From the NCBI RefSeq assembly GCF_036365525.1, contig NC_090381.1, positions 88,281,257 to 88,345,256 of the forward strand: DNA of 64,000 nucleotides, written 5' to 3'. The notes under the pieces were generated by a model. That model worked only from the letters and a program-made list of their open reading frames with translations, searched no databases and was not told the DNA's origin. This DNA comes from Heterodontus francisci. Its lineage: Eukaryota. This document shows positions 1-64,000 of the stretch, in pieces (within the stretch, counting starts at the first letter, position 1; each line of letters starts with the position of its first letter). The position numbers were made by a program, and so were the translations under genes.

Positions 1-35
1 GCCATTGCTCTAATCTATTTTGTGTTCTACTCAGT

Positions 36-980
36 TGTTACGACCAAGGCGGGAGGAGTGCACTGTTAATTCAGTGCCACTTCTCCACAGGTCACAGCAT
101 ATCAATAAATGTTCCCAATTACCGAAACAGCCAATTAGGTACTTTATTTGGCCCCAGAATAAAGCACACCAACCAGATTTCTTTAATCAACAACAAAATT
201 AACCATTCATTAAAAAACCAAGTCTTAACCAATAGAGGAGTAAATCTAGATATGAATTGATATATTAAAGCTCCTAATTTTTCTAGCGCTCATGCACATG
301 CACATACATCCAAAAACCAGTTAACCGAGGAGAAAAAAAAGGATTTTGTTTACAGCTGTTTCATAGAAATGAAAGGAATAAAAACTTAGTCTGATATGAT
401 CTGGAAGGAAGTTCTTTGGTTTGGTGAGGTGTCCCAAAGTCAAATAGTTGGATGTCACTCGAAGTTTTTCCAGGCAACGTTGATGAACAGTCTGTGATGG
501 GTAGGCATTCAAAGAACTTCAACAGTAGAAGGCTTCACATAAGGTCTTCCATCAGTTTCTTAGGTCTTACAGCAGTAGTACAGCAGCAAAAGGTTTCTTC
601 CAATATTCAGGATTTCTTAAAACACAGGAGGCAACAGAAACCACACTTGCTGCAGAGATTCTTTACAGAGAGGTAATTTCAATTGCCTGTATTTGTCCAA
701 AGCCACTGGCTTTTTAAACTTCAAAACTGAAACCAAAACCTTCCTGAAACAAGTCACAAAATCAGTCATAAATTCTCTCTTGTCATTACAAAGGATAGCT
801 TGGAGGTCAACCCCCTGCTGGTTTCCTTGAAATTACCTGCATTCCAGTTCTTGTTTACAGTTCAGCTTTTATTGAACTTCCTTTCAAAACATCCATAAAT
901 GGTTCAATGTCCACTGAAATCTTTTTCAGTTTTTAAAAACACAGAATTCTAAGTTTTAATTTTTTAAAATTCTCGTAACA
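36..980 (-). mobile_element. Probable solo LTR (Gypsy-like)
   Basis: Termini TGTTACGA...TCGTAACA form a perfect 8-bp inverted repeat with TG..CA ends. Flanks cagt/cggt are a 3/4-matching 4-bp TSD. AATAAA on the minus strand near 145 suggests orientation. No coding remnant. Confidence 0.6.
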
Positions 981-1774
981 CGGTACATTAATCTATTCTG
1001 TTTACTGTAATTTACCCTGCTCTCTCTTTGTGCACTACTCTGCTCTGTGCTGCAATCTGCTCTTAATTTAGTGTTCTAAAATAACTCCTATGCTCTATTC
1101 TATTATTTAATTGAATATAGCTTGTGGTCTAATTTGCTCTTTTCTCTGTATTACAATCTATTATATGCTTACTAAATACTAATCCATTCAGAAGAACTGT
1201 TTATTCATCCAAATATCTACAGATATGTAAACTATTGACAGGGCAAAAATTAAAATTTAGCCAGCAGTATATGAACAAGAATCTTTCCATGGCATACTGG
1301 CCTGCAGACTTCGAATTGTGAAATTATATCTCCATATGGTAGGCTGGATTTTTAGACCCCACCAGGGGCAGGAATGGAGTTGGGGGTGGGGTTGGTGGTG
1401 GAGGGGGCAAAATTTCATACTGCAGGCCTGGGTGCTGGTTTCCTGGCTCCATCTGCCCTGGGCCATTTTCCAAGAAGTGGTGCGTAGCCAATTGAGCTGC
1501 TTAAGGGCTTATTAAGGCCTGTTGTCAGAGGCCAACTGGAATTTTAGCCCTCCAGCTTTGAGAGTCCACTTGCCAGCTTTAATTGGATGGTGAGACCGTC
1601 CTCTGGCCATTAATTTGGGTAAAATCACAGGTGAGTGACTGTTTCTCTCACACTGCAGGCTTCTGATCCCCATTTGAGCCTGACAGCAGGGTCCTGAAGC
1701 CCACAGGAAAACCCTGCCTGGTGTATCAGTAACTTTGAGCAAAATAAAATTTCATTTATTTAAAATTATTGCAT

Positions 1775-3933
1775 TCAAAGTGGCCAAAGTGGACTGGGAG
1801 CAGCTACTTGTAGGAATGTTTACATCAGACCAGTGGGAGTCATTCTAAGAGGAAATGGTGAGAGTTCAGAGCCAACATGTACCTGTTAAGGAGAAGGGTA
1901 GGACGAACAAGTCCAGGGAACCCTGGATGTCAAGGGATATAAAGGATTGGATCAGGAAAAAAAAGGAGGCTTATGGCAGATTCAGAGCGCTGAAAACAGC
2001 GGAGGCCCTAGGAGTATCGAAATTGTCGGGGGGGTACTTAAAAAAGTAATTAGGACAGCGAAGAGGGGACATGAAAAAACACTGGTGGGCAAGATAAATG
2101 AAAATCCTAAGGCATTTTGTAAGTATATTAAGGACAGGATAAGCAGGAAAGAGTAGGGCCCATTAGGGACCAAGTGGCAATCTGTGCTTAGAGCCGGAGG
2201 ATATAGGTGAGGTTTTAAATGATTACTTTTCATTCTGTGTTCACTATGGAGAAGGACAATGTAGGTGCAGAGATCAGGGAGGGAGATTATGATATACTTG
2301 AACATATTAGTATTGAAAGGGAGGAAGTATTAGCTGTTTTAGCAGGCTTAAAAGTGGATAAATCCCCAGGCACAGATGAGATGTATCCCAGGCTGTTATG
2401 TGAGGCAAGGGAGGAGATAGCAGGGGCTTTGACACAAATTTTCAAATCCTCTCTGGCCAGAGGAGAGGTACCAGAGGACTGGAGGACAGCGAATGTGGTA
2501 TCATTATTCAAGAAGGGTAGCAGGGATAAACCAGGTAATTACAGGCCGATGAGTCTAACATTGGTGGTTGGGAAACTATTACAAAAAATTCTGAGGGACC
2601 GGATTAATCTCCACTTGGAGAGTCAGGGATTAATCAGGGATAGTCAGCATGGCTTTGTCAGGGGGAGATCGTGTCTAACTAACTTGATTGAATTTTTCGA
2701 GGTGGTGACGAGATGTGTAGATGAGGGTAAAACAGTTGATGTAGTCTACATGAACTTCAGTAAGGCTTTTGATAACATCCCACATGGGAGATTGGTTAAG
2801 AAGGTAAGAGCCCATGGGATCCAGGGCAATTTGGCAAATTGGATCCAAAATTGGCTTAGTGGCAGGAGGCAGAGGGTGATGGTCGAGGGTTGTTTCTGCG
2901 AGTTGAAGCCTGTGACCAGTGGTGTACCACAGGGATCGGTGCTGGGACCCTTGCTGTTTGTAGTGTACATTAATGATTTAGACGTGAATATAGGAGGTAT
3001 GATCAGTAAGTTCGCAGATGACACGAAAATTGGTGGTGTCGTAAGTGGTGAGGAGGAAAGCCTTGGAGTACCGGAGGATATAGATGGGCTGGTAAAATGA
3101 GTAGAGCAGTGGCAAATGGAATTTAAGCCTGAGAAGTCTGAGGTGATGCATTTTTGGAGGACTAACAAGGTAAGAGAATATACAATGGATGGTAGGACCC
3201 TAGGTAGTACAGAAGGTCAGAGGGACCTTGGTGTACTTATCCATAGATCACTGAAGGCAGCAGCACAGGTAGATAAGGTGGTTAGGAAGGCATATGTGAT
3301 ACTTGCCTTTATCAGCCAAGGCATAGAATATAAGAGCAGGGAGGTTATGATGAAGCTGTATAAAATGCTAGTTAGGCCACAGCTGGAGTACTGTGTACAG
3401 TTCTGGGCACCACACTATAGGAAGGATGTGATTGCACTGGAGAGGGTGCAGAGGAGATTCACTAGAATGTTGCCTGGGCTGGAGCATTTCAGCTGTGAAG
3501 AGAGACTGAAAAGGCTAGGGTTGTTTTCCTTAGAGCAGAGAAGGCTGAGGGGGGACATGATTGAGGTATACAAAATTATGAGGGGCATTGATAGATTAGA
3601 TAGGAAGAAACTTTTTTCCTTGGTGGAGGGGTCAATAATCAGGGAGCATAGATTTAAGGTAAGGGGCAGGAGGTTTAGAGGGGATTTGAGGAAAACTTTT
3701 TTCACCCAGAGGGTGGTTGGAATATGGAACACACTGCCTGAAGAGGTGGTAGAGGCAGGAACCATCACAACATTTAAGAAGTATTTAGATGAGCACTTGA
3801 AACATCATAGCATACAAGGCTGTGGGCCAAGTGCTGGAAAATGGGATTAGAATAGTTAGGTGCTTGATGGCTGGCACAGACACAATGGGCCGAAGGGCCT
3901 GTTTCTGTGCTGTATGACTGAGTTTATGACTCA
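1775..3933 (+). mobile_element. CR1/L3 LINE, 5'-truncated ORF2 (RT) plus 3' UTR
   Basis: ORFs 2219-3100 and 3116-3850 contain KSPGxDxMYPR, [25 protein letters not shown] and RPQLEYC. A TGA at 3098-3100 interrupts the frame. CR1-type tail ctgtatgact...tatgactc. Confidence 0.95.
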
Positions 3934-4029
3934 ATAAAATGTCATCTTTCCTTTGCAGCCTTAGAAGTGTGATTAGTGGGATGCATAATTAAAAGCAGTA
4001 CAATTATAATAGCATATAAAATCTGCATT

Positions 4030-5630
4030 AACATAATATGCCAAATTGGGGATATCGTTAACACAACGGAAGAATGCAACAAAATGCAAGAATTATGCCA
4101 GGAAAAATGCAAGACATTAATAAACGTGCAATGTATTTGACTCTTAAATACCTTCTGAAATGGCCACTCAATCCAAGGGCAATTTGGGATGGGCAATAAG
4201 TGCTGACCTAGCCACGACGCCCACATCCTCCATGAACGAATAAAAAAAAAAGGACGTGTTATTAGCAAATTAATTTCTATATAGCTAAGTGTGAGGTGGT
4301 GCATTTTGGTAGCAAGTCTAAAGAGGCTAAATGCTGCTTGGATAATAAGAGTCTAATCTCTCCATATATCTGGCATGGACCTAGTGGGCTGAATGACCTC
4401 CTTCTGTACTGTAACCATTTCTATGAAATGAGGTAAAGGAGCAAAGGGCTCTAGGGGTACGAATGGGCTCTTAGGGTACAAATACACAAATCAACAAAGT
4501 AATGATATAAACAAAGTAATGATATAGGTTAATAAAGCCATAAAAAGGCAATCCAAGCACTGGGTTCATTTCTAGGTTGATAGAATTGAAATCAAGAGAA
4601 ATTACGTTAAACTTGTGTCAAATCTTGGTTAAACCATGTTTGAAGTACTGGGTATAGTTCTTCATATCTCCATACAATAAAAAGTATATCGGGGCAAAGG
4701 TGTAAAAAGATACACAAAGGTGATACTTATCAGGAAAGGCTGAACAGGCTGGCACTCTTTTTCCAGAAGTAAGAAGGCTAAGGGGTGACCTGATAGAAGT
4801 CTTTAAGATACTAAAAGGCTTTAATAGGATAGATGTAGAGAAAACATTTCCACTTGTGGGGGAGTCCAAAACGAGGGGCTGTAAATATGATAGGCACTAT
4901 TAAATCCAATAGAGAATTCAGGAAAAACTTCTTTACACAAAGAATGGTAAGAATGTGGAACCCGCTACTACAAGGAGTAGTTGAGGTAAATAGGATAGAT
5001 GCATTTATGGGGAAGCATATGAGGGAGAAAGGAATAGGAGTATATGCTAATCCTTCTTGGCATTTCTTCGCGGATGAAGATTTTGAGAAGGTTGTAGTCA
5101 AGCCTATCCATGACCGGCAGATTCTCCCACAGCGGATACAAGTGAAGGTGTAGTTGCTGCTGGGGGCAATTGGATCTATCCTTCTCCTCCTTTTCTCTTT
5201 CATGCTGGTTCTTCGCTCAGTCTCAAAGGTGTTTGTAGCCCTCCTGATGTAGCATCTCCAGACATCTCGATCTATGGCCTGCGCTTCCCACTGACGATGG
5301 TCGATGTGGCACACCGAAATGGACTTCTTCAGGGACTACTTGAAACGTTTACATGGGGCCCCGCTGTTCCTTTTACCCGTGGTCAGCTCTCCATACAACA
5401 CGATCTTGGGCAGGCGACTGTTGTCCATCCGGGCAACGTGACTCGCCCAATGCAGTTGGCTTTGCAGGAGGATGGCCTCGATGCTGGTGATGTTGGCTGT
5501 TTCCAGGACTATATGCTAATAGGGTTAGATGTAAAGGGGTGGAAGGAGGCTTGTATGCAGCATAAACATCAGCTTAGACCAGCAGGGCTGAATGGCCTGT
5601 TTGTGTGCTGGAGGTTCGATGTAACTCAAT
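4030..5630 (+). mobile_element. Old degraded CR1 3' fragment interrupted by a SINE piece (4138-4252) and an RTE
   Basis: Remnant FRKNFFTQRMVRMWN motif in ORF 4854-5153. CR1 3' UTR gggctgaatggcctgttt near 5586. Confidence 0.75.
5052..5509 (-). mobile_element. RTE-clade LINE 3' fragment
   Basis: Minus-strand ORF 4811-5314 contains WEAQAIDRDVWR and CxxCGRxCRSxIGL, typical of the RTE C-terminus. Exact 11-bp TSD tatatgctaat at 5041-5051 and 5510-5520. Confidence 0.85.
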
Positions 5631-8600
5631 ATAATCTTCCAGTCAGAACACAAATAGAGTAAATAAATAGCAGCCAGTAAACGCAATGAAAACAAGAGTA
5701 GGGAGCAAAGATTAATGACGTCTGTTTCAATGTTAAGAGAGTCAATGCAAAATATTTGAAATTGTGTTAATTCTGGTCTCAGCTTAAAATAATTAATCAA
5801 TCAGTAAAAGTACTTCTCCACTTCTTCTAGTTTGAACAGTGGACTTCACCAGAAGAGCGCTTAAAAAAACTAACAGAAAGCAATCATTTCTGATCAGTGA
5901 CTCAGCCACTTAAGAGGAAATGGCTAATCCAGCAGTTCTGCTAAATACTGTTGCTTTAAACAGACAAGAATGCAATGCCTGTCCTCCAGTAAACACTCAA
6001 GGTTGTTTGGTCACCATGTGTGTGCCAGCTCCGGAAAGACTTAGAAAATGCATCTAGATTAACGTAGGAGGTGGTTTACTCATAGCACCGCTGCTCTTTT
6101 ATTCCTCTGATGGGTACTTACCTTCTTACTCTTTACTTCCTGCCTATGTAGTCCTTCAGTTCAAAAGAGCACTTGGGCTTAACTATTCCAAGTACTTATC
6201 AGTAGCATTCTGAATTTAATTTCTTTCTATCTCTCTATGTGCCCTCTCCACACTGGAAATTAGTGAATATTTCATTCCATATTACCTAAGTGCTCTGGCT
6301 GGCACGCAAATTATGTGTTCCCTTGAAATCATTCCACAGTGGTAAGTTAGATCCAATTCATGACTAAGTTGCACTTCTTATGCACCGTGCACATTGCTAT
6401 GGTCACTTTACTGCCATTGGCCAACTGACTCCACCACACCCAGTCTTCATTCAGTGTCAAATAGGCTGCTGGCCATCCTCATCTAATTCAGCACTCTAGT
6501 CAATGTCATTACTAAGATATGAAAGCTGTCACGTGTTAACAATTCTAAGAAGCCACAGGGGAGAGTTGACCGTAGTGTACAGGCCAATGCCCAGAGCCAT
6601 CGAAGACACTATCAATAATATATAGAAATTTCCAAGGACCAGAGTTGGTCCTCCTGAACAAATAATCCAATTATATATCATATCTTTATTTTAAAAATCA
6701 TTGTAAAAAGGAGAGAACAGAGCAGTTTGTAGACCTCAACTATCCATGTACAGATGGAGTGTGATGGGAATAGAGGTGATGTGGGATTCGGTTAGCTGTG
6801 TTCACAGAGAAAGGAAGGGAAGCAGAATGATGTGGCTCATGTGTGGGATTCAGACAATCATGATTTTAGGTAAACAAATAATTTTATAAAAATAATACGT
6901 TCTTAACAGTTAAAGACTGCAGATGTGAGAATATTTTCTAGCTATTTCACATGAAGAAACCTTTGTTCTTGCAACTTGAATGTATGGTTGATGTTAATCA
7001 CATACTGATTTCACTCTTTCTGCCCACCTGTTAGGAATGTGACACAGCTATAATACTCTGCAGAGTGATATTATCCCAGTAGCCTCATGCACTCTTCCAT
7101 TAGTGGCATTTCATCTTGTTAAAGTGTATAAATAATGTTGTTAATTTTTATTGAGATCAGTGTATATTATTAAAAAAGTAATATCTGGCAGAGTGATTAA
7201 AAGGTTGTAATTCAATATGATGCTTCAAATGATGCTTATAAATCTAGAAACTTTCATTCTCATTTGAATACTTCATCCGTAGTCAAAGCCACTTGTATTT
7301 CCAGCTTCAGTTGGACTTGTAATTTATAATTGCAGTAACATGTTTTCTTGCATAATTGCTCAAGATATATTATACATTGGCCTTATCTCCATTTCTCCCC
7401 CAATGCCACCCCCCCACCTTTTTTCATTTTCCTAGCCCAAGCTGTTACTGCTTCTGTCACAACTGCATCAGCTAAGGATTGGCACAATATAAGTCCACAG
7501 GTTTTCACTTATAGCTTCATTAAGCAGCTCTCTACATCAGCACATCTAAGTACAACAAATGCCACCCTCATCTGGAGGCTGAGGCTCAGCCAGATGGTAA
7601 GAAGTTGAAGAACTGCTGACAGATCTCTCTGAAGATTTAGGTTTGATTGAAAGTGAGTCTTCAGCAATACCCATTCTATCTAAAAATATGTTTAAAAGTA
7701 TGGTGATAGAGGATCAAGTCCAAAGGCTGAAAATAACACTGTTGAATTCTCAGAATGTTACTTGCTACAATAAAACTACTTGCCTTGAGAGAAATGGATG
7801 CTCATTTGACCTTAATTGAAAATTCAGAATAATCAATATCATAATCCTGATTTCATGCGGCGTGGAATCTTGCTCCAGGCTAGTTTAGATTGTGAAATTA
7901 ACCAGGCAGGTCCAAGTATTACAGTTTGAAGAAACTGCTCAATGTTCAGGACATCATGCTCACACCTACCATGTGGAAGGGAAGGAAAGGAAAGGAAGAA
8001 AGAAAGATAAAGAGAAAGCTCTTCCTGTAAACATAAAGACCATCACAGAATTAGCCACCATAGATTTGTCAAGCAAGTGACTGATGCAATGTTTGCAAAG
8101 TGCAACACCTTCATTTAACCTGTGGCAAACAAGCGTTAGCTTTAGAGAGCACAGAACCTTTACTGGGAGTCTGGATACTGGAGTGCAGGTCATAACAGAT
8201 GACACCCCGTATGGGCATCAGGGCTCCTCATCAATCCTACAAGCGGCACAAGCAAAAAAGAAACAGAAAATGAATTCAGAGGCTGTCTTAAGGATAAAGA
8301 ATCAAGGTTGGATCTTTTTGATGCCTGACTGACAATTGTCATGGGTTGGAGTCAGGAGACTGCAGTGCAAGGTGGTTAGAGATGTAAACAATCAGTCTGG
8401 TTGTTTAAAGTTGAGACAGTTGGAGATGGTTAATCCAAGGTTATCAGGCTGTCCGGCAGTTAGTTTGAACTTGAGACTGTAGGAGATCATTGATCTGGGG
8501 TTGTCCAGCTATCAGAAAGGTGTATAAAATCAGAGGACAGAAGATTTCAGGGGCATTTTAAAAAAAGTTTCAATGAGCAATATACACTAGACTTTACAAA

Positions 8601-8675
8601 ATATTGAGATAAGTTTGAAAATTCAATATCTAGGTATTAGAGGATGGTTTTTATTTTTGATAAAACGGTCTACCT

Positions 8676-9569
8676 CAGGGCTGCCCAACCTTTTCATGTG
8701 GGGGCCATGTTGCAATTTTTGTCTTACATAGGGGGCCGGTGAGGCAATTTCGGAAAGATAAAGGCATTAAAATTTTATCTTACTATTAATCAAAACAACG
8801 ACAAATGTGCATTTTTGTGAAGAAGCTTTAAATGAGAAGATTACTTAATTGACTTACTTTCTCATCACTATGTTGGACACTGATTTAGTGAGATACCTGG
8901 CATTGTTTTGCTTGCGTAAGTAGTCAATGCTTGCCCACATACTTGTAGTAGCGATGCAGATAGATGTCTCTCTGTCAAGAGTGATCTTGATCACTCTCTC
9001 TCTCTCTCTCCCACCTCTCTCTGTCTGTCCCACTCTCTCTCTGCCCCTCTCTCTCTCTGCCCCTCTCTCTGTGTCCTCTCTCTCTCCACCCTCTCCCTCT
9101 CTCTGTGCCCTCCTGTCTCTCTGCTCCTCTTTCTTTGTGTCTGCCCCCCGCCCCTCTCTCTGCACCCCCCACCCCCCGACATTTGCAGTGAGCAGGAGCA
9201 CTCAGCACAGCAACTTTGTGGTTGGTCAGTTTTTTTTAAATTCACAATGTCAGTTTCACAGCTGACAGGTGCTGAATGAGAGCGGGAACAGCGGTTTCTG
9301 AACTTTGGATAGATTTGGGGTTTATCGGCAGCCTTTTAAAAAAAAATCCAAACCCGCCGGAACACCCGAATCTGTCTGAAGTTCAGAAACCGCTGTTCCC
9401 GATGTCAGTACCTGTCAGCTGTGAAACTGACATTGCGATTTTTTTTTTAAAAAGCTGGTCTGGAAGAAGGTAATGGAAAATTTCTCATCTCTGAAATACA
9501 TCTGCGGGCTGGATGGAAATCTTTGGTGGGCCAGTTCCTGGCCCACGGACTATATGTTGAACGAGCCTG
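8676..9569. mobile_element. Non-autonomous hAT (Charlie-like) DNA transposon
   Basis: Imperfect TIRs CAGGGCTGCCCAAC / GTTGAACGAGCCTG. 8-bp TSD gtctacct (8668-8675) versus gtctatct (9570-9577), resembling the NTCTAGAN Charlie target. Confidence 0.75.
8993..9160. repeat. CT-rich degenerate microsatellite
   Basis: (CT)n runs with interspersed g/c, inside the hAT element. Confidence 0.9.
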
Positions 9570-10467
9570 GTCTATCTATTCCTCACAATCAGCAAGGTTC
9601 TTGAAACAATGATGTTAAGCATTCATAGTTTTAATAAGTATATCATGCATGCAATAGTCCTTCCACCCTCACATAATGGTTAAGGACTCAAAAATGTTAC
9701 ACTTCTAAGGTCAGTATTCAGGTTGTTCCAATCCAAATCCTTACTTCAAGCTGCCACTTTTTATACCTTTCTGAGGTACTAGTTCCTTATCAAAATATCC
9801 ATATACTTCAAGCTATGCAGACCTGATCACACCTTATTTATATGTATAGCTTTACATCTTTTAAAGGTAGAGTAGTGTCCAATGGATTGACATGATGAAA
9901 TTCAAAACATCTTGCTGTCCACTTTCTCAGGCCCCTTATCTCTTTCTCAGGATTGCCAACAATGTGCTAGTACCATGTATTATCATGTTCAAGTGTCAGA
10001 GAATAGTAAGATGCCAGGTAGGATCTGGCTTTCATTGAAATAGTGGTGTAGCAGAGAATGGGACCTCTGCTATACTGTTACTACTGTTCTTTAAACTACT
10101 GAACCTGGGAGTTTCTACCCATGTAACATAAGGATTGTCTACAATTTCTTCACATTTATGTGATTTTTTAATTGAAATACAGTTGACATATACTGAATTT
10201 GGGGATTCTCACACATTCCCTGAGATGAGGTAATGCATCCATTGAAGTAGATTTGGCAGCAGGACTGCACCCACTGAAACCAATGGACATCAGCATCATT
10301 TTCCTATTGTTGAAAGGAATAGTTATAGATTCCTGTTTGATTATTTTCCTTGCTCCTCCTCCTCTGATGGTTGTAAGCCCAAGTAGGGCATGCTTCCATG
10401 CATCCACCAAGTGGTCATGCATACACTTACTGCTATAATGCTGAAAATCAGCATTCCCAATCCAACG

Positions 10468-10847
10468 TTTTTTTAATTCATTCATGGGATGTGGGTGTCA
10501 CTAGCATTTATTGCCCATCCCTAATTGCCCTTGAGAAGATGATGGTGAGCTTAAATACAACTGTGTGGCTTGCTAGGCCATTGCAGAGTCAACCACATTG
10601 CTGTGGATTTTGAGTCACATTTAGGCCAGGACAGCAGATTTCCTTCTCTAAAGGGCATTAGTGAACCAGATGGGATCTTACAACAATCCGGTAGGTTCAT
10701 CGTTTTTTAAAATCCTGATTTAGTCAATTAATTGAATTTAAATTCCCCCAGCTGTCATGGTGGGATTTGAACTCACGTCACTAGATCATTAGTCCAGGCC
10801 TCTGGATTACCAGTTCCATAACATAACCACTATGCTACTGTTCCCCC
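10468..10847 (-). mobile_element. tRNA-headed SINE-like element sharing head and tail with the 34148-38016 LINE
   Basis: Minus strand reads head ggggaacagtagcatagtgg...gagttcaaatcccacc, then core ggaaatctgctg...tgtgactc, then tail aagggcaattagggatgggcaataaatgc. Confidence 0.8.
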
Positions 10848-11700
10848 AGGTTAATGTTTGCCTGCTCATGTTTACAGAAGAAGAGCAGCATTTTATTAGA
10901 CTTCTCATGCTCCTCAGAAGTTACCACAGCTTTGTTCCTATGATGCGCACACATCTGTCTCACACAGTTCCTGTGATTGGCAGGACAGATTAAAATTATG
11001 TCCAAGCTTTATTTCCCAACTGAGATGAGATGGGGTGCTTTGGTAGTCCTATTGCATGTCAATAGCAAGCATCGGGATATTCTTTTATTCTACTGGTGCA
11101 CCATCATACTTACACAGATAAACACAGATCTGTTATTGTTAACACCAGGACTAGGGGTGGGCTTTTCCTGAGCTTGATTGAATTAGGGCATATCAGGCAA
11201 CTTAATCAGCTGTATTTTCTATAAGTCATCTTGCAAAAGATTTCAGTTCACAGATCAAAATGAAGGCTAAATGTCCAATCCTGAATTCCTAATTGTGTCA
11301 AGATGTAAATTGCCAGAAGATGAATTTCTATCAGTTTCCCATTTCATGGCATACAATATGAATTTTATATATTGTCTAGTTAAAAACGTATTGACATGCG
11401 TAGTTATAGCTGGTGCAGTGTCTCTACAGCATGCTCCTTTATCTTATACTCAATACTGAAATATCACTTTGTAGCCAATAAAATAATCTCATTCTACATT
11501 TATAGCTACAAAAGAAGTTATTAGAACTGAACCATTACAGTTCTTTCTGATGTGCCATGTATTTTGTTTTATACGGAAAGGTCTTTTAGAAATTCAGAGT
11601 TCTTTGTTGAACAATCTAGCAGAGTATAGGTGATGAATGTAAAGGGCCACTTGTCAAAATTAAACCAGAAGTACACACAGAATTTAGTAGATATAAAAAG

Positions 11701-12400
11701 TGGGCCGGATTTTATGGGCCTACTGAGACGGGGCCAGAAGCAGGGGCCCATAGAATCACAATGGGAGGCAGGGGGGCAGAGGGCCCGTTGCCACCCCGAC
11801 CCCAAGCGATTTTGCCAGGGGTGGAATTGGCCGCAATGTACTTCCCACCCAGCGGCCAATTGAGGCCCTTAAGTGGCCTATTAATGGCCACAAGGGCCTA
11901 CCCCTCCCCCCACCCCCCCCCCCCACCCTCCAACCCCTGCTGCTGGGATTTAACCAGCGGCAGGGGGGTGCCTATGCTATGTGGGGAAGGTGCCTTGTAA
12001 TATGAGAGTCCTCCCTGAAATCTGTGGCCCACAGAGGACCCTGCTGGCAAAGCCTCCACCCCACCTCCATGGACCTCCCTCGCCAGGGCCTTCCGGACTG
12101 GCCCTGGTGACCCCACCTCACTCCAGGGCTGGTCTGGGTCCAAGGCCTTTGCAGTACTGGAAGTGGCCACCACTCCCAGTGGCACTATCCGATACTGCTG
12201 AGCTACCGGCCCTATGATTGGCCAGCAGTTCTTGGAAGTGGGATCCTTTCCATTAAAGGGCCGGGGATCCCGAGGCTGGAAACTTCATTTCCGGAACAAT
12301 GAAGGAGCACGCTGGGGTGAGGAGTGGGGGGAAGGGCTTGAAAAGGCCGAGGCGGGTTTCCCCCCGCCTTTTCAGCCCATCTCCGGGGGCCTCGTGGGAT
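11701..12400. mobile_element. GC-rich MITE-like repeat
   Basis: Starts gggccggattttatgggcc. Shares aattgaggcccttaagtggcc and gattggccagcag blocks with copies at 56484 and 62771. Confidence 0.6.
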
Positions 12401-13194
12401 GAATATTTGTGTAGCTAAATGAGATACTTTTATATCAGTTCTTGCCCCTTGTAATTTATAAATAACCTGAATGAAGCTATCAAAAATAAGTTGGTAGATA
12501 ATAAAATGTATAATACATGGATGGAAAGCAAATAATTAGAAGCAATGCAACTAAATGCCAAGCAATTTCAATTGAAATGTAGATAAATGTAAAATAATTA
12601 GGATGGGAGCAAGGGACTAAATTATCGAACATGTACTGAATGGACTCATTGAACACATCAGTCCAGTAAATGGATGAACTGAAAATAATCAAACAAGATT
12701 TTATGCATCATTACCTGCTAGTCTGGGACAAATGGCCAAAATCAGGAGCACTTAATTTTATAGTCCATAGCCCTATGAATATTCATTTAACCTAACATTT
12801 TTCATTTTTATACTATTTATGTGCTTTGGATGAGTTTCATGCATTGCTCCAATATCAATATCTTTGCATAGCTTTATTGCACATGAAACATGAAATTGGA
12901 TTGCAATGCCTGTAAAAAGCTAAGTACAAGAAAATGTTATTCAGCCCATCCAAGCTCATCTTTCTAGTGTGCTAGCTCTCCCACTGTAGGGCCCAGCAAC
13001 TTTTTGAATGTCCCTAATGTTTATAGGTCCAATTTTCTTCTAAAGATATGCAAGTTTCCCAGTTTAACCCCTGACAGCTGCAGTAAGCTCAGACTTGTCA
13101 CCCTTTCCCTACTTACAGCTCAGTGCTGATTAAAAAGCTTTGCTGTTATTAGCTGGCCTGATGGCTGGAAACTATATTGTCCAGGTTAACACTA

Positions 13195-16100
13195 AAACAA
13201 AAGCAAAATACTGCAGATGCTGGAAATCTGAGATAAAAACAAAAAGTGCTGGAAAATGCTCAGCAGGTCTGGCAACAGCTGTGGAGAGAGAAGCAAAGTT
13301 AATGTTTCAGGTCAGTGACCTTTCACCAGAACTGGCCAAGGTTAGAAATGTAATAGGTTTTACGCAAATAAAGTGGGGGTGGAGCAAAAGGGAACAAAAG
13401 GGAAGGTGTTGATAGCACATAGGGTCACAGAGAATAAATGACAAGGAAGTCATGGGCAAAGGCAAAGAGTGTGTTAATAGTGTGGTAAAAGACAAAGCGT
13501 TAGTGCAAAGAGGGTGTTAAATGACAGAATAATGAAAGCCATGGCCAAAAGAACAAACATGAAAAAAAGTGGGCAGGCACATGGTAAAAAAAAAGGAATG
13601 ATGAAACAAAAATAATGTCCTGTGTAATGAGACAGGAATAATTAATGACCTCATAGTTAGAGATCCTCTTGGAAGGAGTGATCACAGTATGGTTGAATTT
13701 AGAATACAGATGGAGAGTGTGAAGATAAAATCTAATACCAGGGTCCTGCGCTTGAACAAGGGGGACTACAATAGAATGAGGGAGGACTTGGCTAAAGTAG
13801 ACTGGAAACAAAGATTTTATGGTGGGACAGTTGACGAGCAGTGGAGGACTTTCAAAGCAATTTTTCAAAGTGCTCAGCAAAAGTATATTCCAGTGAAAAG
13901 GAAGGACTGGAAGAAAAGGGGTAATCTGCCATGGGTGTCTAAGGAAATAAGGGAGACTATCAAATTGAAAGAGAAGGCATACAAAGTGGCCAAAAGCAGC
14001 ATGAAACTAGAAGCTTGGGAAAACTTTAAAGGTCAACAGAAAGCCACAAAAAGAGCTATAAAGAAAAGTAAGATAGAACATGAGAAAAAACTAGCACAGA
14101 ATATAAAGACAGAAAGCAAAAGTTTCTATAAATATATAAAATGAAAAAGAGTGGCTAAAGTAAACGTTGGTCTTTTAGAGGATGAGAAGGGGAATTTAGT
14201 TATGGGATATGATGAAATGGCCGAGGCATTGAACAGGTATTTTGTATCGGTCTTCACAGTGGAGGACATTAATAACATGCCAGTAATTGACAAAGAGACA
14301 AACGTAGGTGAGGACCTGGAAACAATCATTATTACGGAAGAGGTAGTGTTGGGCAAGCTAAAGGAGCTAAGGATTGATAAGTCTCCTGGCCCTGATGGAA
14401 TGCATCCCTGGGTACTAAAAGAGATGGCGAGCGAAATAGCAGGTGCACTGGCGGTAATTTTCCAAAATTCGCTGGACTCTGGGGTAGTCCCAGCTGATTG
14501 GAAAACAGCAGATGTGACACCAATGTTTAAAAAGGGAGGTAGACAAAAGATGGGGAATTATAGCTTAACCTCTGTAGTGGGGAAGATGCTTGAGTCTATT
14601 ATCAAGGAAGAAATAGCAGGGTATCTCGATAGAAATTGTCCCGTTGGGCAGACGCAGCATGGGTTCATGAAGGGCAGGTCATGCTTGACAAATCTTTTGG
14701 AATTCTATGATGACATTACGAGCAAGGTGGACAATGGGGACCCAGTGGATGTGGTGTACCTAGATTTCCAAAAGGCCTTCGACAAGGTGCCGCACAAGAG
14801 GCTGCTGCATAAGATAAGGATGCATGGCGTTAGGGATAAAGTATTAGCATGGATAGAGGATTGGTTGACTAACAGGAAGCAGAGAGTGGGGATAAATGAG
14901 TGCTATTCTGGTTGGCAATCAGTCACTAGTGGTGTGCCTCAGGGATCGTGTTGAGACCGCAATTATTTACAATTTATATAGATGATTTGGAGTTGGGAAC
15001 CACATGTAGGGTGTCAAAGTTTGCAGATGACACTAAGATGAGTGGCAGAGCAAAGTGTGCAGATGACTGTGAAACTTTGCAGAGGAACATAGATACGTTG
15101 AGTGAGTGGGCAAAGGTCTGGCAGATGGAATACAATGTTAATAAATGTGAAGTCATTCATTTCGGTAGGAGTAACAGTAAAAAGGATTATTACTTGAATG
15201 GTAAAAAGTTGCAGCATGCTGCTATGCAGAGGGACCTGGGTGTCCTTGTGCATGAATCGCAGAGTGGTCTGCAGGTATAGCAAGTAATTAGGAAGGCAAA
15301 TGGAATGTTGTCCTTCATTGCTAAAGGGATTGAGTTTAAAAGCAGAGAGGTTATGTTGCAGCTGTATAAGGTACTGGTGAGGCCGCACCTGGAGTACTGT
15401 GTGCAGTTTTGGTCTCCTTACTTGAGAAAGGATATACTGGCACTGGAGAGGGTGCAGAGGAGGTTCACTAGGTTGATTCTGGAGTTGAGGGGGTTGGCTT
15501 ATGAGGAGAGACTGAGTAGATTGGGATTATATTCATTGGAGTTCAGAAGAATGAGGGGGGATCTTATAGAAACATATAAAATCATGAAGGGAATAGATAA
15601 GATGCAAGTAGAGAGGATGTTTCCACTGGCAGGTGAAGCTAGAACAAGATGGCATAGCCTCAAGATTAGAGGGAGCAGATTTAGGACTGAATTAAGAAGG
15701 AACTTCTTCACCCAGAGGGTTGTTAATCTATGGAATTCCTTGCCCAGTGAAGTAGTGGACGTTTCTTCAGTAAACTTTTTTAAAGCTAAGGTAGATATCT
15801 TTTTGAACAATAAAGGAATTCAGGGATACGGTGAGAGCGCGGGTAAGTGGATCTGAGTCCACGAAAAGATCAGCATTGATCATATTGAATGGCGGAGCAG
15901 GCTTGAGGGGCCGGACGGCCTACTCCTGCTCCTAGTTCTTATGATAAAATGAAGTAAAAATTTTTAAAAAGTGGAACTAAAAATAAATAAGTGGGGCCCC
16001 GTCATGCTCTTAAATTATTGAACTCAATGTTCACGCTGTAGCGTGCCTAATCAGTAAATGAGGTGCTGTTGCTCGAGCTTGCGTTGGTGTTCACTGGTAC

Positions 16101-16845
16101 ACTGCAGCAATCCCAGGACAGAGATGTGGGCATGAGAGCAGGAGGAGTGTGTTGAAATGGCCAGCAACCAGAAGCTCGGGGTCATGCTTTTGGACTGAGC
16201 AGAAGTGTTTTGCAAAGCGGTCACCCAATCTGCATTTGGTCTCCCCAGTGTAGAGGAGACTGCATTGTGAGCAGCGAATACAGTATAGTAAATTGAAAGA
16301 AGTACAAGTAAATCGCTGCTTCACCTGAAAGGAGTGTTTGGGGCCTTGGATAGTGAGGAGAGAGGAGGTAAAAGTGCAGGTATTACACCTCCTGTGATTG
16401 CATGGGAAAGTGCCGTGGGAAGGGGACGAGGTGTTGGGGGTAATGGAGGAGTACCAGGGTGTCGCAGAGGGAAGGATCCCTTCGGAATGCTGACAGGGGA
16501 AGGGAGGGGAAGATGCGTTTGGTAATGGCATCATGCTGGATGTGGCGGAAATGGCATTTAACACCCTCTCTGCACTAATGCTTTGTTTTTCACCACACTA
16601 TTAACACACTCTTTGCCTTTGCCCCATGACCTCCTTGTCAGTTATTTTCTGTGACCCTATGTTCTATCAACACCTTTTTTGTTCTCTTTTGCCCCACCCC
16701 CACTTTATTTGCTTCAAACCTATTACATTTCTAACCTTTGCCAGTTCTGATGAGAGGTCACTGACCTGAAACTTTAACTTTTGTTCTCGCTCCACAGATG
16801 CTGCCAGACCTGCTGAGCATTTTCCAGCACTTTTTGTTTTTATTG
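13195..16845 (-). mobile_element. Penelope-like element (GIY-YIG 3' part with inverted pLTR), split by a CR1 insertion
   Basis: ORF 16091-16564(-) contains C-x4-C-x2-C and LLYCIRCSQCSLLYTGETK.RL.DRF..H, the PLE GIY-YIG domain. 13235-13523 and 16555-16843 are inverted copies of each other. Confidence 0.88.
13615..15943 (+). mobile_element. CR1 LINE ORF2 (5'-truncated) nested in the Penelope element
   Basis: ORFs 13689-15856 contain SDH, KSPGPDGMHP, YLDFQKAFDKVPH, FADDTK and RPHLEYC, with frameshifts. Tail ttcttatg. Confidence 0.95.
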
Positions 16846-16906
16846 TCGATGTTAACCTTTGACCATGAATGTTCTTGAGCTGAATTCAGATGTTTGCTTT
16901 CTCTAG

Positions 16907-16966
16907 ATCTGTTTTGTAAATCTTAATGGAGTGGATGCAAAGAGCAATAATAAAGAATTCCAACAG
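16907..16966 (+). CDS. SPHKAP: SPHKAP internal exon (~human exon 4): ICFVNLNGVDAKSNNKEFQQ
   Basis: ttctctag|ATC...CAG|gtaaga, 60 nt, phase 0/0. Matches recalled human VCFVNLD...LQQ. Confidence 0.88.
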
Positions 16967-18343
16967 GTAAGAAAACTCAGGTAAAATTATTCCTGTAGAA
17001 ACCTAGGCACAGAAATTACACTGTGGGATACTAGTCTATGGATGTGCAACATTTTTGGCTGTATTTCCCCTCTGCTGTTTTAGAAGGGACATTAGCCTCT
17101 TTATGTTAAACAGGTAAACAGCCTCATTAAAATAGTGGGGGGAGGAATTCCAGATGACCATTTGTATAACTGAATAATTTCAGGGCCTAAGGGAGAGACA
17201 GGACTAAGATCTGAATTTGGTGAAGTTTACTTCTGACTATTTTTTGTCAATTTACTGTTGACTACATCTTGACTCTGTGAAAATGATTCATGAAATAAAT
17301 CAATTTCATTCACTACATCCTGCATAGTTCTGAAAATTGCTGTGAAACAGAAATCTCCATGCCAATGTCATTTTGAATATAGCTGTGTTTCAGTGAAAGA
17401 GTTAAATATTACCATTGCAGGAAGGATTCCAAAGTCTCAGCCTGATGCTGAATGATGACTGTAGAAAATACACCCTCTCTCTGCTAGCTCATCAGACAAT
17501 GTTTAACAGGAGATTGCAAGGAACCTCTATATAATATCAATTAACAACAATTTCACAGATCATTGCACTACATTAGTAGATCCATTTAACTATTGATTTG
17601 TGGATGTAGAAAACAGCAACAGAAATGCAATGAGATCTGAGCAATTCTAAGATCATCACCAACCAAATCTCCAATAAATGAACACATAATGAATTTGGAA
17701 ATAGTAAATGCAAAAAGATGTATGTCTCATTTTTACCACACTTTGACTTGTTGCATTTTGAGTGCCCCTTGGATATCCTCTTGTACATATTAGGCGCAGG
17801 GAAGGTCAGGTAAGGTGACCTACTGAATCCCTGTAACATTTTTCTTTAGCCAAGAGTAAGGGGTGGAGGGGGAGCTGCATGAACTAGTCACTATACCTAC
17901 AAATGCTCAATATTGACACTGGGATAAATAGTAGAAAACAATTCCCAGCACTGACTTCTTTTACCTTGAGCAAAATATGCAATGTAGCTGATTGCAAATG
18001 CCACAAATGTGACACAGAGTTATGCCGGCTTGGAGGGTCTTAGATTCATCACTGGTTTGTGTTAAGTTAGCCAGTCTTGGCTGCGGTAGTAATTAAGTCT
18101 GGCAATTAGCCTCAGTATCCCTGAGTCTTAGGGAGAAAATAAATCAGTCATGGTTCTGACTCTTGTTTTTGACAACAATAGATAGTAATTATATAATTCC
18201 TTTTAATGTAGCAAAATGTCCCAAGGTATATCATAAAGGGGTAGAGACACTTACTGAGGCCAAAAAGTATGGTTGAATACATAGGTGATGCATTAACAAA
18301 TATTATGAGCCTCTTTTGTTTGTTTGTGTTTTTCTTTATCTAG

Positions 18344-18481
18344 AAATTAGTTACTGTGTCCCCTGATCTCCCATACCTCATCAATTCTTTAAATGTTTGC
18401 CAAATGAAAGATAATGAACTCATCCTCGTGAGTGGATTAATTTCTCCAGGAAGCTGTCACAACAATTCTGATGATTCCCAG
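18344..18481 (+). CDS. SPHKAP: SPHKAP exon (~exon 5): KLVTVSPDLPYLINSLNV...NELILVSGL...SQ
   Basis: Polypyrimidine tract + tag|AAA...CAG|gtacga, 138 nt, phase 0/0. Matches recalled KLVNVSPDLPKLISSMNV...NEIVVLSGL. Confidence 0.92.
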
Positions 18482-19184
18482 GTACGAAACTTGTGATTTT
18501 CATTTCCATTGGAAAAAACACCTCAAAGGTTGACCTGGTTGTATCTATGATGTGATTATGTCAATACCTGATGTCTGAACTTTCCACAGACTGAAAAACT
18601 ACAGCTACTTTTCGCTGAATGCGAACCAAGTATTTGGAAAGTTTTTCTCAAAATAAATAGTTGGGGCTAGGAGGAAGAAGAAATGGAGATTGTAAGCATG
18701 AGAGGTCAAAATCATTCATGACTACTGAGCATAAATTTGTCCTAAGACAATTTAACAATTCTCATTTACCAGTCTGATTTGAAGATGCACTCAGGTGATA
18801 TTGGTCCTGAGGTTTCACCTGTTAGCATTCATGCCAACAGCACATTTTCACCAACATTCCTTCAAATAAATTGCACTATTGCAATAGATTGTGCTACTTT
18901 GCTAAGTACAGTAAATAAACAACTGCACAGTGAACCTGTTGGAGAATGTTTGTCACAGTATTGTCTCATGAAATTCCTTTCCACTGAGAGTTTTCTGTTT
19001 TAATTAGATAAACTACATTCCATAATAATGGATCATTATGGTTTTAATTAGTTGGCCTACATTTTTAATTTGGATAGTGTATCATTGGAATCTGCTGTAA
19101 ATGCTCCTTGTTGTACTGGTTGCAAAATATTCAGCAGTTAAATTAATGAAATCAAATTTTAAAATGAGCAAATAACGACCATTT

Positions 19185-19312
19185 AGTTTAAAAGAGTGGC
19201 GGCAGAGAGAGAGAGAGCGGGACCAGGAGCAGTTTAAACAACGGCAGCAAGAAGCAGAGAGAGAGAGAGAAAGCAGGACCAGGAGCAGTTTAAAAGAGTG
19301 GCGGAGGGAAGC

Positions 19313-19343
<31 letters not shown>

Positions 19344-19810
19344 GCAAGCAGGACCAGTGAACAGTTTAAAAGAGTGACGGAGGGAAGCAGAGAGAGAGCG
19401 AGCGGGACCAGCGAGTAGATTAAAAGAGCGGCAGCGGGAAGCAGAGAGAGAAAGAGAGAGAGAGAGCAAGTGGGACCAGCAGGCATTTCACAAGAGCGGC
19501 AGCGGGAAGGAGAGAGCGAGAGTGGGCCAGCGAACAGCTTAAAAGAGTGCCGGCGGGAAGCCAAGAGAGTGCGAGCAGGAGCAGCGAGCACATCAAAAGA
19601 GTGGCGGCGGGAAGAAGGGAGAGAGAGAACGGGACCAGCAAGCAGTTTAAAAGAGTGGTGGAAGGAAGGAGAAAGAGAGAGAGTGTGAGCAGGACCAGCA
19701 GGCACTTCAATAGAGCAGCAGCAGGAAGCAGAGTGAGAGCGAGTGACGGTGGGCAACAGAGAGAGAGAGAGGGGACCAGCGAGCAGTTTAAAGAGCGGCA
19801 GTGGAAAGAG
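19185..19810 (+). repeat. GA-rich tandem repeat (~45-60 bp units), probably the 5' UTR of the downstream CR1-type element
   Basis: Recurrent gggaccagcgagcagtttaaaagagtggcggcgggaagc(ag)n, roughly 11-12 units. Confidence 0.8.
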
Positions 19811-20064
19811 CTATCCAGTCCAGTCTAGGCCATCAGAGCAGACCGACCTCATTCTGAGAGAGAGAAAAAAAAAAATCAAATTGTGACGTCACCGGAAAAC
19901 AGGTAGTTGATTGGTTGGTGAGTTTACTATCGTTTATCTTTCAAAACTCGGTTAGTTTTAGTAATTGTAAGGTTTTATGAATGAATACTAGTAAAGCTTA
20001 GTAGATTGGCTGGTGAATATTTCCACTAATTAAGTAAATAATTAATTAGTTATTTAAAAACAAT

Positions 20065-20780
20065 CAGAATGCAGGGCAGATGATGTGTTGCAGCTGCAGT
20101 ATGTGGGAGCTGGTGGACATCAGTGTGATCCACGGCAAACATGTCTGCAGTAAGTGTCTACGTCTCGAGGAACTTTGGCTCAGAGTTGTTGAGCTAGAGG
20201 CCGAGCTACACACTCTGCGATGCATCAAGGAGGGGAAAGTTACCTGGACACTTTGTTCCAGAAGGCAGTCACACCCCATAGGATAGGGTCTTCTGATTTG
20301 GCCGGTGGTCAGGAATAGGAGGGTGTGACTGCGAGTGAGGTAGGTAAGGGAATCGAGAAGGCAGAAGTGGAGGAGGCTTAGCCGTTGCAATTGTGCAACA
20401 GATTTAAGGTTCTTCCAGCTTGTATGGATGAGAGCGAGGGCTGCAGGGTGGTTGGGCAAACTGACCATGGTACCATGGTACAGGAAGCCATTCAAGTGGG
20501 GGGAGTAAATTGGAATGTAGTGGTAGTAGGGCACACTATAGTCAGATACCGTTCTCTGCAGCAAAGAGCGAGAGTCCAGAAGGCTGTGTTTGTCTGCTCG
20601 CTGCTCGTGTTCAGGACATCTGCTCGGGGCTGGAGAGAACTTGCAGTGGGAGGGGGAGGATCCCGTTGTCGTGGTCCATGTGGGTACCAATGACATAGAT
20701 AAAACTGGGAAAGAGGTTCTGCATAGGGAGTATGAGCAGCTAGGGGCTAAATTATAAAGCAGAACCTCAAAGGTTAGCAT
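20065..20780 (+). mobile_element. CR1-type LINE ORF1 remnant (zinc finger/leucine zipper + SGNH esterase)
   Basis: CCSCSMWE...HVCSKC followed by LEELWLRVVELEAEL. VVVVGHTIVR resembles GDSIVR. VVVHVGTNDI lies at ~20665-20697. Frameshifted, with no ORF2 following. Confidence 0.85.
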
Positions 20781-21482
20781 ATCTTGATCACACACCAGGT
20801 GGGAGGGGAAGTGATATTGCTCAGCTGCAGGTGATCCCACCAGTTGTTATTTCTTCCAATCAGCTCCCTTAATGTAGGGGATGAGCAGCAGTTTTAATTA
20901 GAGTTCCAGGCTTGGATCCTGATGTGTATTCCACATGCCTATATGCCGAGTTCACCTTCATGCCAGAGCGCTCAGTGTTAGCGAGGCATGGGCCTACTAA
21001 AATCCCTGTATAGGAATTTCCTCCTGCCTGCCCCACTTCCTCTGATGTCAGAGGGCATGTTTGCAACACACAGATGTTCCACGTCAGCCAAACACCTTGC
21101 AAATTCACAGCCTGTGCTGGGATCCAGCATACCTGTTTCCTCGCCAGCTTCCCTGCAGCATTGCTGTGCTTTTAGTTGACTTGTGCTCGGGCAGTGCCAC
21201 CAGCCCCATGAAAATTTATGGACCATGTGTTTTAATCCAGCAAATGCACAAAAATGCCTCTAGACTATGCCAGTAAACCCACCAAACAATCCTAGTAAAA
21301 TAATGCCGGTTTTAACTTTCCATATCTTAAAGTGACTGTTTGTATTTACAAAAGGACAATTCCTTAAAAATCATGCAAAGCCAACTAACTTTTAATTTGT
21401 AAAAATCTGTTTTTAGGGTCTTAATCTGAAAGATGAATCCACCAATCAATTGGAAGATGAATGTCTCCTTCCTCCTCCACAG

Positions 21483-21744
21483 TGGACCAGACCGCCAGAT
21501 GTCTGTTTAGTTCAATCAGCCAGAAGGTGCAGGAAGGATGACATGGCCTGTGTCATTTATGAAATAAACAAATGCATGATTGGCTTGAACTATGTTAAAG
21601 GAAAGAGAATACACCTTCACAACACCACCAATTGCAAGGCAGGGGATGACACCAACTGCTCTGTATCATCCATTGAGGAGGACTTTATCACTGCCTCTGA
21701 GCACTTCAATGATGAGGAAGATGAAGCCAGCAGTGTCTTAAATG
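21483..21744 (+). CDS. SPHKAP: SPHKAP exon (~exon 6): WTRPPDVCLVQ...IYEINK...DDTNCSVSSIEEDFITASEH
   Basis: cctcctccacag|TGG...AATG|gtaagg, phase 0/1. A second in-frame acceptor exists at 21417. Confidence 0.9.
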
Positions 21745-23005
21745 GTAAGGTCTTACTTTAAGTCAATATTTCTCGTAAGCATACATGTTAACTCTGAGTT
21801 TGCTGCCCACCTGAACTTGATCCTAGAAGTACAAGCAGAACTGTAGAAGGTAAAACAGAATTGGCATATGTACAAAGAACACAATACAATCTTTTTATTG
21901 TGTACTCTTAGTGTAAAGTTTTTGATATGATGAAGAATTCCTGTACTCTTTTACAAATCTTGTTTCACAAGCCTGAAATTCTTGTCGATGGTTGGGGAAG
22001 TTCGATTCTGTCTTTCTCTCAAAAATACCACGTAACCACAGGTTGATAACCTTAGGACTTGGACTGATTTCAGGGTGTTCTTCATGCAAAGAGAGGTTGG
22101 TTAACATTTGGAATGGACTTCTGGCTAGATAGTAGAGACAAGTGTGGTGCAGAGTGCAGGCCAAAGTTTTAACTTGTCACAATGCCCCATTAAAATTTAG
22201 GTTTTGGTAGATTCTTGATCATTATATTGGAAGTAATGAGCTACAATGCAACACCGACTGATAACAGAAACACGCACCAAGTATTTTCTTGTAGCTGCTC
22301 CCATTCTGCTGCTGTAACTTCACCAGAAGTTCAGTAGAAACCCCTTTTACATGCAAAAACATTTCTGCTGTGCTTCCTGTGAAATTATGATGATGGAGTG
22401 GGAGCAGCCGTGAGAAAATACCCCCGTCATAGTTGATCACCTAAAATTACCTAAATCACTACAAAATGGCAACATGTTGGAATTGCAATGACAGTGATTT
22501 TGGTTTTTCTGATCGCCCACCTTTTGGTGGGAAAGGAGCAGTAGCAAGACCAAAATCGCTTAATTTTTTTCCCACTGTCTTTCCAGCCATTGCCATTATG
22601 CACCAGCCCAGGAAAAAAAATGACCATCACACCTGCCAGAAGTGGAGAGAGCCATGAGTTGAGAGTCTATGACGTAGACAGAACCTGGCTGCCTTTTTCA
22701 TCTGTGAACATGTAGCACCTGCCCACTGAAGCCAATGGAATATGGCCAAACCAGCATTCCTTAAAAGGGATTGCTGGAGGGCACTCTGAAAATGACACTT
22801 AGTATTGGTAGTGGACTTTTGGGAGCTCGGATGAACAAGAAAGAGCAAATTGTACAACTACAAGCATCAGTTATTTGTTTGTGTATTAGATTAAATTGCC
22901 ATATTTGCAACAGATTTCTATTTATTTGCCTGTACCAAAATGCCTTTCAAGGAGCAATGATCCAAGAGATACTGTGCACTCAAATTTTAATTTGTTTTCT
23001 CTTAG

Positions 23006-26000
23006 ATCCTCTGAGGATTATTGGCTCAGACCCAGCAAGAGACAGTAAAAAGCGAAAAGGAAAGACTCGGGGTCTCTTGCAGATGCAACAAAACAAAGAA
23101 AATTCTTTTCTTCAAAGGACATACAGTCCCAAGGATACTTCAGTGTCCAGTCACACGGGTGAAGAGAGCTGTGGAAACATAGTGCAGACACTTTGCCATG
23201 AAAGCAACTATGTTACCGAAGAAAGAGACACAGAAAGGCAAAACCTAGAAGAAAACTCTGAACAAGAAACACTAGTCGTAAAATCATTTCAAAGCACTCT
23301 TTCAACGAAACATGGTGTGGAGGAAGACCACAACTCTTGCATAATTGAATGTGTTGGTAAACACCTTCAGAGCAATTCTCTAACAGAGTTCATAGATATG
23401 CAGGACACTGAAGATAAACATAGTGTTTCTTCATCTCTGGAGGACAATCAGAACGTGGAGGGTGACTACGCTTCAAACTTAGCTGAATCTGTTTTGCAGG
23501 ATGCCTTCATTAGACTGTCCCAGTCAGAACCTACTTTTACTACAGAAGCTGCAGTTAGCATCTCTGCAGAAAGCCATGGTGCCCTTTCAGCCAGTAATAT
23601 GAAAGCAGATACAACAAGCCCTTCTTGTCCCTGGAATGTTCTTCCCAAAATTGTTATTGTACAAAGTCCGGACAACTGTGAGAATGCTTCGGAATGGCAA
23701 GAACTCTCCAGCCCAACGACAGCCTTATGCCTGGACTCAGATCCTTTGAGTGAACCTCTAGCCTGTGTGCAGGACCATAGCAATTCTGAGTCAAGTGGAT
23801 TGCCTCCTAGTTCTGTGGAGGTAGCACTAGTCTGTGCAGCCAGTGTTGTAGGGACTATTTCAAGCCCTTACGTTGCTGAGAGTCTGCAGTTAGACCAAAC
23901 TTTACATGATGTTACAGATAATTTATCTTGCAATAGAAATGAAGAAGATGGAGAATTATTAAATGATTCTGAACATGATGAAATGAACTTCTCATTCTCT
24001 TCAGCTCTGTATGGTGTGACCCAGGTGGCCAGTGCCATAGGAGTTGCAGGGTTAAGTGATGAATCAGATGTCAGTTTTTCTGCGACTTCGAGTGGTCTTC
24101 TATCTGCAGCTGAAACCTCTGCTGCAATTACCCTGCAGTGCAGCGTGAGTGTCGGCAGCTGTGTAGAAAACTTTTCCTGTAACATTGCTGAAGTATTGCT
24201 CAAAGAAGCAACCACTGTTCTTACAAAACCTGACAATTACAAAAGCGTTGGTGAATTTATGGAATCCGTGGACAGAAAGTTAATTGAAACAGTGACGAGT
24301 CCAAAAATCTCTCAGTGGGATGAATTGACCAGCGATGATTTTGCCCAGAATGTGTCAAATTTAATTCTAAAGCATTCTTTCCAAGAAGCAAATGGAAAAG
24401 TGGGAATAGCACATCAGGAAAAAGAGAACCATTTGGATGTGAATCCAACCAGCATATTTATTGAAAGTGCAAATAAGTCTCTCTTCAGCATAATATACTC
24501 CACTTGTAGGAAAATTAAGGACATTGTAAGGCATAATGATATTTCCATGAACTTTCAAGAAGATGAAACATACAACTGGAAGGATTTGGAATACACTATC
24601 AAGCAGAAAGATGGAATTGCACAGAATCATAATAGCAATGACAGTTTTGAAGACTTTGGTCAGCCAGACAATGTTCTCTCTGTTCAAGAGAGCCTAATAG
24701 ACCCCTCAATCTCAAATAGAAACAGATTTGAGGGGCCAGATCTTTCACAGCAGGTTAACCTGAACTCAATGTGGTTTTGCAGTAGACGAGGTAGTGACTG
24801 TGCAAACAACACACACAATTTGACTGACCAACTGAGATCAAGGATTGCCAGTGCTGCTATTCCCAATTGTGTTACCCCACAACTTCAGCAGAAAACGTGT
24901 GACAAAACTGCAAGTTCATGTTTCTCCATTGACACTCTTGAGACAGGTATTGGGTATAGTGGTGTCATTCCAGCACAGACATGTGGTTATACTAGCACTC
25001 CTACGAAAACCAGAGAATTGCACAGAGCCAAATCTCAGCCAGAGAAAGAACAGAACTTCTTTACAATAAATGCACAAAATACCTTAAGTTCATCTAAATC
25101 TTCACTCTATGTCACGCAGTCAACAGATCCAAACCTTTCAATAAATGGGTTTGCTGACCAGATATCCAAAACAGTTGTTTCCATGGCAACCGAGATGGCA
25201 GCCATTTGTCTTGAAAATACAAGTGCTAAGCAGCCATGGTTCTGTCCATGGAAAAGAAGACTTGGAGACCCTGAAAAATTCATGGTTCCCCAGTCATCCT
25301 CATCCAGGATAGTCATGAGGAGTAAAGAATCCCAACCCGTCATTCCAATTGTCAAGAGACTTAAGCCACCCAGACTTAGTGAGATCAAAAGAAAAACACA
25401 AGAACAACCTGAGCTAAAGGAAAAGCTAATGAACAGAGTAGTTGATGAATCATTGAACTTCGATGAAGCCTTAGATCCAATAAACAACTTTGCCAATGAG
25501 GTGGCAGCAAAAATTGTAAACTCAGCTGAACTAGCCGTAGTAGACTCAGTGAAGCAAGGACAGGGGCTGGCCAGAAATAGGCTGCTGTGTGAGAGGTGGA
25601 GCAGGGGAAAGGCATCCAGTTATGAAAGCATTCCAGAAGAGGACACAGATTCCAGCAGTTCATGGGCTGCCCTAGGTGCCATGGCTAAACTTGGACAGCC
25701 AATAAGCAGGGCCAGTTCCATCTCCAAACAATCAAGCTGTGAGAGTATCACTGATGAATTTTCTAACTTTATGGTGAATCAAATGGAAAATGAAGGGTGG
25801 GGATTCGATTTGCTGCTGGATTACTATGCCGGCAAGCATGCCAGCAATATTTTAAATGCAGCACTCCAGCAGGTGTGCAGAAAGAATGGGCACCTTAGTG
25901 TAAATACATCCTGTCTTTCAAAACAATCCAGTACAGAGAGCATAACGGAGGAGTTCTACAGATATATGCTCCAGGAGCTGGATAAAGAAAGCAAAGAAAA

Positions 26001-26798
26001 TAAATCCAGCAAGGAATTGCTAGTGCCCGCTGAGCGAACAGTCATGTGTTTCAGGCAGTCATCAATGCCAGATAGACGAACATCAGAGGAAAGATTAACA
26101 GTAACTCCCCCTGTGAAAGCAAATTCCTTTGACGGCTTTGCCCAAAATGATCGCAGAAACATATTAGATATACATATAGGTGACACAGGATTGTCCACTA
26201 ATCTCTATAAATCTCTAACAGACTCTTGTTTGTATCGGAAGTGTAAAACTGACCGTATCACCGATATGCTGATAAATGAAACTTGGTCAAATTCCATTGA
26301 GGCCCTAATGAGAAAAAATAAAATTATCTGTGGTGATACTGACAGTCAGAGTGCCGAGCAGCTATCAAGCAGAGCCCAGCCACATGTTGAACAATATGCC
26401 ACCGGGGTAGTATCAGACACTGTTAGGTGTGGGGAAGCATCCATCAGCAGCCTGCAGGATTCTATTGAAGCTGCACCCCATGACTCTGGAACAAAAAGCA
26501 AAAAATGTGAGGCACCCATTAAACACAAATTAGAGAAAGCAAAAATCGTGATTGATAAAAAGTGTTTCACATCATCACATGATTGCGCAACTGTGAAGAG
26601 AAAGAAGTTGTCCCACTGCCTGAGGGAAGTCCCTTTAATTCATATACAGGATGATCAAAGAGAAGAGATCAAGGAATGTCTTCAGGCAAAGATTGTCTGT
26701 AATGCGAAGACATCGACTGAAAGGAGCCTCCTGGAAAGGAAACTTCCAGAAGTTGATTCTGAAGGGCATACCGAGACTAGTTCTATAATATCCAGCAG
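23006..26798 (+). CDS. SPHKAP: SPHKAP giant exon (~exon 7, 3793 nt)
   Basis: ttctcttag|AT CCT completes the phase-1 codon from the previous exon; donor AG|gtaaat. Contains SPHKAP motifs LPKIVIVQSPD, TVVSMATEMAAICL, KPPRLSEIKRK, SKQSSCESITDEF, LLLDYYAGK and SKQSSTESITEEFY. Confidence 0.96.
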
Positions 26799-27949
26799 GT
26801 AAATGACAGAACAAATCAGCAAATGTCATCTCTTTGTTTAACAGTGCAAATTGTGACCTGTAACAGAAATTAAAATCTGGAGCCTTTTTAATGTTATGAA
26901 ACAAAGGACAAGAGATTATAAGTGTGGGATGGGACATCATGATAGGATGTTGGCTTACATCTAGTTTGCCTTCCAGCGTCCTGATAGACATGTGATACAA
27001 CAATATCGCAGTTGTTGACTAATACAGCAAATCAATCTATCAATTAGTCCACTGCAGACCCACCCAGAAGGGAAGGAAAGTCCCCAGAGATAGAAAGCTT
27101 TGAGAACCATTGGTACAAAGTCACCTGTTCCTCCAAAGCATTCTACAGTTACTATATGCCATGTCTCAAATTACTTACATGCTGCATCCCAAAATATTTT
27201 CTGAAATAAATCTATCTAATTTGCATTTGAATTAATCAATACTTTCTGCTTCCACCATCTCCCAAGGGAGCCTGTTCTATAGATTGACCGCCCCCACTTT
27301 AATAATGCTTCCGCAGATTTGTTTTGAATTAACCCCCCCACTATGCCCCCCTCCCCCCGCCCCCTCTTCAAGTGCAGGCCATTTTTAATCAACTGTAACT
27401 CCAAACAATGGCACAAGCAATTCCCTTCCTAACAGCATGGCATGTGTACCTACAACACATGAACTGCAGCGGTTCAAGAAGGCAGCTCACCACCACCTTT
27501 TCAAGGGGAATTAGGGATGGGCAATAAATGCTGGCCTTGCCAGAAACATTCACATCCCAAGAAAAAAACAGTTTTAACAAACCCTCTCCGTGAAACTAAT
27601 AGCGTCATTTGACAGTTTTTGTGTTGTTTATTGCCCCACTGATAGCAAGACAGAAGAAGTTAAACAGATGTCAAATGTCTCAGCCACAGCTAACTGGTCT
27701 ATTTTAAAGCACATTATTCTCCCACTATCTAAAATCATTTCAAAGGATGAATAGAATATAGTAATATTATTTTTCGAGACATGATGGAGCTCTGCTTCTG
27801 TTAACACAAGTCTCCTCCCAACTAGTAAGCTGTAAGTGCTATTACGTCAGTGAGTGCCAAATGTTTTGTGGCAAAACCCTTAAAAATTTCAGAAGTTACT
27901 ATGATAGCACACTGAGATGGTCTGCCATTGGGAAAAAGGAAAGGACAGG

Positions 27950-28380
27950 ATTTGCATTTATTTAGCACCTTTCACAACCTCTAGAGCCACAAAGTACTTT
28001 ACACCCAATTAAATACTTTTGAACTGTAGTCATTGTTATAATGTAGGGAGACACAACAGCCAATTTGATCACACAAAAGCAACGAGATCAATGAGCTGAT
28101 AACCTTTTTATAGTGATGTTGGTTGAGGCTTAAATATTGGACAGGACATCAGAAGAGCTTCCTACTCTTTTTCAAATCATGCTAAGGGATCTTTTATATC
28201 CACCTGACATGACACACAGGGCCTCAGTTTCAGTTTAACATCTCACTGGCACCTCTGACTGTGCAGCACCCCCTCAGTGCTGCACTAAATGTGTCAACTT
28301 AGATTATGTGCTCATCTCTACACTAGAATTTGAACCCACAGCCTTCTGACTCAGAGCTCATTGCCAAGACTGTAACCAAT
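27950..28380 (-). mobile_element. DeuSINE (SacSINE1-like)
   Basis: Minus strand has a tRNA head (ctctgagtcagaaggctgtgggttcaaat), the Deu domain (gagatgttaaac...gaggccc...aaaagatccc) and an L2-type tail (aaaggtgctaaataaatgcaa). Confidence 0.75.
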
Positions 28381-29121
28381 AAGCCAGGGCTGTCATCTGA
28401 TTCTTCTGTACAATGTGGATGAAGGTTTGCCTCTAGAATTCTTCATGCAGCAAGTTCTGAGCCCTTACTAGTCAGATAAAAGGTAACGAGTAGTGGTGAG
28501 TCATGCTAGGTTGCTCTTGAGCTGTCCCCCAAGCAGTCTTGAAAGTAACCTAGTTATAGGTCCAGAAAAGGTCCTTTACTTACCTTCCTTATGCAGTTGG
28601 CAGAAGGCGCTTTGAAAGGAATTTTAAAAATCTGCTAACCTGCTGTATACAGAAACCTTCGGGGTTAATGCTCTTTAATTCTGGAGAAATGTCTCAATGC
28701 TCCAAAGTTTATCCTTGGCTTAGAAAAGTTTTCCATTGAATTAATTTGATTGGTTTCCATTTCATGGGATATCCCTCAGAGATAATCTTCCTCTTAATGA
28801 AGGTGACAAGCACAACCCTGAATTTCTGACCGTAGTTGTTGTGAACCAATCGGCATTCATGTTTGTCACCCAGGGAGGCTCGTCACTGACAACACTGCTC
28901 AAGGTCAAAGACAAAGTAATGCTGTTAGAAAAAAAGACTTTCCATAAATGGATATTAACAATTACAAATGAGGTCTTTCTTGCTCTAATGGCTATTCCAG
29001 GTAATTACTAGATAACTAGATCTGTCTGGTCAGATGCAGTCTGATCTGTCCAATTCCCAGAGGCATCTTATAAGCATTGGATGTGCAAAAGGAATATAGA
29101 CTTTTATTGCTGAGTAAATAA

Positions 29122-30318
29122 ATCATAGGCTCATAGAAAGTTTACAGCTCAGAAGGTGGCCATTCGGCCCATCATCTCTGTGCTGGCTCTCTGCAACAGC
29201 AACTCACCTAGTCCCATTCCTTGGTCTTTTTCCCATAGCCCTGAATTTTGTTTCTCTTCAAATAATTGTCCAATTCTCTTTTGAAGGCCTTGATTGAATC
29301 TACCTCCACCACATTTTTCAGGCGGAGCATTCCAGATCCTAACCACTCGCTGTGTAAAAAAGTTTTTCCTCTTGTCGCCTCTGGTTCTTTTGTCAATCAC
29401 TTTAAATCGGTGTTCTCTGGTTCCGGATCCTTTGGGAACAATTTCTCCCGATCTACTCTGTCCAAACCCGTCATGATTTTGAACACCGCTATCAAATCAC
29501 CTCTTAATCATCTCTTCTCCAAGGAGAACAACCACAGCTTCTCCAATCTATCCACGAAACAGAGGTTCCTCATCCCTGGAACCATTCTCGTGTATCTTCT
29601 CTGCACCATCTCTAATGCCTTAACATCCTTCCCAGAGTGTGGTGCCCACAACTGGGCACAATATTTCAGTTGAGGCCAAACCAGTGTTTTATTACAGGTT
29701 TATCATAACTTCCTTGTTCTTGTATTCTATGCCCCTATTTATAAATACCAGGATCCTGTATGTCTTATTAACCACTTTCTCAACATGCTCTGCAACCTTC
29801 AATGATTTGTGGACATATATTCACAGGTCCCTCTGCTCCTGCATCCGCTTTAGAACTGTATCCTTTAATTTATATTGCCCCTTCTTGTTCTTCCTACCAA
29901 AATGAAACACTTCATACTTTACTGCATTAAATTTAATTTGCCACTTGTGCACCCATTCCACCAGCCTGTCTATGTTCTCTTGAAGTTTATCGCTATCTTC
30001 TTCACAGTTCACAATACTTCCAAGCTTTGTGTCATCTGCAAATTTTGAAATTGTGCCCTGTGTGCAGATGTCTAGGTCATTAATATATATCAAGAAAAGC
30101 AGGGGTCCTAGCACAGACCACTGGGAAACCCCACTATATTCCTTCCTCCAGTCTGAAAAACAACTGTTCAGAACTACTCTGTTTCCTGTCATTCAGCCAA
30201 TTTTGTATCCATGCTGCTGCTGTCCCTATTATTCCATGGGCTCTAACTTTGCTGACAAGCCTGTTATGTGGCACTTTATCAAATGCTTTTTGAAAGTCCC
30301 TGTTCACCACATCAATGC
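29122..30318 (-). mobile_element. CR1 LINE 3' fragment
   Basis: Minus-strand ORFs contain [23 protein letters not shown] and KNFFTQRVVRIWN. Confidence 0.9.
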
Positions 30319-31545
30319 TATTATTTTGTACAAAGACTATTTCCAGTCAACTTTATTAACCCTAAGTGGCACAAGTTCTTGGTCAACTGTAGATACTTTT
30401 TCAGGGTCAGCTGCATGAGTATTTTAATTTATTGGAGTTGACTCACACTACCCTACAATCTATTTGTAGAATAAAGTAACCCAGGAACGTTACCTTACTA
30501 TCCCCTTGTGACCTGGGCTGGATATTCACATCTTTTTCCACTGTGGTCCATCAGTTTCTCTCACAGTGGAACAAGCAAACACTTGCTGAGATTAGTGTTG
30601 ACATGAATCATTGGACTGGTTTATTTCAGAGTGCATGGACATACAGAGCAAGTTATGATGAAATTCCTTAGTTAATTGGTACATGTTCATAATATATTGA
30701 AAATAATAAATAAGCTACGCTTCCCCATTTCAGTGAGTAATCTTATTTGACTTAAATAATATATCTAACTGCTGTCCCTCACCACCTTCCCCCTCCCCGG
30801 CAACCCATTGTAACCATCTCACAATCTTTTCCTGGGCCTCACTAATTTGAAGATTTATGTTTTAAAAGCTTTGTCTACCAGTGCAGCATCCTGCTTCAAA
30901 AGCCTTTCTGCTTGTCTGTATCCCTGTCTCTATCTCAAATCTCTCTCTGTTCACAGCTATGAAAATAAATCAAAGACTTTACAATACAGTGATTGTAAGG
31001 TGTTTATCAATTACACAGAGAACCTAATGAATTGCTTATTATTTACAGTATATAAAGAAACATCGAAGTTGGCTCATTCGTATCTAAATTGTTTCTCTCT
31101 GAAACTTTTTTTAGCTGGAATGAATGCACTATGTTTTAGGACAGAGCATTTAAAGTAACAATTCTTCCAAATCATATCTGGAAAAACAGCGGAAAGATCC
31201 TGAAATGTGATAGACACACATCATGTTGACTATTCTAAAAGCAACTTTGAATTAAACTGATGAGAACTGGATTTGACCTGATTTGTATCTTTGAATGCTC
31301 CTATCACTTGACTAAATAGGCAATATACATGCTAGAATTGTCAAAATATCCCTCTGTACATGTTCAGTGTCTCATCGCCAGCTTCATGATGGTTGGCAGA
31401 CAGGTAGCTGAACAAGTCTGACAACTGGGGCTCCTGAATGAAAATATTTTGGTCTTACATACTGAGGTATTTTAAAAGAGTACTGTAAACTACATAATTT
31501 AATATATACTGTGGGGTTTTTTATCCTGATCAACTGTGGATCTTG

Positions 31546-32250
31546 GGCTGGATTTTGCTGTTAGTAGTGAAGCAAAATCCCTGGCCAATGACCTTGAAGG
31601 AGACTAGTGATCTTTCTACATGGATTTCCCCTTTCCTGATGGAAGTTTAAATCTGGCACCAAGTCAAGGGGATCTCCAGGTGTCCAGCAGCAATGATGCT
31701 AGCAAGCAGGATAAGCAGCCAATCATATTGAAGTATTCTCACAAACAGTAAACAGCAATCCACAGAGTCACCTTTAATTAAAATTTTTAGATAGCAAAAT
31801 AAATGATTGATTGGATTAAGATAGAAGATAAAATATTCTAAACAAACTATAAAAAAATTTAAAATGGGAATTTTTTATTATAATGGCGCAAGTCCATTCC
31901 ACAAATATAAAGTTAGCTTTTCAGAGACAGTGAGGATGTTTAGCATTATTTATGAACATAGTTTAAAAGCACAGTTGCACTTCATTCAATAAGGTGAAAC
32001 TTTTTTAAGGGTTTTCACAAAGAGTCTGGCAGTGTAAAAATTCTCGTCAATTCACTGCTTAGTGATTGCACTCTGGGGGGACTTCAACAGCACACTATCT
32101 GGAGGAGCTTGGATTCACTGACGACAACCTCTGGATTTCTGCGTTATTCTGCACATGTATGGACTCCCAGAGTTGCTGTCAGTTTCAATGGAGTAATGAT
32201 GATGACACACTAACAGTTTTGCCATCATTACCACCAGAAAATCTGGGGCT
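31546..32250. mobile_element. Degraded MITE-like element
   Basis: Termini gggctggatttt ... aaaatctggggc resemble the TIRs of the GC-rich MITE family. Confidence 0.4.
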
Positions 32251-33219
32251 ATGAGCTGATAGCAATAAAATCCCAATTCTTCAATGGAAATATCATCATG
32301 CATCATTCATACAGACATCACTGGTAATTGGCATTTAACAGAGAAAAAAAAGGAAATGTAACAAGGGAGAAAAGATCATGATTAGCTTGCAGCATCCCTA
32401 TTGTAAATAATAGAATGTGATTTGTTTAAATCAGGAATCTGAAAACAAAAATTACTTTGCAACTAACTCCATACATAATGGATAAATAAACATAATTTGC
32501 CCAGAAAGCCTAAATGAAACCAATTAAGCATATTTGAGTAACTGCAGTTTTATAGCACAATGCAGCTACTCAACAAGGGGATGATATTTTTGCAAAGCTT
32601 TCGTTTTACAGCGGAGGATTTGAGCATTATGCCAACAATTTGGTTTGTAATTTACATTGAGCCATTTTTATAACAAATCTGTTTTATTTTTAGCAAAGAT
32701 GCCAACTAGTCTAAAACTGGACTTGATGTATTGAAACTGCTGATATAATGAAAACTTCTTTCCAACTTCATAAAGATAAGTGAAAAATAGCACTTGTCCC
32801 ATTTAGCTAAAGTTAGAACAACAAAACATATAATATACCATGGGTTCAAGGCCTTTGAATCACTACAAAGTTTGAAAATTTCACAGATTTCAGATCTGGG
32901 ACCCACTTTTCAGATCTATAATAGGTTCAAAGCTCATTAAATTTGCTTTGAACTGAGCTACTGCAATACAACAACAACTTTCATTTCTTTAGCCGGGATA
33001 CTTGCTTGTTTGCAGGGGGCCCAGGCAAAGGTTTGAATTTGCAGTTCTGACAGTTTACTAAACAAGCTTATCCCTGGAACTGCTCCGGGCACCTAAATAG
33101 TTCGGGTCACTGTGCAGTTGCAAGGTCCTAAAGCTACCCCTGCATATTGAATGGAACGGCACAGAAGGAGGCCATTTGGCCCATCATACCTATGTCAGAT
33201 TAGTACCAAACACAGGGAA

Positions 33220-33790
33220 AAATGTCCCAAGGTGCTTCACATAAGTATAATTAGAAAAATTAACACCAAGTCAAAGAAGGAGATATTAGGATAGCCGACC
33301 AAAACCTTGGTCAAAGAAGTGGGTTTTAAGAAAGGTCTTAAAGGAAAAGTGGAGAGTGGAGAGGCAGAGTGGTTAAGGATGGGAATTCCATAACACATGT
33401 AGCTGAAGGTATGACTGCCAATAGTGGGATAAAGACAGAGGGGATATACAAGAGGCTAAAGTCAGAAGAATCAATGATTTGAGGGTAGGACATTATAGGA
33501 GACAATTACAGAAATAGCGAGGGAAGATTTAAATATGAGGATAAAAATTTTCAATTTGAGACACTGGGGTACCGAAAGCCAATATAGGTCAGTGCAGTCG
33601 AGGTGATGGGTTAGCAGGACTTGGTGAGGGTAGGATATGTGCGGCAGTGTTTTGGTTGACCTGAAGTTTATGGAGGATGAATGGTGAGTTAAATTGTGGG
33701 TGAATGGATGACTGTTTCAATAGCTGACAGGCCGAGGTAGGGGCAGAAGTAGGCAATGTTACAGCAATGGAAGTAAGTGCATTTTGTGCT
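33220..33790 (-). mobile_element. L2-type LINE 3' fragment
   Basis: Similar to 38335-38590 and 43805-44135 (gaccaaaa..ttggtcaaaga.gtgggttttaag). Peptide remnant LQVNQNTAAHIL. Confidence 0.7.
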
Positions 33791-34147
33791 GAAGAGGACA
33801 TGTTGGAAGCTCAAATATCTACTCTCTGCTACCAGTTGGAATGTAAATGTTTGCACGGTTCATGAAGGGCTCCAGTGACAGAAAACAATTAGTCTATTTT
33901 TCCGATCTCCCGTCCCAATTAGATTTTTGCATTTTTTTCTAGACTTTAATAATGACCACTCATATTTGATACATATGGCTTGAATATAATATCTTTGTGT
34001 CAACTCTGCTTTATATGTGGAAACACACTGGAGTTAAGAGGGAGTATTTCACTTATGGCTGTTTCTGTATAGATTGTAGGTTCTACTGTTAAACCCTATT
34101 TTTTTAATCCAGTAAATTGAGTTACATGTATATCCCCGGTAGGCTGA

Positions 34148-37100
34148 GGGGAGGTGGTGGCGTAATGGTATTGTCACTGGACTAGTAATCCAGAGACCAA
34201 GGGTATTGCTCTGGGGACATGGGCTTGAATCCCACCGTCGCAGAAGGTTAAGTTTGAATTCAATTAGTGAATCTGGAATTAAAAGCCAGTCTAATGATGG
34301 CCGTGAAACCATTGTCAATTCTCATAAAAACCCACCTACTTCACTAATGCCCTTTAGGGAAGGAAATCTGCTGTCCTTACCTGGTGTGGCCTACATGTGA
34401 CTCTAGACCTACAGCAAAGTGGTTGACTCATAAATTCCCTCTGAAACATATCAAACCGCTACAAAGTCAATAAGAAATGAAACAGGACGGACCACCCGGC
34501 ATCGACCGAGGCACCGGAAACGACAATGGCAAACCCAGCCCTGTCGACCCTGCAAGTTCCTCCTTACTAACATCTGGGGGCTGGTGCCAAATTTGGAAAA
34601 GCTGTCCCAAAGACTAGTCAAGCAACAGCCTGACATAGTCATACTCACAGAATCATACCTTAAAGCCAATGTCCCGGACACCGCCATCGCCAACCCTGGG
34701 TATGTCCTGTCCCACTGGCAGGATAGACCCACCAGAGGTGGTATACAATCGGGAAGGAGTTGCCCTGGGAGTCCTCAACAATGTCTCTGGACCCCATTAA
34801 GTCTCATGGTGTCAGGTCAAACTATGGGCAAGGAAACCTCCTGCTGATTACCACCTACTGCCCCCCACCCCCCTCAGCTGATGCATCGGTACTCCTCCAA
34901 GTTGAACACCACTTGGAGGAAGCACTGAGAGTGGCAAGGGCACAGACTGTACTCTGGGTGGGGGACTTCAATGTCTATCACCAGGAGTGGCTCGGTAGCA
35001 CCACTACTAATCGAGCTGGCCGAGTCCTAAAGGAGATAGCTGCTAGACTGGGTCTGCGACAGTTGGTGAGGGAAGACATACTTGACCTCGTCCTGTTGCA
35101 GATGCATCTGTCCATGACAGTATTGGTAGGAATGACCACCGCACAGTCCTTGTGGAGACAAAGTCCCGTCTTCACACTGAGGATACCCTCCATTGCATTG
35201 TGTGGCACTACCACCGTGCTAAATGGGATAGATATTGAACAGATCTAGCAACTCAAAACTGGGCATTCATGAGGCGCTGTGGGCCATCAGCAGCAGCAGA
35301 ATTGTACTCAACCACAATCTGTAACTTCATATCCCCCACTCTACCATTACCATCAAGCCAGGAGACCAACCCTGGATCAATGAAAAGTGCAGGAGGGCAT
35401 GCCAGGAGCAGCACCAGGCATACCTCAAAATGAGGTGTCAACCTGGTAAAGCTACAACCCAGGACTACTTGCATGCCAAACAGCGTAAGCAGCATTCAAT
35501 AGACCAAGCTAAGCGATCCCACAACCAATGGATCAGATCTAAGCTCTGCAGACCTGCCACATCCAGTCATGAATGGTGGTGGACAATTAAACAACTAACT
35601 GGAGGAGGTAGCAACACAAATATCCCCATCCTCAATGATGGGGGAGACCAGCACATCAGTGCAAAAGATAAAGCTGAAGCATTTGGAACAATCTTCAGCC
35701 AAAGTGCCAAGTGGATGATCCATCTCGGCCTCCTCCTGAAGTCCCCAGCATGACAGGTGCCAGACTTCAGCCAATGCGATTCACTCTGCGTGATATCAAG
35801 AAATGACTGAAGGCACTGAATACTGCAAAGGCTATGGGCCCTGACAACATTCTGGCAACAGTACTGAAGACCTGTGCTCCAGAACTTGCAACACACCTAG
35901 CCAAGCTCTTCCAGTACAGCTACAACACTGGCATCTACCTGGCAATGTGGAAAATTGCCCAGGTATGTGCTGTACTCAAAAAGCAGGACAAATCCAACCC
36001 GGCCAATTACCGCCCCATCAGTCTACTCTCGATCATCAGTAAAGTGATGGAAGGTGTCATTGACAGTGCTATCAAGAGGCACTTGCTTAGCAATTGAAGT
36101 GATTTATGACTTTAACCCCTTATACAGACTAAACCAAATCAGGAGTACATTCCTATAAATCTCCTTTAATTAAATTCAGACTAGACAAATTCTTATAGAC
36201 ACTGAATTGCGTCCAAAGAATTGAACTAGTTTTCTCTCAAAGAAAGAAAACCAACAGAGAATATTACCATCTTTTGGATAGCCTATTTTAAAATAATTAT
36301 GGCGAAGTCATAAATATCCCAGATATTATAAGGGTCTGGGAAACTCTCTCAAATACGTATCTCTCCACGTTTCTCTCTATAATAGTCTTTTTTATGGTAG
36401 CTTGAACTCTCTTTGTGGGTCAATCCATCTACATTTACCAACACCATCAATTAATTAAATTTATGACTAGCTTTAACTGATGTCACACAGGACATTTCAA
36501 TGTGTGTTTATCCTCTAATTCCCTGGCAACACTGAAATGGATTTCCCAACTTAAAAGGTATTTCTGGTACACATTCTATTGTAACAGGGACCTTGAAATT
36601 TTTAACTCTACCTTCTTAAAGGGGAATGTCAGTGAGTCTTGAAAACTGACCATTTATTCAACCTCTAATTCTAAAAGTTATAACATATTAAATATATCTA
36701 AATTCTACCCAATTAAGCCTATTATACCTATATTCCATCACACAATAACCTGCTTGGTGATGCTCAGTTTGGGTTCCACCAGGGCCACTCAACTCCTGAC
36801 CTCATTACAGCCTTGGTTCAAACATGGACTAAAGAGCTGAACTCCAGAGGTGAGGTGAGAGTGACTGCCTTTGACATCAAGCATTTGACTGAGTATGGCA
36901 TCAAGGAGCCCTAGCAAAACTGGAGTCAATGGGAATCAGGGGGAAAACTCTCCACGTTTGGAGTCATATCTAGCGCAAAGCAAGATGGTTGCGATTGTTG
37001 GAGGTCAATCATCTCAGCTCCAGAACATCACTGCAGGAGTTCCACAGGGTAGTGTCCTAGGCCCAACCATCTTCAGCTGCTTCATCAATGATCTTCCTTC

Positions 37101-38016
37101 AATCATAAGATCAGAAATGGGGATGTTTGCTGTTGATTGCACAATGTTCAGCACCATTCACGACTCCTCAGATACTGAAGCAGTCGTGTAGAAATGCAGC
37201 AAGACCTGGACAATATCCAGGCTTGGGCTGATAAGTAGCAAGTAATATTTGCGTCACACAAGTGCCAGGCAATGAGTATCTCAAACAAGAGAGAATCTAA
37301 CCATCTCCCCTTGACATTCAATGGCGTAACGATCGCTCAATCCCCCACTATCAACATCCTGGGGGTTACCATTGACCAGAAACTGAACTGGAGTAGCCAT
37401 ATAAATACTGCAGCTACAAGAGCAGGTCAGAGGCTAGGAATCCTGCAGTGAGTAACTCACCTCCTGACTCCCTGAAGCCTGTCCACCATCTACAAGGCAC
37501 AAGTCAGGAGTGTGATGGAATACTCTCCACTTGCCTGGATGGGCACAGCTCCAACGACACTCAAGAAGCTTGACACCATCCAGGACAAAGCAGCCCGCTC
37601 GATTGGCACCCCACCTTCAACATTCACTCCCTCCACCACTGACGCACTGTGGCAGCAGTGTGTACCATCTACATGATGCACTGCAGCAACGCACCAAGGC
37701 TCCTTAGACAGCACCTTCCAAACCCACGACATCTACCACCTAGAAGGACAAGGACATCAGATGCATGGGAACACCACCACCTGCAAGTTTGCTCCAAGCC
37801 ACACACTATCTTAACTTGGAACTATATCGCCATTCCTTCACTGTCTCTGAGTCAAAATCCTGGAACTCCTTTCCTAACAGCACTTGGGTATACCTATTCC
37901 ACATGGACTGCAGCAGTTCAACAAGGTGGCTCCACCTTCTCAGCAGCAATTAGGGATGGTCAATAAATGCTGTCCTAGCCAGCGATGCCCACATCCCCTG
38001 AACAAATAAAAAGAAA
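34148..38016 (+). mobile_element. Full-length single-ORF APE-RT LINE (CR1-Zenon/L2 group) with a tRNA-derived 5' head; decayed
   Basis: APE motifs NIWGL, PDIVILTESYL and WVGDFNVYHQEWLGS. RT motifs [29 protein letters not shown] and YKAQVRSVMEY. A box at 34158-34168 and degenerate B box at 34222-34232. Flanking gctga at 34143-34147 and 38017-38021. Confidence 0.85.
36095..36742. mobile_element. AT-rich TG..CA insert (solo-LTR-like) inside the LINE RT
   Basis: Exact 4-bp TSD caat at 36091-36094 and 36743-36746. Removing the insert restores the host frame HLLSN-NLLGDAQFGF. Confidence 0.75.
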
Positions 38017-38789
38017 GCTGATAACTGAGACCTGGTCAGGCTCTGCTGAAGATCGAGGAGCCTTTTTTCACATGTCTGATATTTTAGATGGTTGCTGTCT
38101 GAATAGTGTACAGTTCTCATAATTTATGGGGTGGATTTCCCTTTTTAACACCTATTCTTCAATGGTGTTGGGACACTAAAACCAGTAAAATGGAATAGTA
38201 TGTCTTATTGCTGCAAAAAATACTGCCCTAAAAAGTTGCAGCAAGATTCTTTCTCTGAAAAACCTCCAGTTTGCAGTACCATTCATGTAAAAAATCTCTC
38301 TCCCAACCCCTACCCTCACTGCATGTAAATAACACAACAACTTGTATTTATATAGCACCTTCATAGTATCAAAACGTCCTAAGGCGTTTCACAGGAGCAT
38401 GATAAAACAAAATATGACACCGAGTCACAAAAGGAAATATTAGGTCAGATGACCAAAAGCTTTGTCAAAGAGGTAGGTTTTAGGAGTGTCTTAAAGGAGG
38501 AAGGAGAGGTGAGGGAGGGTATTCCAGAGCTTGGGATCTAGGCAACTGAAGGTACTGCCTCCAGTCATGAAGTGATAAAAATCAGGGGTGCATTAACATG
38601 CGTAGTGTTAAGTCTACTACACAATGTGTTTCGTCCTTGGGGTACCTCACCAAGGTCAAAGCCAACCTGCTGTTTCTGCAGGAGTGTGGAATACCATACC
38701 TCAGCACCTACAGGCAATGGTTACGATGGTGTTCCCACGGGCCATCAATCTCCTCATGGGGAAATGATTCCCGTTCCTCTGGCCTGGAT

Positions 38790-39115
38790 ATTATTTTATT
38801 TTTATTTATTTAGAGATACAGCACTGAAACAGGCCCTTCAGCCCACCAAGTCTGTGCCGACCAACAACCACCCATTTATACTAACCCTGCAGTAATCCCA
38901 TATTCCCTATCACCTACCTACACTAGGGGCAATTTACAATGGCCAATTTACCTATCAACCTGCAAGTCTTTGGCTGTGGGAGGAAACCGGAGCAGCCAGC
39001 GAAAACCCACGCAGTCACAGGGAGGACTTGCAAACTCCGCACAAGCAATACCCAGAATCGAACCCGGGTCCCTGGAGCTGTGAGGCGGCAGTGCTAACCA
39101 CTGTGCCACTGTGCT
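38790..39115 (-). mobile_element. V-SINE (HE1-like)
   Basis: Minus strand has a tRNA head gcacagtggcacagtggttagcac...gggttcgattc, the V-domain gtgggttttc...tccggtttcctcccaca, a CR1-derived tail and (TAAA)n. Confidence 0.88.
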
Positions 39116-39488
39116 ACCCACTGTGTGGAGGCAACCTCACCATCTCCGAAGTTAGCAAGGTGGTAGGTAGTCGCCTCCTCGTAACAGATGTAATGTACAA
39201 CAATGCTCCACTCCGGTTAATCAACGTGTACACCCCAGTTCAATACAGTGGGAGGCTGACTGTCCTCCAGCAGCTCCCAGAGCTGCTGGCGACGTCCAGG
39301 CTAGTCATTCTAGGCAGTGACTTCAACTGCATCATCGACATGGCTCGATGATTTAGCAGGGCCAACAGCCAAATGGATGCCACATCCAGACTCCTGATAG
39401 AAACAATAAAAGATGCCAAGCTGCACGATGTCTTCAGCAGCCCTGCAGACAGACCGCAGCATAGATACACCTGGTCAAGACCAGACGG

Positions 39489-40787
39489 TTTGAGTTAATT
39501 AAGGATAATCAGCATGGATTTGTAAAAGGCAGATCATGCTTGACTAATCTAATTGAATTTTTTGATGAAGTAACAGGGAAGGTTGATGGAATGCAGTGGA
39601 TTTTGTTTATATGGATTTGAAGAAAGTGTTTGATAAGGTGCCACATAAATGGCTGGTTAAGAAAATTGACGCTCCTGGCATAGGAGGGTCAGTGTCCAAC
39701 TGGATAAAAAAAAATTGGCTGAAGGACAGAAAACAACGAGTCATAGTAAATAGTTGCTTTTCAGACTGGAGGATGGTGGACAGTGGTGTTCCCCATGGGT
39801 CAGTGCAGGGACCACTGCTTTTTTGCTATATATATGAATGACTTGGATCTTGGAATACAGAGTAGAATCTCAAAATTTGCTGATGACACCAAAATTGGAG
39901 GTATGGCAAACAGTGAGGATGATATGAACAGCCTGCAAAAGGACATAGAGAGGCTAGCAGAATGGGCAGAGAGGTGGCAGATGGAATTTAATACTGACAA
40001 GTGTGAGGTGATGTATTTTGGCAGAACAAATAGGGAGAGGCAATATATACTTAATGGCACAGTTCTAAAGAGTGTGCAGGAACAGAGGGACCTGGAGGTG
40101 CATGCACACAGATCTTTGAAGGTGGCAGGGTATATTGAGAGAGTGGTTAGTAAAGCATGTGGGATCTTGGGCTTCATAAATAGAGACACTGAGTACAAAA
40201 GAAGGGAAATTATGCTGAATCTTTATAAAGCTCTGGTTAGACCCCAGCTGGAGTATTGCATCCAGTTTGGTCACCACACTTCAGGAAGGATGTGAGGGTC
40301 CTTGAGAGGGTGCAGAGGAAATTTGCCAGAATGGTTCCAGGGATGGAGGATTTTAGTTATAAGTTTAGGTTGGAAGAGCTGGGTTTGTTCTTGTAAGAAC
40401 AAGGGAAATTGAGGGGAGATTTAATAGAAGTGTATAAGATTATGACAGGCTTAGATAAGTTAGACAAGGAAAAATTGTTCCCATTAACAAATGGTACAAG
40501 GACTAGGGGACACAGATTGAAAGTTTTGGGCAAGAGATGCAGGGGGAATATGAGGAAGCACTTTTTTTTACGGTGCAGGTCGTTGACCTGGAACTTGCTG
40601 ACCACAGGGTGGTAAAAGCAGAGACGATCAATGACTTTGAAAGAAATTTGGATGGCCACCAGAGAGAAATACACTTGCAGGGCTACGGGGATCGAGCCGG
40701 GAGTGGGAATGACGGCATTAGCTCTGTGGAGAGCCAGCATGGACTTGATGGGCTGAATGGCCTCCTTCTGTGCCGTAAATGACTCTG
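39489..40787 (+). mobile_element. CR1 3' fragment nested in Tx1
   Basis: QHGF, FDKVPH, FADDTK and RPQLEYC motifs; CR1 tail. Tx1 APE sequence resumes after 40787. Confidence 0.9.
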
Positions 40788-43700
40788 TGATGGGTTCGGC
40801 TGTTCCAGGATTGACTTCCTGTTTGTGTCCCGAGCGTTCATGTTCAGATCCACTGATGTCAAACCGATGTTATTCTCTGACCACTGCCTCCTACTGGCTG
40901 ACTGTCACTTACACGACTTGAGAGTTGGCAGGGGGACATGGAAGCTGAATATGAAACTGTTGACCCCAGAGAACATTGAGGAACTCAAAAGGGATTACAA
41001 AGGTTGGAGAACCATGAAACCCTTTTTTGAGTCCCAGACCGACTGATGGGAGCAATCAAGATGAACATCAAGAGGTTCTTCATCCTCACAGGGGTTCAAA
41101 GGAGAGAGAGACAGAAGGAAATGTCCCCACTCCAGAAAAGCATTGCAGAATCTGCTCTCCTTGCAGTCAACGGGGGTCTAGGTCAAGGAGGATCTCCAAG
41201 AGGTGAAGAACATCTTCCAATCCAGAGTCCACTCCATGGAGTAGGATGAGACCCGCTCATGCTTCTTCCTCAAAAAAGGTAAAGAGAGAGAGCTCTGTGA
41301 TCAGCAACCTGAAAGAAGAGGATTTGCTTGGTAACATCATCACAGTCAGACATACGAAGGATCAGCAAATCCTTTTATGCTGGGCTGTACGATGTGAAGC
41401 CCACAGCCAGCATGGCCTCCCAGTCCTTCCTGTCTTCTGTCATAGATGTCTTAGTACGCAGGAGAGTTTGGACAAATGGCGAGCTCTAGATGAGCTAACA
41501 AAGGCCGTCAGGTCCTTCGAGACGAATAAAACTGCTGGAAGCGACGGCTTACCAGTTGAGCTGTATTCGACTTTCTGGGACTGGATCGGCCCAGACCTGC
41601 TGGAAGTGTACGAGAGTATGCTTCTGGCCTGCCGCATGTCAGAATCCATGAGAAAGGGCATCATCACCCTCATCTACAAGTGGAAGGGGGAGAGGGCGGA
41701 AATCAGAAATTGGTGGCCCATTTCACTGCTTACTGTGGACTACAAGATTCTGTCCAAAGTCATCGCCAGTTGTATCAAGTCTGCTTTGGATTTGGTGATT
41801 CACCCTGATCAGACCTGCATTGTACCAGGCAGGAAGATCTCTGATAGCCTCACGCTACTCAGGGATACAATCCCCTATGTATGGGACAGGGGGGTGGACA
41901 CCTGCCTCATCAGCTTGGACCAGGAGAAGGCCTTTGACAGGATATCGCACACTGACATGATGGATGTGCTCTCCAAAATGGGGTTTGGGGAGGGAATTCA
42001 CAATTGGATCCAAATGCTCAACACAAACATCAGCAGCGCAGTCTCAAACAATGGGTGGGAATCAGAAAATTTTCCGATCAAATCTGGAGTCAGGCAGGGC
42101 TGTCCTTTCTACTCTGTCTTGTTTGTTGCTGCATCAAACATTTTGCTGAGTCCATCAGGAAGGATATGGGAATAAGAGTGGTGACAATCCCAGGCAACAG
42201 AGGCACTCAGGTCCCTGTACACGGATGATGTCACCATCTTCTGCTCGGATCCACTGTCAGTTTGTAGACTGATGAGTATCTACGACCAGTTTGAACTGGC
42301 CTCATAAACCAAAACCAAAGTAAATCATGGCAAGAGCAAGGCCATGTTCTTTGGGAAGTGGGCCAATCAATCCTTTGTCCTTGTTACCGTCAGATCAGAA
42401 TACCTGTATCTCTGAAAAAAAAAATACCTGAAGGTGCTGGGGATATGGCTTGGAGGGGCCAGGCATGCGCCAAAAACTGGAAGGAGCGAGCAGCCATGGT
42501 GAAACGGAAACTGGTCATGTGGGAATGGCGCTCCCTCCCCATTACGGGTAAGAACCTGGTCATCAGGTGTGAGGTGCTCTCGGTGATGCCATACGTGGTG
42601 CCATTCCTGCGCCATTGCGGTAACCTGAGCCATCTTCTGCTTTATCTGGAGATGGAAAGTGGACCGTATCCGCAGGGTCATGATGTTCAAACCTCGAGGT
42701 AAAGGGGGAAAATACGTATTCAACGTCATCCTCATCCTGATGGCTTCCTTTGTCTGTGGCTGCATCAAGCTGTGCATAGACCCCAGTACGCAAACACGAA
42801 GTGTCATTACTTGCTGAGGTTCTATCTGTCCCCGGTGTGGTGAAGGATGGGTCTGGCCATGTTGCCATGGAATGCTCCATTCAGTTGGATCATGCCGCAT
42901 CACCTGTCCCTCGTGGAAAAGTTCATGCAAAGAAACACCTTTGACCACAAGTCCATCAGGCAGTGATCTGCATGTAACATCCTTGAGGCCCTGCGGGAAA
43001 AGGAGATGGTAGATCGTGTTGGACGGTTCCCCGAGCAAACTGTCAAACTCATTTGGCAGAATGCCTCATCGCCAGAACTTTCAAACACGCACCAAGACTT
43101 GGCTAGTGGTGAGAAGGGCCTTTCCTGTCCTTCCTGCATGCCTGAAGTCTCACCACCTCTGCACACTACCCTTGAGGCGGCTGCAGTGGGGAAGAGACCA
43201 TCGTCCACCTCCTTCTGGAATGTGCCTTTGCAAAGCAGGTCTGGAAAGAGATGCAGTGATTTTTATCAAGGTTCATCCTGAGCAGCTCTGTAACACAGTG
43301 GGCAGTTCCCAGGGATGCACACTGAGATAAACATCAACAGCTGCTGAAGGACCATCAACCTGGTGAAAGGTGCACTTTGGTCTGCCTGAAACTTGCTGGT
43401 CTTCCAGTGCAAAGAGCAGTCGACGACCGAGTGTTGCAGAGTGGCACATTCCAAGGTCCAGGACTAAGTGCTGAGGGTGCACTAAAGCTTGGGGCAGCTG
43501 CTGCAAAGGCTCAATGGGGAAAGGCTGCTGTGTAATGTCCTCCAGCCATAGTATACCGAGGGTCTGGAACCTGTATAAAACCCCTCGGGCTGTGAACACC
43601 AGAGAATGTTTTTGGTAGGCAGTGCAAATGTAGTGTAAATACAATTTGGAATGGCAAGAGTAGTGAGGCACCTCGTACTGTATTGAAAGAATATTGTATT

Positions 43701-44139
43701 GATATTTTATCAACTGTATTGATCTTTGTTGCACTTTATGAAATGTCCAATTTGAATTGTTTTTACAAATTTTTTTGAATAAAGTGTATTTTTGGGGAAA
43801 AAAACAGGGGTGCACAAGAGACCAGAATTAGAGGAGAGCAGATATCTTGGAGGGTTGTGGGGCTGGAAGAGATTTCAGAGATAGGGAGGGGCGAGGCCAT
43901 GAAGGGATTTGGAAACAAAGATGAGAATTTTAAAATAAAGATGTTGCTTGACCAGGAGCCAATGTAGGCCAGCGAGCACAGGGGTGACAGGGGAACGGGA
44001 CTTGGTGCGAGTTAAGACATGGGCACATGGGCAGCAGAGTTTTGGATGAGCTCAAGTGTACGGACAATAGAATGTGGGAGACCAGCCAGGAGTGCGTAGG
44101 AATAGTTAAGTCTAGAGGTAATAAAGGCATGAATGAAAT

Positions 44140-44880
44140 AGGAGCAAAATACTGGAACTCTGAAATGAGAACAGAAAGTGCTGGAAATATTCAGCAGGTC
44201 TGGTAGCATCTGTGTAGAGAGAAGCAGAGTTAATGTTTCAGGTCTGTGACCCTTCATCAGAACTGGCAAAAGTTAGAAATGTAACAGTATTTGAGCAAGT
44301 ATAAGGGGGAAGGGGGGAAGAAGGACAAGAAAGAAGGACTGTGAAAGGATGGAGAGGGGAGAGATTAAATGACAGAGATGTCATGGAGCATAATGCAAAT
44401 GGAGTTCTAAATAGTTGTAGCAAAAGACAAAGAGTCCAGAGAGTGTACTAATGGCAGAATAATGAACAGCTCTGAATGAAAGCAAAAACATGAAAAATAA
44501 GTTTAAGACTAGCACATGGTTAAAAAATAAATAATTAAAAAAGAAGAAAATATATATAAAAAAATAATAATTAAAAACATAAAAATAATAAATACATGAA
44601 AAATAATGGGGCTCATGGTCTGAAATTATTAAACTCAATAAACTCAATTATCAACCCAGAAGGTCGTAGAGTGCCTAATCGGAAGATGAGGTGCTGTTCC
44701 TCGAGCTTGCATTGATGTTCACTGGAATATCGCAGTAGGCCGAGGACAGAAATGTGGGCATGAGAAAAAGGTGGTGAATTAAAATGGCAAGCAACTGGAA
44801 GCTTGGTATCATTCTTGTGGACTAAGCGGAGGTGTTCTGCAAAGACGGTCACCCAATCTGAGTTTGGTCTCCACAATGTT
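44140..44880 (-). mobile_element. Penelope-like 3' fragment with pLTR
   Basis: FAEHLRLV...PVACHFNS...CKLEEQHLIFRLGTLRPSGL is the GIY-YIG C-terminus. The pLTR is similar to 13195-13600. Confidence 0.85.
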
Positions 44881-45418
44881 CTTTGCTCCAAGGAGAACAG
44901 CCCCAGCTTCTCCAACCTAACCTTGTCGCTAAAATCCCTACTCCTGAAACCATTCTGGTAAATCTCCTCTGCACCCTCCCAAGGACTCTCACATCCTTCA
45001 TAAAGTGTAACGACCAGAACTGGACATAATACTCTAGGTGTGGCCTAAACAGAGCTTTATAAAATTTCAGCATAACTTCCCTGTTCTGTACTCTGTGCTT
45101 CTATTTATAAAGCTTACAATCCCATATGCTTTGCTAACTACTCTCTCAATATGTCCTGCCACCTTAAAAGATCTATGCACATGAACCCCCAAGTCCCTCT
45201 GTCCCTGCACATGCTTTAGAACTGTGCCATTAAGTTTATATTGCCTCTCCCTATCCCTTCTGCCAAAATGCATCACATCACACTTGTCCATATTAAATTC
45301 CATCTGCCACTTGTCTGCCCATTCTGCTAGCCTATCGATGTCTGGTTGCAGTCAATTTGTATCATCCTCACTGTTTGAGACACCTCCAAGTTTGGTACCA
45401 TCGGCAAATTTTGAAATT
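44881..45418 (-). mobile_element. CR1 RT fragment
   Basis: Minus-strand KFADGTK, MEFNMDKC and RPHLEYYVQFW motifs. Confidence 0.88.
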
Positions 45419-47149
45419 TATATACTCAATGTTTTCTAATTTCAGTAATAGCTATTTTTGCATAAGGATATCCCTGACCCCTTCCTCCATTCCTCTGTTA
45501 TCTTAAACTCAGCTGCCATCTTCTCAACGTAGAACATCAATTTACAGGCATTTCAAATCTCAAACTCAGCTTACATTTGTGAAGTTATCAAACTTTTCCT
45601 GCTCTATGTGGTAGCTTGTGGGATGGTAGAGGTTGCACTCATACCCTCTGCTACCTCTTTCCATATAGTCTGGAACATCCTCTCATGATACTTCCTGCCT
45701 CAGTTTCCAGGATACCCTCTCTCTTCACTCTAATTTCTACCAGGACAGCCAGCAAAGCATCTTAAATCTGGAAGCCCTTCCTGCTGCTGATCTGTCCTCT
45801 CAATGCTCCTTACGCACTGCTGTACTGCTCTGCTGCTCCCTGCCAAAGAACATATGCTGCCTTTAATCAGCTGAAACCTTCCAAATGTTGCAGCACCACT
45901 GAAATTCCCTCCCTTCCTATAGCAGTAAATCAATAAGAAATGGCTTTACTACTGTAAACCTGCCCTGCGTAACTGATGAGAGCTAGTCCAGGAAACTTGA
46001 GTGGACAGCTGCAAGACCCACCCCACTGCTAACCGGCCAATGGGAGAAGAACCCAGCCACGTACAAATCTCCTTCTGCTTGCACGAGAATGAGGAACAGA
46101 GTCTGCAGGGTACAATACAGATCCAAAAGAGGGGCCTTTGATAGTTGGTCACTACGATGTATAAGTATTACACAATGTCTAAATCTATGGGGAAAAGACA
46201 GTAGTGAGTGTTCTTAATTGAAATCCACAATTAAAACTGCATAGAACTTGAGAGATCATTTTCACTTTCAGCTTCAGTGGTGGAACATTAATTGTAATTT
46301 TCTTCTCCATTGACTTCAAAGTAAAGAAAAACCAGGCAGCTGCATTTCAGGTACCAAACCACGCTATCAGTTTTCCACAAGTGCTGAAAGTGAACATCAG
46401 CCCCGTTGTATGACAGCTGCAGAGGTCTCAACTCATGGCTGATTGCAATTCACTGTCCCAGTCACTGATTTTATCACTTTGTTGCAATTAGAGTATCGAA
46501 AATCAACATGATTCCCCTTACGGCGTCCATAAGTTTAGTTGCAAGTATTAAATAAAATGTCAGTAGATTGTTTTTACACCAAAGGGGTAATTTTCTGACT
46601 TTATGCTTACATTGATGAGGGGCCTTGCTGACCAAAAGCACCCATCAGGAATAGGCATTGCCCATGACCATCCAACCATTTAAAATTGTGGATCTGAATC
46701 CTGAATTCAGATATGTGCTTTCTCTGGGAAAAGCTCTCAACAAAACAGAACCAGTAAAATTGGAAAATTGCCTCTATATTGTACAAAACTGCATGATTCA
46801 CCCACGCAGTGAGCTCAGGAGACTGTGCTCATGAAATGAATTTAAAGACCTCAGTGACTTTTTGCATGTTCACTTCCTGCTCTTTGCCAAAGCTACATGA
46901 CAGAGAAATCTAGCAGGCCTGGTAGCAGGCAAAGCAAGAAGAGAATTTACTCTATAGGGCATTGTACACCTACTGGCAGGTGCTGCATGTGAGTCGTTGG
47001 TAAAGGCCTGGAAGAATGCCACTTAACCATTTTCTTACTTAATGATTGGTTTATAGGAGGGATATAAGAACATGGAAGACTTTTTAAAAAAATAATTATC
47101 CAGTAGCACATCAATTAATTAATTTCTTCTTTCTGCTTTCTCCCAAAAG

Positions 47150-47305
47150 CTTTATGAAGAATCCAGTGGCAGCAGAAAAGGCCACAGCCGATGAGATTCC
47201 ATGCAGTCTGAGCACCAGTGATGACAGCATGGGGAGCTGGTCACAGCTCATTAATGAAGAGGATCATGCAGAAGATAGCAGTAGTTATCTTCATCTTAGT
47301 GAAAG
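47150..47305 (+). CDS. SPHKAP: SPHKAP exon (~exon 8): ...STSDDSMGSWSQLINEEDHAEDSSSYLHLSE
   Basis: tttctcccaaaag|C acceptor is phase 2, as required. Matches recalled SSEESTGSWTQLANEEDNPDDTSSFLQLSE. The donor gtcatt is weak, so the 3' boundary is less certain. Confidence 0.85.
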
Positions 47306-48356
47306 GTCATTAAAAGAATATTACAGTTGATTCAGTGAAGCACAAGAGGCTAATGATTGCTATCTAAATTTACGACCTGGCCATTGTAGGGTTATAACAA
47401 CATGTTATGGGTCTATTCAGCCTTCCAGCTGATTAAAATTAAATTATCTTGTGTACCTTAAGCCATTAATCACAAAATGACATGTTATGCAAAGTAGTAA
47501 AAAGGGTGGTGTAACACAGAAGTGTAACAGAAGTTTGATGTCTCAGGATTGAATAGTATGACTATGAAGATTAGTACCAATACAATGATTGATAGCAATC
47601 AGATGTAAATATTCTACATGCTGATGTCCCACCATAGTCTAAGCTGCCATTTACGTACTTAAAATATTATACAACCTACATGCATGTGTTCTTTAATGAA
47701 AATGTTCTTGTGAAGGATTAAAGCCAACAACCAGTTTCTTCAATGGGATGCATATGTAGAAACTCATATCTCCAAAACAGCAACATATAATATCACCAGG
47801 ATAATATGCATCAGAGCTTTAGAATTACCAACTAGAGGACTAGTATGTAGTAACTGGTACAAGCTGTTAAAACTGCATTCATGAATCAAATACATATATT
47901 GTAGTAAAAAGTACATACAGCAGAGAACACCTTGAGTTCTCACTGCTTGTAGTGATCATGTGGATTTGATGTTTAAACTGGGCTTTCCAAAACCCATTTA
48001 CCAGCAGTTGTACCGGTCAGTTCAAATGAATTAGTTTTCTATAGGAATCCCCATTGTTTCTCACATTCTGATTTGGTTCCCACCTCATTGCTCTTCAGAC
48101 TGTTGTGCTATAAAATGTGTTTTTGTTTTGTCCCATTTATTGCTCCTAACCCAAAATTAGCATTCTGAGCAATGTTTTGCTTAGGGTGACAATTTGGACT
48201 GAGAGCAATGAATGGAATAAGATAAAAGTACCAATATTCACTTTACGGCACTATCATTCAGTGCAGTATATCATGGTGCAGCAACTGCATAATGCATGGG
48301 AGGGAGAGGTGGTGCAGCATATGGGCAAGAATGGCTGAGCAGTGCAACAGGGATAA

Positions 48357-49393
48357 TAGCCAGGATTTTATTCTGGCGATGAGGGTCTCGACGACCGGAA
48401 AAGGTGGCGCCAAGATCTCTGCACTGCCTCTTCTCCGGAAGGCCCACTGAATCTAGTGCCAATCAGGCACTTCAGTGTACAGTAGTGGGCTTTCCACAGG
48501 ATCAAGGATACACTCGCCAGAAGTTCTATCGTTAGAGAGCTGCCAACCAATCAGAGGCCGGCAGCAGCGATGGCTGCTGCTGGAGAAGCACCTAGTGGTG
48601 ACCAAGTAGCATTGTTGGACCCAGGCCACATGTAGGTCAGGGCGGGAGGGGTCTTGCAGGGTGAGAGGTTGTGGGAAAGGGGGTTTGTAGGTGATCGGTA
48701 GCAAGGGCTCTCAGCGGGCCCCCCCCCCTTCCCGATGCCGGCTCCCTCATTCAGCAACTAAGTGCCTTTTAACGAAGGCCACGGAGGTGGGCAGCCAATT
48801 AATGCAATTAAGGTCCCACTTAGGGGCCATTTTGTGCTTGCTCCTTACTGGTGTGGGAGCAGCTCTGCACCGTGTGCTGAGACTGCCAGTTCAATCAAGG
48901 CAGCTTCCTGGTGTAAGGTCAGGGGCCATCTGAGCCAGAGGCTCTGCCCCAATGATAGGGCCATGGGGATGAAAAGCTGCAGCTCCCCACATCCATGAAG
49001 AGGCCTGCAGAGGGGTTCAACAGTTCTTTTTAAGGGTTTCCCTTCCAACCAGATGGTCCTACCAGCTTCAGGCCACTTTAGTTTATAACTTCAATGTAGG
49101 CAACCAAGAACACCTCCTTGTTTAGTTACCCTCGTACTCGCCTGCCTTATTTGGCTGCACACACCTCGCCTGGTGGGGCTGCCGGCCTGACATTGCTGCA
49201 GGCCTTCTAATTGGGCCTGCAGCATTGGGAACCTGCCTGCCATCTTTAATAGGATGGCCATTGTGGAGGCAGCGAATTAGGATGCCGCATCCGGGAAGGT
49301 TGTGCCAGCAGGCGCACTGATGATATGGGCGGGCTTGGGAGCCCCATATGGGCCAACATCGGGGTCTTGACACCTGGTGGAAAATCCAGCCCA
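48357..49393. mobile_element. GC-rich MITE-like element
   Basis: Termini gccaggatttt ... aaaatccagccc. Internal blocks shared with 53613-54179. Confidence 0.6.
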
Positions 49394-49394
49394 A

Positions 49395-49840
49395 GGTGTC
49401 AACTGTGATTCAGATAGTACTCTTGGCTCTGAGTCAGAAGGTTGTGAATTCAAGTCCTACTCAAGAGATATAATCTAGGCTGACATTTTAGCATAGTATT
49501 GAGGCAGCACTACAATGATGAAGTTGTCTTTTGGATGAGATGTTAAACCGAGGTCCCATCTGCCCTCTCAGCTGGACGTAAAATATCCCATGGCACTTCT
49601 CAACGAAGGGCAGTGAGTTCTCCCAGTGTCCTGGCCAACACTTATCCTTTAATAAACACATAAAACAAGTTACCTGATCATTATCATGTTGCTAGTTGTG
49701 GGACCTTGCTGTGCAAAAAATTGACTTATGCATTTCCTACATTGCAACGGTGATTATGTTTCAAATCTGCTTACTTGGCTGTGAGGCACTTTTGGACGTG
49801 CTGAGGTCATGAAAGGCACTATATAACTGCAAGTTCTTTC
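49395..49840 (+). mobile_element. DeuSINE (SacSINE1-like)
   Basis: tRNA head, Deu domain ggatgagatgttaaaccgaggtcccatctgccctctcag...cccatggcac, and L2 tail aaaggcactatataactgcaag. Confidence 0.85.
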
Positions 49841-50892
49841 TATCCTAAAATGGCAATCAGGGTCCTATGTACATCATAGAATATCAATTTACATATTAAA
49901 AGGGGCCCTCTGCCTGAAACAAGCAGGCACTTCAGCCACCCAGTGGTAGGGCTGTGACAAGGTGGTATTAATAGGGCAGTATGTCTATCGGCCCCTTTTG
50001 AGGCTGTTCACACCCAGTTAGCGGTTTCAGCAAGTTAAAATCGACCCTGTGGTGTGTAGACCAATGTTACCATATAGACATTATGTGCCGTCAGTGTCAT
50101 TACTCATTAGAGCTGGATTTGGAGCTCTGTGGTACAGGTGGAAATTGCTGATGGGTTATCAAATCATATTGCACTGCACATACTGAAGGTAAAAATAGTT
50201 AATTTGCAAATCTTTATCTCATGGCCTATTTAATCATTGAGTTAGCAAACCAATTTAAACAGAAATAGAAAGCACTGAATGCAATTTTTACACTAATGTA
50301 ATTAAATTCTGAGTTTGCTACATTAAATTTGGCTGTGTTTAGGGAGCTCAGCTTCACAAAGTTGATGAATGCAAAATGTCTTAAGCTTGGGTCAGCATTT
50401 TATTTTCTATTAATGGGAGTTGGATTGGTTCATTAAAATTCAATTTAATTGCATAATTAAGTGGCTTAATTTATTGGGATGCAAAACAACAGAAGTAAAC
50501 TAAGGATTGATCCATTATAACTATAAAATAGGAATGACTGGGAATTGGTTTAATCCATTGGGATGCACTACATTAAGAGGAATTGTGTATTGATCAAATG
50601 GAATGCTATATAATGGAAGTAGATGGAAAGGCAGTTAATTCAATATGGTTCAACAACAATTTGCATTTATATTGTGCCTTTAACATCGCAAAATGTCCTA
50701 AGGTGTTCAGTACAATGATTATGAATAGGAAGTGATTTGATCCATTTGGATTGTATAATAAGGAATGAATGAGAAATAGTTTTGTCCATTGAGATAGGAT
50801 AATTCTTCCCACTAATTATACATTCTTTTGAAAGGTTATTTTAATTGTGGAGAAATATGCCTGTTTAATTTTAAATTACTTGTTTTCATCAG

Positions 50893-50979
50893 CAATGGGA
50901 ACAGCAGCACTTCAAGTAGTCTTGGCCTAGTGGATCTGGATGCCTATCAAGAAAACCTCGCAACCTCTGCTTTACCCAG
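50893..50979 (+). CDS. SPHKAP: SPHKAP exon (~exon 9, 87 nt, symmetric): NGNSSTSSSLGLVDLDAYQEN
   Basis: ttttcatcag|C...AG|gtttga, phase 2/2. Matches recalled NGNSSATSSLGIMDLDIYQE. Confidence 0.9.
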
Positions 50980-51799
50980 GTTTGATATCATAAATCATCT
51001 TCAAAAACAAGAGGGATGAAAATTATTCTTTAGTACTTCAGGATTTGTGAGTTTGAGCTCATTATCTAAGCTGACATTATAGTGCAGTAGCAAGGAAGTG
51101 ACGAACCACTAAAATTTGGTTGTTTAGGTAGAGACTAAAAACCCCATGCCGTTATTCAGAGATGAGCTTTGCCCTGGCAAGCATTATTTTCTTATTCAAT
51201 ACCACCAACAACAGATTAACTGGTCATCTCATTGCTGTTTTTGGGATGTTGATGGTTTAGCATGGCTGACGTATTTGCTTACACAGCAACACTGACCACA
51301 CTTCATCAAAATTGATGCACAAAATGCTTTGAGATATTTTGCTGTGATCAAGTGCTGTTTAAATAGAAAACTTACCAGGGGAAGCACTGGCCTCCAGATC
51401 TGTGAAGAACAAACTAGTGCTGAATAACTTCACAAAATAATATTCAATATTATAATGTTAAAAAGGATGATGTATTACATACAGAATATTAGATACAAGT
51501 CAAACAACAGTAAGCAGCACTCTATCAGAAAGAAACAAATGAATGACCTCAGGATCTACCAAAAAGTGAGTGACTTGGAAAAGAATGAAGATATGAGAAA
51601 ATAACAGTAAATTTCTGCTTAGCAGAAAATTGCATGTGATATCTTCAGCTCTATGTCACAGCCAGTTTTATCATTATTTCATTCTGCCATCACACTCAGT
51701 ACCAGTGAATACCCTCTGATGCATTGGAAGCAAATGAGATTTTTTTATATAAATCTATTCAATGTACATTTTTGTAAATGCTGATTTCAACTTGCAGCC

Positions 51800-52186
51800 C
51801 TGGTGTAAAACTTTTACTGAACTAGTAATCCAGAAAAAATGACTTCAGATCCCCCTGGCTGTTTGAGAATTTGAATTCAGTTTTTAAAAACCTGGTATCA
51901 GTAAATGTGTTCATTGAAGCTGTTGGACTGTCATTAGAAACCCAACTGGTTCACAACCATCATTTAGGGAGGAACACTTGTCATCTTTACCTGATCTGGC
52001 CTATATTTAATCCAGTTCCACATCAACATGGTTGTCTCTTAACTGCCCTGTAGCCTAGCAAGCTATTCAGTTGTATCATACCACTAATCAAGAAGAAGGC
52101 CCGCTACCACTCTCTCAGGGCAACTATGAACTAAGAATAAGTGCTAATCCTGCCAGCTACACCCACAGCCTGAGAATGAATTAAAA
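51800..52186 (+). mobile_element. Degraded tRNA-headed SINE-like copy of the 10468/34148 family
   Basis: actagtaatccag head, tttagggaggaa...ctggcctata core, aagaaggccc...cagggcaact tail. Confidence 0.65.
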
Positions 52187-52584
52187 TGGGCTGAATGGCC
52201 ACCTTCTGTGCTGTAATGACTTTACCACTCTATGACTCTAAAAGAATTACACCCGGGTGGCAAATTGAAAATCAGCCAATGTGAATCTGAGATTATAATT
52301 TACTCTCAGAGTTCTGCTGTGATTATTCAATCTGTACTTCGACTGGGAAATTCCCCAGAGCTGATTGTGTTCCGCCAACATTACTTAACCAGAAGTGTGA
52401 TGGAAACCCCTTTTACAGGGTTTTTGCAGCACTTCTGGCAAAGTAGCACAGATGAAGCAGGAGCAGCTCTGAAGAATTTCTCAGACAAAATTTCTGATAT
52501 CATCAAAATTAGTTTATGGAGTCTAAATCATGTAATTTACTGCACATAATCTAAATAGGGTACAAGATATATTTTACTTGGTAT

Positions 52585-53015
52585 ACATAGGAACAGGAGT
52601 AGGATATTCAGCCTCTTGAGCCTGTTCTGCCTATCAGTTAGATTGTGGTTTATCTGTATCTTAACTGCATCCACCCTTCATAGTCTCGCCTAACAAAAAT
52701 ATTATGAATCGCAATTTTGAAATTTTCAATTGACCTAGTCTCAACAGCTTCTTGGGGGAGAGAGTTCCAGATTTCCACTACCTTTTGTGTAAAGAAGTGC
52801 TTCCTGACATCACCCTTGAGTGGCCTAGCTCTAATTTTAAGGTAATATCCCCTTGTTCTAGACTCTCCCACCAGAGGAAATAGTTTCTATCTACCCTATC
52901 AAATTGTTTAATCGTCTTAAATACTTCACTTATATCAACCCTTAAACTTCTATATTCAAGGGAATACAAGCCTAGTTATGCAACCTGTCCCCATAATTTA
53001 CCCTTTTAGCCCTGT
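52585..53015 (-). mobile_element. CR1 3' fragment
   Basis: RKHFFTQKVVEIWNSLP on the minus strand. Confidence 0.85.
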
Positions 53016-53612
53016 TATAAAATTGAAGATGTGCATGCAATTGATTCATTCATTATGTAAGAATACTAACTTGGTACAAGTTAGATTGCAGTATTTAAAT
53101 TAGAATTACAGATACTGTTATTCTTAATTTCTATATCATTCACAAACTACTTAAGATATACCTGGTTATTTATAGAACAAGAGTCACAGAAAGCTTCTGA
53201 ATCTATTTGAACATTTTATAGACCATTGCATTGTTATGCAATGGTCTACAGCCCTGCTGTTTGCTCCCTCTTTAACTTCTATCAACAGTATAATAATATT
53301 TACATTTATATTGCCCCTCAGTCTGTTGAAACCTTTCAATGAATTACTTTGCTGTGCTGTGACTATTGTTATGTAGGCAAACACAGCAGCCATTCTGCAG
53401 CAGCAATTCCATAAACAGCAGTAAAGTGACCAGTTAATCTCTTATTGAGATAATGGTTGAGGGAAGAATATTGGCTAGGATACCAAGAGAACTCTCCTCT
53501 GTACTTTCAAAAATGCTATAGATGTATGATGTCCAGGTGAACAGGCAGGCAGGATATTTAATCCAAAAGACAAGACCTCCAACATTTTAGTACATCCTCT
53601 GAAGTGCATTAA

Positions 53613-54179
53613 AGGACTGGATTTTCCTGGCTCGGTGGAGACAGTTTTGGAGGCTGGGAAAATGGGGGGTGGGGAGGGGAGCCATGTCGGGATGGCTCCC
53701 TGATGTATTTCCGCCTCCAGGGGATTTTCCTAGGGGCAGGCTGGGAAGAGGTTTGGCTGCCTGCTCTACAAAGGCGGGCAACCAATTAGTCCAATTAAGG
53801 CCCCACTTGGGGGCCATTTTGTGATGGGGCTGGTATTTTACCGCCATCAGAGCAGCCCCACTCGAGGTGGTGTCCTGGCAGCTCCGTCCAAATGTCGGGT
53901 CCATGGGGATGAGAGGTTGCTGCCATGTTGAGGTGCCCTCATGCTCACCTGCCTGCCTCGGCAGTGCCCACTTCTCTTGGTGGGGCTGCCAGCCTGACAT
54001 TGCTGTGGGTTCTCTGATTGAGCCTGCAGTCTCGGGAGCCCACCTGGCACGGTGGCAGCCAATTAGGAGGCTGCCTCCCAGAAGGTTGCACCAGTGGGCA
54101 CACTAACGACATGGGCGGGCTCGGGACCTTCCTATGGGCGTGATGCCGGCTGCTAACTCCTGCCAGAAAATTCAGCCCA
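53613..54179. mobile_element. GC-rich MITE-like element
   Basis: Termini ggactggattttc ... gaaaattcagccc, flanked by degraded DeuSINE sequence. Confidence 0.6.
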
Positions 54180-54466
54180 AAGTGTCAGCCTAGATAATGC
54201 TCTACAAGTCCTTGTGTGGATATGTCCTGGATAATGAATATCCTGGTCAAGTACATTTTGTATCAAAACTCCCTCTGGCTGCCAAATACTGCAAACAAAG
54301 CTCAACATCCATAGTGGTGCCAATAAGAGAGGCAAATAGTAATACAAGCTACAAACCTAAATTCAAATAGGAAAATTAGGCAACTACAAAGAGGCCCATA
54401 CTCCTATCACTTTAAATGATAATTAGGAGTATGTTCTAAATAATCATGTAACTTTTTTTTCACTAG

Positions 54467-54519
54467 TGAAATCATAAGTGAAAAGGAGACAATAAAAGGG
54501 AACCAAGAGCATTTGAATG
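54467..54519 (+). CDS. SPHKAP: SPHKAP small exon (~exon 10, 53 nt): EIISEKETIKGNQEHLN
   Basis: tttttcactag|T...G|gtaaga. Phase 2/1 exactly bridges the neighbouring exons. Resembles recalled ELVEEKKILKGQSESTE. Confidence 0.85.
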
Positions 54520-54616
54520 GTAAGATAATACTTGTGTTGGATAATAGAACAATACATTTCTGACTGACAACCGTTCCGCATGTGCCTGTAAATACATTGA
54601 ATCTTTTGTTTTGCAG

Positions 54617-54801
54617 AAAATATGTCTCAGTTGTCAATGGGTGCAGTCAGCTGCCATAGGGACTTTCTTGTGCTGAATTTTGACCTGAGCCCTGACTGCG
54701 TTGACTCTGAATTAAGAGCAATTTTGCAGTGGATAGCAGCTTCTGAACTTGGTTTTCCAGTGATTTACTTCAAAAAATCCCAGGAAAAGATGATTCAAAA
54801 G
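54617..54801 (+). CDS. SPHKAP: SPHKAP exon (~exon 11, 185 nt), start of the C-terminal AKAP110-type domain
   Basis: ttttgcag|AA...AAG|gtagct. Encodes LVLNFDLSPDCVDSELRAILQWIAASELGFPVIYFKKSQE. Confidence 0.95.
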
Positions 54802-55229
54802 GTAGCTTTAATTTCATTGCAATGTTCGCTAACTCTACTTCTTATTATTGTCTTCCCCTTAAAATGCTTCCTATACCAGATACCAGACTGACTCCCAAAC
54901 ACCTGGCAGTTGTGCTTTACATGTAGCTATCACCAGATGAGTGACAGCAGTATGGATTAGCTTTGGCCTTTGATTTTTTTCTCGCCCCTCTGCAGAAAAG
55001 ACTGGAAATAGATAAATGTACTTCCAGTACTCAATGTAAGTGACAGAACCACAACTGGCAACTACAGCCTAAGCTCAACAATCAGAAAAATGAAAACATT
55101 AATAGCCAGATACAAAATGAAGAGTGCCTATATTAAAATAACAGCAAATGCCAGACAATCTAACCTCAGAAGGTGGTATAGATGCTATCAGGAGGGCATA
55201 TAAGTCATATAACAACTTCTATTATATAT

Positions 55230-57505
55230 GGTCTGAAAAGAGGTGGCTGCTGAGATCGTGGATACATTGGTTTTAAATTTCCAAAATTTCCCTAGATCCT
55301 GGAAAGGTCCATCAGATTGGAAAATAGCGAATGGAACTCTGCCATTCAAGAAAGGAAGAAGACAGAAAGCAGGAAACTACAGGCCAGTTTGCCTAACATC
55401 TGTCATAGGGAAAATGCTGGAATCTATTATTAAGGAGGTTATAGCAAGTCATTTAGAAAATCTCAATGCAATCAGGCAGAGTCAACATACTTTTGTGAAA
55501 GGGAAATCGTGTTTGACTAACTTATTAAAGTTCTTTGAGGAAGTAACAAGCTACGTGACTAAAGGGGATCCTGTGGATGTGGTGTACTTTGATTTCCAGA
55601 AGGCATTTGATAAGGTGCCACATCAAAGGTTACTAAAAAAAAAGAGCCCATGGTATAGGGGGTAACATATTAACATGGATAGAGGATTGGTTAACTAACA
55701 GGAAACAGACAGTAGGCATAAATGGGTCATTTTCAGGTTGGCAAGCTGTAACTTGTGGAGTGCCATAAGGATCAGTGCTGGGGCCTCCACAATTTACAAG
55801 CTATATCAATGACTTGGATGAAGGAGCAGAATGTATGGTTTCTAAATTTGCTGATGACACAAAGACAGGTAGGATAGTAAGCTGTGAAGTAGACATAAGG
55901 AGTCTGCAAAAGGATATAGGTGGGTTACGTGAGTGGGCAAAGATTTGGCAGAGTGTAATGTGGAAAAGTATGAGGTTGTCCACTTTGGCCGGAAGAATAG
56001 AAAAGCAACATATTATTTAAATGGAGAGAGATTGCAGAACTCTGAGATGCGGAGGGATCTGGGTGTCCCAGTACAAAAAACACAAAATGTTAGAATGCAG
56101 ATACAGCAAGTGATTAAGAAGGCAAATGCAATGTTGTAATTTATTGCAAGGGGAATAGAATATAAAAGTAGAGATGTTTTGCTACAGTTGTACAGGGCAT
56201 TAATGAGACCACATCTAGAGTATTGTGTACAGTTTTGGTCTCCTTACTTAAGAAAGGATATAATAGCATTGTAGGCAATTCAGAGAAGGTTCACTCGACT
56301 GATTCCTGGGATGAGAGGGTTATCTTATGAGGAAAGGTTGGACAGGTTGGGCCTGTATTCAATGGAGTTTAGAAGGATGAGAGGTGATCTTACAATCCTC
56401 AGGAGATTTGACAAGGTGGATGCTGAAAGAATGTTTCCCCTTGTGGGAGAAACTAAAACTAGGGGGCACAGTTTAAAAATAAGGGTCAGAGATTTATGGC
56501 CCCTGAACGAGCGGGCAGGTGGCCATAAAATTGAATGGCAGGCAGAGGGGACCCCGCCCGACGGCAATTTTACGCAAGCAGGCAGCGGCGAGGAACAGCC
56601 CACCTGCCGCAAGTCAATCAAAGCCCTTAAGTGGCCAATTAACTGTCACTTAAGGGCTTTCTCCCACCGCTGCTGGTATTTTAATTTTTATTAAAATACC
56701 ATCGGCAGCAGAACGGCACAGGCACCAAAGTACACCACCAGGTAAAACCTGGCAGCTTTAATGTGAGCAGGGTGGGGCCCCTCCTGATTGGGCACCCTGT
56801 GCCCATGGAGGGCCGCCCCCGAAGCCCCAACCGCCCCCACTGCACAACACTGACCCCTCACCCCCTAGAACTGCCACAAATGACCCCCCACCTTGCATCA
56901 CCGAGACCCAGCCGATTATCTCTGGCAAAGCCCCAAAAACTTACCATCTTTCAGGCGCCATCATCCTTTCTTGCTTCCGATGGCTAAGTGTAGACACAGC
57001 AGTGGCCACCGCTCCCGGTGGCACTGCTGGGACTAAGAGTTGCCGGCCCGCTGATTGGCCGGCAGCTCCATTAGGCAGGACTTCCTGCCTCGAAGAGGTG
57101 AAACCCCCACCCAAAGTCAATTATGGGCCTGGGGAGCGAAAAATTCCACTTGGGCTCTCCAGCCAAGTGGAGGCGGGTTTGCCCCCGACTTTACGGCCAG
57201 TGGGTGGGGCCTCCCGCTCAACGTAAAATTCCAGCCAAGGGGTCTCCCATTTAAGACAGAGATTAGGAGAAATTTTTTCTCTCAGAGGGTTGTGAGTCTG
57301 TGGAACTCTCTTCCCTGGACAGCAGTGGAGGGTCATTGAATGTTTTTAAGGCAGAGATAGACAGATTCTTGACAAACAAGGGAGTCAAAGGATATCAGGG
57401 ATCGTCAGGAAAGTGGAGTTGTTTCCACAAGCCATGATCTTATGGAATGGCACAGCAGACTCAAGAGGCCGAATAGCCCACTGCTGCTTCTAATACGTAT
57501 GTTAT
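55230..57505 (+). mobile_element. CR1 ORF2 3' part, interrupted by a MITE
   Basis: GNYRPV, YFDFQKAFDKVPH, FADDTK and RNFFSQRVVSLWNSLP motifs. Confidence 0.92.
56484..57236. mobile_element. GC-rich MITE-like element inserted in CR1
   Basis: The CR1 sequence aaaat-aag-gggtctccc is split with a duplicated aag (56481-56483 and 57237-57239). Confidence 0.75.
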
Positions 57506-58209
57506 AATAAGTGTGATTTTATACCTTAGTTGCCAGTTGTAGTGGTATAAATGGGGGCTGGTAGCAGAACTTTGCACACTTTATGCTGCAGTGGGGAGGT
57601 TTTGGGGGGTGTGGTGGGCCAAACGTTCCATAGAAAATGTTCACCTCAAATAAGCAGGTGCTTCCTTCAAATATTCATTTGAGGGCAGGGCTATCCTACA
57701 CACCATTTCCTGAAATTTTCAGTGTGCAAGACATTGAGATAGATTTTCAACTTTCTGTCCCTGTGTAAAACTGGAGCAAATCGATCGCCTGGTAGAGAAT
57801 TTGACCGATTTTCATTTCAACCATGGAGTAGCGCAGGGAGCCAGCACACTTCAGCAGCCTTCAACGTGAGGTTAGGTGCGGGGTTGTTCTTTTCCTTACC
57901 TACAGATGCCTGCTTGAACCTTGAGTTTCCTTACTTCTGACGTCCCTTTCTCCTCAGACTTTGCACAGGTTTCCAAAAGCTGTCCGAGTTTCTGGGCTGG
58001 GGCTTTAGGTCTGCCAGGGGCGGGAACAAAGGTGAGTGGGTGATGAAAATAGTGTCGCCGGCCAGCATGCCGGTTTCCCATTTCCAGCGAGTTTCATCTG
58101 GGCGGGGTGGTGGGGGGGTGGGGGGAGACTGACTCCAAGAACCTGCCCGACCTGGTATTGAATCCAATTAAGATTGTCGATGAGCTTATTGAGAGCTCGT
58201 AGAGGGACA

Positions 58210-58557
58210 TTTATTTATTTATTTAGAGATACAGCACTGAAACAGGCCCTTTGGCCCACCGAGTCTGTGCCAAGCATCAACCACCCATTTATACTAATCC
58301 TACATTAATCCCATATTCCTACCACATCCCCACCTTCCCTCAATTCCCCTACCACCTACCTACACTAGGGGCAATTTTACAATGGCCAATTTACCTATCA
58401 ACCTGTAAGTCTTTGGCTGTGGGAGGAAACCGGAGCACCCGGAGCAAACCCACGCAGTCACAGGGAGAACTTGCAAACTCCGCACAGGCAGTACCCAGAA
58501 TTGAACCCAAGTCGCTGGAGCTGTGAGGCTGCGGTGCTAACCACTGTGCCACTGTGC
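58210..58557 (-). mobile_element. V-SINE (HE1-like)
   Basis: Highly similar to 38790-39115: tRNA head, V domain and CR1 tail. Confidence 0.88.
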
Positions 58558-59574
58558 TGTGTGAGAGTTTGGTGAGGACGCCTGGGCTGCACACCGGGTT
58601 AGGGGCAGACTAGTTGCATGGAGGCAGCAACACAGCAGGGAGCCCCTCATGGCCACCCCAGCGTTAATGGTTGAAACAGAGAGAGTAACCCCTCCTACTG
58701 TAGTGATGACATGGTAATAATTTCACATGAGCAGTAGGCTTGGAAGGAGCTAGAAGCACCATTAGAAGTGCTAGATAGAGATCCTAATGGAGAGTGTAAA
58801 TAGAATGTAAATGTAAATAAAGAGTTGATTTTTAGCTAGGCAGAGACTCCGAGATCTTTGTGAAGAACCCTATAACTTCGCTACCAACAATGAACAATAT
58901 CGTGACAGCGATATACAACATGAGTAATGTTTAAATATGGGTTCACAATCTTTCAGACCCACCTCCATTCCCATCCCATGGCTGCTAATTGACCGCCCAA
59001 CCTGAAAATCAGGGCCTGTGACTGTTACCCCCCCAGGGCAGGATCTGGACCCAGAAACAGTCCTGATGTCCATTTCCTGACCCTGGAAGGAAAATCAGGC
59101 CCTCTGCCTCCAATTTGTGAATCTCTTCATTAAAATACACTTATTTACAATTCTCCACTCCCTCTACTATTGTGTTCCCAGCAACCATCCAAATCTGTAC
59201 CTGAAATCTATGCAAATCAGCTAACCTAAGTAAAGAGGTTGTGAATGGCACACTGCCAGCTGAAACTATTTAAAACCTGCCAGTAACCAAGGACAAAACA
59301 TTGGACTTAATTACGAATCTGTCTGTGATCGTGTGAATGATCTCCGCCAACATTTGGGACCATTCCCTGTGTGTCTATTATTCATGTGCACAATCAGGAA
59401 ATTGAAGGCCAAGCCTTATAGCAGTTACAGTTAGATAATGAAGTATATTGAGGAAATGCTAATTAAATCTTTAAGAAGCTCTAGCAGCTGATAAATAATT
59501 TCTTGCAGTTCACATTATCTGTATTGTCTGGATCGGGGTTCTCAGCTTCTGAGGTCACCCTCCTGTGTTATATA

Positions 59575-60178
59575 CATATAGGAACATAGGACATAGGAAC
59601 ATAGGAGCAGGAGTAGGCCATTCAGCCCATCAAGCCTGCCCCATCATTCAATATGATCATGACTGATCATCCACTTCAATGCCTTTTTCCCACACTATCC
59701 CCATATTCCCTTATGTCATTTATATTTAGAAATCTGTTAATCTCTGCTTTAAACATATTCAATGACTGACCTTCCACAGCCCTCTGGGGTAGAGAATTCC
59801 AAAGATTCACAACCCTCTGAGTAAAGAAATCTTTCCTCATCTTTGTCCTAAGTGGCTTCCCCCTTATTTTGAAATTGTGTCCCCCGGTTCTAGACTCCCC
59901 AACCAGGGGAAACATCTTACCAGATTCTGCCCTGTTTATTCCTTTAAGTATTTTGTAGGTTTCAATGAGATCACCTTTTTCATTTTTCAAAACTCTAGAG
60001 AATACAGGCCCAATTTCCCCAATCTCTCTTCATAGGACAGTCCCGCCAACCTGGGAACAAGTCTGGTGAATCTCTTTTGCACTCCCTCTATGGCAATAAT
60101 AATCTTCCTAAGGTAAGGGGACCAAAACTGCACACAGCACTCCATGTGTGGTCTAACCAAGGTTCTATACAATTGAAT
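59575..60178 (-). mobile_element. CR1 3' fragment with (TATGTTCC)n tail
   Basis: RPHMECCVQFWSPYL and FFTQRVVNLWNSLP motifs. Repeated ggaacata at 59576-59602. Confidence 0.9.
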
Positions 60179-60306
60179 AATAAAAGCAAAATACTGCGGA
60201 TGCTGGAAATCTGAAATAAAAACAAGAAATGCTGGAACCACTCAGCAGGTCTGGCAGCATCTGTGGAAAGAGAAGCAGAGTTAACGTTTCGGGTCACTGA
60301 TGTATC

Positions 60307-60580
60307 TGGTGCCTGGACCCCTCACTGTCTCCGGTGCTCGGTCCCCTCACTGTTTCAGGTGCCTGGAGCCCTCACTCCCTCTGGTGCCTGGAGCCCTCAT
60401 TGTCTCCATTGCCCGGAGGCTTTGCTGTCTCCAGTACCCAGAGCTGTTACTACCTCCGGTGCCCAGAGCCCTCACTGCCTCCGGTGCCCGGACCCCTTGC
60501 TGCCTCTGGTGCCTGGAGCCCTCACTATCTTGGGTGCCCAGAGCCTCATTGCCTCCAGTGCCAGGAGCCCTCACTCTCTC
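60307..60580. repeat. 25-bp minisatellite, ~11 degenerate copies
   Basis: Unit ~ yggtgccyrgagccctcactgyctc repeated head-to-tail. Confidence 0.9.
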
Positions 60581-62770
60581 CAATAGAATAGAATCAAAGA
60601 ATAGCACAGCACAAAATGAGAACATTCAGCCCATCGAGCCTGTGCTGGCTCTTTTGAAGAACAATATAGTTCGTCCCACTTCCCAACTTTATCCCCACAT
60701 CCCTGCAATTTTTTCTCCTTCAAGTATTTATACAATTCTCTTTTGAAAGCTACTTTTAAATCGATTTTGACCATCCTATCAGGCATTATGAAGCTACCTG
60801 TCACCCATCACCAGCTGAGCTGCAGATCCCCATACCTGTCCTTTCGACATCACAATTCGAACAACCTCACAGCTCCAGGGCATCACCAACATTCCTCGCC
60901 TCCCTCCAGCACAACAGCGGGACTGGAACAACTACACACCCTTGTTCTTGCTTCAGTTTCCCCTCTTTCAGTTCCAAAGAAGGGTCACTGACCCGAAATG
61001 TTAACTCTGCTTCTCTTTCCACAGATGCTGCCAGATCTTCTGAGTATTTCCAGCATTTCTTGTTTTTATCCCCTCTTTCTATGTTTGAATAAATTGTTAG
61101 TCTTTTTCTTGGAGACTGATTTTGCAGTCTGTGCCTGCCACTTCCCCCTACATAATTCTGACTGTTAATAGCAACACCAGTGCCAAGATGTTCTACTTGT
61201 AGAATTAACAGGGCGCCCATAGCTTCCAGTTTTCTTTGCTTTTCTGACTGTTTTTAGGTCCTGCTTTTGCCTGATTTTTGTCTTCAGAGGGATTGATTCT
61301 ACAGGCTTTTCTCCTCACCTGCTTTCCTCTTTCTGTAGCTTCCTGCTGCCTCTGACGGGTGCCTAAATAGTTCCCACTCAAATGTTTCATTCTGCTATAA
61401 GGTCTGCTTTGCAGTTTCAATACCGGAAGCCCTCTCTCTATTAAAATTTCTATCCCCCCTTCGCACTGATAATTCAAACGGAACAGTTGGCTCACACCAT
61501 GCAGAAGCATGTGGTTGGGGGAGGGGGCAGAATGCTTGGAGAGAGCGGTAATAAATCAAACATAACACAGTCATAAAATAATCCTTTATTATTGGATCTA
61601 AACAGTGCAAAATGTATTCAAAATATTGCTGGCAGTTTAGTTTTAACGTTGAACTTGGTAAGTGAATTGTTGGCTCGTGAGAGAGGACACATGACTGACA
61701 TTGTGCTGACTGTGATGACTGCCAATCGGTCAGAAAGAGCTGAGCTGGTTTGGGGGCTACATTGATGGTGTTGGGAGAACCCACAGGGTGACAGTGGCAG
61801 ACCCCTTGAAATCTTCTCGCGGACCCTTAGTGGGCCATGGACCCCCAGTTGAGAACCTCTGATCTAGATTATCTGCAGTGATGGAGGGGAGATTTACCTG
61901 AGTAAGCAGTACTGACAAGGAGCTTTGCTTTGCTTTGCCTTGCTTTGCCAATGTTGCATATCAGCAGATTGGTGTGCTGATGAAATCTTCCATTAAGCAC
62001 AGATTGTATATTGAAGTGGAGGAGGCATCACAGATCAAATCAAAATACAGGAATTATAGGTTATTTCCATCCTATAAGAGCTTCCAACAATGAAAAAATC
62101 CCTGGACTGTGAAGGGATGTTGGAAGTACCTGAAATAGAATTGTCCACATGCTGGAAATCATTTCACTGTGTCAATATCTCTTCAGTGTCATGCTGAAAG
62201 TGATTATGGCCAGAGAAGACTTAGAAATTGGAGCCATGGTATCAAGGATTGTAACTAAGAAAGAAACAATTTGCTTTTATATATTCTTCCACATCCTCAG
62301 GATGTTCTAAAGCATTTTTCCCTGCATTACTTTTGTTATGTAACAAAATGGGGCAGCAACTTTGTACACAACAAAATCCCACAAACAGCGAATGAAATGA
62401 ATGATTGTTTGACTGGATTTTTTTTTTGAGGAAGGTATGCTCAGACACTACACAAACTCCCTATACCTTTTCAACTAGTCCAATGGGATCTTTTTTATCC
62501 ACCTTAATAGGTGGATGGGGCTTACGTTAACATCTCATCCAAAAGGCAGAACCTTCAAAAATGTGGCAGTCTCTCAATACAGCAGTTAAATGTCAACCTA
62601 GACGACTCTGTTTCCTGGCCAGCCTTTATTGTGGCATTCAACTCAACCATTCCCTACCTTTTACTCCTTTTTAGGATTTGTTCCTTCCAGTCAATATTTT
62701 TTGGCACATGAGACATTCTAGAATTCCGAGATCTGTGTGTGTTTGTATGTGTGTGTGTGTGAGAGAGTGT

Positions 62771-63543
62771 GTCGTTGGATTTTATGGGCCCCCCTGAGGG
62801 GGGTTGGAGGAAAGGAGCCCATAGAATCACAACGGGAAGTGTGAGGCAGAGGGCTTGTAGCCTCCCCATCGTCAAGCGATTTTGCCGGGCACGGGATAGG
62901 CTGACAGCGGCCTTCCTGGCCAGGGGCCAATTGAGGCCCTTAAGTAGCCTATTAACAGCCACTTAAGGGCCTCTTGCCCTGGCCACTGGGATTCAACCAA
63001 CGAAGGGGGATGCCTCCGCCATATGGGGAGAGTGCCTGGTAATACAAAGTGCCCTCCCTGAGAGCTTTGGGGGGATCCCTCCTCCATGGGCAATCTGTTG
63101 GCCTAGGAGGACCACTAGTAGCAAAACCTCCACCTCCATGGACACCCCTCCGCCTGCACCTCACACCCACCGTCCCACACCTCCCCCACGCCCCCTTGCT
63201 GGGGCTTTCCAGACTGGCCTTGGCAACCCTACCTCACTTACCTGGGGTGCAGGGCTGCAGCGCTGGGCCTAGGTCCAAAGCCTCTGCAGTACCCTCAGTG
63301 GCTACCACCCCTGGAAGTACTGCCGGTACTGCTGAGCTGCCAGCCCTGTGATTGGCCAGCAGCTCCTGGAGGCGGGGTCCCCATCTTTAAAGAGATGGAG
63401 ATCCCGGCACCGGACACGTCGGTTCTGGAGCAAAGCAGGATCACACCGGGCTGGTGGTGGGGGCTCGAAGAGGCTGAAGTGTGGTTCCCCCTGCCTTTTT
63501 GGCCCGGCCCCAGGAGCTTCACTGGCAACACAAAACCCAGCGC
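62771..63543. mobile_element. GC-rich MITE-like element inside a (TG)n tract
   Basis: Termini gtcgttggatttt ... aaaacccagcgc. Colinear with 11701-12400. (TG)n on both sides. Confidence 0.65.
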
Positions 63544-63679
63544 TGTGTGTGTGTGTGTTGGAAACCATTAGTTTTGTACTAAATCTTGGGTACTGCTTTC
63601 TCAACATGTTGAACAAGTTCCACCAATGATCGAGTATGTACAACAAGGCAGGAGAAAGATTTCTATTTATATAGACTCC

Positions 63680-64000
63680 AGAGACTTGAGCATAAACTCT
63701 AGGCTGATATTCCCATCACAATATTGAGGGGGTGCTGTACTTTCAGATGAGGCAGTAAACCGAGGCCCCATATGCCCTTTCGCATGGTTGTAAAAAATCC
63801 CACAGCAGCATTTGGGGTAGGAATGGATCTGGGCCGAATAAATTGGAATCAAAGATTGGCAGGAAAAATGGTAGCTGAACAATGGGCTACCTTCAAAGAA
63901 GAGATAGTTCAGGCACAGTCCAGGTATATTCCCTCGAAGGGGAAAGGTAGGGAAAACAAATCCAGAGCTCCCTGGATGACAAAAGAGATAGAGATTAAGA
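63680..64000 (+). mobile_element. DeuSINE fragment followed by a CR1 ORF2 fragment that runs off the window
   Basis: Deu-like gatgaggcagtaaaccgaggcccc. From ~63815 the sequence reads EQWATFKEEIVQAQSRYIP...PWMTKEI, like the CR1 region at 1855. Confidence 0.7.

Follow-up and report, generated by a model that had tools for sequence, protein, structure and literature searches.

The 64-kb stretch of DNA analysed here (the window), part of a genome of 6.0 Gb, carries a decayed full-length copy of a Zenon LINE, a 3′ fragment of the same family and three short SINE-like elements. They are organized as follows (positions count from the first nucleotide of the window).

34148–38016 (+): elasmobranch Zenon LINE, full-length but decayed copy of ~3.2 kb plus a later 648-bp insertion
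34143–34147 and 38017–38021 (+): gctga, possible target duplication (5-bp matches occur in 6% of control pairs)
34151–34242 (+): tRNA-derived head (called as a tRNA by ARAGORN) with a D-like arm, an anticodon arm, a long variable arm and a T arm; acceptor stem unpaired
34158–34168 (+): Pol III A box, TGGCGTAATGG
34177–34193 (+): anticodon-like stem-loop of the Zenon head
34222–34232 (+): Pol III B box, here in a degenerate form
34243–34457 (+): leader body of ~230 nt, common to the LINE and the short elements
34458–34568 (+): kept GCT codon plus basic N-terminal extension, both in the APE reading frame
34569–35245 (+): APE endonuclease domain, frameshifted in this copy (PF14529, E=1.8e-7; PF03372, weak)
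35807–37450 (+): reverse transcriptase (RT) region, broken and split by the insertion (PF00078, E=1.7e-6)
36095–36742 (strand not given): later insertion of 648 bp that splits the RT region
37951–38016 (+): ORF stop, short 3′ UTR and A-rich tail, also found on the short elements
27419–27567 (+): 5′-truncated 3′ fragment of the Zenon family
10468–10847 (−): short element with old-type head, body and tail
51814–52186 (+): short element, very decayed, with LINE-only bases past the body (placed from 51800 in the preliminary description)
4128–4252 (+): short element, 5′-truncated, with a third body-to-tail junction (previously placed from 4138)

The A box, the stem-loop and the B box can all be read in the sequence at the positions that the preliminary description had given them. 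Its further claim that an APE domain follows the head and is itself followed by RT, with no ORF1, was borne out by the Pfam domains, the APE domain beginning ~420 nt past the element start. The head is the single tRNA call made by ARAGORN across the whole window; the Rfam tRNA model gives it just 17.4 bits (E=1). At the end of its leader this copy is devoid of ~20 nt that correspond to the terminal hairpin and TAG of the family. The segment 34458–34568 has no in-frame AUG, and the ATG at 34477 was rejected as a start codon, being in the +1 frame and missing from the copies of the old stratum. The insertion at 36095–36742 belongs to an unrelated repeat of ~1.2 kb (32% GC), of which it is a copy with an internal deletion; it has TG...CA-like ends and a duplication of ~4 bp, and is missing from the other Zenon copies. 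The window copy is 88–90% identical to 15 other full copies. Note that the 648-bp insertion, the ~20-nt leader loss and the 27419–27567 fragment had been missed previously. The gctga repeat is present at both flanks as reported and may be a real target duplication; this reading is plausible, yet such repeats are absent around most copies. Among 28 full copies, flanking matches of at least 5 bp are found in 5 (control 6%) and of at least 6 bp in 4 (control 2%). Copies with target duplications of their own, which had been proposed as a check, may occur as a minority.

It had also been proposed to determine whether the junction between head and APE recurs elsewhere. The exact body-to-ORF junction pattern has 6,475 matches genome-wide. 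A query combining the head and the ORF start gave 12,461 candidates; the 40 of them that were scored all span nearly the whole of 34148–34700, with 83–87% identity (self-match of the window excepted). In all 30 loci that were fetched the element begins no more than 6 nt from a common point and the upstream flanks are unrelated, and 15 of the 20 that were extended were recovered from head to tail (2.8–3.6 kb, mutual identity 88–93%). A second set of 28 distinct loci was collected with a protein query, to avoid selection for the head. The same leader is found in 26 of these ORF-selected copies, 17 with the head nearly whole and 9 truncated inside the head or leader; the other two are truncated further in, and a different leader was found in none of the 28. 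Open frames reach 993 codons and the leader spans ~330 nt. Trees of the leader and of the ORF (27 copies, two old rows being short in the ORF) display the same split between old and young copies, with support of 99–100, and an identical youngest clade of six copies. The family is present in contigs of four organisms, and its 5′ boundary is the same in two of them. The head moves and evolves together with the leader and the ORF as a single unit, and the data support a multi-copy LINE with a tRNA-derived head as its own 5′ end.

Judged by sequence, the family is the elasmobranch Zenon LINE already catalogued by Stuart et al. 2026 (PMC13343379). Zenon is defined in that paper by absence of ORF1 and a poly-A tail, and the window family has both features. 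The first 400 nt of the six consensuses published there for five sharks and rays (CarCar, ScyCan, RhiTyp, HypSab and SquAca Zenon), the region to which the comparison by eye was limited, match the head and leader, and their likeness to the window family comprises the head, the body, the TAG and the N-terminus. Like the window family, these consensuses are 3.2–3.3 kb long, lack ORF1 and end in poly-A. In the main text of the paper there are no matches for tRNA or polymerase III and one word-start match for “sine”; the head, the T-run avoidance, the missing AUG and the derived short elements (all discussed below) are not described there. The possibility, named beforehand as a refutation, that the family was already catalogued with this structure is thus right for its name and sequence, while its architecture, the head included, is apparently absent from the main-text description. 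No title or abstract on a Pol III-headed shark LINE was found in a search that excluded most subscription papers and Repbase Reports. Homologues are 30–47% identical and are mostly unnamed proteins of ~940 residues; the named ones include proteins from sponge and butterfly.

The anticodon-like loop had suggested a tRNA-Thr(AGU) origin of the head. This assignment was not upheld: in a comparison of two isotypes from the same genome, all nine heads tested align better to tRNA-Ser(GCT) (49–57 of 82 identities, z 6.4–12.4) than to tRNA-Thr(AGT) (z 0–7.5), and the variable arm of the head is long. The majority A box is TGGCGTAGTGG in young copies and TAGCATAGTGG in old ones, and the majority B box of 41 young copies is GGTTCGAATCC; both boxes are retained in all three age strata of the family. 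Double-sided changes between strata are found in the D-like and variable arms, and the anticodon and T arms also keep their pairing. The published Zenon consensuses of 5/5 elasmobranch species have the head, which could not be made out in the first 400 nt of the coelacanth or hagfish Zenon rows; by this distribution it was likely captured once, before the split of sharks and rays. In 80 metagenome loci of distant relatives (23–53% to the query) blastn found no similarity to either the head or the tail (best E 0.08). When ARAGORN was run on these loci with relaxed settings, it gave 28 scattered calls in 22 of the 80, just two of them (L086, L111) on the sense strand upstream of the ORF; they were treated as noise and tRNA heads on these relatives were rejected.

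Vertebrate Pol III terminates at runs of four or more T. The sense strand of Zenon carries no fixed TTTT: the motif is absent from 10/16 and 14/20 copies, no TTTT site is common to more than 3 of 16 copies, and several A4 sites are common to 15–16. Each of the 26 T-runs of eight older copies is either private or part of an insertion. Fifteen Zenon copies have 12 T-runs where 77 are expected and ten other LINE remnants of the same genome 52 where 33 are expected, counts that come from copies of common ancestry and are not independent tests. The trinucleotide TTT occurs at 0.20 of expectation in the Zenon ORF versus 0.78–1.79 in 42/42 related metagenome ORFs, each of which has at least two T-runs while the Zenon ORF has none; three of these controls are GC-matched and most are richer in T than Zenon. 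The Phe content is low but unexceptional (z −1.4). The lack of TTTT has a P of about 0.003–0.01 under base shuffling, 0.09–0.12 under dinucleotide shuffling (three TTTT-free copies tested) and 0.06–0.13 under synonymous codon shuffling, where ~2 runs are expected. Avoidance of T-runs is a real signal, moderate in strength and borderline under the strict nulls.

The combination of a tRNA-like promoter head with avoidance of the T-runs that stop Pol III makes transcription of Zenon by this polymerase likely, by a modest margin over the contrary. The favoured reading, held with slightly better than even confidence, is that the headed LINE is transcribed by Pol III from end to end and that the short repeats arise from it by recurrent internal deletion. 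A tRNA-Ser-like head would have been acquired in one ancient capture by template switching. Pol III would start ~10–11 nt upstream of the A box and read 3.3 kb before stopping at a T-run in the flanking sequence; translation of this uncapped RNA would use the leader and follow a cap-independent, non-AUG route, and the resulting protein would employ target-primed reverse transcription to copy RNAs with the 3′ tail. Since they retain both promoter and tail, the products of deletion would behave as SINEs. Against Pol III stand the borderline values under codon and dinucleotide shuffles, a leader that folds no better than its shuffles and the shortness of SINE-type Pol III transcripts, which measure 100–700 nt, a limit put down to weak processivity in PMC10886601.

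The most serious alternative, nonetheless unlikely, is that the captured SINE head serves Pol II as an ordinary internal promoter or is a passive 5′ UTR. The RNA would then be capped, the ORF would be reached by re-initiation or read-through after an AUG-GCC-UAG mini-frame, and the lack of TTTT would be compositional, for which the codon-shuffle P of just 0.06 leaves room. The mini-frame is in frame with the ORF as the majority state in the genome, and each of the six elasmobranch consensus rows has it; PMC10886601 describes non-LTR elements as transcribed by Pol II, and lepidopteran Zenon has no tRNA head according to PMC6740152. Transcription by Pol II leaves unexplained, however, the sharply defined 5′ end immediately before the A box, the retention of A and B boxes across strata and species, and a depletion of TTT that is absent from 42/42 relatives. 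In addition, the linker of the published whale shark consensus, read by eye, measures 11 nt, not 12, which puts the mini-frame out of frame.

The end of the leader bears on how a Pol III transcript of Zenon might be translated. The long frame is preceded by TAG in 28 of 51 LINE leaders and by GAG or CAG in 11, the rest being mostly gapped, and TAG is found in all six published elasmobranch rows. Most copies have the TAG but no AUG ahead of the endonuclease, the first in-frame Met after the TAG lying usually 137–204 codons into the frame. The GAG and CAG variants, which open the upstream AUG, were rejected as the ancestral state: CTAG mutates faster here than most non-CpG contexts (0.107), with which these variants fit, and the published rows have TAG. 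The TAG is located within the 7-nt loop (CUAGCAA) of a kept hairpin, and an in-frame GCT that follows 12 nt later (36/51 leaders) is a possible pairing partner for the AGC of this loop. By eye, the GCT is in the ORF register in the published consensuses of four species and not in two dogfish rows, and the whale shark consensus favours a frame set by GCT over read-through. Covariation was not seen, and leader folding relative to shuffles (z −0.9 to +0.9) displays no excess stability. In dicistrovirus-type IRESs, a hairpin that mimics an anticodon pairs with the codon that sets the frame. A mimic of this type in the Zenon leader is conceivable; cap-independent translation as such is rated, like Pol III transcription, slightly better than even. 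The complete scheme, in which a 3.3-kb coding RNA made by Pol III would be translated free of cap and AUG via a tRNA-mimicking leader and would yield SINEs by deletion, is put forward tentatively, its chances being rated somewhat below even.

The short elements had been described as joining the same head and core to the same tail, with a common body-to-tail junction. The copies at 10468, 51800 and 4138 all exist; their junctions lie in three different places, and the copy at 51800 has no recognisable A box in its head. Complete short copies are ~390–420 nt long and non-coding, and have a tRNA head, complete with A and B boxes, as well as a LINE-like tail. They have the structure of a tRNA-derived SINE, from which Pol III transcription is predicted. 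The body-to-tail pattern of the short elements has 4,948 matches genome-wide, the first 30 of which comprise 17 with one junction, 11 with a second and 2 that are longer; a search with the 10468 copy revealed further classes, bringing the total to at least six versus one constant LINE junction. A tree of 92 rows (51 LINE and 41 short copies, seven labels being assigned by hand; 13 matches without a located body end and three ambiguous rows were left out) has three strata split by its starred branches, each with both LINEs and short copies. These branches force at least four changes between LINE and short form, and monophyly of the short copies is rejected (p-AU 2.5e-121). Young short copies have the tail variant of the young LINE and old short copies the old variant, and LINE-only bases follow the body in three short copies (L070, L219 and that at 51800 in the window). 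Since the short elements are polyphyletic and their two ends both match contemporary LINE subfamilies, they are likely the products of repeated internal deletions of the Zenon LINE, though some junction classes may derive from one another and not from the LINE. Taken together, the structure of Zenon and the deletion origin of its short elements are well supported and held with high confidence. Capture of a head by the LINE and origin of the SINE by deletion, previously offered as two options, do not exclude each other: one old capture and later deletions are both likely.

The opposite order of events, in which an independent SINE lineage came first and the LINE re-acquired its head repeatedly by recombination, is improbable. 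Short copies outnumber LINEs in the oldest stratum (19 versus 7, in a sample biased by the query) and template switching between SINEs and LINEs was proposed in PMC4824008; the leader and ORF trees are nevertheless congruent, the junction is constant in LINEs and variable in short copies, and some of the latter contain the LINE-only bases. A SINE-first origin may apply to the very first capture. Slightly less probable again is co-transcription from Pol II promoters of the host followed by RNase P cleavage of the tRNA mimic, which would set the 5′ end as ribozymes do in other LINE clades. The paired D-like, anticodon, variable and T arms, with their double-sided changes, are in line with such tRNA-like 5′ processing, an idea of the preliminary description that is disfavoured by an acceptor stem paired in only 9–49% of cells across four offsets and by an element start situated 3–4 nt upstream of the tRNA +1 position. 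Avoidance of T-runs would moreover be needless. A purine directly precedes the element in 23/28 copies and this, together with the 5′ end upstream of +1, would be more in keeping with a primary start by Pol III than with cleavage by RNase P. That a LINE inserted into or recombined with a SINE by chance at this single locus has a negligible probability, the junction being found in thousands of copies and in published consensuses of five species.

Known systems resemble shark Zenon in part. Lepidopteran Zenon and Persaeus (PMC6740152) likewise combine a single-ORF LINE of the CR1 group with short internal-deletion derivatives, Persaeus having arisen from Zenon possibly several independent times according to that paper. 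Unlike the shark short elements, Persaeus is described there as having neither tRNA homology nor a Pol III promoter, and its 5′ end is unrelated to shark Zenon by eye. Bov-tA, AfroSINE and SINE2-1_ACar, as presented by Kojima 2018 (PMC5786205), have 5′ and 3′ LINE parts behind a tRNA head, as the shark short elements do, but there only the short element has the head and the LINEs involved belong to RTE or Vingi, whereas the shark LINE is itself headed. The same paper provides a printed precedent for a LINE with tRNA-like sequence, RTE-1_DAn and relatives, which belong to the RTE clade and were discarded in it as an unwanted match. LINE-1 chimeras with small RNAs or Alu (PMC13174262) also carry small-RNA sequence at the LINE 5′ end; as reported, they are individual insertions, whereas the shark chimera is a propagating family. 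A tRNA head with a LINE-like tail is shared by the shark short elements with SINE2-1_CM, SacSINE1, HE1, MetaSINE and UCON3. SINE2-1_CM (tRNA-Ala/CORE with an L2 tail) and SacSINE1 (a Deu SINE) were set apart by description; HE1 is a V-SINE. MetaSINE had been suggested by its tRNA-Thr-like heads; its 66-bp Meta domain was not matched after the shark head in a comparison by eye with the members BivaMeta-SINE1 and BivaMD-SINE1. A motif search for UCON3 gave no match.

In the usual view LINEs are Pol II transcripts and SINEs are short Pol III parasites. Zenon, with thousands of copies retained in sharks and rays, has a Pol III-type head joined to a full APE-RT ORF. It makes testable whether a long translated Pol III RNA exists in a vertebrate and whether such an element is a source of SINE bodies; the origin of widely conserved SINE bodies is called unknown in Kojima 2018 (PMC5786205). 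If Zenon is indeed transcribed by Pol III, translated free of a cap and the parent of SINEs by deletion, the divide between LINEs and SINEs would be removed and a SINE body would gain a function, that of translation start. If its leader is a cap-independent start element, head and leader would constitute a compact Pol III-plus-IRES expression module. If Zenon is instead transcribed by Pol II, it would be a clear case of a LINE lineage with an acquired SINE-like head that still yields SINE-like derivatives.

The metagenome relative L081, which matches query P0004 at 38%, has a leader of about 1 kb (L081:1-1075) with a motif of about 60 nt present in duplicate, and this leader lacks the tRNA head. 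In the genome of H. francisci (G000), the tRNA-Ser(GCT)-type pattern gave 133 matches and the Thr(AGT) pattern 2, the two patterns being of unequal strictness. Many of the Ser-type matches are concentrated on few contigs (C35, C334, C712, C1323, C1395 and others), a clustering that suggests an amplified tRNA array.

In an alignment of 31 young Zenon copies the mutation rate of CTAG is 0.107 per site, near that of CpG (0.142), while most other non-CpG contexts mutate less. T-to-G or T-to-C changes are frequent among those affecting CTAG.

The RT region of the full-length Zenon copy in the window is interrupted by an insertion whose ends are TG...CA-like and which is accompanied by a duplication of ~4 bp; it looks like a solo LTR. 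About 570 nt are missing internally from this copy, and the best 40 of 4,016 candidates in the genome search, self aside, are 85-91% similar to it. The remnants of non-Zenon LINE families in the window served solely as T-run controls.

2243-3802, remnant of other LINE family
13668-15805, remnant of other LINE family
29320-30328 (-), remnant of other LINE family
36095-36742, internally deleted copy of an abundant AT-rich repeat (full form ~1.2 kb)
39468-40600, remnant of other LINE family
41483-42253, remnant of other LINE family
51814-52186, short Zenon-related copy without the variable arm, LINE-only bases (those past the shared body) retained
55228-56487, remnant of other LINE family

Loci L219, L218, L177 and L175 (about 0.5-1.6 kb), with head and tail complete, are intermediate forms that deletion left of the Zenon LINE, each an additional single deletion event. 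The short copy at 51814-52186 may represent an additional old class of short elements.
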